DNA of 64,000 nucleotides, taken from NCBI RefSeq assembly GCF_006345805.1, contig NC_043019.1:14011360-14075359 (forward strand). Direction: 5' to 3'. Of this stretch, positions 1 through 64,000 are shown piece by piece. Under the pieces are notes generated by a model. That model had not been told where the DNA came from and ran no database searches. It saw only the letters and a program-made list of their open reading frames with translations. The number at the start of each line of letters is the position of its first letter. Positions within the stretch are counted from its first letter, which is position 1. The position numbers and the translations under genes were made by a program. Origin of the DNA: Octopus sinensis. Its lineage: Eukaryota.

Positions 1-1
1 T

Positions 2-250
2 CACAACATCATAAGCGGAAAGTGTAACCTCTCAAAAGAGCTGTTCTTCACTCCTGCTCCAGAGCGTCGGCTGCGGGGTCACCCCGAAAAGCTCTATCTG
101 CGACGATTTCATCTCAATCGAAGGAGAGGGGCTTTCTCCGTCTGGGTTGTGGATCAGTGGAATAAGCTGCCGGACGAGATAGTGAAGATGCCGATGACCG
201 CTCGGTTCAAAGTCTCCCTTGACCACAAGTGGCCTGAACTCTTTACATGA
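2..250 (+). mobile_element. 3' end of a CR1/L2-type LINE ORF2, followed by an (AACT)n tail at about 313-327
   Basis: Frame 2 reads HNIISGKCNLSKELFF...RLRGHPEKLYLRRFHLNRRRGAFSVWVVDQWNKLPDEIVKMPMTARFKVSLDHKWPELFT*. This matches the RGH..KL / FS..VV..WN.LP / FK..LD C-terminal pattern of CR1/L2 reverse transcriptases. Confidence 0.75.
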
Positions 251-605
251 ACACCACCCTGTACATAACTCCATGTCCCCCTACATGGCTTTGCTTTTTG
301 AGCCAAAAAATTAACTAACTAACTAACGTAAAAAGCACAATCCGATGCCATCGCTGTCTTGACTGGTGTCTGTGCCAGTGGCACGTAAAAAGCACCAACT
401 GCTAAGCACCAACTAAGAAGACCTTTAAATTCTTTAGCGTTTAAACCAGCCACATCCAGCCCAAATATACTGTTTTATGGTCAAGTTGGCCAGGTTCATC
501 CTATCACACCTATCCCACAATGTCATACTAAAGATAAAAGCATGTCATCAAAATCTCAAAGCTATGAGATAATGCATGATCATCAACATCAACATTTAAC
601 AGCCA

Positions 606-853
606 TTGTCCATGCTGGCACCTAATCGACCCCAGGACTTATTCTTTGTAAGCCTAGTACTTATTCTATTGGTCTCTTTTGCAGAACCGCTAAGTTACAG
701 GGGCATAAACATACCAGCATCAGTTGTCAAGCAATGTTGGGGGGACAAACACCGACACACAAACATATACACTCACATACATACATACATACATACATAC
801 ATACATAAATACATACATACATACATACATATATACATACATACATACATACA

Positions 854-915
<62 letters not shown>

Positions 916-1086
916 CTTATATACGACGGGCTCCTTTCAGCTTCCGTCTACCAAATCCACTCACAAGGCTTTGGTTGGCCCAAGGCCAACCAAAGTAGAA
1001 GACACTTGCCCAAGGTGCCTCGCAATGGGACTGAACCCGGAACCATGTGGTTCATAAGCAAGCTACTTGCCACACAGCCACTCCTA
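606..1086 (-). mobile_element. tRNA-derived SINE, family A (dominant family, many copies in the window)
   Basis: Reverse complement of the head GGAGTGGCTGTGTGG...AAGTAGCTTGC...GGTTCAGTCCC (A/B-box-like), an internal (TACA)n/(TA)n tract and the shared body. Other copies lie near 5001, 7201, 12090, 14004, 23709, 34122, 35784, 45207, 46745, 52395, 57003 and 57588. Confidence 0.8.
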
Positions 1087-1149
1087 CGCCTTTTGAGAAA
1101 TCTTTTAAATGTACAGGTAGCAGTTTTTGATTTTGTCCAGCATGTTCTT

Positions 1150-1700
1150 GAGAATTTCCAGTTATTCTAATGTTGTTCTTAAGAGTCTGTTGAAAGCTTT
1201 TAGTAATTTTCTTGGAAGCATGCAATCCCAATTAAGTTGAAGAGATAAGATTTGAATTGATGCAGCAATTTGTAGTGAGAGAATTATCTTTGTCCAAGTC
1301 TTGAAAGCATCTTTGTTCTTTCTCATCCTCCAAGTGGTTGAGAGTAAGATGCATTCCATAAATCCGTGCCAGGAATCTCTGACCTCCATTAGCTTTAATT
1401 GGTCCTTAATCTAATGTTGTGAGTTTTTATCAATACCATCCAATGTAGTTGAGTGGTCTTTGTCCTCTATTAAGATGCAGAAGGAACTGAAATATAGCAT
1501 CTAATATGGCCTGTTGTCCACAACGATAGCAGTGACCAGCAAAGTCTATTCTGTGTTGGGCAATTATAGAGATGGGTTGAACATGTCCATAAATCTCCTT
1601 CTTGGACCTCGTGTTCACACCATGAGATGTGCCAGTGAAAGGTAGATGACCACAGTAGGAACACTTTTGATGACAGGTCTGCTCAGTCAGACTTGATGCA
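1150..1700 (-). mobile_element. degenerate RTE-like LINE ORF2 fragment
   Basis: Broken minus-strand frames contain QHRIDFAGHCYR (RTE-type R..FAGHC.R motif) and decayed post-RT residues. Multiple stops and frameshifts. Confidence 0.5.
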
Positions 1701-2491
1701 GAACTAAACGAGAATTCTTATCAGGAAGGGTAAGGGAGTGAACTCCAAATCTTAAATTGATAAAAAATGTGAATGAAGATTGAGAGAGAGAGAGAGAGAT
1801 AGAGACCTGACATGAGAGAGATGAAGGGCAGTTCAGTGCTTTTATTATCAGATGTTAGAACCTTTCAGCACATTCTGCTCTTGACCCCAACAAACATACA
1901 CACACACCACCCATCTTTTGCATCAGACATTTCAAACACATCTCGTTGAGATAAGTAAAATTGTTGTTGGACAGTAAATTAACTGGTTTTTGTTTAATAG
2001 TTCAACTGGTGAAGCTGTGTGGTCAAGTGGTTAGGGTGTTTGCACTCATGAAAGCCAAATCGTCAGTTCGATTCCGGGATCAGGTAGCATGTTGTGTTCT
2101 TGAGCAAAAAACTTCCATGTTGCTCCGGTGCTGCATGGGGGTCAGCATGTCAAAGAATAGGCCCAGGGTTTCCTCTGCATGGCGTAAAAATGCAAATAAA
2201 AGAGGTTGAAGTAGGGTTTGCACTCTGACATCATAAAACCGTAGGTAAGGGCCAATTGCTCAGTTTCCAATTGCGTATAAATTCCCCACCTGAACACGAT
2301 GCTGATCCATCACAGAATCACTCCCTTTTGCCATCTCAGTGGATTGAAGCAATGTGAAAGGAAGTGTTTTGCTCAAGAACACAATGTATTGCCCGGTCCA
2401 GGAATCGAAACCACAATCTTGCAGTCATGAGTCCAACACCATAAGGGCCAGTTTCCCAGTTTCCATGGCCATTAAATTCCCCACCTGGAGA

Positions 2492-2660
2492 ATTCTTCTT
2501 CTTCAATTCTTCTTCTTCTTCTTCTTCTTCTTCTTCTTCTTCTTCTTCTTCTTCTTCTTCTTCTTCTTCTTCTTCTATTCTTCTTCTTCTTCTATTCTTC
2601 TTCTTCAATTCTTCTTCCTCGTCTCCTTCTCCACCTCCCCTTCCTCCTCCTCCTCCTCCT
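2492..2660. repeat. (TTC)n/(TCC)n microsatellite
   Basis: Direct inspection. It explains the poly-F and poly-E ORFs. Confidence 0.95.
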
Positions 2661-3582
2661 CTCCGAGAAGGAGCGTGGCTACATTCAATAATACAACCAC
2701 AGAAGAGCCATTAGCCAGAACACCTTTGATCACAGACCTACTTGATCAGACCTGATACGAGGCTACAACAACAACAACAACAGCAACAACAACAACAACC
2801 ACAACAACAGTTAACTCAACTCACACTTCAACCAATCATTTCTCACAAGAAAGCTCTGGAGCCTTTAACACACAACTCCACATACACACACACACACACA
2901 CACACCACACACACACACACACATGCACATATAGATATCGACACTGCAATATGACCCCACAACATTGGCATTTGTCTTTTGGTTTTACTTTTTCTCCTTT
3001 ACATCTTCTAATCTTACTTGCTTCAGTCATTGAACCGCGACCATGCTGGGGCACTACTTTGAGAGGGTCATCAATAGTATTTATTCTGGTAAACATTTTT
3101 GACCATAGGCACAAGAGTGGCTGTGTGGTAAGTAGCTTGCTTACGAACCACGTGGTTCCGGGTTCAGTCCCACTGCGTGGCACCTTGGGTAAGTGTCTTC
3201 TACTATAGCCCCGAGCCAACCAAAGCCTTGTGAGTGGATTTGGTAGACAGAAACTGAAAGAAGCCCGTCGTATACATGTATATATATCACGTGATCACGT
3301 GACCAACCAGACCATCGGATGTTGTTACACATCGCTGGTCACAATGCGTTCGCGTTGTTTTAGCCTTCAAATTACGCCACCCCGCTGGCTAAGCGAGCAG
3401 GCCAACAGAAGAAAGAGTGGTGAAAGAGTACAGCAGGGATCACCACCCCCTGCCGGAGCATCGTGGAGCTTTTAGGTGTTTTCGCTCAATAAACACTCAC
3501 AACGCCTGGTCTGGGAATCGAAACTGCGATCCTGCAACCGCGAGTCCGCTGCCCTAACCACTAGGCCATTGCACCTCCACAC

Positions 3583-3626
<44 letters not shown>

Positions 3627-3963
3627 GTGTGTGTATATGTTTGTGTGCCTGTGTTTCTCCCCCCAGCATCACTTGACAACTGATGTGTCCATAGCTTACA
3701 CTGGGTACATCTTACAGAGTTTCTATCTATGCCTTTTCTACAGATCACGCAGGGCCATCTACCTGAAGGGATTTGTGGTTTGCCTGCCTTCCTACTTATT
3801 AGGACTTTGGCTTTTGGCACACATATATATATATTTATTTTATTTTATTTTATTTTATCTAGTTTCAGCTCCCGAGCTGTGGCCATGCTGGGGCACTGCC
3901 ATTATGTACACACACAGTATTAATTAATAGTAGGAGATGGATTTTGTATTTGACCTTTATTAG

Positions 3964-4008
3964 GTACAACATATGTTTCGACCCATCAGTCTGGGTCTCT
4001 TCAGGTAC
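3964..4008 (-). ncRNA. minimal type I hammerhead ribozyme motif (canonical core)
   Basis: Minus strand: GUAC CUGAAGA GACCC-agacugau-GGGUC GAA AC-AUAU-GU U GUAC. Stem I 4 bp, stem II 5 bp with G10.1-C11.1, palindromic stem III ACAUAUGU, AAUAAA just downstream. Confidence 0.8.
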
Positions 4009-4107
4009 ATTGATAAAGATACCTCCCTAAAGATTTTTACTGTTGGCTAGCTTGTTGTTATATGTCCATCAACTGTGCTGGTGCTCTACTCAACATTTAA
4101 ACACACT

Positions 4108-4495
4108 GTGGAGGCGCAATGGCCCAGTGGTTAGGGCAGCAGACTCGCAGTCATAGGATCGCGGTTTCAATTCCCAGACCGGGCGTTGTGAGTGTTTATT
4201 GAGCAAAAACACCTAAAGCTCCACGAGGCTCCGGCAGGGGATGGTGGTGATCCCTGCTGTACTCTTTCACCACAACTTTCTCTCACTCTTTCTTCCTGTT
4301 TCTGTTGTACCTGTATTTCTAAGGGCCGGGCTTGTCACTCTCTGTGTCACGCTGAATATCCCCGAGAACTACGTTAAGGGTACACGTGTCTGTGAAGTGC
4401 TCAGCCACTTACATGTTAATTTCACGAGCAGGCTGTTCCATTGATTCGGATCAACCAGAACCCTCGTCGTCGTAACCGACAGAGTGCTTCCAAAA
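4108..4495 (+). mobile_element. tRNA-derived SINE, family B
   Basis: Head GTGGAGGCGCAATGGCCCAGTGGTTAGGGCAGC...GGTTTCAATTCCC. Near-identical copies at about 50374-50750 (+) and 61825-62110 (+), and 3290-3580 and 50100-50256 (-). Confidence 0.8.
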
Positions 4496-4564
4496 ATTTA
4501 AACACACTAATTGACTTTTAATTATTTACCCATTTATAATATATATATATATATAACAGTGTGT

Positions 4565-4683
<119 letters not shown>

Positions 4684-4736
4684 TTATGTATGTATATATA
4701 TTTATGTATGTATATATGAATACATATATATTTTAG

Positions 4737-4910
4737 CATTGACCATCAAACCTAATGGCCATTGGACATCATGGAGTGATTGGTCACACTGTTCGAAAAC
4801 ATGCAACAAGGGCCACCGAAGAAGATTTCGCATCTGCTCGCCTAAGGGTGCTGAATGCAGAGGAGTTACCGTTAGTACGAAAGACTGCTCCATTAGACGT
4901 TGTCACAAAG
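4737..4910 (+). CDS. TSP1-array/Ig/EGF membrane protein, TSP1 exon 1 (first visible exon)
   Basis: ttttAG|...|GTaaag, 174 bp, phase 1-1. [57 protein letters not shown] has the WxxWxxWxxC, CSxTC and RxRxR motifs with six Cys. Confidence 0.9.
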
Positions 4911-5161
4911 GTAAAGAAAGCACTTGAAAATATTTCTTTGCATGTTCGTTTTATCAAAGATTCTTGTTGTTTTGGTTTTATTTTTCTTTTACAAAAGGCG
5001 TAGGAGTGGCTGTGTGGTAAGTAGCTTGCTTACCAACCGCATGGTTCCGGGTTCAGTCCCACTGCATGGCACCTTGGGCAAGTGTCTTCTACTATAGTCT
5101 CGGGTCAACCAAAGCCTTGTAAGTAGATTTGGTAGATGGAAACTGAAATAAGCTTGTTGTA

Positions 5162-5216
<55 letters not shown>

Positions 5217-5217
5217 G

Positions 5218-5250
<33 letters not shown>

Positions 5251-6444
5251 ATATGTTTGTGTGTCTGTGTTCATCCCCCCAACATCGCTTGACAACCGAC
5301 ACTGGTGTGTTTACATCCCCGTAACTTAGCGGTTCAACAAAAGAGATTGATAGAATAAGTACTAGGCTTCCAAAGAATAAGTCATGGGGTCGATTTGCTC
5401 GACTAAAGGCGGTGCTCCAGCACGGCCTCAGTCAAATGACTGAAACAAGTAAAAAATTAAAAGACAAAATACTTGGAGTAATATCGGCTGGGTGGTAAGG
5501 AGGTTGATTCCCAACCACACGGTTCTGAGTTCAGTCCCATTGCAAGGTAACTTGGGCAAATGTCTTCTACTACAGCCTTGGGTCAACCAAAGCCTTCATC
5601 ATTATGCATGGCTGTGTGGTAAGAAGTTTACTTCTCAACCACATGGTTCTGAGTTCAGTCCCACAGTGAGGCACCTTGGGAAAGTGTCGTCCATTATAGC
5701 CTCAAGCCAATCAACGCCCTGCGAGTGAGTTTGGCAGACAGAAACTGTAAGAAACCATTTGTTTATATATATGTGTTTGTGTGTGTGTCTTTGTGTCACA
5801 CTCGCCCTACCCCTGACTGCTTAATAACTGGTGTTGGTGTGTTTACATCCCTGCAACTTAATGGTTTAGCAAAAAAGAAAGAAGCAATAGAATATGTACC
5901 AGGCTTTAAAAAACATATAGTTCTGGGATTGATTTGTTTAACTAAAATTCTTGAAAGTAGTGCCCCAGCATGGCCGCAGTCTGATGACTGAAATAAGCCA
6001 AAGATAAAAGATATGGTTGTGTTTATGTGGTTGTATATATGTCTCCTTGTCTTCACACAGCACGATAGTTGTAAATGAGTGTCACTGTCATACAAGCAGT
6101 GTCGTTCGTTTTCAGTATCGTGTGAAAACATGCCTACCCATGGAGAAGTAGTACCTTGCTTTGAAACACACACACACACACACACACACTCACAAGGCTT
6201 TGGTCAGTTTGGGGCTATTGTAGAAGGCTCTTGCCCATGGTCCCGTTGAACTGAACTTGGAACTATGTGGTTGAGAAGCAAAGCTCTTAATCACACAATC
6301 ACACCTCATCTGCACCTAAGGTCACATCTATATATATAGTGTCACCATATATATACATATATATAAACACTTAATTATAAAAGTGGAAAAATTAACAGAA
6401 AAGCAATTTCTATTCATTTTTGTCAAATATTATATATATATATA

Positions 6445-6575
6445 TATTATATTAATTAGAGATAAAACCACTATTAGGCAAATCAAACAGTGAAAAAAAA
6501 TATTTAAAAAAAAGATTAATAAATAAATAAATTAATAAACAAAATAATATATAAATATAAAAATATACATATATA

Positions 6576-6620
<45 letters not shown>

Positions 6621-6766
6621 ATATATATATTTAAAATTTATAAGTTTAAATTATTTAAATAATTTTTTAATTTTAACTTTTATTTTTTAAATTAATTTTA
6701 TATATTGACTTATGTTTTTAACTGTTTGATTTGCCTAATAGTGGTTTTATCTCTAATTTAATATAA
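6445..6766. repeat. AT-rich foldback (inverted repeat) element
   Basis: Arm ATTAGAGATAAAACCACTATTAGGCAAATCAAACAGT (about 6455-6491) recurs as its reverse complement at about 6721-6757, around a (TA)n-containing spacer. Confidence 0.8.
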
Positions 6767-7583
6767 TATAATATAATATATTTATACTATAAAATTGGAT
6801 TTAATCCTAAGTCTAATTTTCCCCTGTAAGTTTGGATTTATTCCCTAATATTATTATTATTATATATATATATATGTATAGCAATAGCACCAATGCTTTC
6901 TTGTATGCACATTACTGTATGATAAATTCTTTGGGTAAAAAATTGTTCATGATGAAGTTTCCCTGTAGCTTGATCAATTTCTGTTCAAACATCCTCCCCT
7001 GTCAGGAACAGCTATTTATGATTAAAGTGGATCAAATGAAAAGCAACAATTGACTTGGTTTATTAAATATGAATGCAATGATTTAATATTGATATATATA
7101 TGTGTATGATTTTTCTTATATGAATAGGTATGTAAATTCAGTTCTATGCTTTAAGAGATGAGGAATTATGTACACACAATAAGACAAATATATCTATACT
7201 CTTACTCTCTTTTACTTGTTTCAGTCATTTGACTGCGGCCATGCTGGAGCACCGCCTTTAGTCAAGGAAATCGACCCCCAGGACTTATTCTTTGTAAGCC
7301 TAGTACTTATTCTATCGGTCTCTTTTGCCGAACCGCTAAGTTACAGGGACGTAAACACACCAGCATCAGTTGTCAAGCGATGTTGGGGGGACAAACACAG
7401 ACACACAAACATACACACATACACACATATATATATATATATACGTCTACCAAATCCACCCACAAGGCTTTGGTCAGCCCGAGGCTATAGTAGAAGACAC
7501 TTGCCCAAGGTGCTACGCAGTGGAACTGAACCTGGAACCATGTGGTTGGTAAGCAAGCTACTTACCACACAGCCACTCCTGCG

Positions 7584-7616
<33 letters not shown>

Positions 7617-7624
7617 GGTGTTTT

Positions 7625-8400
7625 GCGTATATGGTGTAGTGTTTAAGAGCGCAGACTACTAACCCCAAGATTCTAAGTTCGATTCCAGGCTGTGACCTGA
7701 ATAATAATAATGATGATGATAATGATGACGACGATGATGATGACGACGACGACGACTACGACGATGACGACGACGACGACGACGATAATAATAATAATTG
7801 ACATGAGTATTCCTTGCAATCAAAATATAGCGGCGAAAGAATTTGACAAGATTAGTAAATATAAAGACTTGCTAAGAGAAATCGAAAAAATGTGGCATCT
7901 CAAGGCAACTACAGTACCAGTGATTGTAGGATCTCTAAGAATGATGAAAAAAGGCACTGAAACCTATTTGGAAATGATACCAGGCTTACCATCCCTTCAG
8001 GAAGTGCAAAAAATCGTGTTAACTGGAACGACTCATGTACTGAGAAGAGCATTATCGCTGTGAAAACAACATCCATTCATGAATTTATTTAATTATCAAT
8101 TTTTTAAAATACATATTTTACCTCTGAATTCGCGTGTGTAATCTGGGAAGGCATACAAGGAGCTTCGCTGCCCTAGGTGTATGGAAAACACTCAGCGAGA
8201 AATAAAAAATTTGAAGAAAGAAGGAAAAAAAATAATAATAATAACATCAAAAAATACCTTAGAATGAGAACCCAGGTTCAAAATTTCCCCAAGACACCTG
8301 ATGAAGGCTGGAGGGTATATCAGCCGAAACGTGTTAACAACAAACAAGATGAGGACAAATATCTGTCAAATGTAAATGATGTAGATATATAAATTCACTT
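7625..8400 (+). mobile_element. tRNA-headed SINE with a hammerhead-like tail, interrupted by a LINE fragment
   Basis: Head TGGTGTAGTGTTT...AGTTCGATTCC, then (AAT)n, then a tail with CTGATGA-A-GGCTG...CAGCC-GAAAC (8298-8330). An uninterrupted homologue lies at 51142-51408. Confidence 0.7.
7797..8228 (+). mobile_element. 5'-truncated R4/Dong-like (REL-endonuclease) non-LTR retrotransposon 3' end
   Basis: IDMSIPCNQNIAAKEFDKISKYKDLLREIEKMWHLKATTVPVIVGSL...LQEVQKIVLTGTTHVLRRALSL* (stop 8063), then a 3' UTR with AATAAA. Flanked by TAA-type repeats. Confidence 0.7.
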
Positions 8401-8838
8401 ATACACATTCCATTTATAATTGTAAAGTAAATATGAATATATAGTACAGGAATATATGATACAGATATGCTAAAACTAGAAATTCTTATATATCGTAGTA
8501 ATCCATTATAAACACCAAGCTACCAATATATAAACATTAGCTAGATTAACGAGCAAACTAATGAATTTGAAATGCAATAACTTAGATAATCAAATTTTCC
8601 TTAATGTTCATTTAATGTTCATTAAATGGCTCTCTGTAGATGCTCTGGATTGATGGGTCTTTACAACTAATTCATGTGGTAACTTGATCCAAGCAAAAGC
8701 ATTGGCAGACGACCAGAGCATACGGCACATACTCACTCACTAACAGAGTGACAAGAGTTATTATAATATGATATTAGATATTGTTGTGTATACTTCAAGA
8801 TTTAATCAAACTTAATAAATGTGTGTGTGTGAGCGTGT

Positions 8839-8913
<75 letters not shown>

Positions 8914-8914
<1 letters not shown>

Positions 8915-9290
8915 TAGCAGTATGGCCCGGCGTTGCTCGGGTTTGTTTTGAGAGTTTAGAATTGGAATTTTTGAAAAGTAAAAATTTTGCATTATGTAGC
9001 TTGTTATTCTCTTTAAGTGAACATTTTTCTGGTTGAAATACACTGAAAAATGGCAACACAGCAGTAAAAAAATCGTAAAAAATAGGGATAGAAAAAAAGC
9101 ACCTTTTTGATGTAAATACTTTTTGGTCTTAACATGGTCCGATTTGAAATTTTTATTCTACGGAAGGAAGAGCAAGCCTTCTTCTATCATACTCTCAATT
9201 TTGGTCAACTTGCACCACAGGGTCTCAGAGGAGATAGTGTTAGTTGAAGACTACCAAACCTGCCATACACAGACAACTTCAGTTTTATAT
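8914..9290 (-). mobile_element. non-autonomous Helitron-type element
   Basis: The minus-strand 3' end is a CCCGAGCAACGCCGGG hairpin followed by CTAG|T. Homologous to the + copy at 47705-48092. Confidence 0.65.
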
Positions 9291-9689
9291 GCTGGTGTGT
9301 TTACGTCCCTGTAACTTAGCGGTTCAGCAAATGAGACCGAGAGAGTAAGTACTAGGCTTACAAAGAATAAGTCCTGGGGTCGATTTGCTCGACTAAAGGC
9401 GGTGCTCTAGCATGGCCACAGTCAAATGACTGAAACAAGTAAAAGAGTAAAAGAGAATATGTATATCATGTGTGTATCATTAGCGATTTTCTTCCTCTGT
9501 CTTCCCTTCTTTGGACTTTTTCTATATTTCTGATGAAGAGCTTCGCTCAAAAAATGAAATCCTCTGTCTTTTCTTTCCATCCCTGAGCGTCCAATAATAC
9601 TGTACTTATTCCACGTCCTCGCGTTGTTGTTTTTTCTTGCTTGTTCATGTTTGGATTGACTATATAAATATATATATATATATATGTAA

Positions 9690-10045
9690 GTTATGAGAGG
9701 TAATGGTGTCAAGAAGACTCAAAGGTGTCAGGTAATGCTGAGTAAGAGCTATGAACAGACTATAGTTAAGCTCCAGAATTGGTGATTATATAGATGAGGA
9801 GTCCAATGTAGGTCATGTATCAGCATGTGTATATATAAAAAAAATTAACAGAATGAGATAAAAAAACCAAGGCTGTGAAAGATTTCAGAACATTTATAAA
9901 TAGAAGGTCTTACAGCTGTTTCCAGGATATTTTATATATCCCTTCATCAGAGACAGTGCAAGAAAATGGTTAAATTCTCTTTATAAATGTTCTGAAATCT
10001 TTCAAAGCCTTGGATTCTTTATCTCATTCTGTTAATTTATATATT
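9690..10045 (-). mobile_element. Penelope-like foldback element containing a hammerhead motif (copy 1)
   Basis: About 58-bp inverted arms (9842-9900 / 9980-10038) enclose a hammerhead at 9907-9954. Near-identical copy at 20141-20495. Adjacent to (TA)n. Confidence 0.65.
9907..9954 (-). ncRNA. minimal hammerhead ribozyme motif
   Basis: GUCU CUGAUGA A GGGAUAU-auaaa-AUAUCCU G GAA AC-AGCU-GU A AGAC. Palindromic stem III ACAGCUGU, GUA cleavage triplet. Confidence 0.7.
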
Positions 10046-10052
10046 ACATGCA

Positions 10053-10267
10053 CAAGGGGGTCCTGAATAGCTCCTGGCTTTCGGTAAAAAAAATACAAGG
10101 GGATCAGTTAATTATGATTTTATTCAATATATTCCCTTCTCAGATTCACACACCTGTTGCAGTGGTGTTTCAGTTTTTCTAATCCCTGTCAAAGAACTGA
10201 AAGGTTGGGCCTTCAACCAGGTCTTTCATGATACACTTAAAGCCAGGAACCTTTCAGCAACCCCTCA
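10053..10267. mobile_element. Tc1/mariner-type MITE
   Basis: Decayed terminal inverted repeats AGGGGGTCCTGAATAGCTCCTGGCTTT ... TAAAGCCAGGAACCTTTCAGCAACCCCT. Confidence 0.55.
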
Positions 10268-10272
10268 TATGT

Positions 10273-10319
<47 letters not shown>

Positions 10320-10409
10320 ACATATCATCTATGACATGTATTGATAGACAAATAGATAGTTTATATGCTGTATATTATATATATAATATATATATATTAT
10401 GTATAAATA

Positions 10410-10705
10410 TCTTTATATATAAAAGTGAAGTTGAGTGTCTGTCTCCTACGATTTAGATTCCTAACTACTCCCACATTTTGCGGTGCAGTGTAACCAAAAG
10501 CAGGTATCTTATAGTCGTGATTCATATCGAGCCCTTCTGGATATTAGCACGTGTCTACGATGAGTCTACGATTTTAAAAAAATTTACCATAATTTTTCCC
10601 ATTTTTAATGCATTTTTTGCTATTATGTAAGGGAAGTAACTCTCTAAAAATGCTTATATAGTTATTTCCCTTACAAACCCGAGCAACGCCGGGCAATACT
10701 GCTAG
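10410..10705 (+). mobile_element. non-autonomous Helitron-type element
   Basis: Starts A|TCTTTATATATAAAA and ends CCCGAGCAACGCCGGG-caatactg-CTAG|T. Confidence 0.7.
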
Positions 10706-10842
10706 TATGTTATAAATATATTATGCATGTACATGTATACATATATTATGTATATATCATATATATAAATATATACTGTATATAGTATATATATTACATA
10801 TCTACATATATATACATCTATATATATACACACATATTCTAG

Positions 10843-11016
10843 TATTGCCTATCAAAACCCCTGGCAGCTGGACGTCGTGGAGCGAATGGTCACACTGCTC
10901 AGTATCATGCGACATGGGCATTCAAAGGAGATTCCACCGATGCTTACCAAAGGGCAGCGAATGCCACGGAAAGTCAGTGGAAGTAAACGACTGCATAGAA
11001 AAACAGTGTGACGCAG
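10843..11016 (+). CDS. TSP1 exon 2
   Basis: ctAG|...|GTaac, 174 bp, phase 1-1. [57 protein letters not shown]. Confidence 0.9.
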
Positions 11017-11034
11017 GTAACAATAACAATTTAT

Positions 11035-11540
11035 TTCTCTTCTTCAGTTCTTCTTCTTCAGTTCTTCTTCTTTAGTTCTTCTTCTACTTCTTCTTCTTCA
11101 ATTCTTTTCTTCTTCTTCTTCTTCAGTTCTTCTTCAGTTCTTCTTCTTCAGTTCTTCTTCTTCTTCTTCTTCTTCTTCTTCTTCTTCTTCTTCTTCTTCT
11201 TCTTCAATTCTTCTTTAATTCTTCTTCTTCTTCTTTTTCCTTCTTCTTCTTCAATTCTTCTTCTTCCTCTTCAATTCTTTCTTCTTCTTCTTCTTCTTCT
11301 TCTTCTTCTTCTTCTTCTTCGTCCTCTTCTTCTAATTCTTCTTCTTCCTCCTCCTCCTCTTCTTCTTCTTCCTCCTCCTCCCCTCCTCTTCTTCTTCTCC
11401 TCCCGTCTTCTTCTTCTTCTTCTTCTTCAATTCTTCTTCTTCCATTCTTCCATTCTTCCTCTTCCTCTTCTGTTGCTGTTGCTGTTGTTGTTGTTGTTCT
11501 TCTTCTTCTTCTTCTTCTTCTTCTTCTTCTTCTTCTTCTT
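11035..11540. repeat. compound (TTC)n/(TCC)n/(TTG)n microsatellite
   Basis: Direct inspection. Confidence 0.95.
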
Positions 11541-12089
11541 TATTGTAACTCCTCCCACCTCTATTTTCCACTCTACTTCCTATTTCTTTCAATTTTTTTT
11601 TGTCTTTTTCTTTTTTATTCACCTTTTATTTGTTTGAGTCATTAGACTTCAGACATGCTGCAGCACTGACTTGAAGAATACATTTTCTGTGGATTCTACC
11701 TGTACCTTTCGTTACCAACCCAACTAAAACCACCTCTGGCTCTGTAGTACAAATGTCTTGTTTTCAAACATCCTGAATTAAAATCTTCTACCAAACCTTA
11801 GTCACAATTTATGTTCCTAACACTAGCTGAATGATAACTAAGTTATTTTACTAAATTCTTTCTTATATTTAAAATTAATTGAAAGAAACACAGAACATCT
11901 CAACAGAAATAAGGTAACAAAAGGGTTAACAATTATTGAGAGTGAAACAGTTATCAGCGAGAAACAGGAATCACCACACAGGTCTTAATAGATTATATTT
12001 CCATGTTGCTATGGTAACAGTTAACCCTTTTGAGAACACAGCCTCAGTCACATATATATTTCTGCCTTTCCATTGTAAAATTGCGAACA

Positions 12090-12496
12090 AGGAGTGGCTG
12101 TGTGGTAAGTAGCTTGCTAACCAACCACATGGTTCCGGGTTCAGTCCCACTGTGTGGCATCTTGGGCAAGTGTCTTCTGCTATAGCCCCGGGCCGACCAA
12201 TGCCTTGTGAGTGGATTTGGTAGACGGAAACTGAAAGAAGCCTGTCGTATATATGTATATATATATGTATGTGTGTGTATGTGTTTGTGTGTCTGTGTTT
12301 GTCCCCCTAGCATTGCTTGACAACCGATGCTGGTGTGTTTATGTCCCCGTCACTTAGCGGTTCGGCAAAAGAGACCGATAGAATAAGTACTGGGCTTACA
12401 AAAGAATAAGTCCCGGGGTCGAGTTGCTCGATTAAAGGTGGTGCTCCAGCATGGCCGCAGTCAAATGACTGAAACAAGTAAAAGAGTAAAAGAGAG
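12090..12496 (+). mobile_element. SINE family A, full length, ending about 40 bp upstream of TSP1 exon 3
   Basis: Head at 12090, tail GAAACAAGTAAAAGAGTAAAAGAG. Confidence 0.8.
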
Positions 12497-12535
12497 TAAG
12501 CCACCCTTATATATATATGTATGTCTATGTTTTAG

Positions 12536-12709
12536 ACTTACCCAACAAGACCCACACCAGCTGGACATCATGGGGTGAGTGGTCCCATTGCTCAACTACA
12601 TGTGACTCAGGCCACCGAGAGAGATTTCGCAGTTGCTTACCAAAGGGCAGCAAATGCGAGGGTGGGGAGACTGAAGATGAAGAATGCATGCATGAACCTT
12701 GTCACGCAG
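12536..12709 (+). CDS. TSP1 exon 3
   Basis: tttAG|...|GTaagg, 174 bp, phase 1-1. [57 protein letters not shown]. Confidence 0.92.
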
Positions 12710-12840
12710 GTAAGGAAAGCATTTAAGAATATTTATGGTACCTTTGCAAAGTTCTAGTAAAAATAGACGTTGCTGTAACAGTCAAAGTTTATTATTATTT
12801 TTTTTTTAACTTCTAACTCAACCAATCTTCGATGTTGTTG

Positions 12841-12893
<53 letters not shown>

Positions 12894-14003
12894 GAGTGAG
12901 AGAGCAGTTCATGCCATCAAAGTGACACTGGGGTAAAATATACGAAGCCCAATATACCCATCATGACTACCCGTCTGATAAGGGTACACCAGGCACATGC
13001 ACCACAACCATATGTGCGCGACATGGTGATCTCATATCAAGATAAACAGCACATAACCTTGCAGTTAGAATTTTCTTCAGGTTGAGTAGCCCATCCTGCT
13101 CAAAAGGTCCCTGAATAAGGGTTGTTTAAGGATTTTGAAAGAACCACCCATGTTTCCAGAGGTGAATTATTCAAACCCCAAAGAATCCCTCTCAACACAT
13201 GGCTATGATGCTCCCCCACTTATTATTATTATTATTGACAATTGCAGCGTGGAAGGTGTTTATAAGCCATTTAAGAAACACACAAAAGCCGTTCGATTCA
13301 TTTCAACATTTAAGTTTAATTTGTCAAAATATTTTCGTCGCTTTAAGACCGTGACCTCTTCACTGACAAAAATCCATGCTGCATCATTGTTTTCATTTCA
13401 GTACACGATCTCAGATCAAATCACTTGCTATGCAAGTACTTCTCCGTAATTATTATTATTTATCTTCATAAATGTATTTCCTACGCTGTAATGAAAAAAT
13501 GTGTAACATGAAATTGAAAATATATACTAAATTTTCCAATTTTATTATGATTTTGATTTTGACTTTTGATTTTTCCAGTTTCAGCTCATGAGCTGTGGCC
13601 ATGCTGGGGCACCGCCATTTATATATATATTATATATTATATATATATTATATATATATTATATATACGTAAAAACACGTAAAAAAAAGCACGTAAAAAA
13701 CACCCACTACACTCGCGGAGTGGTTGGCGTTAGGAAGGGCATCCAGCCGTAGAAACACTGCCAGATCTGACTGGGCCTGACGAAGCCTTCCAGCTTCACA
13801 GACCCCAGTTGACCCGTCCAACCCATGCTAGCATGGAAAACGGACGCTAAACGATGATGATGATGATGATGATGATATATATATTATATATATATTGTTA
13901 TCAGTTATTTATATGTACGTATGTATGTATGTATGTATATATATATGTATTCATCATTCCCTCTCTCTAACTCTTCCTCCTTGACTCTCTCGTTGCTGAC
14001 ACT

Positions 14004-14414
14004 CTCTCTTTACTCTCTTTACTCTTTTACTTGTTTCAGTCATTTGACTGTGGCCATGCTGGAGCACCGCCTTTAATCAAGCAACTCGACCCCGGGACTT
14101 ATTCTTTTGTAAGCCCAGTACTTATTCTATCGGTCTCTTTTGCCGAATCGCTAAGTAATGGGGACATAAACACACCAGCATCGGTTGTCAAGCAATGCTA
14201 GGGGGACAAACACAGACACACAAACACACACACGCATATATATACATACATATATACGACGGGCTTCTTTCAGTTTCCGTCTACCAAATCCACTCACAAG
14301 CCTTTGGTCAGCCCGAGGCTATAGTAGAAGACACCTGCCCAAGGCGCCACGCAGTGGGACTGAACCCGGGACCATGTGGTTGGTAAACAAGCTACTTACC
14401 ACACAGCCACTCCT
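14004..14414 (-). mobile_element. SINE family A, full length
   Basis: Reverse complement of the 12090-12496 copy, highly similar. Confidence 0.8.
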
Positions 14415-15013
14415 GCGCATGATGAAAAGGAATCTATCTTTCTGTCCATTTCCTTCCTAAAGACAAGACATGCTTATACCTGTCTCCTCTCATAGCTCAT
14501 CCTCCTAGTGTTCATAATAATTTGTCCATCGTCTTGGCTTAACAACCCTCACCATTTGTTTTTACTGTCTTCTTCTCACTGTCCTCTTCTTGTTACCACT
14601 TTCACCTTCTGCAAAAAATCCCAAATTTTATTTAATTTGCTTTGCAGGAAGGTCTGTTTCAATGAAGTCGCATCTTGTCCTAACCTTCAAAACATGGAGT
14701 AGATAAAACAGGGAAAACTGATGAAGGGGAATATTCTTTATGTTGAATATCTCGTTTCTCTTTTTGTCTTTTCCGTTGTTCGAAAAAAAGTTCGTTTTCT
14801 ATATTTTTGTTTTTATGTTTTCATTTCTCATTGTGTTCAACGTTTTTTTGATGTCCTGTACCCAGATATGCATGTATATATTCATATATATGTAGGTATG
14901 TACACATATGTATGTATATATGCATATATTTATGATATGTATGTATGTACATACATATGTAAACCAAGAAGAATAACAGGGAAACAGCTTACATGTACAT
15001 CTGTATATTTTAG

Positions 15014-15187
15014 GATTGCTGCACAAAGCCAACAGCAGCTGGACATCATGGAGTGAATGGTCACATTGTTCATCAACATGTGACTCAGGCCAGCGAAAGA
15101 GATTTCGCAGCTGCTTACCGAAGGGTAGCGAATGCGAGGGAAATGTTACCGAAGACGAAGAATGCATGCACAAACCTTGTCAAACAG
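15014..15187 (+). CDS. TSP1 exon 4
   Basis: tttAG|...|GTaagg, 174 bp, phase 1-1. [57 protein letters not shown]. Confidence 0.92.
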
Positions 15188-15210
15188 GTAAGGAGAACAC
15201 TTGGAAATAG

Positions 15211-15876
15211 GACAGACACACGGATTAAGCCGATTATATCGACCCCAGTGCATAACTGGTACTTATATAATCGACCCCGAAAGGATGAAAGGCAAAGTCG
15301 ACCTCAGCGGAATTTGAACTCAGTTTGCCGTTATGTTCTGAGTTCAAATTCCACTGAGGTCGACTTTGCCTTTCATCTTTTCGGGGTCGATAAATTAAGT
15401 ACCAGTTACACACTGGGGTCGATATAATCGACTTAATCCGTTCGTCTGTCCTTGTTTGTCCTCTCTGTGTTTAGCCCCTTGTGGGTAATAAAGAAATAGG
15501 TATTTCGTCTCTCTTTATGTTCTGAGTTCAAATTCCGCCGAGGTCGACTTTGCCTTTCATCCTTTCGGGGTCGATAAATTAAGTACCAGTTACGCACTGG
15601 GGTCGATATAATCGACTTAATCCGTTTGTCTGTCCTTGTCTGTCCTCTCTGTGTTTAGCCCCTTGTGGGTAGTAAAGAAATAGGTATTTCGTCTCTCTTT
15701 ACGTTCTGAGTTCAAATTCCGCCAAGGTCGACTTTGCCTTTCATCCTTTCGGGGTTGATAAATTAAGTACCAGTTACGCACTGGGGTCGATATAATCGAC
15801 CTAATCCGTTTGTCTGTCCTTGTCTGTCCTTGTCTGTCCTCTCTGTGTTTAGCTCCTTGTGGGTAGTAAAGAAATA
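15211..15876. repeat. SINE family C array: one inverted partial copy plus three head-to-tail copies of about 183 bp
   Basis: TTCTGAGTTCAAATTCC...GTCGACTTTGCCTTTCATC recurs at about 15337, 15520 and 15703. Its reverse complement lies at 15211-15322. Confidence 0.8.
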
Positions 15877-16478
15877 GGTCAGGAGAGCACTTGAAAATAT
15901 TCGCTCGTACATTTGCAAAGTTCACATAAGCAAATGTTATTGTAGTAGTCACAGGTTTTTGATCTGTTTTGAATTCTCATCTATTTTCAGTTACCTTTGA
16001 AATGAATTTCTTTTTGTAGTCTTATTTCTGGTTTACCATGATGTTCCATGCCTCTAAGGTTCTTCTATGAGACGAGATATTTATTCTTAGTCTAGAATGT
16101 ATTTCATCTCGTTACCTGAAGGGCTGATATCCAATCATCTGATGCATCTCAGCTTGGATGTAATTAGTTTTGTTTCTGCTTCGGTCCAATCGAAACTGCG
16201 TATGCTCCATCCATCCACCCACCACCGCCACTCCACCCTTGCCACACACAACTGATATTGTATCTTACCTTTTATCTTTTACTTGTTTCAGTCACTGGAC
16301 TGTGGCCATGCTGGGGCACTGCCTCAAAGAATTTTTAGTCAAATGAATAATCCGTAGTATTTCTTTTATTTCTAAGCCTGGTACTTACGCTGTCAGTCTC
16401 TTTTGCTGAACCACTACGTTATGGGGATGTAAACACACCAACACCAATTGCCAAGCAATGGTAAGGGGACAAAGACAT

Positions 16479-16523
<45 letters not shown>

Positions 16524-16847
16524 ACACACACACATACATACATACATATATATACATGACAGGCTTCTTTCAGTTTCCATCTACTAAATCCACTCAAGGC
16601 TTAGTGTCCTTGAGGAAGGGACCTTCCTTCACATTGCCCCAGTCCCCTCAGCTGCTGAAATGAATTCTAGCTGTAATTCAAAGGGCCAGATTTGTCACAT
16701 TCTGTATCACACTGAATCTCCTTGAGAACTATTTTAAGGGTCCACGTGTCTGTGGAGTGGTCAGCCACTTGGACATTAATTTCATGATCAGGCCGTTCTG
16801 TTGCTTGAACCAACTGGAATCTTTGTCGTCATAATGACAGAGTTCCA

Positions 16848-17440
16848 CCAAGGTCGTTTTTGCCTTTCGTCCTTTTGAGATCGATGAATTAAGTACTAGT
16901 TGCATACTGGGGTTAACCTAATCCACTGGCACCCTCCCCAAAAATTTCGGGCCTTGTGCCTAGAGTAGAAAAGAATATATTTAGATCCGAAGTGGTGAGC
17001 TAACAGAAACGTTAACACGCCGGGCGAAATGCTTAGTTGTATTACACCTGTCTTTACATTCTGAGTTCAAATTCTGCCAAGGACGACTTTGCCTTTCTTA
17101 CTTTCGGGCTTGATAAATTAAGTACTAGTTGCGTACTGGGGTTGATCTAATCGACTGGTGCCCTCCCCCAAAATTTCAGGCCTTGTGCCTAGAGTAGAAA
17201 AGAATATATTTAGATCCAAAGTGATGAATTATCAGAAAGTTAACACGCCGGGCGAAATGCTTAGTTGCATTTCACCTGTCTTTACATTCTGAGTTCAAAT
17301 TCTGCCATGGGCGACTTTTCCTTTCATCCTTTCGGGGTTGATAAATTAAGTACTAGTTGCATACTGGGGTTGATCTAATCGACTGGTGCCCCCCACCCCA
17401 AAAAATTTCGGGCCTTGTGCCTAAAGTAGAAAAGAATAAG
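16848..17440 (+). repeat. head-to-tail tandem array (about 230-bp unit) of a SINE family C variant
   Basis: GCCTTGTGCCTA recurs at 16951, 17180 and 17412. Confidence 0.8.
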
Positions 17441-17577
17441 ATTCCTATGTATGTAGTTATTGAAGCAACTAGATGTATTCCACAGATTATTTGTTCAATT
17501 GCGTCTAGTAGTGTGTTGTGTTGTAGTATACATATATATGGAAGACCAGACATTAAACAATGATGATGATGATGATG

Positions 17578-17608
<31 letters not shown>

Positions 17609-17835
17609 TTTACATATATATATATATATATACACACACACATATATATACACACACATATATATACACGCACACACACACATATGTACACATTTATATA
17701 CACACATATATATATATTCATACACACACACATATATATACACGCACACACACACATATATATACACACACACATATATATACACACACACATATATATA
17801 CACACACACATATATATACACACACACATATATAT

Positions 17836-17875
<40 letters not shown>

Positions 17876-18158
17876 GCAAAGAGAAGAGAATGCTTTGAGA
17901 ATGTTGTCATGAAGGAGAGCATTGGTTTTTCAGGTGATCCGGTCGTGCTGACATGAAAGGGGAAAAAGCAAATTGAAAAGAAATTAGATTCATCTTTCAT
18001 GACATCAGTTCTGGAAGTTCACTTGTTTTTCTTACCAAATTCACAAGGTTCCTGGTGGCTGGTTTCCTTTTGATGACTGCTGGGCTTCGGCAGCAGTGAC
18101 AGCCATAGCAGTGGTAATGGTGGTGGTGGCGGCAGCAGCAGCAGCAGCAGCAGCAGCA

Positions 18159-18197
<39 letters not shown>

Positions 18198-18906
18198 CAG
18201 CAGCAGCAGCAGCAATGAAGAACTATGAAAGAAGGCGAGTAAGTACTGGGGGTGGGGGAAAGAAGGGGGAACTAACAGCCGGGTCATTTTCGAAGACCCA
18301 GAATGGAAACGTAAACACCTGAAAGACTTTCCCTCCCACTTCAACTATACTTCCTCTGCTTCTGTCCCTCCCCTCTCTCCCGCTTTGCTACTCACTGCCA
18401 CTCCGCTTAATACCTTCTATTTCTCTTTTTCTTTGTACCTCCTCCTTCAAACTCTTTACCTCTTCCTATGAAGTATGTGTGACACACACCGCAGATACAT
18501 ACAAAAACAAACAAAACTAAGCATATTAATATTATTGATATATATTTCCACACACACACACACGAATATATATACCTGAGTGTGTGTGTGTATGTATCAA
18601 CATGTATGCATGTATATATATATATATAGCCATGATAGATCGTTAGCTCCTACACGCATTTTTTTTCTCTCCTTGTTTCTCTCCTTGTTTTTTTCTGTGT
18701 ATCTTTCTGTCAAAGAGCGTAGGCTCGAAATGTAAAAGACTTGTTCTATTTCTATTCCTGAGCGCCATACTAATACATTTGTTTGTTTGTACTCCACCTG
18801 CCTTCGTCTTTTGTTTATTTTCGTAAACCTTCCCGTTATATATATATATATTTATATATTTGTTGAGTTGATATAGGACTGTGTTCTATAACTGCTCATA
18901 ATACAC

Positions 18907-18954
<48 letters not shown>

Positions 18955-18964
18955 TAAATTTTAG

Positions 18965-19138
18965 GATCACCAAACAAGACTCACAGCAGCTGGACATCAT
19001 GGAGTGAATGGTCACATTGTTCATCAACATGTGACTCAGGCCAGCGAAAGAGATTTCGCAGCTGCTTACCGAAGGGTAGCGAATGCGAGGGAAATGTTAC
19101 CGAAGACGAAGAATGCATGCACAAACCTTGTCAAACAG
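18965..19138 (+). CDS. TSP1 exon 5
   Basis: tttAG|...|GTaagg, 174 bp, phase 1-1. The last 156 nt are identical to exon 4. Confidence 0.92.
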
Positions 19139-20140
19139 GTAAGGAGAGCACTTGGAAATATTTGTTCTACATTTGCTAAATTGATGTAAATATTATCTTT
19201 CATCTTTTAATCAAGAGAAAAGGGCAATATTTATGACCTTTTGACAGGGCCTCTAAGACTGATTGAAGGGAGGGATGAAGCTATATTGAAACTGGAGCGA
19301 ATAAGGCGGCGAGCTGGCAGAAACGTTAGCACGCCGGGCGAAATGCGTTGCCGTATTTCGTCTGCCGTTACATTCCGAGTTCAAATTCCGCCGAGGTCGA
19401 CTTTGCCTTTCATCCTTCCGGGGTCGATAAATTAAGTACCAGTTATGCACTGGGGTCGATGTAATCGACTTAATCCGTTTGTCTGTCGTTGTTTGTCTCC
19501 TCTGTGTTTAGCCCCTTGTGTGTGTAGTAAAGAAATATATATTGAAACTGGAGATTTCACCCAGGTTCTTGTAGCAGATTGGACACTGCTAAAAGCACAG
19601 ATAGGTCATCTTGAGGCATTAAATCCGGTGATGGATTTAAGTTTATCGCTTCAGTATCAAATTCCCGTTGTTGTAATCATGATAGACTTTAGCTGTTGTT
19701 GCGAGGGGGTTTGTTGGCTGGTCTGAGGTGATGACAGGTTGAGGTGATGAATGAAAATGTGTTTCTCATGCTGCGTGAAGAAGTAACTGACAATGCCCTT
19801 AAACAGTTAACAGGTGATTTTGTTACTGGACATTAAAGTTTTAACTGTGTTGGTCTTTTAATAATACTAACAGTTATAATTACAGCGGTGAGCTGGCAGA
19901 AATGTTAGCACACCTGGTGAAACGCTGAGCAGTATTTCGTCTGCCGCTACGTTCTGAGTTCAAATTCTTGCAACCTTTCAATAGTCTTGACTCTCAAGGT
20001 TGCAAGACGCAATGAAAATTTTAGGAAAATAAAAATAAGAAATAAGTGGAAATTTTACTGGTGAGTGTGTTAAATTATAAGGCACAAAAGAAAATTACTC
20101 TCCCCAGACACAAAAGAGTATATATATGTATATATTATAG

Positions 20141-20495
20141 GTTATGAGAGGTAATGGTGTCAGGAAGACCCAAAGGTGTCAGGTAATGCCGAGTAAGAGT
20201 TATGAACAGACTATAGTTAAGCTCCAGGTTTGAGGATTATATAGATGAGGAGTCCAACGTAGGTCATATATCAGCATGTGTATATATAAAAAAATTAACA
20301 GAATGAGATAAAGAATCCAAGACTGTGAAAGATTTCAGAACATTTATAAAAGGAAAGTCTTACAGCTGTTTCCAGGATATTTTATATATCCCTTCATCAG
20401 AGACGGTGCAAGAAAATGGTTAAATTTTCTTTATAAATGTTCTGAAATCTTTCACAGCCTTGGATTCTTTATCTCATTCTGTTAATTTTATATAT
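20141..20495 (-). mobile_element. Penelope-like foldback element containing a hammerhead motif (copy 2; hammerhead 20357-20404)
   Basis: Near-identical to 9690-10045, with the same GUCU/AGAC stem I and ACAGCUGU stem III. Confidence 0.65.
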
Positions 20496-20908
20496 ATTAA
20501 TGAATGTATGTATGTATGTATGTATGTGTATGTATGTATGTATGTATTAACCATCTAACCTGAATTGGATGTGCTGCTTAGAAGGCCTTAGACTACAGTG
20601 AATGTCCCAAAAAATATTCGTATATAGACAACAAATGTTAAAAAGTACAGGTTATATTAGCTGACAAACTTTTCCTCAATCACCAGATGGCACTACTGAA
20701 TCACATGATTTCATGGATCATCAGTAGATGCTAACCAAGCACCAAATACCAGATCGAAAATCAGTGAAACTGATGTAGCATAATACTAATTAAACAGCAA
20801 ATGATAGCGTAAAAAGCTGGTGGGCTGTGAATAAACTAGCTCTTAGCTGCAAAAGTGGCCTTTCTAATGAATATTAATTAGCACATCCAATATGAATTCA
20901 TGTTTTAG

Positions 20909-21082
20909 AATCACTCAACAAGACTCATACCAGCTGGACGTCATGGAGTGAGTGGTCCAGTTGCTCAACTACATGTGACTCAGGCCACCGAAGGAGATTT
21001 CGCAGCTGCTTACCAAAGGGCAGTAAATGCCGTGGAAGTATTACTGCAGAGGAAGAATGCATGCACGAACCTTGTCGCCCAT
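20909..21082 (+). CDS. TSP1 exon 6
   Basis: ttttAG|...|GTaagg, 174 bp, phase 1-1. [57 protein letters not shown]. Confidence 0.9.
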
Positions 21083-21374
21083 GTAAGGAAAACCTTTGAA
21101 AATATTCACTGTACATTTGCAAAGCTAATGTAAATATTATTTTTCACCTTTTAATCAGGAGAAAAGGGCAATATTTATGACCCTTTTACAAAACTGTATT
21201 CAAACTGGTGATCCCACCCAGGTGCTTATAAGGGAGTGGATTCCGCTAAACACACTGAAGGGTCATCTTGTGACATAAAACCTTGTAATGGATCAAGTTT
21301 ATCACTTCAGTGTGAAATTTCCATTGTCATAATTGTCACACACACATACACACACATATATACACATATTTATA

Positions 21375-21426
<52 letters not shown>

Positions 21427-21549
21427 AATATATACAGACACATATATATGCATACATACATATATAAATAAATGCATACACACACACGCATACATCATCT
21501 TCATCATCAGTTTTTAACATCCCTTCTTCCACTCTAGCATGGGTGGGAC

Positions 21550-21580
<31 letters not shown>

Positions 21581-21581
21581 G

Positions 21582-22476
21582 CAGGGCATTATCAATAAGT
21601 ACCTCAACTGTTGCCATAGTAATGAAGGTAAAGCACACAGAGTAAAGCCACTTGGCACAGATTTACCTTGAACTCTACTGTGCATGCGCACTAAGTTTTA
21701 ACAGTCTAGCCCACTTCTTCTGTTTACGGCAGTGCTTGGAAGGAAGGTGTGTAGCGTGTGATCATCGCATTGACTATGACAGAGAAAGTTGAGCAGAGAA
21801 TCTGCATCAAATTTTGTCAAATGTTTGGCAATACCAGCTGAGAGGCCTACACAAAGTTTACAAAAAGTTTTCACTGTTCTCAACACAATCAAGGAGATCT
21901 TTTACAACTGAGACCCGAGTGTCTTTTTGGTCAGTTGAAAGCAGTTTTGGCACAAACTTGGCAGATATGCATCTCATACCCAAATCTTCAGTGATAAAGG
22001 ACTGAACTGAACTGTAACTCACCTGTACATCCTCTGATAACTCATGGTTGGTGATTCAACGATTTCCCCTCACAGCTGCACACACATCTGCAATGTTTTT
22101 CTCAGTTCTGCTGGTTGCAGGTCTCCCAGAACTTTCAACAATACCAACATTTTTTCAGCTCTCTTGGAAACGTTTGAGCCACATGTATATTTGTGTGCAA
22201 CTCTACACTCCTCTCCATACACTTTCTGCAACTTTGTGCATGCCACTGAGCAGGTGTCACCATGACAACTTTCTCTGTCGTGGTCAATGCAATGATCACA
22301 CGCTACACACCTTCCTTCCAAGTACTGCTGTAAACAGCAGGAGTGAGCTGGAACATTAAAACCTAGTGTCCATGCACAACAGAGTTCATGGTCAAGCTTT
22401 GCCAAAGCTGCTTCACTCTGCATGGTTTAGCTTCATTGCTATAAAAACAATCCGGATACTTATTGATCAAACCTTG
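21582..22476. mobile_element. mariner-derived element made of two inverted transposase 5' ends
   Basis: TIR-like CAGGGCATTATCAATAAGTA / TACTTATTGATCAAACCTTG|TA. MTEKVEQRICIKFCQMFGNT on + from 21776 and KLQKVYGEEC on -, with stops. Confidence 0.7.
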
Positions 22477-22602
22477 TATATAAACACATACACATATATA
22501 CATGCATATATATATACCACTATGCCTAAGTGAAATCGTAACATATATCATCATCATCATCATCATAATTTAATGTGCGCTTTCCATATATATGTGTTTT
22601 AG

Positions 22603-22776
22603 ATTTTATCAACAAGACCCGTACCAGCTGGACATCATGGAGTGAGTGGTCCGGTTGCTCGACTACATGTGACTCAGGCCGCCGAAAGAGATTTCGCAGC
22701 TGCTTACCAAAGGGCAGTGAATGCCGTGGAAATATTACTGCAGAGGAAGAATGCATGCACGAACCTTGTCACAAAA
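22603..22776 (+). CDS. TSP1 exon 7
   Basis: ttttAG|...|GTaagg, 174 bp, phase 1-1. [57 protein letters not shown]. Confidence 0.92.
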
Positions 22777-24175
22777 GTAAGGAAAACCTTTGAAAATATT
22801 CACTGTTCATTTGCAAAGCTAATATAAACATTATTATTTTTCATCTTTTAATCAAGAGAAAAGGGCAATTTTTATCATCATCATCATCATCGTTTAACGT
22901 CTGTTTTCCGGGCTAGCATGGGTTGGATGGTTCAACTGGGGTCTGGCAAGCCAGGAAGCTGCACCAGGCTCTAGTCTGATCTGGCAGTGTTTCTACAGCT
23001 AGATGCCCTTCCTAATGCCAACCACTCTGTGAGTGTAGTGGGTGCTTTTTATGTGCCACCGGCACAGGGGCCAGAGGAGGCTGGCAAATGGTCACGATCG
23101 GATGGTGCTTTTTACATGCCACTGGCACAGAAGCCGGTCAAGGCGGTGCTGGCATCGGCCACTTTTGGATGGTGCTTTTTATGTGCCACCAGCACAGGTA
23201 TCACAACTACAATTTCCATTTGATATTGATTTTGATGTTGATGTACTTTTTTCTACAGGGACTCTAAGACTCATGGAGTGGCGGGTGGGTGGGGGGTGGA
23301 GAAGAATGAAGCTATATTGTAACTGGAAATTTCACCCAGGTGCTTGTGACAAAGAGGACTCTGCTAAAGTCATTGAAGGGTCATATTGTGGCATTAAACC
23401 TTGTAATGGATTAAGTCTATCACCCCAGTGTGAAATTTCCATTGTTGTAATTGTCACGGATTTTAGGTCTCTTTAAATTCTGGTCACATCAGAAAGGAGC
23501 ATGGCTTAGTGGTTCGGGTATTTGGCACATGATCGTAAGGTCATGTGTTCAATTCCTTGTGGTTCGTTGTGACTCTAAACGAAACTCTTCATTTGACGCT
23601 GCTCCAGTCCACTCAGCTGGCACAAGTGAGTAGTACCTGTAATTCAAAGGGCCAGCCTTGTCACGTTCTGTGTCACAATGAATCCCACTGGAAACAAAAT
23701 TATAGGCGTAGGAGTGGCTGTGTGGTAAGTAGTTTGCTTACCAACCACATGGTTCCAGGTTCAGTCCCACTTCGTGACATCTTGGGCAAGTGTCTTCTAC
23801 TATCGCCTTGGGCTGACCAAAGCCTTGTGAGTGGATTTGGTAGATGGAAACTGAAAGAAGCCCATCGTATATATGTATATATATGTGTGTATGAGTATAT
23901 GTTTGTCCCACCAAAATGCTTGACAACCGATGCTGGTGTGTTTACGTACCTGTAACTTAGCGGTTTGGCAAAAGGGTCCGATAGAATAAGTACTAGGATT
24001 ACAAAGAATAAGTCCTGGGTTAGATTTGCTTACTAAAGGCGGTGCTCATATATATATATACGATAACTAATATATAGTCTTCTTGACTAATTTTTTTTGC
24101 ACGTTAGACCACTGGAAATGTAAATTTTGATTGAATATTTTAAATTTAATTAAATTCCATTTCCCTTTTGATATG

Positions 24176-24207
<32 letters not shown>

Positions 24208-24369
24208 TTATATATATGTATATGTATATGTGTGTGTGTGTATGTATATATATATGTTTGTGTATATATATATGTATATATATCTACACATATATATGTA
24301 CCACTATGCCTTAGTGAAATGATAACAATCATCATCATCATCATCATCATCATTTAATGTGTGCTTTCC

Positions 24370-24405
<36 letters not shown>

Positions 24406-24410
24406 TTTAG

Positions 24411-24584
24411 ATTTACTTAATAAGACCCGTAGCAGCTGGACATCATGGAGTGAGTGGTCCGGTTGCTCGACTACATGTGACTCGGGCCGCCGAAGGAGAT
24501 TTCGCAGATGCTTACCAAAGGGCAGTGAATGCCGTGGAAATATTACTGCAGAGGAAGAATGCATGCACGAACCTTGTCACCCAA
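24411..24584 (+). CDS. TSP1 exon 8
   Basis: ttttAG|...|GTaagg, 174 bp, phase 1-1. [57 protein letters not shown]. Confidence 0.92.
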
Positions 24585-26131
24585 GTAAGGAAAACCTTTG
24601 AAAATATTCACTGTACATTTGCAAAGCTAATGTAAATATGTTTCTTCTTTTAATCAAGAGAAAAGGGCAATATTTATGATTTTTTTACAGGGCCTCTAAG
24701 ACTGATTGATAGAAGGGACAAAGCTCTATTGAAACTGGAGATTTTATCCAGGTTTTTATAACAGAATGGACTCTGCTAAAGGCACTGAAGGGTCATCTTA
24801 TTTCTTTACTGCTCACAAGGGGCTACACACAGAGGAAACAAACGGACTAAGTCGATTATATCGACCCCAGTGCGTAACTGGTACTTATTTAATTGACCCC
24901 GAAAGGATGAAAGGCAAAGTCGACCTCAGCAGAATTTGAACTCAGAATGAAACGGTAGACGAAATACCGCTACGCATTTTGGCTAGCATGCTAGCGTTTC
25001 TGCCAGCTCACCACCTGGAAGTTCATCTTAAGGTATTAAATCCGGTGCTGGATTAAGTTTGTTTCCGTTGCTGTAATTGTCACAGATTTTAGGTCTTTTA
25101 AAATTCTGGCCGTATCTGAAGGGCATTCGACTCACAATCATGAGGTCAGCGGTTCGATTCCCAGTGGCCATTGTGTCTTTCAGGGAGACACTTTATTTTA
25201 CATAGCCCCATTTACTCAGATGGCAAAAAATGAGTAGGACCTGTATTTCAAAGGGCCAGCTTTGTCACATTCCATATAACACTGAATCTCTCTGGGAACT
25301 GCATTATGTGTAAGCATGTCTGTGGAATACTCAGACACTTATTTTTTTACTCTTTTACACATTTCAGTCATTTGACTGTGGCCATTCTAGAACACTGCCT
25401 TTGGTGAAACAAATCGACCCAAGGACTTATTCTCTGTAAGCCTAGTACTTATACTATCGGTCTCTTTTGCCGAACTGCTAAGTTTTGGGGACATAAACAC
25501 ACCAACACTGGTTGTCAAGTGATAGTGGAAGGACAAACACAGATACAAAGATACAAACACACATAAATATATATGCAAATCCACTCACAAGGCTTTGGTC
25601 AACCAGAGGCTATAGTAGAAGACACTTGCCCAAGGTGCCACACAGTGGGACTGAACCCAGAACCATATGGTTAGGAAGCAAGTTTCTTACCACACAGCCA
25701 TGCCTGTGCCTAGGAGGCTGTTCCATTAATCAAATCAAATGGAATTCATATTTTTATAACCGGCAGAGCACCAGCTGTATAATATTGTGGGTCCTTCATT
25801 GCAGGTCCATACCTTTCAGTTTTTCTTTATGAGCCAAGATATTTAAGCCTTCAACATTTATACACAGCTGTGTCATCAAATGCTCAATTATTTGGGTGGG
25901 GAGGCACATGGCATAGTGGTTAGGGTGTTGGACTCATGATCATAAGATTGTAGTTTCGATTCCTGGACCAGGCAACACAGTGTGTTCTTGAGCAAAACAC
26001 TTCACTTCACATTGCTCCAGTCCACTCAGCTGGCCAAAATGAGTAACAACCCAACATATTAGCTATTAGCGACAAAAATGGCATTTCTAATGAATATTAA
26101 TTAGCACATCCAATCTGAATTCATGTTTTAG

Positions 26132-26305
26132 AATTACTCAGCAAGACCCGTACCAGTTGGACATCATGGAGTGAGTGGTCCGGTTGCTCAACTACATGTG
26201 ACTCAGGCCGCCGAAGAAGATTTCGCAGCTGCTTACCAAAGGGCAGTGAATGCCGTGGAAATATTACTGCAGAGGAAGAGTGCATGCACGAACCTTGTCA
26301 CCCAA
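26132..26305 (+). CDS. TSP1 exon 9
   Basis: ttttAG|...|GTaagg, 174 bp, phase 1-1. [57 protein letters not shown]. Confidence 0.92.
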
Positions 26306-27055
26306 GTAAGGAAAACCTTTGAAAATATTCACTGTACATTTGCAAAGCTAATATAAACATTATTATTTTTCGCCTTTTAATGAAGAGAAAAGGGCAATAT
26401 TTATGACCTTTTTTTTACAGGGCGTCTAAGACTGATAGAAGGGACAGACAAAGCAGTATTCAATGTGGAGATTTCACCCAGGTGCTTGTAACAGAGTGGA
26501 CTCTGCTAAAAGCACTGAAGGGTCATCTTAAGGCATTAAATCTGGGGCTGGATTAAGTCTATCACCCCAGTGTGAAATTTCCATTGTTGTAATTTTCACG
26601 GATTTTAGGTCTCTTTAAATTCTGGTCACATCTGATATTTCTGGGGTTTTTGTTTTTTTTTTCCAGTTTTATATTTCTGGTTTGGTATAATATTTTGTGA
26701 AAGCACATGGGTTAGTTGTTAGGGTATTTGGCTCACAATCGTAGGGCTGAGAGTTTGATTCCCTGTGGCTACCAGATGCACTCACAGCACTTCATTTGGC
26801 CCAAGGCTATAGTAAAAGACATGTGTCCAAGGTTCCACGTAGAGGGTCTGACCCCTAGAATCACATGGTTGGGAAACAAACTTCTTCCCACACAGCCACT
26901 CCAGCGTGGCTGTGTGGTAAGTAGCTTGCTTACCAACCACATGGTTCCGGGTTCTCATCCCGTTGTATAACACTTTGGGCAAGTGTCTTCTACTATAGCC
27001 TCAAGCTGACATACTTACATACACACATACATACATACATACATACATACATACA

Positions 27056-27086
<31 letters not shown>

Positions 27087-27564
27087 TAATAATACTACTA
27101 CTCTATATAAATCTCTCTGAGAGATTTAGAAATGTATTATTTATATAATCATCATCATCATTGTTTAACACCCACCTTCCAAGCAGGCATGGGTTGGACA
27201 GTTTGACAGGGCCTACCCCAGGCCACTGTGTCTCCTTTGTCAGGGATTTTACAACTGGATGCTCTTCCTAACATCAAAAGCTCTTCAGAGAGGATTGAGT
27301 ACTTTGTACATGGCACCAGCACACATGAGGCCAGTTTTGACAGGGTTTTTAAAGCTGGATGCCCTTCCGAATGCCAACCACTTGGAATGGATGCTTTTTA
27401 CATGGCACCAGCACTGGCAGGGTCACCAAATAACTTGCAAGACAAGGAATTTTGAGAGGAGGCGGGAGCATTGGAAGAAGGGTCCTTGTGTCAGATAATG
27501 AAAGGTTAGAGTAAGACAGAGAGGCAGAAACAGGTGTGTATATGTATGTATATTTATGTTTCAG

Positions 27565-27738
27565 AATTATCCAACAAGATCCATAACAGCTGGACATCAT
27601 GGACTGACTGGTCTCATTGTTCATCATCATGTGGCTCAGGCCGCCAAAAGAGGTTCCGCAGCTGTGTGCCAAAGAGTAACGGATGCCTTGGAAATATTAC
27701 TGAAGAGCAGGAATGCAAGCACAAATCTTGTCCGATAG
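27565..27738 (+). CDS. TSP1 exon 10
   Basis: tttcAG|...|GTagg, 174 bp, phase 1-1. LSNKIHNSWTSWTDWSHCSSSCGSGRQKRFRSCVPKSNGCLGNITEEQECKHKSCPI. Confidence 0.92.
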   Translation, partial: NYPTRSITAGHHGLTGLIVHHHVAQAAKRGSAAVCQRVTDALEILLKSRNASTNLVR

Positions 27739-27801
27739 GTAGGGAAAGCACTTGAAAAATATTCACTATACATTTGTTAAGTTTTAAATACTATCTTTTA
27801 T

Positions 27802-28140
27802 ATACGAGCAAAACGCCCTCCCTCCACCTCCATCCAATGGACGGTGCTGATTTGTCAAACATTTAAACCAAATTTTCTCAAAACAACTTGTCCCATAGGC
27901 CTCCCCTTTGAGAAACACTAATCGCAACAGCTAATGTACTTGTGCGTGCAAATGCACGTTTCCACGGCTTTATCGATTGCATTCTCACCTGGAATTGATT
28001 TTTGTAATTTTTTCAAGACTTATACACGCCCTGATACCATTGGTATCTACATATCAAATTTGAGCACAATCGGATGAAGGATGCCCGAGATCCTAGAAGA
28101 CACACACACAAACAGACGGAACGTATTTTATATAATAGAT
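27802..28140 (-). mobile_element. probable Helitron-type non-autonomous element
   Basis: The minus-strand 5' end ATCTATTATATAAAATACGTTCCGTCTG resembles the other copies. The 3' CTAG is not clean. Confidence 0.45.
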
Positions 28141-28164
28141 ATATAATATATATATATATAATAT

Positions 28165-28196
<32 letters not shown>

Positions 28197-28226
28197 ACAG
28201 ACATTAAATGATGATGATGATGATGA

Positions 28227-28261
<35 letters not shown>

Positions 28262-28528
28262 TCTTTATTGGCCACACAGGGCTGAAGACAGAGGGGACAA
28301 AATACAAAGTAGAGCTTTTCTTTTTGGGAAGAGAAGAAGGAAAAAAGAAAAAACAGGGGTGGTAGAAATTCGATCAAAAGGGATCATAAAAAAATTTTTA
28401 TGGCCTATCAATAGGGATCATGTATAGCTAGACAGACAGACAGACAGATAATATATGTACACACATAAACACAAACACCTGTGACATTTTGTCAGCCTTG
28501 ATAATTAAAGAGAAGTCGTCTATTTCAG

Positions 28529-28705
28529 AACATGTGACGGCACCGATGCACGGAGAATGGGATGAATGGAGCAACTGGGCCCCGTGTTCCACCTCTTGCG
28601 GTAACGGCCGACAAAAGAGGGTCCGCAATTGCCTTCCGCTCAAGACTCACTGCTTTGGCAATCGCAAGGAAGTAAAAAGCTGCCTGAAAAGAAATTGCAC
28701 TCAAG
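28529..28705 (+). CDS. TSP1 exon 11
   Basis: tttcAG|...|GTgggg (weak donor), 177 bp, phase 1-1. HVTAPMHGEWDEWSNWAPCSTSCGNGRQKRVRNCLPLKTHCFGNRKEVKSCLKRNCTQ. Confidence 0.85.
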
Positions 28706-28926
28706 GTGGGGGATATATTTGGAATTCTGTTGATGTAAGTCTGTTAGCGCGTGTAATAAAACCCTGCTTGATTTCTCTGGTTGTAACAGGCTTATATACT
28801 AATTAGTTATGTCCAGGTGCAGGCGTGGCTGTGCGGTAACGAGCTTGCTTCCCAACTACATGGTTCCGGGTTCAGTCCCACTACTGTGTGGCTCCTTGGT
28901 CAAGTGTGTTCTACTGTTCTACTATG

Positions 28927-29028
28927 GCCTTGGGCTAACCAAAGCCTTGGGCTGACCAAAGCCTTGGGCTGACCAAAGCCTTGGGCTGACCAAAGCCTTG
29001 GGCTGACCAAAGCCTTGGGCTGACCAAA
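28927..29028 (+). repeat. 17-bp unit x6 slippage expansion inside a family A SINE
   Basis: (GCCTTGGGCTGACCAAA)6. Confidence 0.9.
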
Positions 29029-29433
29029 GCCTTGTGAGTGGATCTGGTACACGGAAACATACATATATATTAGTCGGTAGTTCATAAGTCCGAAAAAGAA
29101 GTACAATCTAAGATTTTAAAACTGTAATACTTTGAAGGTTGACTGCTATGGCTAGTTAGAGAGTGACCATTCGTCTTGCACCCATAAAGCTCTCATCATC
29201 TATAACACACACACACACACACATACACACATGTGTATATATATATATATATTTAACAATTATTGTTAAATTTATTCCGAAATACTTTTCTTACCCGACA
29301 TGCAGTTCGGAAAAGCCCGCCATTTACCGAATATATGATTTATAAACATTCCATGTGCTTGGCCGGAGTGAATAGATGTCTGTTCGTCTTCGCTAGGTAA
29401 GGTTGGTGGTTTATTTATGATGTGTTCAGAATC

Positions 29434-29490
29434 AGTTCTGCTGATGATCATAGACGTAAGTTAAATGTGAAATCACGGTGATACAGAACT
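29434..29490 (+). ncRNA. minimal hammerhead ribozyme motif, sense strand of intron 11
   Basis: AGUUCUG CUGAUGA UCAUAGACGUAAGUUAAAUGU GAA AUCAC-G-GUGAU A CAGAACU. Perfect 7-bp stem I, quasi-palindromic stem III. Confidence 0.75.
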
Positions 29491-29885
29491 AAATTCATTT
29501 TTTAAATGTCTTGCTTTGAAGAACTGCATTAGGTATGATTAGTGTAATTTTAGTAGTAATGACTTTGTCCCTCCTAACGTGAGGCATTTATGTGTAATAA
29601 TGCCCTCTATACAATATATATATATATATATATGATAACAAAATAATATGTGAAACATGCATATATACATACATGTATGTATATACCTACATCTATATGT
29701 ATATATACATGTATATATGGGTACAGGATACAAAAAAAAACATAGAACACAAGGAGAAACAAAAACATAAAATCAAAACCAAGGAAATGAACTATTTTTC
29801 AAACAACGCAAAAACAGAGTACAAGACATACAACACAAGGAATATTCCCCTTCTTCAGTTGCCCCTGTTTCGGCTACTCCGCGTT

Positions 29886-29932
<47 letters not shown>

Positions 29933-31116
29933 ATGTTTGTCCACCACATGCATACAAACACATGCATACACAAACGCATGCACACACAAACACACACATG
30001 TATGCAAGTATGCACACACACATACACACATACAAACGCATACATACAATGAGCTTCGACACAGTTTCCGTCTTCCAGATCCATTCACAAGTCATTGGTC
30101 GTCCTGAAGCTATAGCAAAAGACATTTGTCCAAAGTACTGCACAGTGAGATTGAACCCTCAACCACATGGTTGTAAAGTGAGCTCCTTAGCCACCACACA
30201 GCTATGCCTATGCTGTTTACCCTTAAGGAAAATTTCAGGCAGAATTGATGTAACTTAGTGTGGCAAAGCCAGGGCCTTTAAACTGTATGTAAATTCCATT
30301 CAGTAGGCTTCCTGTTAGTTTCTGGCAACACCATTTCACTCATAAGGAAAGGGTTGACTGAGGCATTATAAAAGAGACTTGCCCAAGAAGTGATGCTGTG
30401 AGATTGATCCTACGTCCTCACGATTGCAAAATTAACTTCTTAACCACCTGGCTAGGCTAGAGCCAAATTTGCTTTTTCTCTTCTTTATGTGTATTTGTAC
30501 TTAAACCATAATCATCTGTATTTGTGTGTGTGCATACAATTGTGAGTGCGTGCATGTGTGTGACTCTGTTGGTAAGACTTGTTTAGTAAAATCGATAAAG
30601 ATTTTTTTTACGGTTATTCCTAGGTTTTGAATTTTTTATTTTAGCAAATAAAATAATTTGCCATATATATATATGTATGTATGTATACACTCTCAGAGTG
30701 GTTGGCATTAGGAAAGGCATCCAGCTGTAGAAACTTTGCCAGATCAAACCGTCCAACCCAAGCCAGCATGGAAAGCGGATAGTAAACGATGATGATGATG
30801 TATATATATATATGTATAACGTCTGTTGTCCATGCTGGCATGGGTTGGGTGGTATGACTAGAGCTGGCAAGCCAGCGGGGATGCACCAGACTCCAGTCTG
30901 CTTTGGCATGGTTTCTACGGCTGGATGCTCTTCCTAACACCAACCACTTTGCTTAGTGTGCTGGATGCTTTTACATAGCACCACATGGGTGCTTTTACGT
31001 ATCGCCACACGGGTGCTTTCACGTGGCACTGCACATGCGCTTTTAAGTGGCACCTCCATGGTTGCTTTATACAACCAGAAGGATCGGTCTTAACACTTCT
31101 GCTGCAGAGGACGGGT

Positions 31117-31150
<34 letters not shown>

Positions 31151-31366
31151 GTATTATATAATAGAAGTTATGCATACAAATAAATGCATCACTGCTACTA
31201 TTATGTTTAGAGCCCCCCCCCCCCGCCTCCCCTCATAGATTATCATAATCCAATCTGTTTCATGTATAAGCTATTAAGTAACTTCTGTTCTGAATAGTAT
31301 TACCGGTTGTGAGCTACAGAGCAAATGTAAGAGAAATAAGGATAGATTTGTGTTTATCCTTATTTC

Positions 31367-31488
<122 letters not shown>

Positions 31489-31795
31489 GAGAGTCTTTTA
31501 TATATGTACTTATGTGTATGCTTTTGTATGTATATATATATAGCTGTATGTATCTACATATGTCCATATAGTTATGTATGTGCTTGACTATTCATTTCTG
31601 AGTAAGCACAGATATTTCTGTATGTGTGCGTATATATAATATATATATATTATCATCATCATCATCATATCATCATTTAGCGTCCGTTTCATGCCAGCAG
31701 GGTTGGACGTTCTACTGGGGTCTGTGAAGCCAGAAGGCTTCATAGGCCCAGTCAATCTGGCAGTGTTTCTACGGCTGGATGCCCTTCCTAACGCC

Positions 31796-31826
<31 letters not shown>

Positions 31827-31831
31827 ATATA

Positions 31832-31862
<31 letters not shown>

Positions 31863-31900
31863 TATAATATATATATATATATATATGTATATATGGCGTA

Positions 31901-31932
<32 letters not shown>

Positions 31933-32225
31933 GTATGTATGTATGTATGTATGCATATATTGTGCATACACTTGTATTCATAAGGATTCGTGTATACTTG
32001 GAATTATATGTAAATAGATGTTTAACTGTATATATGTGTAGATATATATCAGGTTGAGTAAAAAGTAACCAATGTTTTGAAACATGGAAATCATCACAAT
32101 ATATTTCAAAAATGCGGAAATATATAGAAATATAGTGTATATATGTGCTTCGCAGTTGTCTCACAATAAATATGCATAATATGAATGGTATACACACACA
32201 CACAACACACACACATATATGTATT

Positions 32226-32266
<41 letters not shown>

Positions 32267-32566
32267 ACATGTGTGTGTATATTTGTGTTAATATGTATGT
32301 CTATCTACCTATGGCTGTGTGGTAAGTAGCTTACTTACCAACCACATGGTTCCAGGTTCAGTCCCACTGCATGACACCTTGGGCAAGTGTCTTCTACTAT
32401 CGCCTCTGGCTGACCAAAGCCTTGTGAGTGGATTTGATAGACGGAAACTGAAGGAAACCCACCGTATATATATATATATATATATATGTAGGTCCCGGGT
32501 TGATTCGGGGTTAACCACAGTAAATAAGGTACTCAATACATAGTAGAGTAAAATTAATTATTATAT

Positions 32567-32724
32567 AGAAGGAGCTTCTACAGGACTAGAACTGTTTCAT
32601 TCAAGAGAAATCTTCAGGAAGCTAGTTAACAAGAATGTATAAATGCCAATACAATCTTTTGTTAACTAGCTTCCTGAAGATTTCTCTTGAATGAAACAGT
32701 TCTAGTCCTGTAGAAGCTCCTTCT
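32567..32724. ncRNA. perfect foldback carrying two hammerhead motifs (- at 32573-32623, + at 32668-32718)
   Basis: 66-bp perfect inverted arms with a 26-nt spacer. Each arm reads AGCUUC CUGAAGA UUUCUCUUGAAU GAA ACAG-uucuaguc-CUGU A GAAGCU. Confidence 0.75.
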
Positions 32725-32728
32725 TATA

Positions 32729-32773
<45 letters not shown>

Positions 32774-33843
32774 GTATGTATATATTTGTGTGTCTGTGTT
32801 TGTCCCCCCACCAATGCTTGACAACCGATGCTGGTGTGTTTACATCCCTGTAACTTGGCAGTTCTGCAAAAGAGACTGATACAATAAGTACTAGGCCTAC
32901 AAATAATAAGTCCTGGAGTCGATTTGTTCGACTAAAAGCAGTGCTCCAGCATGGCTGCAGTCAAACGACTGAAACAAGTAAAAGAATAATAGAATAAAAG
33001 AATACATAATAAGGAGAATGAGGAGAATGAAGAATCTGAACATTCAAGCTTGGTTTATTTCGAGTTTAGTTTATTCATAATAATTGTCCAACACGTGTTT
33101 CGATTGCACCAACTCAGAGAAATTCTGTATTTGCCTGGATATTATATCCCTCTTCTTACTATATATATGTGTGTGTTGTGTGTGTCTGTGTGTCTGTGTG
33201 TGTATCTGTGTGTATGTGTGTGCGTGCATGCATATGTATATATATGTGTATATATATGTGCTTCACAGTTGTCTCACAATAAATGTGCATCATATGAATG
33301 GATATACACACACACACACACACATACACATACACACACACATATACTCACACACACTTATATACACACACATATACACACACACATATAGACACACATA
33401 CACACACACACATATACATGCACACACTTACATAATATAATTCAACATGCTAATGCTTCCCCCGGCCATATTTGACCAATGACATGATACAGGCATTATT
33501 GCCACAACGCAGAACCAGCCTTGTGCCACAGACACATCATCAATGCACAAGACATGAATTTGCTGTATATGCGCAATAAAGTCCTTTGTAAAGGCTTTTA
33601 AAAATTGCGGCAAAATCTCATATCTGTTCCTTTCAATATACAACAACTCCAATATAGTTGATATCGGCAAACAAAAGTGGAATATTCAAATCTGCTGAAA
33701 TCAAAGTAGATTTATCAGGAATGTAATAATGCAATATTGTTCAATTTTAAGCTCTAATGTAAAAGAAAACCGTGTCTCTTCTTCAGCGTTATGTCATATT
33801 GGTTACACGTGTCTGCACATGCATATATATATATATAATGTAT

Positions 33844-34051
<208 letters not shown>

Positions 34052-34077
34052 TATATATATTATATATATATATTATA

Positions 34078-34108
<31 letters not shown>

Positions 34109-35433
34109 GCATGCTTGCACAGGAGTGGCTGTGTGGTAAGTAGCTTGCTAACCAGCCACATGGTTCTGGGTTCAGTCCCACTGCATGGCATCTTGGGCAA
34201 ATGTTTTCTGCTATAGCCTCGGGCCGACCAAAGCCTTGTGAGTGGATTTGGTAGACGGAAACTGAAAGAAGCCTGTCGTATATATGTATATATATATGTA
34301 TGTGTATGTATATGTTTGTGTGTTTGTGTTTGTCCCTCTAGCATTGCTTGACAACCAATGCTGGTGTGTTTACGTCCCCGTAACTTAGCGGTTCGGCAAA
34401 AGAGACCAATAGAATAAGTACTGGGCTTACAAAAGAATAAGTCCCAGGGTCGATTTGCTCGACTAAAGGCGGTGCTCCAGCATGGCTGCAGTCAAATGAC
34501 TGAAACAAGTAAAAGATACCTGTATACACACACTTAGGAAATATATCGAATGATTCAGAAAGAGTCAGTGATGGATGATGAGGAGGAAGGAATGAAGGAG
34601 AGACGAAAGGTTACTCATTTTATTCAGAGGGGCATCTTCTCAAATTTTTGCTCTTTTGTAATGTTAATACCTATTTCTTTACTGTCCACAAGGGGCTAAA
34701 CACAGAGGGGACAAGCAAGGACAGACATAGGTATCAAGTCGATTACATCGACCCCAGTGTGTAACTGTTACTTTATTTATCGACCCCGAAAGGATGAAAG
34801 GCAAAGTCGACCTCGGCGGAATTTGAACTCAGGATGTAACGGCAGATGAAATACCGCTAAGCATTTTGCCGGCATGCTAACGGTTCTGCCAGCTCGTCAC
34901 CTTTGATAAATTGAATACCAGTTACGTACTGGGGTTGATCTAATTGACTGGCCCCCTCCCCAAAAATTGCAACCCTTGTGCCTAGAGTAGAAAAGAATCA
35001 TTAGCACACTAGGTGAAATGCTCAGCAGTATTTCGCCTGCCGCTACGTTCTGAGTTCAAATTCCGCCGAGGTCGACTTTGCCTTTCATCCTTTCGGGGTC
35101 AATAAATTAAGTACCAATTATGTACTGGGGTCGATGTAATCGACTTAATCCCTTTGTCTGTCCTTGTTTGTCCCCTCTATGTTTAGCCCCTTGTGGGTAA
35201 TAAAGACATCTGCTGCTACATTCTGAGTTCAAATTCTGCCAGGGTCAACTTTGCCTTTCATCCTTTCATTGTCGATTAAATAAGTACCAGTTATGCACTG
35301 GGGTCGATATAATCGGCTCAATCCCTTCCCCCAAATTTGAGGCCTTGTGCTTCCAGTAGAAAGGATTAATTAATGCAGTTACATGCTTAATTTATAATGT
35401 TTTTTTTTTTTTTATTTGTTGCTCTTCTTCCAG

Positions 35434-35606
35434 GAAAATTTGTCTCCACAGGTGGACATTGGGCACAGTGGTCACAGTGGTCAAACTGCTCAGTTGATTG
35501 TGGCTGGGTCAGCAGAGACGAAGACGTACTTGTCAGCCAGTCAGTCATCATTGTGAGGGTGACATCAGCAATGTGCGATCGTGTATGGAAAGAAGCTGCT
35601 TTCCAG
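35434..35606 (+). CDS. TSP1 exon 12 (1-bp deletion/frameshift near 35505 as assembled)
   Basis: ccAG|...|GTaac, 173 bp. KFVSTGGHWAQWSQWSNCSVDCG in one frame and GQQRRRRTCQPVSHHCEGDISNVRSCMERSCFP in the other. Confidence 0.8.
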
Positions 35607-36291
35607 GTAACGACAATTTCGTCTTTTGTCTTCTATCTCAGAGGTTTTCAACCAGGATCCATATGGCCCCTGAAGGTTCATATAAGATTTTTGGGAGTCC
35701 ATGCAGCAAAATAGTAGTAAATTGGGAGTCCACAATAGTATTTTAAGGGCCCCTGAAAAAATTTTTGTTTTCGATTATAGGTGCAGGAGTGGCTGTGTGG
35801 TAAGTAGCTTGCTTACCAACCACATGGTTCCGGGTTCAGTCCCACTGCGTGGCACCATGGGCAAGTGTTTTCTACAGTAGCCTCGGGCCGACCAAAGCCT
35901 TGTGAGTGGATTTGATAGACGGAAACTGAAAGAAGCCAGTTGTATATATGTATGTGTATGTGTATATGTTTGTGTGTTTGTCCCCCCAACACACCGATGC
36001 TGGTGTGTTAACTTAGCGGTTCGGCAAAAGATGCCGATAGAATAAATACTAGGCTTACAAAGAATAAGTCCTGGGGTCGATTTGCTCGACTAAAAGCAGT
36101 GCTCCAGTATGGCCGCAGTCAAGTGACCGAAACAAATGAAAGAAAGAAAGAAAGAAAGAAAGAAAGAATATTAAATTTGTGAAAGTAGTCTGAATGCTAA
36201 AGGATTAAATACCTTCTTTGAAGTTTTTTTGTTGAGTCTTGTTTCCTCCTTTACAGGCCACACTGGTGATGCCATTCCTTCTCTCTTGCAG

Positions 36292-36444
36292 GTCAGTGGG
36301 GTAAATGGGGCGATTGGTCCCAGTGTTCAGCTGCGTGCGGCAGAGGGCAGATAACAAAGACCCGTTTATGTATACCCACCGGTGCTCAGTGTCCCGGCAA
36401 AGTCACTGAACGCATGATCTGTATGAAAAGGAGCTGTGACAAAG
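36292..36444 (+). CDS. TSP1 exon 13
   Basis: ccttctctcttgcAG|...|GTaggg, 153 bp, phase 1-1. QWGKWGDWSQCSAACGRGQITKTRLCIPTGAQCPGKVTERMICMKRSCDK. Confidence 0.85.
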
Positions 36445-38832
36445 GTAGGGCTTTGCTCATTTGAAAAAACAACATAGGAGTTCAATGGCTTTTTTTTTTT
36501 CTTTTTGTCATTTTGGTCATTGGACTGTGGCCATCATGGCTCAGTGGTTAAGGTGTTGTGTTCATAATCATGAGGTAGTGAGTTCGATTCTCAGACCGGG
36601 CTGTGTTATGTTCTTGAGCAAGACACTTTATTTCACGTTACTCCAGTTCACTCACCTGCAATGTCTCTGGTGCCAAACTGTATCAGCCATTACCTTCCTT
36701 CGATGGTGTGGAGAGGGGAGGGTTGGTATGCATGGCAACTGCTGGTCTTCCATAAAAAACCTTGCCTGGACTTGTACCTTGGAGGGGAACTTTTTAGGTG
36801 CAATCCCATGGTTATTCATGACTAAAGGGAGTCTTTATCCTTTTTCATTGGGGTTCCACCACACTGAAGGATTTAGTCAAACAGATCAACACCACTACAT
36901 ACTATTAAGTCATCTTGTACTTGTTCTGTTGAGCCCTTTCACTGAACTGCTAAGTTATGAGGATGTAAACAAACCAACACCAGTTGTCAAGCAATGGTGG
37001 AGGGACAAAGACCCCCACACACACTCATACACATATACATAAATATATATATACTTATATCATCATCATCATCATTTAACAACCATTTTCCATGCTGGCA
37101 TGGGTTGGACGGTTTGACTGAGGTCTGGAAAGCCAGTGATTGCACCGGGCTCCAATCTGATTTGGCAATGTTTCTAGAGCTGGATGCCCTTCCTAATGCC
37201 AACCACTCAAGAGGGTAGTGGGTGCTTTTTACGTTCCACTGCCACCGGAGCCAGTCTGGCAGGCCTGGCATTGATCATGTTCAGATAGTGTTTTTTACAT
37301 GCCACCGGTATGGGGGACTGAACCCAGAACCATGTGGTTGAGAAGCAATTCTCTTAACACACAACCATGCTTGCACCTATGAGCCTTACCTGTACCTATG
37401 AGCCACTCTTGCACCTGTTTGTAAGCATAAGTGTGAAAGAGGGAGAGAGATTTTTTACAAAATACATTGCTGTGTATTTTCAAGATTTAGTTCATGAGAG
37501 AACTCTACTTTGTGTAAAAGCAATCAAAGTTTGAGTGTGTATTATCTAAGGATAGAGACACAGAAAACCAAAACACAGATACTGATTAGATTAACTATAT
37601 ATTATTTTCCTAAACCCAAGCTTAGATTTCCTACTATACAAATTATTTATGAACCAGGGAAAGACAATATTTGTGTTTCTGTTTCACTCGTATACACCAG
37701 TTATTGCAAAATGAAAAGGAAACGAAGCAGAATGAATCGATAATATTGTCACACCAACTCAGCATTGCTATATACTTGTAAATTTTACACTGTGATCAAG
37801 AAATTGTAGATTTGGAATAATTTCTAATTCTTGTAGAAGATTGGGCATGGCTGTGTGGTTAGGGAGCTTGCTTCCTAGCTACATGGTTTCGGGTTCAGTC
37901 CCACTGCGTGGCACTTTGGGTAGGTGTCTTCCACTATAGCCCCGAGTCGACCGAAGCTTTGTGATTGAATTCGGTAGGCGGAAGTTACTGCCATGTGTGT
38001 ATGTGTTTCCTTATAGCTGCTCAGTGCCTCTTCGAGAGAGAGAGAGAGAGAGAGAGGGATATCAACAAGAGCACTCAGAGGATGCAAACCTCCGCCAAGG
38101 CAACGCTAATGTCCTATTAGTGATTAACCAGAGGTGATTTTTTTAAAAATGAGAATTATCTGAAATAAACTCGTCTGCTCTCACAAAGGAGAATACTGAA
38201 AATGAACCCGACCGCTTTCAGAAATGAAGTAAAACAAAGCAGGAAAAATAATCCAGAATCCTTGTCCGGTACCGGATCATTCCTAAAATCTAATCAGTTT
38301 ATGCCAGTCATGGGGCTAAACATCCCTGAAACAACGGCAGTAATTTTATTCGGCTGAATACACATCATTGATTGGTTGAAATTACCAAAATAGGACAGAC
38401 AACTTTAATGTGAAATTATTTCGTAAATATAAGTTTTTCTCAAAAATGCTAAGAGTAAAAGATATTTTATATGACACATTCTACCAGTGTCCGAAGTTTG
38501 AAAGTGTTTAGTTACAAAAAATTATTTTTTAAATCTGTTGGTCAAAAGGAAAAGAAGATCCATTGACTTTCTCCCTCCAAGGGGATTTTCAACTAAATAT
38601 TTACATATTATTATTCATTGAATGATATTATTCAAATAATGTTCTTTTCATTAAAAATTATTCCTTCTCCTTTTTTTCCCTCAATATTTTTTTTTTATTC
38701 ACATTTACATTAAGTTGTATACATCGCTTCAATGTTAATATGAATTTGCAAGCATAATAACACAGGAATTATCATAATTTGATATTTTTTCTTAATTCTT
38801 TTTTCGTTTTTTTTTTATGTTTTCCTTTCTAG

Positions 38833-38977
38833 AGAATGTTTTTAAACCTACCAGTGTTCTGCAGGGGAAATTCACCAAACTAAAATGTTGCAGCCAAAAA
38901 AATTGTCACAGATCAAAATACAAATGGTTAATGCCCGATGGGAAACTAATTGTTCCAAGCAATAGTTCTGAAAACAG
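38833..38977 (+). CDS. Ig-like domain, first half
   Basis: ttctAG|...|GTaggt, phase 1-2. NVFKPTSVLQGKFTKLKCCSQKNCHRSKYKWLMPDGKLIVPSNSSEN has the B-strand Cys and C-strand Trp. Confidence 0.85.
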
Positions 38978-39123
38978 GTAGGTGTATTTTGCCATGTGAT
39001 ATATTGAAATGAACAGATAGATACAGCTTTCTAGACATGTTTAATATAGATAATGTTCATGTGTGTGTGTGTCTGTATGTATATATATATATTTATATAT
39101 ACATATATACATATATATGCCAG

Positions 39124-39164
<41 letters not shown>

Positions 39165-39289
39165 GGTATGTAGAAAAATACAACATGGACAAGAACGTAT
39201 AACTCTTAGAAGACGATACAATAAACACGGACAGGACATTCGAAACCCTCAGTCTTCAGTCAAGAACCGGATCATCGTAGTAATTTCGG

Positions 39290-39714
39290 CTGAATCCGAA
39301 CGTGGCCAATGCCAGCGCCGCCTCGACTGGCTTCTGTGCCGGTGGCACATAAAAAGCACCATCTGAATGTGGCCGATGCCAGCGCCGCCTCGACTGGCAT
39401 GCTGGTGGCACATAAACAGCACCATCTGAACGTGGCCGATGCCAGCGCCGCCTTGACTGGCTTCCGTGCCGGTGGCACGTTAAAAGCACCAACCAATCGT
39501 GGCCGATACCAGACTCCCCTGGCACCTGTGCCAGTGGCACGTAAAAAGCACCCACTACACTCGCAAAATGGTTGGCGTTAGGAAGGGCATCCAGCTGTGG
39601 AAACACTGCCAGATCAGACTGGAGCCTGGTGCAGCCCCTGGCTTCCCAGACCCCGGTCGAACCGTCCAACCCGTGCTAGTGCGGAAAATGGACGTTAAAC
39701 GATGATGATGATGA

Positions 39715-39716
<2 letters not shown>
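39290..39716. mobile_element. (GAT/CAT)n-tailed short element with internal subrepeats of about 65 bp
   Basis: Shares GTTGGCGTTAGGAAGGGCATCCAG...GGACGTTAAACGATGATGATG with copies near 13700, 22870, 30700, 31670, 37060 and 40065. Confidence 0.6.
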
Positions 39717-39755
<39 letters not shown>

Positions 39756-39839
39756 TATACATATATATGCATATATACACATATATATACATATATACAT
39801 ATATATTTATATATCATATATATATATATATATATATAT

Positions 39840-39895
<56 letters not shown>

Positions 39896-40570
39896 TATAT
39901 ACACACATAGACTTGTATGTATGTGTGTGTGTTTGAATCTCTGTCAAACCATCCAATCCATGCCAGTATGGGAGCTGGACATTAAATGATGATGAAAATA
40001 CCACAGGAACTTAAGAGTTAATTATCTATGAGCGTAACCCTTATTTTATGGAATAAAACAAGTTTCATCATCATCATCATCATCATCATCATGGTTTAAC
40101 ATCCATTTTCCATGATGGTTGGACAGTTCAAACAGGAGCTGACCAGCCAGGGAGCTGTACCATGCATCAATTGTCTGTTCTGCCATGGTCTCTATGGCTG
40201 GATGCCCTTCCTAATGCCAACCACTTTACAGAGTGTACTGGAGGTCTTTTTATGTGGCACCAGCACCAGTGCTATATATGTGGCAGTGGCACAGGTGCTT
40301 TATATGTGGCACCAGCACAGCTATTTTCTATGTGGAACCATCTGGTGACCTTTTACCAGGAACTGGCATAGGTGTTTTTATGTGGCACCAGCACAGGTGT
40401 TTCACAGGTACTATTTACCTGGCAACAGTACAGGTGCATTTCACCTTGCACCAGCGAGGATGCTTTTTACCTGGCACCATCACAGTGCTTTTTACGTGAT
40501 GCTAGCACTGGTGCATAAAGCAATCCTTCTTCTATGAAGAAATTAATTTTGCTAATGTTTTGAATTCTAG

Positions 40571-40686
40571 ATTCTTTGCGGTCAATGAGTATCTAATTAT
40601 AGAAAAGACCCAGAAGAAAGACAAAGGAACTTATCGCTGTCTGAAGATCGATGGTAATTCTGCAAAAGGAATTGAACTGCCTTTAG
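40571..40686 (+). CDS. Ig-like domain, second half
   Basis: ttctAG|...|GTaagt, phase 2-1. RFFAVNEYLIIEKTQKKDKGTYRCLKIDGNSAKGIELPL has the D-x-G-x-Y-x-C motif. Confidence 0.9.
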
Positions 40687-40936
40687 GTAAGTAGATCTTT
40701 AACTGATGGATGAAATATCTTGTACAGATACTTTTACAAAAATCGATTTAACCATGGTGTAATTAAATTAATATTTATTAGCGACAAAAACATATTAATA
40801 CTGAGAGCTAATATTTATTCTTGCTTAAACGTGGATGTTCTTTTGGAACAAATTATACTGCGGTAGATTCCACGAGAGAAACTCTCATCTTCGCTTTTGG
40901 TGCAAAATGCACTTTTGTTTATGTCGCTAGAGGTGA

Positions 40937-41207
40937 GATAAATCCCACCAACTCCAGCGCCAAGACAACCAGATCCCATGATTTCAACCTTCCTTGGCCT
41001 TGTCAGTGATGGATGTTTATTTATGTAGATAAATCCCACCAACTCCAGCACCAAGACAACTAGATCCCATGATTTCAACCTTCCTTGGTCTTGTCAGTGG
41101 TGGATGTTTATTTATGTAGATAAATTCCACCAACTCCAGCACCAAGACAACCAGATCCCATGATTTCAACCTTCCTTGGTCTTGTCAGTGATGGATGCTT
41201 ATTTATG
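40937..41207. repeat. 91-bp minisatellite x3
   Basis: GATAAAT(C/T)CCAC...CCAGC(G/A)CCAAGACAAC recurs at 40937, 41028 and 41119. Confidence 0.9.
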
Positions 41208-41307
41208 TTTATTTATGTAAATGCAATTATATAATGGAATAAAGCTAATATTTTAATTTTTGTTTCTTTTTTCCAAATTTATTTTTTATTTTCTGCTTAC
41301 CATTCAG

Positions 41308-41439
41308 TTGTCCACACTTGTGCAAACAACCCCTGTCTAAACAAAGGCATCTGTAAAGACACCGTTTTTTCACCTCATCGACTCTATAAAACTGTGTGTA
41401 AATGTCCGTCTGGTTACCTTGGTAGCGTTTGTCAAATTG
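41308..41439 (+). CDS. EGF-like domain exon
   Basis: ttcAG|...|GTaagt, 132 bp, phase 1-1. VHTCANNPCLNKGICKDTVFSPHRLYKTVCKCPSGYLGSVCQI. Confidence 0.92.
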
Positions 41440-41709
41440 GTAAGTTAACCTGTTAATTTTCATCATTATTTGTCAAACATGTCATCCGAGACCTTGTTGT
41501 TGTGAAGTGGATATCTTAACCATTTGGTCCAATTCAATCAACAAACATGCTGAAGTGATTTGTCAACAAGACAAGCACTTTACTAGATTTTGTTTGTTTA
41601 TTTTTTATTTGTTCTTTTTACCCTCCCCTTTACACTTGGCCTAGTGGTTAGGGTATGCAGCTCATGATCATAACATTGTGGGTTCCATTCCCACATCAGG
41701 TGACATGTT

Positions 41710-42944
41710 TTTTTTTTTGGTGGTTGTGGCAATGGTGGTGGTGTCGGCGGCAGCAGTGGCAATATTGATGGTTGCAATGATGGTGTTGGTGGTGGTGGTT
41801 GTGGTGGTACTCATAGTGACACTGGCAGCAATGGTAGTGGTTGTGGTGATGGTGGTAGTTGTGTTTGTGGTGGTGGTGGTGGTGATGGTTGTGGTGGTGG
41901 TGGTGGTGGTGGTTAGGTGGTGGTTGTGGTGGTACACAGAGTGACAGTGGCAGCAATGGCAGTGGTTGTGGTGATGGTGGTAGTTGTGTTTGTGGTGGTG
42001 GTGATGGTAGTTGTGGTTGTGGTGGTGGTGGTTGTGGTGGTACACATAGTGACGGTGGCAGCAATGGTAGTGGTTGTGGTGATGGTGGTAGTTGTGTTTG
42101 TGGTGGTGGTGGTTGTGGTGGTACACATAGTGACGGTGGCAGCAATGTAGTGGTTGTGGTGACGGTGTATGTGGTTGTGGTGTTGTGGTAGTTGTGGTTG
42201 TGGTGTGGTGGTGTTGTGGTGGTACACATAGTGACGGTGGCAGCAATGGTAGTGGTTGTGGTGATGGTGGTAGTTGTGTTTGTGGTGGTGGTGATGGTAG
42301 TTGTGGTTGTGGTGGTGGTGGTGGTTGTGGTGATACACATAGTGACGGTGGCAGCAATGGTAGTGGTTGTGGTGATGGTGGTAGTTGTGTTTGTGGTGGT
42401 GGTGGTTGTGGTGGTACACATAGTGACGGTGGCAGCAATGGTAGTGGTTGTGGTGATGGTGGTAGTTGTGTTTGTGGTGGTGGTGATGGTAGTTGTGGTT
42501 GTGGTGGTGGTGGTGGTGGTGGTACACATAGTGACGGTGGCAGCAATGGTAGTGTTGTGGTGACGGTGGTATTGTGTTTGTGTGGTGGTGATGTAGTTGT
42601 GGTTGTGGTGGTGGTGGTGGTTGTGGTGATACACATAGTGACGGTGGCAGCAATGGTAGTGGTTGTGGTGATGGTGGTAGTTGTGTTTGTGGTGGTGGTG
42701 GTTGTGGTGGTACACATAGTGACGGTGGCAGCAATGGTAGTGGTTGTGGTGACGGTGGTAGTTGTGTTTGTGGTGGTGGTGATGTTGTGTTGTGGTGGTG
42801 GTGGTGGTGGTGTGGTGGTGGTGGTGGTTGTGGTGCTACACATAGTGACGGTGGCAGCAATGGTAGTAGTTGTGGTAGTTGTGGTTGTGGTGGTGGTGGT
42901 GATGGTTGTGGTAGTTGTGGTGGTGGTGATGGTAGTGGTGGTGT
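41710..42944. repeat. (GTG/GTT)-rich compound minisatellite with a recurring CACATAGTGACGGTGGCAGCAATGGTAG unit
   Basis: Direct inspection. It lies in the intron between the EGF and TM exons. Confidence 0.9.
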
Positions 42945-42991
42945 TATATTTTAAAGTAAAATAACCTTTATCTTCCCACGTTTCCTTTCAG

Positions 42992-43097
42992 ATAAAACAT
43001 CGCCTTTCTCAAGTAAACTTGCGATAATTTTGGCAGTAATATTGATCATCCTGTTTTGTATTCTCCTTGTGGTATTACTGGTATATTTCTGTTATCG
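42992..43097 (+). CDS. transmembrane-helix exon
   Basis: tttcAG|...|GTaagt, phase 1-2. DKTSPFSSKLAIILAVILIILFCILLVVLLVYFCYR. Confidence 0.9.
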
Positions 43098-43279
43098 GTA
43101 AGTCTACAGCTATTGCAATTCAAACTCAAATTATTACACCCAATGACCTACCCCTTAATCCCCTCACTACACACACTTTCTATTTCTATCCTGGATGACT
43201 CTCTCCCCACAAAACACCACCCCATACATTGAGGGTATGCCCTGACACATTTCCTCTACTTCTTATTCTCTCTCTCTCA

Positions 43280-43323
<44 letters not shown>

Positions 43324-43422
43324 CCACCTATCTATCTTTCTATCTCCATCTGTTCATCTCTCTCTATCTGTCCCTCTTTCTTTACCTCTCTCCCTATCTA
43401 TCCCTCTCTCTAGTTATCTCTC

Positions 43423-43479
<57 letters not shown>

Positions 43480-43945
43480 CAGTCCATCTCTCTCTCCTCT
43501 TTATATCTCCTCCCTCTCTCTCTCTTTCTCTTCTGACTAGGCTAGCCATGTATCCCCTCTACAGCTTGACCCCTGTTTCCACCCTTCTTATTTCTTTATT
43601 GCCCACAAGGGGCTAAACATAGAGGGACAAAGAAGGACAAAGGGATTATATATATATATTTGAAAAAAACCTTTCAATAATACAGACGAAAAGTTAAGCA
43701 GAATATGTAAGTTGATGTCAATGAATAAAAACAAGGAGAAAAGTATTACCTGACAGAACATATTTAATGATTCTATAAAATTTTGGAAAAGATTCCCCAT
43801 TTCAAATAGACAGGAAAAAGGGTTTGGAGAAATGTGTTGCTATTGGCAGGCAGGCCATTTTTGTGTGTTGTAACTTTTTAAAATTTACTTCATTTTATGT
43901 ATTTATTTACTGTATATATTTATTTATTTATTTATTTATTTTCAG

Positions 43946-44192
43946 AAGGGGAAAATTGAAGAGATGTTTTGATAGCAAAATGAATGTCTTACTCGAATTT
44001 AACCACGACAGCACTTTCAACCCAAGTGATGATAAATCTAGGTGCCCAGGTCACAAGGGACTGAACAATACAGAGTTTTACTCATCTGAAAAATTTTACC
44101 CTGAAAGTATAATTCGTACCACAACCATAGACGCTATGTCAGAGGGAAAGGAGTGGCCATCAGGGGAGAACCCTACACCGACCCCGTCTTAG
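43946..44192 (+). CDS. last coding exon, cytoplasmic tail
   Basis: ttttcAG|A phase 2. RRGKLKRCFDSK...GENPTPTPS* with a basic stop-transfer patch right after the TM. AATAAA at about 44598. Confidence 0.85.
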
Positions 44193-45123
44193 AAAGCAAC
44201 AATACTTTTTACTTCTCCTGCTTACTAAGAAATATTCACTTATGCTAGGTACTCCTCCTCTTCTGAAAATTAACCATAAAAATCACTCGTTTTGCATGGT
44301 TTGTATGCTTCTCTATTTGATCTTATTTAATTCATGTGGGGTTTTTTAAACTTGCCACATGAATCTTTGATGTTAGCTTACATCGCTTGAAAGAAGCCTC
44401 TTAAACCTTTATAACATGTGGGAAACTGCACGACCAGATGAGAAGGACCACATGGTCTCCAGGAAAAATATATTTGAAACTAGGAAAACAAAAATACCCC
44501 AATTTTTAACAAAGATTATATTTTGGTTCCGACTGGCAATTAATGATTGGTCTACATTAACAGCTGTGAGACAAATTAATTTGTGAAATATTGTCATCAA
44601 TAAAAGCAAAAAAAAAAAAAAGGAAAAAGATTAAAGAGAAAAATAGCAATTAAGCAATAACAAATACGCTGCAATATATTGATCTAAGTACAGAAGAAAG
44701 TCAATCAATCAATCAATCAATGAATCAATCGATCGATCGATCAATCTGATCGATGAAATTCCACTCTTGTCTCTGATAATCCGTGATAAACCAATAATCA
44801 TCAGAAAACGACATCGGGGAAGACGTAGAGCTGGAATAATAAATTAATGACTGAAAGACGGTTTTGTTAATTAAAAAAAATTCTTTAAGGAGAAATTCTT
44901 TTTAAAGGCAATCAAAACCAAACAGACAAACAAATAAATTAAACAAACAAAAAACAAAGGAAAAGAAAATAACCCAAAACAAACAAACGAACGACCGTTC
45001 TTGAAATTCCTTTCCAGGTTCATCAATAGAGATTCATTATATAATAAAACTGACTGATAATATTTTTCAGTTGTTTTTGTTTTGTTTTTATTTTGTTTTT
45101 TTTTGTTTTTGTTTTTTGTTTTG

Positions 45124-45154
<31 letters not shown>

Positions 45155-46353
45155 GTTTACATAGAATCAGAAACAGCAGCCAAATCTCCATCACATCACA
45201 CCCTACTACTCTTTTCACTCTTTTACTTGTTTCAGTCATTTGACTGTGGCCATGCTGGAGCACCGCCTTTTTTAGTCGAGCAAATCGACCCCGGGACTTA
45301 TTCTTTGTAAGCCTAGTTACTTATTCTATCGGTCTCTTAGGCCGAACTGCTAAGTTACGGGGACGTAAACACACCAGCATCGGTTCTCAAGTGATGTTGG
45401 GGGGGACAAACACTGACACACAAATACACACACATATATATATATACTTATATACAATGGGCTTCTTTCAGTTTCCGTCTACCAAATCCACTCACAAGGC
45501 TTTGGTCGGCCCGAGGCTATAGTAGTAGAAGACACTTGCCCAAGGTGCCACGTAGTGGGTCTGAACCTGGAACCATGTGATTGGTAAGCATGCTACTTAC
45601 CACAGCCACTCCTGCACCTATATATGTATGCGGTTTGTGACTTTGTGTGTCTGTCTGTCCACAACCATTGTTTGGCAACTGGTGTTGGTGTATTTACATC
45701 CGCATAACTTAGCAGTTCGGCAAAAGAGACCAATAGAATAGGTACCAGGCTTTACAAAGAAATAATACGTACTGGTGCTGGGGTCATGTAAAAAGCACCC
45801 ATGCCAGTGTCACATAAGAGTGCCCATGCTGGTGCTGCATAAAAGCACCCGGTGCACTCTGTCAAATGGTTAGCATACAGCGGGGCATCTAGCCACAGAA
45901 GCCATGCCATAACAGACATGAAGCCCTGGCAGCCCTTCAGCTAGCCAGCTCCTGTGAAACCTTCGAACCTACACTAGCATGGAAGACAAACACTAAATGA
46001 TGATAATTATGATGATGATGATAGAGGTTGATTAGTTCCACTAAAATTTCTTCAAGGGCATGCCCCAGCATGGCCACAGTCTAATGACTGAAATAAGTAA
46101 GATAAAGAATTAAAGAAACAAACAACTCTTTGACATTTAAATATTTATTTTATTCAGTTTTACTCTGGTAATATGAAGGTGCCTGGTTTTAATTATTGAT
46201 CCCTAATGTATGATTTTATTCCCTGATGCTAAAAAATGAGCCAAAGCAAGGATTTTTCGGTCTGTGATTCAAAGAACTGTTCTTTTAATTATAAGGGTTA
46301 CTTACATCTTAATACTGGCACCAATGCAACATATTTCATACCGTCATGAAAAT

Positions 46354-46700
46354 TCATTTTTTAAACCATTCAGGGGCATGATCAGTGAAGTTGTGGAGTT
46401 CATCTTTGCCAGATACTAACACAGTGGCCGGGAACGTCCGGGGTCTGTTTGGATCGTTAATCGAATAAGCATCCGTAGCTACGTATCGAATGACATAACC
46501 ACACCGACGGCGATCTGAGAGATTTGGTTCACTGCCGTGCACCGTTAGGCCGTGATGCAATGACATCTCTCCTGCATTCAGCGGACATGGCACAGCCTTC
46601 TCCACATTGAACAGGCTGAGGGGTATCTCTTGATTAGAGGTCAATAAATTTCCTTTTTCCTTGGCCTCTATGTGCTCGAAAATTCCAAATTTATGAGAAC
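46354..46700 (-). CDS. PhyH-family Fe(II)/2OG dioxygenase, coding exon 4
   Basis: ttgtgcAG acceptor, phase 1. GSHKFGIFEH...PCPLNAGEMSLHHGLTVHGSEPNLSDRRRCGYVIRY...PEWFKK* contains the distal His and the 2OG-binding Arg. Confidence 0.92.
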
Positions 46701-47704
46701 CTGCACAAACGAAAAGAAAAATGAAAAAAATTTTTATTTATTCTTTCTTTTATTCTTTTACTTGTTTCAGTCATTTGACTGCGGCCATGCTGGAGCACCG
46801 CCTTTAGTCGAGCAACTCGACCCCGGGACTTATTCTTTGTAAGCCCAGTACTTATTCTATCGGTCTCTTTTGCCGAACCGCTAAGTAACGGGGACATAAG
46901 CACACCAGCATCGGTTGTCAAGCAATGCTAGGGGGACAAACACAGACATACAAACACACACATGCACATATATATATATATACATATATACGACGGGCTT
47001 CTTTCAGTTTCCGTCTACCAAATCCACTCATAAGGCATTTTATTTTTATTTTCATTTCTTTTTTTTAATCTTTTACTTCTTTCAGTCATTGAATTGCGAC
47101 CATACTGGGGCACCACCTTGAAGGGTCTTAGTCAAGCAGACCAATTTTTTTAAAACTCTTGTACTTATTCTGTTGGTTTCTTTTGCCAAACTGCTAAGTT
47201 ACAGGATGTAAAAGAAAAAAAAAAAGTCAAGCAATGCGGGTATAAGCACACACACACACACACACACAGAGGAAAGATTAAAAAGTGCACAGGGAGCGAG
47301 ATCAAACGAATTTCTTCTTTGCAACATGGGTTGAGGGGAGGGGTTAATCCTGCTGCATGACACCTTGGGCAAGAATTTTCTACTATGGCCCTAGGCCAGG
47401 CCAGACAAAGCCCCGTGGGTGAATTTGGCAGACAAGAGCTATGCAAACAAAGCTCAGCGTATATATATGCATGTTTGTTTGCTTGTTGTAAACGAGTGTC
47501 ACTGTTATACAAGCGGTGTTGTTCATTTCTAATATTCTGCAAAAATGTGTTTGGCCATGGCGAAACATTACCATGCTTAGAAACAAGGTAAGTGATGGCA
47601 ACTGGAAGGGCTAACTGCCATGTGTGTGTGTGTGTGTGTGTGTGCAATGAATTGTAAAGCACGTGACTTGACAGTTCATGAATCTATGCTTTGAATGTAA
47701 TCTC

Positions 47705-48092
47705 TCTATATATATAGCTGAAGTTGTCTATGTATGGCAGGTTTGGTAGCCTTCAACTAACATTATCTCTTCCGAGACCCTGTGGCACAAGTTGACCAAA
47801 ATTGAGAGTATGATAGAAGAAGGCTTGCTCTTCATTATATAGAAGAAAAAATTAAAATCGGACCATGTTAACACCAAAAATTAATTACATCAAAAAGGTG
47901 GTTTTTTTCTATGAAAATCACTATTTTTTACGATTTTTTGACTGCTGTGTCACCATTTTTCGGTGTATTTCAACCAGAAAAATGTTCACTTAAAGAGAAT
48001 AACAAGCTAAATAATGTAAAATTTTTACTTTTCAAAAATTCCAATTCTAAAGGGTCGAAACAAACCCGATCAATGCCAGGCGACACTGCTAG
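47705..48092 (+). mobile_element. non-autonomous Helitron-type element
   Basis: Homologous to 8914-9290. Ends CCCGATCAATGCCAGG-cgacactg-CTAG|T. Confidence 0.65.
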
Positions 48093-49124
48093 TAGTCTGA
48101 TAAAAATCTCAGCAGCAGAAGTCTGCCTGTTGCTAATTCCATTTTTTTTTTTTTTTTTGCCAAATAATAACATTTAGTAATAAAATGACTGAAAGTGATA
48201 CAGTAGTTTTTACTAAGCCATTGTGCTGACTATGAAACACTTACGTAACTAAATCGACCAGATCCAGTTCGGTGATGTCATTGAGTGCATTCATGCATTA
48301 TCAGTCGTTCACTTGAACAAGCTGTCTTCTGCTCTGCTCACAGGGTCGACTGGTACTTTGTGGGTGAAATTTTATAAATGGAAACTGTACCAAAGCTACA
48401 CACACACACACACACACAAATATATTTTACGTGTTACAGATCCATCTCAGGTGATCTTACCAATGTGAGTTCCACATTGGGTATTGGTCGGTAATACTGT
48501 ATTCTTAGATTAACTATATTCCTCTTTCGCTTGTTTCAGCCATTTCACTGTGCCCATGCTGGAGCACTGCCTTAAAGTGTTTCAGCCACAGAAATCAACC
48601 CCAGGACTTATTCTTTGTACGCTTAGCCTCCATGGCTTACCAGACCCCGGTCGAACTGTCCAACCCATCCTAACATGGAAAACGGACGTTAAATGATGAT
48701 GATGATGTGTATTGTAGGAGTGTAATCATTTTATTGGAGATAAATTTTAGCAACAAAATTTTATATGGACCCCGGTTGAGAATCTTTGTTCTAAGATGAA
48801 AACCTGATTTAGCAATCCAATAAAATAAGTACCAAACTGTAGCAAGTATGGCATGTGTGTAGAGGAGGGGGGGTCAGTATGATCGTCCAAAATCCTCTCT
48901 TGAAGGCAGAACATCCAAAATGGTTGAAATCCAAGGAGGAAAACATCTAAAAGAATTACATTGAGTAGAAAGGTCGAAGAATTCTATAATTCCTTTCAAT
49001 AATTCAGAAAAAGAAAAGACACGGAAAGAAATGTCTGCAGGAATATCTCAAAATTCTAGACTTCTTATTCTACTTGTCAAAGACATCATGTTGGATTAAG
49101 AATTAAATTGAACTGTCTACGTAC

Positions 49125-49213
49125 CTGGAATGACTTGCATGCAACCGTTATCGATGTCAGCTTTATCAACAGCAAGCCATACAGTTACTACCATTCCTTC
49201 AACTCCCCAATAC
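49125..49213 (-). CDS. PhyH-family dioxygenase, coding exon 3
   Basis: ttttgacAG|...|GTacgt, 89 bp, phase 2-1. YWGVEGMVVTVWLAVDKADIDNGCMQVIP. Too short for the ORF track. Confidence 0.92.
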
Positions 49214-50843
49214 CTGTCAAAAGAAATTTGAACAGTTTCTCTCAAAAATCCTTAACTGATTCCAAAGCAATAAAAAATAAATTTTACCAGAAATTGCTAT
49301 TCAATTTCTCCTTTTTATTATTTTATTTTATTTTTAAATCAGAAAGGAGCATAGTGCCCGTTACATTTTATAAGGTCTCTAAGCCCAGAGGGAGAGAGAA
49401 CTGGTTATGAAGATAACCCCCAAACCAGCAACCAACCCCAAATGCTTGCAATAGAGTGGGCTCTGCTAAATGCTTAAGGATGAAAGGCAAAGTCGACCTC
49501 GACGGAATTTGAACTCAGAATGTAAAGACAGAAGAAATTGCTAAGCATTTCGCCCGGTGTGCTAATGTTTCTGTCAGCTCGCCACCATAAAATTCATTTA
49601 GTATTAGTCCAGTCCACTCAGCTGTAGATGAGTTACCCTGCAATTGATTTGCATCCCATCCAGGGGTAATGTGATCTTTGTTCACTTATACATCATGAAA
49701 CCTGAATAACTGGACCTCTGAGTCCTAGGACTTGAGACAACAGTGTCTAGGGCTGGGGTTGTTGTTGTCATTGATGATGATGGTAGTGGTGGTGGTGATG
49801 GTGTTGGTGGCGATTATGATGCCTCTGCTGTTGCTTCTTCTTCTTCTTCTTCTTCTTCTTCTTCCAATCTGGACTCACGCCATTAGCCACAAAGAATAAT
49901 CTCTAATTTGAGCCTACTCGAAGCTACTAAGAATGTATGTGACAACTTGAAAATCCACCCACCACCCACGATAGACTGGCAGTTGCACGGGCGCAAAAGC
50001 TACGTTGATACCCTCATTCTGTAAACAGTGGCTTTTAATGAGTGGAGAGCTGAACCATCTTGAGGTACAGAGAATTCGCAATCTAGACTAGGGTCTGAAA
50101 GAGTACAGCATGGTTCCCCACCGCCACCAGCCGGAGCCTCGTGGAGCTTAAGTGTTTTTGCTCATTAAACACTCACAATTCCCGGTCTGGGAATCGAAAC
50201 CGCGTTCTTACGACTGCGAGTCCACTGCCCTAACCACTGGGCTATTGTGCCTCCACTCTCAGTTGCTGTCTAGCTTTTGCTCTGTGCACATCCATGCTTG
50301 AATTCCTCATGCTTTCTCCTGAAGTTCCTATGAGGAAAATAGGTTCAGTTTACAAGCATATTGGTTGATGAACGTGGAGGCGCAATGGCCCAGTGGTTAG
50401 GGCAGCGGACTCGCGGTCATAGGATCGCGGTTTCGGGCGTTGTGAGTATTTATTGAGCGAAAACACCTAAAGCTCCACGAGGCTCCGGCAGGGGATGGTG
50501 GTGATCCCTGCTGTACTCTTTCACCACAACTTTCTCTCACTCTTACTTCCTGTTTCTGTTGTACCTGTATTTTCAAAGGGCCGGCCTTGTCACTCTCTGT
50601 GTCACGCTGAATATCCTCGAGAACTACATTAAGGGTACACGTGTCTGCGGAGTGCTCAGCCACTTACACGTTAACTTCATGAGCAGGCTGTTCCGTTGAT
50701 TCGGATCAACCGGAACCCTTATCGCCGTAATTCGACGGAGTGCTTCCAAAAAAAAGGGTTGATGAACAGCCTTCAGGAACAAATTAAATTTGTAAGCTGA
50801 AGTTCCACTGTTTTTCACCTGGGAAACCAGAAGAATCTCTTAC

Positions 50844-51060
50844 CTTACATCTTGATGCCAAGCAACATATTGCTTGGCACCATCCTTCCGTGAATTTTCT
50901 TTGTCAGGGTATTTGCATATGAAGCGGGAATCCAGCACAAAGATATTGTCACCAAGTATGGCACGCAGTGGGCGTAAGATGTTAGGGTGAGCTGCCATTT
51001 TCATCACCCAGGGAAGTTTGGTGTGAACGTTATGTAAAGAATACTGCGAGTTTTCTTTAC
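50844..51060 (-). CDS. PhyH-family dioxygenase, coding exon 2
   Basis: ttcttcAG|...|GTaaga, 217 bp, phase 1-2. KENSQYSLHNVH...SRFICKYP...YVAWHQDVR contains the H-x-D iron ligands. Confidence 0.92.
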
Positions 51061-51141
51061 CTGAAGAATATAAAAGATATCGAAACAATTAGAATACGCA
51101 ATTTGCTTAACAACGTTGCATATCAAATGTTAATTCTTTTC

Positions 51142-51407
51142 ACCGAGTTCGATTCCAGGCAGTGACCTGAATAATAATAATAACAACAACAACAACACAA
51201 CAACAACAACAACAATAATAATAATAACAACAACATCGAAAAATACCTTAGGAATGAGAACCCAGGTTCAAAATTTCCCCAAGACATCTGATGAAGGCTG
51301 GAGAGTTTATCAGCCAAATCCTTGTGTTAACAACAAACAAGATGAGGACAAATATCCCTCAAATGTAAATCATGTACATAATTCCTCATCTCTTAAATAT
51401 AGAACTG

Positions 51408-51408
<1 letters not shown>
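51142..51408 (+). mobile_element. SINE with a decayed hammerhead-like tail (uninterrupted homologue of 7625-8400)
   Basis: GAGTTCGATTCCAGGC.GTGACCTGA-(AAT/AAC)n-...CTGATGAAGGCTG...CAGCC. Confidence 0.7.
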
Positions 51409-51456
<48 letters not shown>

Positions 51457-51614
51457 TGTAAACAAACAAACGAAGTTTGCCTTAGAAGCATTGAAATGTC
51501 TTAGAAAGTTAAAGAAGTGATTTTAAATTCTGAAACGCAGGATAATGCTAAGCTGGTCACCAACACTTTTTCTGCAAAATAGGGGTAGCTTATCCTGTTC
51601 AGACCATATTATAT

Positions 51615-51651
<37 letters not shown>

Positions 51652-52054
51652 AGCAAAAATGATAGTTTTAAAATCTCTCCAAGAGATCAACACAGTAGTT
51701 GTACTGACAAGTAACATTCGTAGCCATTTTAACATGACTGTCCATTTGATTGGACTCTAGTGCAATTTTTTAACCCCAAGAGAACATCTCCTCTAGCTGG
51801 TTAACGATACACAGCTGCATCTCTAGCAGACGAGGTGTCCAGTACTGAGGAGTGACAGAAATAGCCCAAAACCAGGACTGGTCTACTGGTCCTGTCACAT
51901 GAAGATGGTAAGGGGTTTGCTCAACCAGCTTGCAATTTTATTGAATGCAGCTGTACACCGTTAACCAGCAAGAGGAAATGTCCCCTGGGGGTGAAAAAAT
52001 TGCAGTAGAGTCTGCTCGAACGGACAGCCATGTTAAAGTAGCTACAAATATTAC

Positions 52055-52134
<80 letters not shown>

Positions 52135-52942
52135 GAAATATGATTTACATTTTTTTACATCTCTCTAACCCTGAAACGTGTATGCAGTTAATCAGAGCCA
52201 GGTGGATTCGTTATTTTTTTCTCTTTACCTGCATGAGTTGTTGAGTATTGCTGTCTGGGGGATACCTTATAGTAGTAGAATAGTAGTTTAACTGCTATTT
52301 CTAAATTTTGTTATGAGGTGAAGCAAATTTTGAAGAACCCTAATTATAATTATGATCATAATTATAGAATTTATATATATATATATATATACACGTGGTA
52401 AGTAGCTTGTTTACCAACCACATGGTTCCGGGTTCAGTCCCACTGCGTGGCACCTTGGGCAAGTGTCTTCTACTATAGCCCCGGGCCGACCAATGCCTTG
52501 TGAGTGGATTTGGTAGACGGAAACTGAAAGAAACCCGTCGTATATATGTATATATATGTATGTGCGTGTATATGTTTGTGTGTCTGTGTTTGTCCCCCTA
52601 GCATTGCTTGACAACCGATGCTGGTGTGTTTATGTCCCCGTTACTTAGCGGTTCGGCAAAAGAGACCGATAGAATAAGTACTAGGCTTACAAAGAATAAG
52701 TCCCGGGGTCGAGTTGCTCGATTAAAGGCAGTGTTCCAGCATGGCCGCAGTCAAAATGACTGAAACAAGTAAAAGAGAAAAAGAGAAAAAAAGAGAAAAT
52801 ATATATATAGATTTATATATATTATATATATATATATATATTATATATATTATATATATATTATATATATGAAGAGACAGAAAAATATCATGGCTCAAAA
52901 ATAATTAAACGAAATTAAAGGATCTGGAATCAAATTACTTAC

Positions 52943-53075
52943 CAATTTCTTTTTCCAGTGCATTGAAATTCTGTACTAATTCTTTTACTTCTGTTAGAGT
53001 CAGCACAGGAATTCCGGTGACATAGCCATCTCTGTTGAAATTCTGGCTTAGATTTGATGGAATACTGGCTGCCAT
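52943..53075 (-). CDS. PhyH-family dioxygenase, coding exon 1 (ATG at 53075)
   Basis: MAASIPSNLSQNFNRDGYVTGIPVLTLTEVKELVQNFNALEKEI|GTaagt. The four exons total 786 nt = 261 aa plus stop, with consistent phases. Confidence 0.9.
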
Positions 53076-53149
53076 CACAAAGTCAGTTATTGAACAAGGA
53101 ATGTTCCTTGGATGTAGGATTGCTTTTGAATGATTCTAATCACGTTCAT

Positions 53150-53166
53150 ATGCATACATATATGTA

Positions 53167-53198
<32 letters not shown>

Positions 53199-53579
53199 GT
53201 ATGTATGCATGTATGTATGTGTGTGTGTATGCATGCATGTATATATGTACATACGTATGAACGTATGTATGTATGTAGATATGTATGTATGTATGTATGT
53301 ATGTGTATATATATGTATGTATGTACGTACGTATGCATGTATGTATGTATGTATGTATGTATGTATGTATGTATGTATGTATGTATGTATGTATGTATGT
53401 ATGTATGTATGTATGTATGTATGTATGTATGTATGTATGTATGTATGTATGTGTATATATGTATGTATAGATACATATTTGTGTACAAATATATGTATAT
53501 ACATTTGTGTGTGCACACACAGATACACTAATATATACAAACATATATATATATGTGTGTGTAAGCATATAAGCGTGTG

Positions 53580-53636
<57 letters not shown>

Positions 53637-53690
53637 AAATATGTGTGTGTGTGTATACGTAAGTATATACATGTGTCTGTATAAATGACT
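53150..53690. repeat. (TATG)n/(TG)n microsatellite
   Basis: Direct inspection. Confidence 0.95.
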
Positions 53691-54776
53691 ATTTATATAT
53701 ACATGTGTTATGTTTGTACATTTTCACACACACACACACACACAAATACATTTCTTTGGATATGTGGTTATATTGACATAGGTGATTAACTGAAATAGCG
53801 ACCATAACGGTAGGTGCTTCGTGTGATGTTCAATGTCGGGATATTAACCTAGAAGACGAAGGAGATTGGCTAAACAAGAGAACAGGAGTAGGAGACAGAG
53901 ATATAAAAATATACAGAGTGAGACAGAAAGAGAGAGAATGAGAGACAGGGGGGAAGAGAGAGAGGGAGGAAGAGAAAGAGAGTTTCCCTTAGACCAGTTC
54001 TCTCCCCTCCTCCTCTCTCTCTCTATCTTTCTCTCTCGTTCTATCTTGCTTAAGTTATGCTTGTAAAAACGGTTAATCAGATTATACCAGGCTGAAGGCT
54101 TCCATGTTTACTAAGACGACATCCTTAAGCGACAAAGACATGTCCGAGTGCGTTGGTAAGCAGTTTGCACTGTTTCAGGACATACCTGTGTTAACGATTA
54201 CAAGAATGACCAACCAAGGCAAAAACAAAAAAAAGACCCAAAAGACAAAATAAAAAAGAAAGAAAAACAAAGGGAAAAAAACTCAGGGATGCTTGCTGTG
54301 GGGAAACATCATAGTTAAGTGTGGCACTAGCTTGCTTCTTGGTTGTTGTTGTAAAACAAACCAAGAAATTTTAATTTATTAAAATTGAAATGTCGCTATG
54401 GCTCTGTGGTCTAAGAAGTTCATTCTGCAGCCATGTGGTTTTGAGTTCAGTCCCACAGCACAGCACCTTGGGCAAGTGTCATCTACTATAACCCCAGGCC
54501 AACCAATGCCTTGTGAGTGAATTTGGAAACTGTATGGAAGCCTAAGTTTATAATTATGCATATCAATTAAGCGACATTTATTCTTTTATTTGTTTCAGTC
54601 ATTTGACTGCAGCCATGCTGGAGCACTGAAGTCAGTGAACAGGTCGCGGTCTCAAAGCTTGCTGCCTTGTTTATTCAATATATTGAGATCAGATTTTGGC
54701 ACAAGGCCAGCCATTTCGGATGGGGATGGTGGTAAGTCGATTACATCGACCCCAGAGCACAACTGGTACTTATTTA

Positions 54777-55424
54777 GGATCTTTTCCTTTTGAACGGCAG
54801 ACAATTTCTAGTTAACTAAACACTTTAAAACTTCGTATATTGGTAGAATGTGTCAAAATAAAACATTTTTTTCTCTTGGCTTTCTTGAGAAAATTGTAAT
54901 TTGTTTGTTTAACGTAGTTTAACTTTTCGAATTTTAACCAATCCTATGCTCTCTTTTGAGCTAAAATCATTTGCTGCATCTAAAACTGAGACAACATCCT
55001 GTAAGTAACCCTAAACCTCCCTCCTAACCCTAACCCTAACCCTAAATTTTTTTTTTCTTAATTGTTAAATTAATTTAATTGTTACGCGTGTAAAAAAAAC
55101 TAAAGCAATGGAATTAAATTAATTTAACAATTAAGAAAAAATAATTTAGGGTTAGGGTTAGGGGGGAGGTTTAGGGTTAGTGACAGGATGTTGTCTCAGT
55201 TTTAGACGCAGCAAATGATTTTAGTTGAATGGAGGTAATCGGTTGGTTAAAATTGCCGAAATGCTTGCATTTTCAGACGAAATATGTTACAAACTATAGA
55301 ATTTTCTCAATAAAACCAAGAGAAAATGATGTTTTATAAACACATTCTACCAGTATACGAAGTTTAAAAGTGTTTAGTTAACTAGAAATTGTGTTGACAT
55401 CTGCCGTTCAGAAGGAAAAGATCC
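54777..55424. mobile_element. 648-bp palindromic DNA element with an 8-bp TSD, GG-starting TIRs and internal telomeric repeats (Merlin-like)
   Basis: CTTATTTA|GGATCTTTTCC...GGAAAAGATCC|CTTATTTA. It splits a family C SINE and carries internal (CCCTAA)n and (TTAGGG)n. Confidence 0.7.
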
Positions 55425-55879
55425 CTTATTTAATCAACCCAGAAAGGATGAACAGCAAAGCGGACCTCAGCGGAATTTGAGCTCAGAACACAAAGACGGA
55501 CGAAATGCCCGGCGTGTTAACAATTCTGCCACCTCGCCGCCATGTCTTATTGCATATAGTGGTGATTGTATGTGTTGAGTAGATTCAGAATTGATTGAAA
55601 GACAAATTGTTGATGTGTGTAAGATAGAACGAAAGGTAGAGAGTGAAAGAGAGGGGACAGAAAGACAGATAATTGTTGATTGTTAGAGACAGTAAGGGGA
55701 CAGAAGGAAAGAGAGAGAGAGAGAGAGAGAGTTGAAAGAAGATGAAACCGTGAGACAGGAAAGATTAAAAAGTACACGGGGAGCGAGATCAAACGAATTT
55801 CTTTGATCTCATTGCTGACCCGTTGGGAAGATCATTGTATTGGCTACAGTTCACCGTGTGTTGTGTTAGGGTACACGCG

Positions 55880-56051
55880 CGCACGCACACGCACACACAC
55901 ACACACACACAAGAACACACACACACACACACACATACGTATACGTATATGCATGCATGCACACGCATGTACATATATATGCAGGTATTCATACATACAC
56001 ACGCGTACATACCTTCAGAAATATACAGACATGAATACACTCGCATACATA

Positions 56052-56083
<32 letters not shown>

Positions 56084-56720
56084 GATGCACACATATGTAT
56101 GTACGTACATATGCATGTATGCACACGCATGCACATACATATACAAATATACGTACACACATAGGCGTACATACACTCAGAAATACACAGGCTTAAGACA
56201 CACAAGCAAATTTGCAGAAGTACACACACACATACACACAGATACATACAGATACACACACACATACAGATACACACATACATGCAGATAGACACACACA
56301 CACAGAGATACATACAGATACACACACATACATACAGATACACACACACACATACATACATACAGATACACACACACACAGATACATACAGATACACACA
56401 CACACATACACAGATACATACAGATACGCACACACACACATACACAGATACATACAGATACGCACACACACAGATACATACAGATACACACACACAGATA
56501 CATACAGATACACACACACACACACACATACACGGATACATACAGATATGCACACACACATACACACACATACATGCAGATAGACACACACACACACATA
56601 TACATACAGATCCACACACATACATACAGATATACACACACACATACAGATACACACGAACACACATACATACAGATACACACACACACACACACACACG
56701 CACGCACACACACACACGTG
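55880..56720. repeat. (CA)n/(CAGATA) compound microsatellite
   Basis: Direct inspection. Confidence 0.95.
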
Positions 56721-57554
56721 TGTCCCTGGTCGTGCAAAGGCCCGCTCGATCGATCATAGCTAAACAACAACAACAGCGTCATTTGAACTGTTTATATACA
56801 CAAAAGGAACCCCACTCCATGAGGTGGAGACGCAGCTAACCAAGAATTCGATACAAGAATATCCAAAGACAGAATCTCCACGGAATTCAGCAGAGTTAAG
56901 TGACGATTCCAGTAATTCACTTGTCTGCTGTTGATATCAGTCGTCTCAACTGTTTACACTCAAACACTTCACCATCAGAGGGGTTTTTTTAACGCCTTAT
57001 ACGGAGTGGCTGTGTGGTAAGTAGCTTGCTTACCAACCACATGGTTCCGGGTTCAGTCCCACTGCGTGGCACCTTGGGCAAGTGTCTTCTGCTATAGCCC
57101 CGGGCCGACCAAAGCCTTGTGAGTGGATTTTGGTAGACGGAAACTGAATTACATCGAGGTCTTCACTCCCTCGTGTCGTCTGCTGGTTCTGTTGGCATCA
57201 ACGCATGCGCAAAACAGCGGGCGAGTTTTTAAGGTTTATGTTGAGTGGGTATTTTGAAGAGAGAGAGAGAGAGAGACAAAGACAGACAGACATAAATAGA
57301 CAGATAAAGACATATATATATATATATATATATACTCTTTTACTCTTTTACTTGTTTCAGTCATTTTGACTGCGGCCATGCTGGAGCACCGCCTTTAGTC
57401 GAGCAAATCGACCCCGGGACTTATTCTCTGTAAGCCCAGTACTTATTCTATTGGTTTCTTTTGCCGAACCGCTAAGTTACGGGGACATAAACACACCAGC
57501 ATCGGTTGTCAAGCAATGCTAGAGGGACAAACACACAAACACACACATACATAC

Positions 57555-57588
<34 letters not shown>

Positions 57589-57841
57589 AGTGGCTGTGTG
57601 GTAAGTAGCTTGCTTACCAACCACATGGTTCCGGGTTCAGTCCCACTGCGTGGCATCTTGGGCAAGTGTCTTCTGCTATATACATATATACGACGGCTTC
57701 TTCAGTTTCCGTTACCAACAATCCACAAAAGCATTGGTCGGCCCGGGGCTATAGCAGAAGACACTTGCCCAAGATGCCACGCAGTGGGACTGAACCCGGA
57801 ACCATGTGGTTGGTAAGCAAGCTACTTACCACACAGCCACT

Positions 57842-57891
<50 letters not shown>

Positions 57892-58677
57892 GTTTCAGCT
57901 CAGATGCTGATGCCGTTTAGAAAAATGATGAACAACCTAAATTGGGTTCCCATCTTATTGAGTTCTCATCAGAGGCGTCTACATCATTCTGACAGTCGGA
58001 GGGGTAATTAAAAGAAATTGAAATTCGAATTTTCAAAAATGAGTTTATTTTGGGTTTTTTTTCAGAATAAACGTAATCTCCGTACTTATTTTATCGACCC
58101 TGAAGGGATGAAAGGCTAAGTCGACGTTGGCGGGATCTGAACAAAGTGCAATAAAGACGGACGAAATGCCGCTAAGCATTTTGTCCGGAGTGCTATCGGT
58201 TCTTCCAGCTCAACTCTTTTCAATTGTTCTCGGAAACATTAAATCAGTTTAACGAACCATTTCAGCGAACGAACAAAATACAAAATAGCTGGAAAAACGT
58301 ATTTCATTGATATTATTTTATAACAGATATAAATTATGAATCACTGCTCACTTGACTCTATAAATTCTATATTAATGAAAACAAAAATACATTGGTTTGC
58401 TTATAAATACTTCATGTTTCCTGTCATTAGCTAATTAAATAACTGTGAGTATCTGACTATGATTAATGTTTCCTCTCATTATTTAATAAAATAATTACGT
58501 ATATCTATCAATATTAAATTAACGCTTCCTGTCACCTAATATAATAATTTTCAACTTGAATTCCCTTTCGAGTAGCGCAGATGGGGGAGAAGGGGAGGAT
58601 AGAGAGAAACGGCGAGAGTTGCGGTCACAGGATATTTCTTTTTATTTTTCTTCTTTTCTCTTTCTCTTTTTCTTTCT

Positions 58678-58712
<35 letters not shown>

Positions 58713-58843
58713 TTTCCTTTGTCTCTTTCCCCTCTCTCTTTTCGATAGCTAACACACACACTCACATACAAATCAAGTGAGTGGTAGAAGCAAGCAAAAT
58801 GCCGTTCTATCATTCTCTGTCTCTCTCTATCTCTGTCACACTC

Positions 58844-58874
<31 letters not shown>

Positions 58875-58974
58875 CTATCTCTTTCTAGCTATCATCCCTC
58901 CTTCCCCCTCTCTCTGTAGCAAACTCACATGCAGAAGTGGCAGTGACAATTAAAATGTCGATCTGTCATCCTGC

Positions 58975-59031
<57 letters not shown>

Positions 59032-59500
59032 CATCCATCCATCCATCCATCCATCCATCTGTCTGTCTCTGTCTGTCTCTGTCTGTTTAACTGTCTGTCC
59101 ATCCATCCATGTCATTGCGTATCTCTCTCTCTATCTATCTATCTATCCTCCCTCCATATTATTCTATATTTCTCTCCCCTCCCCCTCTCTCTCTCTCTAT
59201 CTATCTATCTGTCTGTCTATCTATCTCCCCTCCCCCTCTTCCTACTTGTAATATTTAGTTACTCCGAATAATTTATCCTCTGTGAACGGAACCGGCAGGA
59301 TCGATAGAACGTCGGAATAACATGCTTTACTCTACTTGTTCCGATTCTCTACATTCTGAGTTCAAATACCACCGAAATTAACTTAGCATTTCATCGTTTC
59401 AAACTCGACAGAATTAAGTACCAGTCACGTACTGAGGCTGACAGCATCGACAGACCTCCTCCTCTCAAAATTTCAGGGCCTGTGAATAACACAAAATCAG

Positions 59501-60510
59501 TATTTAGTTAATTCAACGTTCTTTGTAGTCTTTTTACATTCTTAGGTTCACTGCAAGAACCACACGCGTCCAAAATAACGATCAACAATGTTATCGTCTG
59601 TAAAACGCTCCGACATGGTCGTCTGCTTCCCACTAAAGACATAAAGACGTCTTTAGTTAAATTGCTCAGGTATCCACGAAAATAATATTTAGTTAATTCA
59701 ACGTTCTTCGTAGTCTTTTTACATTCTTAAGCTCACTGCAAGAACCACACACGCCCAAAATAACGAACAACGATGTTATCGTCTGTAAAACGCCATGACA
59801 TGGTCGTCTGCTTCCCACTAAAGACATAAAGACGTCTTTAGTTAAATTGCTCAGGTATCCACGAAAACAATATTTAGTTGATTCAACGTTCTTTGTAGTC
59901 TTTTTACATTCTTAGACTCACTGCAAGAACCACACACGCCCAAAATAACGAACAACGATGTTATCGTCTGTAAAACGCCATGACATGGTCGTCTACTTCC
60001 CACTAAAGACATAAAGACGTCTTTAGTTAAATTGCTCAGGTATCCACGAAAACAATATTTAGTTGATTCAACGTTCTTTGTAGTCTTTTTACATTCTTAG
60101 ACTCACTGCAAGAACCACACACGCCCAAAATAACGAACAACGATGTTATCGTCTGTAAAACGCCATGACATGGTCGTCTGCTTCCCACTAAAGGCATAAA
60201 GACGTGTTTAGTTAAATTGCTCAGGTATCCACGAAAACAATATTTAGTTGATTCAACGTTCTTTGTAGTCTTTTTACATTCTTAGGTTCACTGCAAGAAC
60301 CACACACGCCCAAAATAACGAACAACGATGTTATCGTCTGTAAAACGCCATGACATGGTCGTCTGCTTCCCACTAAAGGCATAAAGACGTGTTTAGTTAA
60401 ATTGCTCAGGTATCCACGAAAACAATATTTAGTTGATTCAACGTTCTTTGTAGTCTTTTTACATTCTTAGGTTCACTGCAAGAACCACGCGCGCCCAAAA
60501 CAACGAACAA
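59501..60510. repeat. 185-bp satellite, about 5.5 copies
   Basis: ATTCAACG recurs at 59511, 59696, 59881, 60066, 60251 and 60436, an exact 185-bp period. Confidence 0.95.
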
Positions 60511-62880
60511 GATAAATTATTGGTTTCTTGAAATTATCGTTGCTTCCAGAAAGGATTGACCAATCACATTGTAGCAATCGGTACCAACTTCTTTTTTTCC
60601 TTTTTTTTCCTTTTTTTAAATTTATATTTTGAACATAAAAGGTTTGAACAATTTCGGAAAATATTTTTGATTTCAGATCAATTTTTTTTTTAATTAAAAA
60701 AGTAATCAGAACCTGATTAGGATTAGGGAAGATTAGGGGGCAGCTATTTTTTTTTATATAGTGAATTTCTTTATTCAAATGGTTTTTGATGTTAGCAAAA
60801 AGTCAGTAATCGTGATGGGTTGGAGGGAGAGGAGTAGTCAATATCATTGACTCCAGAACTTGATGGGCACAATTCTGTTTATTGATCCCGGAGCGATGAA
60901 AAGCAAAGTTGATCTTGGCGGGATTTGAACTCGGAACGTGAAGGGCTCTCTGCCACAGATTGACCAATGATTGACCAATCACATCGTAGCAATTGGTACC
61001 AACTTCTTTTTTTCTATTTATGTTTTGAACATAAAATGTTTGAACAATTTCGGAAAATATTTTTGATTTCAGATCAATTTTTTTTTTTAATTTAAAAAAG
61101 TAAGCGATGAAAAGCAAAGTTGATCTTGGCGGGATTTGAACTCGGAACGTGAAGGGCTGAAACGAACAACGTAAAACATTTTCGTCTTTTTTTTTTCCTT
61201 TGCTAGCTCTCTGCCACAGACTGATTATTAAAATACATATCACGGTTGGTTGGCTCCAAAAAAAGGATAAGAAAAAAGACAGTGATAGATAAATTAGTGA
61301 TGAACGAATCGTCTCCTCGTATTTTTTTTCTTTTTTATATGGAACGAATGATAGATTCATTGGACCAAACTCGTGGCTCACAGCATTGAGCCTTCACTTC
61401 TACCTTTCCTTTCGTATTTTTTTTCTGTTCACTGGACCCCATGTTGATGGTACTATAGCGGAGATTCGAACCCTAACCACTAGATACTAGGTTAGGCACC
61501 ACGATTGGGCCATCACAGTTTCACGTGATTGATCGACCAATTAGCTGTGGCGTGATATGGCTCACTTGAATATTCTAAAATTTAACCCCCATAGAGCGGC
61601 CGACGAGTTCACATGCCTCACCTCTTGCTAGGCAGACGACCCCTGGCATTCGAGCAGGCAGCTTGGGACTCTTGCGCAGACCGATTCTGAACATTCACAC
61701 AATGTTCCGGAAGTAGCTTTTATGGACACGGCAGTTTTCTCTCCTCCCACTCGGCAATAATATTCTTAATATTTTTATTCTAAATAGTCAACGAAATATA
61801 TCAGTGAGTAACTGTTTTATTTGGCGGTGCAATGGCCCAGTGGTTAGGGCAGCGGACTCGAGGTCGGAGGATCGCGGTTTCGATTCCCAGGCCGGGCGTT
61901 GTTTGTGTTTATTGAGTAAAAACACCTAAAGTGCCACGAGGCTCCGGCAGGGGGTGGTGTCGACCCCTGTTGTACTCTTTCGCCCCAACTTTCTCTCACT
62001 GTCTCTTCCTGTTTCTTGAGCAACGCTGCGATGGACTGGCGTCCCGTCTATCTGGGGGGAACACATACGCCACAGAAACCGGGAAACTGGGCCCACGAGG
62101 GCTTGAAAAGGGCGCATAAATAAAATTTAAAAAAAACTGTATTATTAGTTTTTAGAAATACTGAATTTTCTAAATGTCTCAGAGAGACATAAGCGGTGGT
62201 GGAGCGATATAGTGGTCGTATACTGTCAACTCAATGTGACAGTCCCATAAAGGAATTACACCACTGCTATTTAGCCCTAGGAAACATCGACGTCTCCTGT
62301 CGGCTTTGACGCATTTTCTGTGTCCTTATATTTGCAAAGGGGAGGCAATCACCCCTTTCCACTGTAAATAGCCAGCACCAAATATCCAGCAATAAAGATT
62401 AAGGTTAAATGCTCGTGAGATGGCTTAAGTCATTATTCATACAGCCAACAAGACGTTCTGCACGTACACTACAACAATGATAATAAAGCCATCCACTTTG
62501 TAGACGTAGGTGTGGCTGTATGGTAAGAACTTTGCTTCCCAACCACGTATTTCCTGATTCAGTCCTACTACGTGACATCTTGAAGACGTGTTTTCTGCTA
62601 TAGTCAGGCCGACCGAATCCTTGACCAGTGAATCAATTGCCTGGGTTCAAACGATGTAATGACTGGAATATTAGAATAGAAACGCCCTCAAAAAAGGAAG
62701 AAACAAACGCCTTCGGAAAAAAAAAATGTGTGCGTAGGCATAGCTACGTGGCAAAGAAGCTTGCTTTTCAACCACATGGTTAAGGGTTCAGTTCCAATAT
62801 GCAGCACTTTAAGCAACTGTCTTCTATTATTCCTTGCTCCGGGCCACCCAGTATTACGTTAGTCACTTTGGTGGGCGGGA

Positions 62881-62918
<38 letters not shown>

Positions 62919-63034
62919 AAGGACAACTACTTAATAAGGAAAACTTAACAAGAAATTGTCAGGTAGATAGCGTAAAAACCTCATAAGAGAAAAAATTTCG
63001 AAAATAATTATTTCTTATTGAACATATTAATTTA

Positions 63035-63565
63035 TATATAGAGGCATTATACATACATGCCAGGAGGCATTCTACATACACGCCATACGCTAAGAGGGAC
63101 AATCAGTCATTTCTACAAAAAATATACTAATCCCACCGAATGCAATTTTCAAAGAAAGACATTTAAAAATATATAGACCTGTATCACAGTGATTTCATAC
63201 TTACGTAATCATCAGCAGGCTGAATATACTATAAATAAACAACGACCCTGCTTCGCTTAAGCCGATCAGCTAACTGATCAACATCAACGACGCACATGGG
63301 TGGGTTTATATATACTATATCCGGATGAATGGAACTGGCTTTTACGAATGCATTTCGGTCGTTGTTTATTTATAGTATATTCAGGCTGCTGATGATTACG
63401 TAAGTATGAAATCACTGTGATACAGGTCTATATATTTTAAATGTCTTTCTTTGAAAAATTGCATTCGGTGGGATTAGTAAATTTTTTGGTAGAAATGACT
63501 GATTGTCCCTCTTAGCGTATGGCGTGTATGTAGAATGCCTCCTGGCATGTATGTATAATGCCCTC

Positions 63566-63572
<7 letters not shown>
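63035..63572. mobile_element. Penelope-like foldback with arms of about 210 bp, each carrying a hammerhead motif (- at 63177-63220, + at 63384-63427)
   Basis: Arms 63035-63247 / 63357-63572. The minus copy reads GCCUG CUGAUGA UUACGUAAGUAU GAA AUCA-CUG-UGAU A CAGGU. Confidence 0.7.
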
Positions 63573-63613
<41 letters not shown>

Positions 63614-63780
63614 ATGCGCCAGGCGTGGCTGTGTGGTGAGAAGCTTGCTTCCCGACCATATGGCTCCGAGTTCAGTCCAATTGCGTAGTACCTTGGGCAA
63701 GTGTCTCTACTAAAGCCTCGGGCCGATCAAAGCCTTTTGAGTGGATTTGGTAGACTGAAACTGCTGAAAGAAGAGCCCGT

Positions 63781-63819
<39 letters not shown>

Positions 63820-63820
<1 letters not shown>

Positions 63821-64000
63821 GTTATTCCAAACATGAAAACACAACAACGCGAGGATGTGGAACAAGTATAGCGTTATTGGACGCTCAGGAAAGGAAAGAA
63901 AGAAGGAGGACTTAACGTTTCGAGCGGAGCTCTTCGTCAAAAACATAGAAGAAGGAAAGGTCCAAGGAAGGGAAGACGGAGAAAGAAAATCGCCAACGAT
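63820..64000 (-). mobile_element. TA-adjacent repeat with a variant hammerhead-like motif, runs off the window
   Basis: Reverse complement UUU UUGACGA A GAGC-ucc-GCUC GAA ACGU U AAG (63911-63943). Homologous to about 9481-9660 and 18630-18835. Confidence 0.55.

What the first reader, a model, noticed from the sequence alone, without database searches (positions are those of the whole stretch)
29434..29490. Intact hammerhead in the sense strand of the TSP1-receptor pre-mRNA
It has a perfect 7-bp stem I (AGUUCUG/CAGAACU), a complete CUGAUGA...GAA core, stem III AUCAC-G-GUGAU and an AUA triplet, 730 nt downstream of the weak exon 11 donor. Unlike most other intact motifs it is on the transcribed strand and is not masked by an antisense arm. 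Stem II is closed by U.U rather than the usual purine-pyrimidine pair, a feature shared with the 32.6-kb and 63.2-kb motifs. Inference: it could cut intron 11 co-transcriptionally and favour a truncated TSP1-only transcript or alter splicing.
Basis: partly seen in the sequence, partly recalled or inferred. Interest (0 to 1): 0.7.

Follow-up and report, generated by a model that had tools for sequence, protein, structure and literature searches.

The report
Transposon-borne hammerhead motif in an intron
The hammerhead ribozyme motif is really there on the transcribed strand of an intron, but it is one diverged copy of a roughly 320-base mobile repeat that carries this motif, and nothing found here suggests it regulates the host gene.

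Summary
Window 29434-29490 (+) has a 7-bp stem I, CUGAUGA, a stem II closed by U.U, GAA, stem III and an AUA cleavage triplet (cut after 29483). It lies in an intron of a + strand gene with at least 13 TSP1-repeat exons. A hammerhead descriptor gives 4 hits in the window against 0.005 expected from shuffles.

The motif is not gene-specific. It sits inside a ~320-nt, AT-rich repeat bounded by (TA)n. Two more copies lie at 63.0-63.6 kb, as a full-length copy head-to-head with a 5'-truncated inverted copy. That layout, plus a type I hammerhead with a short palindromic stem III, matches Penelope-like-element (PLE) hammerhead elements and animal non-LTR retrozymes. The U.U feature is already described in axolotl retrozymes, where it goes with weak monomer cleavage.

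Evidence against efficient cleavage:
- Rfam Hammerhead_1 scores 12.7 bits against a threshold of 34.
- Folding puts an alternative rod-like hairpin that buries the core about 6 kcal/mol below the hammerhead fold.
- Published work reports that only fast intronic ribozymes disturb splicing.

Verdict: an ordinary new member of a known kind. The regulatory inference is unsupported. Activity is untested, and no relatives from other genomes could be retrieved.

The parts
29434..29440 (+). Hammerhead stem I, 5' strand (AGUUCUG)
   Evidence: Pairs perfectly with 29484-29490. Pair probability is 0.94 in the context of the whole element.
29441..29447 (+). Core C3-A9 (CUGAUGA)
   Evidence: Identical in the two 63-kb copies.
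29448..29468 (+). Stem-loop II: U10.1.U11.1, then C-G, A-U, U-A, an internal loop, A-U, C-G (plus G.U) and a GUAA loop
   Evidence: It is about 9 nt longer than stem II of the 63-kb copies (U.U, U-A, A-U, C-G, GUAA). A competing register (U15-A37 to A19-U33 in motif numbering) pairs G12 and A13 with probability 0.89.
29469..29471 (+). Core G12 A13 A14 (GAA)
29472..29482 (+). Stem III AUCA-CGG-UGAU (A15.1-U16.1 plus 3 bp, triloop). Near-palindromic, so it could form a 10-bp intermolecular helix in a dimer
   Evidence: The dimer MFE of -31.9 kcal/mol contains the extended stem III. Monomer pair probability is 0.003.
29483..29483 (+). H17 = A, with predicted cleavage 3' of this base (triplet AUA)
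   Evidence: Read directly from the sequence.
29484..29490 (+). Hammerhead stem I, 3' strand (CAGAACU)
29296..29612 (+). The repeat copy that carries the motif (about 317 nt by homology; 29254-29295 may be an extension). GC is 0.35 and there is no ORF of note
   Evidence: blastn gives 71% identity over 307 nt to 63358-63074(-) and 70% over 253 nt to 63361-63593(+). Supported by the alignment A1 and nhmmer. GC.
29236..29252 (.). (TA)n run about 44 nt upstream of the homology start (adjacent if 29254-29295 belongs to the element)
   Evidence: Only 9% of window positions lie within 25 nt of a (TA)5+ run.
29614..29633 (.). (TA)n run flanking the 3' side of the element
63041..63357 (-). Full-length copy of the same family, with a hammerhead at 63177-63220(-)
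63358..63565 (+). 5'-truncated copy of the same family, head-to-head with the previous one, followed by (TA)n at 63574-63609. Its hammerhead core lies at 63389-63411 and stem I is reduced to 3 bp by a C-to-G change
   Evidence: The arms are about 98% identical over about 217 nt, by my count from the alignment.
28529..28705 (+). Host TSP1-repeat exon upstream of the motif (177 nt, phase 1-1, donor AAG|GUGGGG)
   Evidence: The boundaries are inferred from AG/GT sites and reading frame, not from transcripts.
35434..35606 (+). Next TSP1-repeat exon downstream (acceptor at 35433 or 35451), about 5.95 kb from the predicted cut

Best explanation
The motif is the hammerhead module of a short (~320 nt), AT-rich, non-coding interspersed repeat. 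The repeat inserted in sense orientation into a (TA)n microsatellite inside an intron of a TSP1-repeat gene.

Its features place the family with the type I hammerhead elements that depend on Penelope-like retrotransposons (PLEs): animal 'non-LTR retrozymes' and pLTR-derived elements (pLTR = the pseudo-LTR of a PLE). Those features are unit size, low GC, a type I hammerhead with a short near-palindromic stem III, (TA)n at the element ends, and a head-to-head pair of a full-length and a 5'-truncated copy.

In such elements the ribozyme serves the element. It cuts multimeric or read-through transcripts to unit length, often acting as a dimer, before ligation to circles and reverse transcription. 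That step is inferred from the literature and was not shown here.

The 29.4-kb copy is a solitary monomer with no partner. I expect it to be a neutral passenger of the intron, with weak or no self-cleavage as a monomer. My estimates are about 40% that any cleavage is measurable in vitro and 10% or less that cleavage is fast enough in vivo to affect splicing or isoform output.
For: Repeat origin:
- Homology of 300+ nt to two other copies.
- The hammerhead core, stem III and H17 are identical across copies that are only about 71% identical overall.
- Stems I and II differ between the 29-kb and 63-kb copies in ways that keep pairing. In stem I, C-G changes to U-A. In stem II, the inserted CAU and AUG are complementary. 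This is suggestive only, because there are just two independent sequences.

PLE/retrozyme-like architecture:
- At 63 kb a full-length copy lies head-to-head with a 5'-truncated inverted copy. PMC8557442 describes this arrangement for PLEs.
- A (TA)n run directly abuts 4 of the 6 ends of the three hammerhead-bearing loci. A fifth, the 29-kb 5' end, is adjacent only if the 42-nt stretch 29254-29295 belongs to the element. Only 9% of window positions lie within 25 nt of such a run. (TA)n is a listed PLE target.
- Unit size and GC fit the 150-450 bp and below-50% GC reported for metazoan retrozymes.
- Monomer copies in introns are common. About 43% of Xenopus copies overlap introns.

Weak activity:
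- U.U at 10.1/11.1 has a precedent in axolotl HHR_Amex2, which shows 22% cleavage in 1 h as a monomer and cleaves better as a dimer.
- Rfam gives 12.7 bits against a threshold of 34.
- The hammerhead fold is about 6 kcal/mol above the MFE. The fraction of the ensemble with the core unpaired is 1e-4, against 1e-2 and 4e-2 for the 63-kb and 32.6-kb motifs.

No sign of selection after insertion: the two 63-kb arms differ by about 2% both inside and outside the hammerhead.
Against: - No direct tandem array (the defining retrozyme layout) and no PLE reading frame is present in the window, so the link to PLEs rests on architecture and on the literature.
- Only three copies were available, and no copies from elsewhere in the genome or from other species could be retrieved.
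- Nearest-neighbour folding ignores tertiary contacts and co-transcriptional folding, so it can mispredict ribozyme activity.
- This copy has the best stem I of all the motifs (7 perfect bp) and no antisense partner, so real activity cannot be excluded.
- Transcription of the locus was not tested.
Confidence: 0.75

Rival explanations
1. One reading: the sense-strand hammerhead is active in the nascent pre-mRNA. It cuts intron 11 before the next exon is made, and so lowers full-length mRNA, changes splicing or favours a truncated product. This would resemble the intronic CPEB3 ribozyme or the mammalian intronic hammerheads HH9 and HH10.
For: - Sense orientation in an intron of a + strand gene.
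- Complete core and the best stem I in the window.
- No antisense arm in the intron.
- About 5.95 kb of intron remains to be transcribed after the cut site, which gives minutes for cleavage.
- There is precedent for intronic ribozymes tuned to co-transcriptional splicing (PMC10919898).
Against: - It is a copy of a repeat, not a unique conserved element.
- U.U at 10.1/11.1 and a PLE-type short stem III go with slow cleavage.
- A predicted inactive rod fold dominates.
- Slow intronic ribozymes have no effect on splicing.
- The cleavage product lacks poly(A) (general knowledge).
- No partner copy is near for dimer formation; the nearest same-strand copy is 34 kb away.
Confidence: 0.07
2. The repeat is a foldback or MITE-like DNA transposon (or another non-retro element). 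On this reading its hammerhead-like sequence is not a working ribozyme in any copy, only a motif match propagated by transposition.
For: - The 32.6-kb and 63-kb loci are palindromic.
- The elements are flanked by TA-rich sequence, and TA is the target of Stowaway-like MITEs (general knowledge).
- Rfam does not recognise any copy.
- Folding z-scores of the motifs are unremarkable, from -1.6 to +0.5.
Against: - Two or three unrelated repeat families in the same 64 kb each carry a full hammerhead core with all three stems. The descriptor gives 4 hits against 0.005 expected. That is hard to explain without function in the source elements.
- The 29-kb copy is not palindromic.
- The 63-kb pair is asymmetric, with one arm 5'-truncated, which is typical of retroelements and specifically of PLEs.
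- Hammerhead orientation is constant relative to the (TA)n-proximal 3' end.
Confidence: 0.1
3. A chance match, or a different intronic RNA such as a C/D box snoRNA (UGAUGA resembles a C box).
For: Weak Rfam matches to C/D snoRNA families overlap the site: SNORD79 at 19.4 bits (E = 3.9), snR60/Z15 (E = 4.6) and snoZ188 (E = 2.6).
Against: - All snoRNA matches are far below threshold.
- There is no CUGA D box next to the 3' strand of the terminal stem (read directly from the sequence).
- The descriptor is essentially never matched in shuffles.
- The motif is inherited from a repeat family.
Confidence: 0.02

Closest known systems
Metazoan non-LTR retrozymes (type I hammerhead repeats of coral, mussel and axolotl; PMC7229834, PMC7761336), especially axolotl HHR_Amex2
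   Same: - Type I topology.
- Unit of about 320 nt, within the reported 150-450 bp range.
- GC below 45%.
- A weak, short helix III.
- A U.U mismatch at the base of helix II, exactly as described for HHR_Amex2.
- Monomer copies scattered through genes and introns, as reported for Xenopus.
   Different: No direct tandem repeat is seen in the window, only a solo copy and a head-to-head inverted pair. No evidence of circular RNA was available. Stem II of this copy is longer and interrupted.
Minimal type I hammerheads of Penelope-like elements (Cervera & de la Pena 2014; Lunse, Weinberg & Breaker 2017; summarised in PMC6765202 and PMC8557442)
   Same: - A short palindromic stem III that suggests dimer action.
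- An inverted 5'-truncated copy next to a full copy.
- Insertion at microsatellites, including (TA)n.
- A high density of such motifs in an invertebrate genome.
   Different: No reverse transcriptase/GIY-YIG reading frame or recognisable pLTR is present in the window. Stem III here is 4 bp plus a triloop, which is longer than in the most minimal PLE variants. The hammerhead lies mid-element rather than at the very 3' end.
Schistosoma Sm-alpha/Sj-alpha SINE-like elements with a hammerhead (reviewed in PMC6765202)
   Same: A short (~330 nt) non-coding dispersed retroposon-like repeat that carries a type I hammerhead.
   Different: No tRNA-like or pol III box region was detected (ARAGORN found none). 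The Schistosoma ribozymes have a canonical G-C at 10.1/11.1 and are matched by Rfam Hammerhead_1, whereas this motif is not.
Host-conserved intronic ribozymes: mammalian HH9/HH10 (de la Pena & Garcia-Robles 2010) and the CPEB3 HDV-like ribozyme (PMC10919898)
   Same: A self-cleaving motif on the sense strand of an intron of a protein-coding gene.
   Different: Those are single-copy, conserved at orthologous positions and experimentally active. This one is a recent-looking repeat copy with predicted misfolding, and no conservation data could be obtained.

Membership tests
Hammerhead ribozyme (type I) | Conserved core C3 U4 G5 A6 N7 G8 A9 and G12 A13 A14 | tested here: met
   CUGAUGA at 29441-47 and GAA at 29469-71.
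Hammerhead ribozyme (type I) | A15.1-U16.1 pair and a non-G residue at the cleavage site (N-U-H triplet) | tested here: met
   A29472 pairs with U29482, H17 = A29483, and the triplet is AUA.
Hammerhead ribozyme (type I) | Three helices (I open, II and III closed) can be drawn around the core | tested here: met
   Stem I is 7 bp, stem II is 3 + 3 bp with a GUAA loop, and stem III is 4 bp plus a triloop. The descriptor hit compares with 0.005 expected in shuffles.
Hammerhead ribozyme (type I) | The three-helix fold is the favoured or an accessible conformation | tested here: inconclusive
   The hammerhead fold is -6.9 kcal/mol against an MFE of -12.8. Stem III pair probability is 0.003 and the alternative rod pairings about 0.87-0.89. 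The energy model ignores tertiary contacts and kinetics. The dimer MFE does form an extended stem III.
Hammerhead ribozyme (type I) | Watson-Crick (usually G-C) pair at 10.1/11.1 closing helix II (quasi-conserved) | tested here: not met
   It is U.U. A natural precedent with weak activity is axolotl HHR_Amex2.
Hammerhead ribozyme (type I) | Score at or above the Rfam RF00163 gathering threshold | tested here: not met
   No hit at gathering threshold in the window. The score is 12.7 bits against 34, with E = 1.8 in 96 nt. The 63-kb copies give no hit at all.
Hammerhead ribozyme (type I) | [quoted passage not shown] | not testable with these tools
   This needs an in vitro transcription and cleavage assay or RNA-end mapping.
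Metazoan non-LTR retrozyme | Repeat unit of about 150-450 bp with low GC that contains a type I hammerhead | tested here: met
   The unit is about 317-359 nt with GC 0.354 and one hammerhead per unit.
Metazoan non-LTR retrozyme | Direct tandem arrangement (dimer to multimer) | tested here: not met
   The window holds only a solo copy and a head-to-head inverted pair. Monomer derivatives are described in the literature, so this lowers the membership claim for the locus but not for the family.
Metazoan non-LTR retrozyme | Unit-length linear and circular RNAs in vivo | not testable with these tools
   No transcriptome data were available.
Penelope-like-element (PLE) associated hammerhead element | An inverted 5'-truncated copy adjacent to a full copy | tested here: met
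   63041-63357(-) lies head-to-head with 63358-63565(+). The pattern is described in PMC8557442.
Penelope-like-element (PLE) associated hammerhead element | Insertion bias for microsatellites such as (TA)n | tested here: met
   A (TA)5+ run directly abuts 4 of 6 element ends. A fifth, the 29-kb 5' end, is adjacent only if 29254-29295 belongs to the element. The background is 9% of positions within 25 nt of such a run.
Penelope-like-element (PLE) associated hammerhead element | Sequence relationship to a PLE pLTR, or a PLE RT/GIY-YIG gene in the same genome | not testable with these tools
   No repeat library or host genome was accessible. The window has no non-repetitive ORF above 200 aa. The protein database holds no close relative of this locus.
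Host-exapted intronic ribozyme (HH9/HH10, CPEB3 type) | Sense strand of an intron | tested here: met
Host-exapted intronic ribozyme (HH9/HH10, CPEB3 type) | Unique locus conserved at the orthologous position across species | tested here: not met
   It is not unique, being one of three repeat copies in 64 kb. Orthologous conservation could not be tested.
C/D box snoRNA | C box RUGAUGA and D box CUGA next to a terminal stem | tested here: not met
   UGAUGA is present, but there is no CUGA near the 3' strand. All Rfam snoRNA matches have E of 2.6 or higher.

The most novel reading that the evidence does not exclude
The most novel readings not excluded are these.

(a) This solitary sense-strand copy has been co-opted. 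Slow or regulated self-cleavage of intron 11 would tune how much full-length TSP1/Ig/EGF mRNA is made, in the manner of the CPEB3 ribozyme.

(b) This genome carries a lineage-specific class of hammerheads with U.U at 10.1/11.1 in at least two unrelated short elements. Each would have a built-in rod-versus-hammerhead conformational switch (UGAU pairing with AUCA) that restricts cleavage to dimers or multimers.
Probability: 0.07. Interest if true: 0.6.

Novelty: new member of a known kind. Interest (0 to 1): 0.25.

Why it matters
If the copy were active in the nascent transcript, it would be a rare invertebrate case of a transposon-delivered ribozyme acting on a host pre-mRNA. It would also give a handle on how ribozyme speed competes with splicing.

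As it stands, it mainly documents three things:
- This genome is rich in small hammerhead-bearing elements, with several families in 64 kb.
- The U.U variant known from axolotl retrozymes also occurs here.
- Consensus-complete motifs in introns are an expected by-product of such elements. They should not be read as regulatory devices without cleavage data.

Tried and rejected
1. Rfam. At gathering threshold over the whole window it finds nothing. Permissive searches around 29.4 kb and 63.3 kb give only a sub-threshold Hammerhead_1 match at 29435-29489 and low-complexity miRNA or snoRNA noise.
2. Finding orthologues and the organism. I searched the large protein database with concatenated TSP1 exon translations. 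The best hits are 36-39% identical (properdin-like, coadhesin-like, hemicentin-like proteins from other phyla), with no near-identical protein. The 'Octopus' attribution and cross-species conservation therefore could not be checked.
3. Scanning metagenome contigs for the family's hammerhead (CTGATGA..GAAATCACNGTGATACAG) gave 0 hits.
4. nhmmer with a family profile found no further copies in the window.
5. ARAGORN found no tRNA-like part, so a tRNA-derived SINE origin has no support.
6. The C/D snoRNA reading was rejected because there is no D box.
7. The 185-bp tandem array at 59.5-60.5 kb was tested as a possible retrozyme array. It has no CUGANGA on either strand.
8. I looked for selection on the hammerhead after insertion by comparing the two 63-kb arms. 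There is none: about 2% divergence both inside and outside the motif.
9. The CUGAUGA..GAAA matches at 8298 and 9530 lack the stems and are treated as chance.

Full report
**The observation.** The sequence at 29434-29490 (+) reads AGUUCUG-CUGAUGA-UCAUAGACGUAAGUUAAAUGU-GAA-AUCACGGUGAU-A-CAGAACU.
- All invariant hammerhead positions are present: C3-A9, G12-A14, the A15.1-U16.1 pair, and H17 = A at 29483.
- Stem I is 7 perfect base pairs.
- Stem II is closed by U.U. It continues with C-G, A-U, U-A, an internal loop, three more pairs and a GUAA tetraloop.
- Stem III can only be 4 bp with a CGG triloop.

I wrote a descriptor requiring stem I of at least 4 bp, stem II of at least 3 bp with a tolerated 10.1/11.1 mismatch, stem III of at least 3 bp, and the core. 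It finds four sites in the window: 29434+, 32668+, 32573- and 63177-. The mean over 200 dinucleotide-preserving shuffles is 0.005. A plain CUGAUGA..GAAA pattern gives 7 matches against 1.7 expected. The motif is therefore real and not a chance match.

**Rfam.** Rfam does not recognise it. There is no hit at gathering threshold in the whole window. No hammerhead appears at E up to 10 in a 1-kb search. Hammerhead_1 scores 12.7 bits against a threshold of 34 when only 96 nt are searched.

**Gene context.**
- Thirteen TSP1-repeat exons (W-x2-W-x2-W/C...CSxxCG) lie on the + strand between 4.76 and 36.3 kb, and none on the - strand.
- Ig-like (38.8 and 40.5 kb) and EGF-like (41.3 kb) exon-sized ORFs follow on the same strand. 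I read those two domain labels by eye from the translations and did not run a domain search.
- The exon upstream of the motif is 28529-28705 (177 nt, phase 1-1) with donor AAG|GUGGGG.
- The next exon begins at 35434 or 35452.
- The motif therefore starts 729 nt into a ~6.7-kb intron on the sense strand, and about 5.95 kb of intron follows the predicted cut.
- No stretch of 9 nt or more elsewhere in the intron is complementary to 29420-29505.

They rest on exon prediction from sequence, not on transcripts. The organism could not be verified, because the protein database returned nothing closer than 39% identity.

**What the motif belongs to.** blastn of 29000-30000 against the window aligns 29295-29593 to 63358-63074 on the - strand (71% over 307 nt). 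It also aligns 29406-29633 to 63361-63593 on the + strand (70% over 253 nt). A three-way alignment and a profile search show exactly three copies of one family.
- The unit is about 317 nt by homology, has GC 0.35 and has no ORF of note. The hammerhead starts about 139 nt from its 5' end.
- At 63 kb a full-length copy (63041-63357, - strand) abuts, head-to-head, a 5'-truncated copy (63358-63565, + strand). Their shared 217 nt are about 98% identical by my count from the alignment.
- A (TA)n run directly abuts the 3' end of the 29-kb copy, the right end of the 63-kb pair and both ends of the 32.6-kb palindrome, which is 4 of 6 ends. The 5' end of the 29-kb copy is adjacent to a (TA)n run only if the 42-nt stretch 29254-29295 belongs to the element. 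Only 9% of window positions lie within 25 nt of a (TA)5+ run.

**Conservation within the family.** The hammerhead core, stem III (apart from the central loop base) and H17 are identical between the 29-kb and 63-kb copies, although overall identity is about 71%. The helices differ in ways that keep pairing. In stem I a C-G pair becomes U-A. In stem II the 29-kb copy has extra CAU and AUG segments that are complementary to each other. With only two independent sequences this is suggestive and no more. The two young 63-kb arms differ by about 2% both inside and outside the hammerhead, so there is no sign of selection after insertion.

**Comparison with known elements.**
- Type I hammerheads in animals are reported mainly in two related settings. 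[quoted passage not shown] The other is the pseudo-LTRs (pLTRs) of Penelope-like elements (PLEs), where minimal hammerheads have a very short palindromic helix III and cleave slowly, probably as dimers (PMC7229834, PMC7761336, PMC6765202).
- PLE insertions typically show an inverted 5'-truncated copy next to a full copy and a bias for microsatellite targets, including (TA)n (PMC8557442).
[quoted passage not shown] It reports that monomer copies are spread along chromosomes and that about 43% of Xenopus copies overlap introns.
- The U.U mismatch at the base of helix II is described for axolotl HHR_Amex2 (about 60,000 copies). That ribozyme cleaves weakly as a monomer (22% in one hour) and much better in dimeric constructs.

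The present family matches these descriptions in size, composition, hammerhead type, the U.U feature, near-palindromic stem III (UCACNGUGA), the inverted-truncated architecture and (TA)n association. It does not show a direct tandem array, and the window contains no PLE gene. I therefore file it as a member of this general kind. I do not treat it as a demonstrated retrozyme.

**Is this copy likely to cut?** By consensus it could, but several points argue for weak activity.
- The hammerhead fold has -6.4 to -6.9 kcal/mol. The minimum-free-energy fold has -12.8 kcal/mol and is a single imperfect hairpin.
- In that hairpin C3-G5 pair with the stem III loop, U7-A9 pair with the 5' strand of stem III, and a shifted stem II register pairs G12 and A13.
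- When the whole element is folded, stem III has pair probability 0.003 and the hammerhead register of stem II 0.015. The competing pairings have about 0.87-0.89 at 37 C and about 0.91-0.92 at 18 C.
- The fraction of the ensemble with the core unpaired is 1e-4 here, against 1e-2 for the 63-kb copy and 4e-2 for the 32.6-kb motif. The insertions specific to this copy make it the most trap-prone of the three.
- A two-molecule fold (-31.9 kcal/mol) does form the extended intermolecular stem III expected for a double hammerhead. However, the nearest same-strand family copy is 34 kb away.

These are nearest-neighbour predictions without tertiary or kinetic terms, so they lower the probability of activity without excluding it.

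**Would cleavage matter?**
- According to work summarised in PMC10919898, fast ribozymes placed in introns reduce splicing and protein output, whereas slow ones have no effect.
- The natural CPEB3 ribozyme is effective because its half-life (2-3 min) matches the time needed to transcribe the rest of the intron.
- The paper that introduced exon tethering (Dye et al. 2006) appears in the reference list of PMC2288634. I recall, from my own knowledge, that it found intron cleavage by a hammerhead need not prevent splicing.
- Also from my own knowledge, a 5' fragment ending in a cyclic phosphate has no poly(A) tail and would not be a stable 'TSP1-only' mRNA.
- The open frame that continues from exon 11 into the intron stops at 28806, long before the cut site.

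My estimates are about 0.4 for any measurable in vitro cleavage and 0.1 or less for an effect on the host transcript.

**Verdict.** The best explanation is a solitary intronic copy of a hammerhead-bearing, probably PLE-dependent, non-autonomous retroelement. It is a new member of a known kind and of modest interest. The decisive tests are a cleavage assay, RNA-end mapping at 29483/29484, and a genome-wide census of the family with a test for orientation bias in introns. None of these was possible here.

Noticed in passing
window 32568-32725: A near-perfect 158-nt palindrome flanked by (TA)n on both sides (32465-32487 and 32733-32770). It carries a second, unrelated hammerhead motif on both strands (32668-32718 + and 32573-32623 -). 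The core is CUGAAGA..GAA, with U.U at 10.1/11.1, a 6-bp stem I and a stem III of 4 bp plus an 8-nt loop. In RNA each motif would be masked by the other arm.
   Followed up: partly
window 9826-10054 and 20277-20497 (- strand; cores at 9919-9950 and 20369-20400): A third hammerhead-like family: GUCU-CUGAUGA-A-GGGAUAU..AUAUCCU-G-GAAA-CAGCUG-U-A-AGAC. It has an extra base after A9 and a loop-less palindromic stem III (CAGCUG), the dimer-type form typical of PLE hammerheads. The motif sits at the apex of a ~55-bp imperfect hairpin. Regions 9669-10044 and 20119-20495 are 93% identical. Both copies are antisense to the gene.
   Followed up: partly
window 35434-35606: The TSP1-repeat exon after the intron changes reading frame after ..CSVDCG (about 35505, in a GGG run). 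The exon is 173 or 155 nt long, one short of a multiple of 3, whereas the neighbouring exon is 177 nt in phase 1-1. This is either an assembly indel or a real frameshift that would truncate the protein independently of any ribozyme.
   Followed up: partly
window 59490-60510: A tandem array with period 185 bp, 5.5 copies and 96% matches. It has no CUGANGA on either strand, so it is not a hammerhead retrozyme array.
   Followed up: yes
window 34673-34866 and 35016-35209: An inverted repeat of 194 nt (88% complementary, 149 nt apart) in the same intron, just upstream of the acceptor of the next exon. It could form a long hairpin in the pre-mRNA.
   Followed up: no
window 63620-63773 and more than 25 other sites; 9289-9466 and more than 15 other sites: Two very abundant short interspersed repeats of about 150-180 nt at 75-92% identity fill the introns and often lie next to microsatellites. 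ARAGORN finds no tRNA-like structure in them.
   Followed up: no
window 15040/18991, 24437/26158 and 22629: Several TSP1 exons encode nearly identical peptides, for example [48 protein letters not shown] twice. This indicates recent tandem duplication of exon-intron blocks within the gene.
   Followed up: no
window 29254-29270: A 17-nt perfect palindrome (TTAACAATTATTGTTAA) lies directly after the upstream (TA)n, in the 42 nt between the microsatellite and the start of family homology. It may be the 30-40 bp 'tail' extension described for PLE insertions, or unrelated.
   Followed up: no
window 42592-42950 (+ frame): A G/C-rich minisatellite that translates as a Gly/Cys/Ser-rich repeat (CSCGCGGGGGCGDTHSDGGSNGSGCGDGG...). 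Its composition is unlike the rest of the AT-rich window.
   Followed up: no
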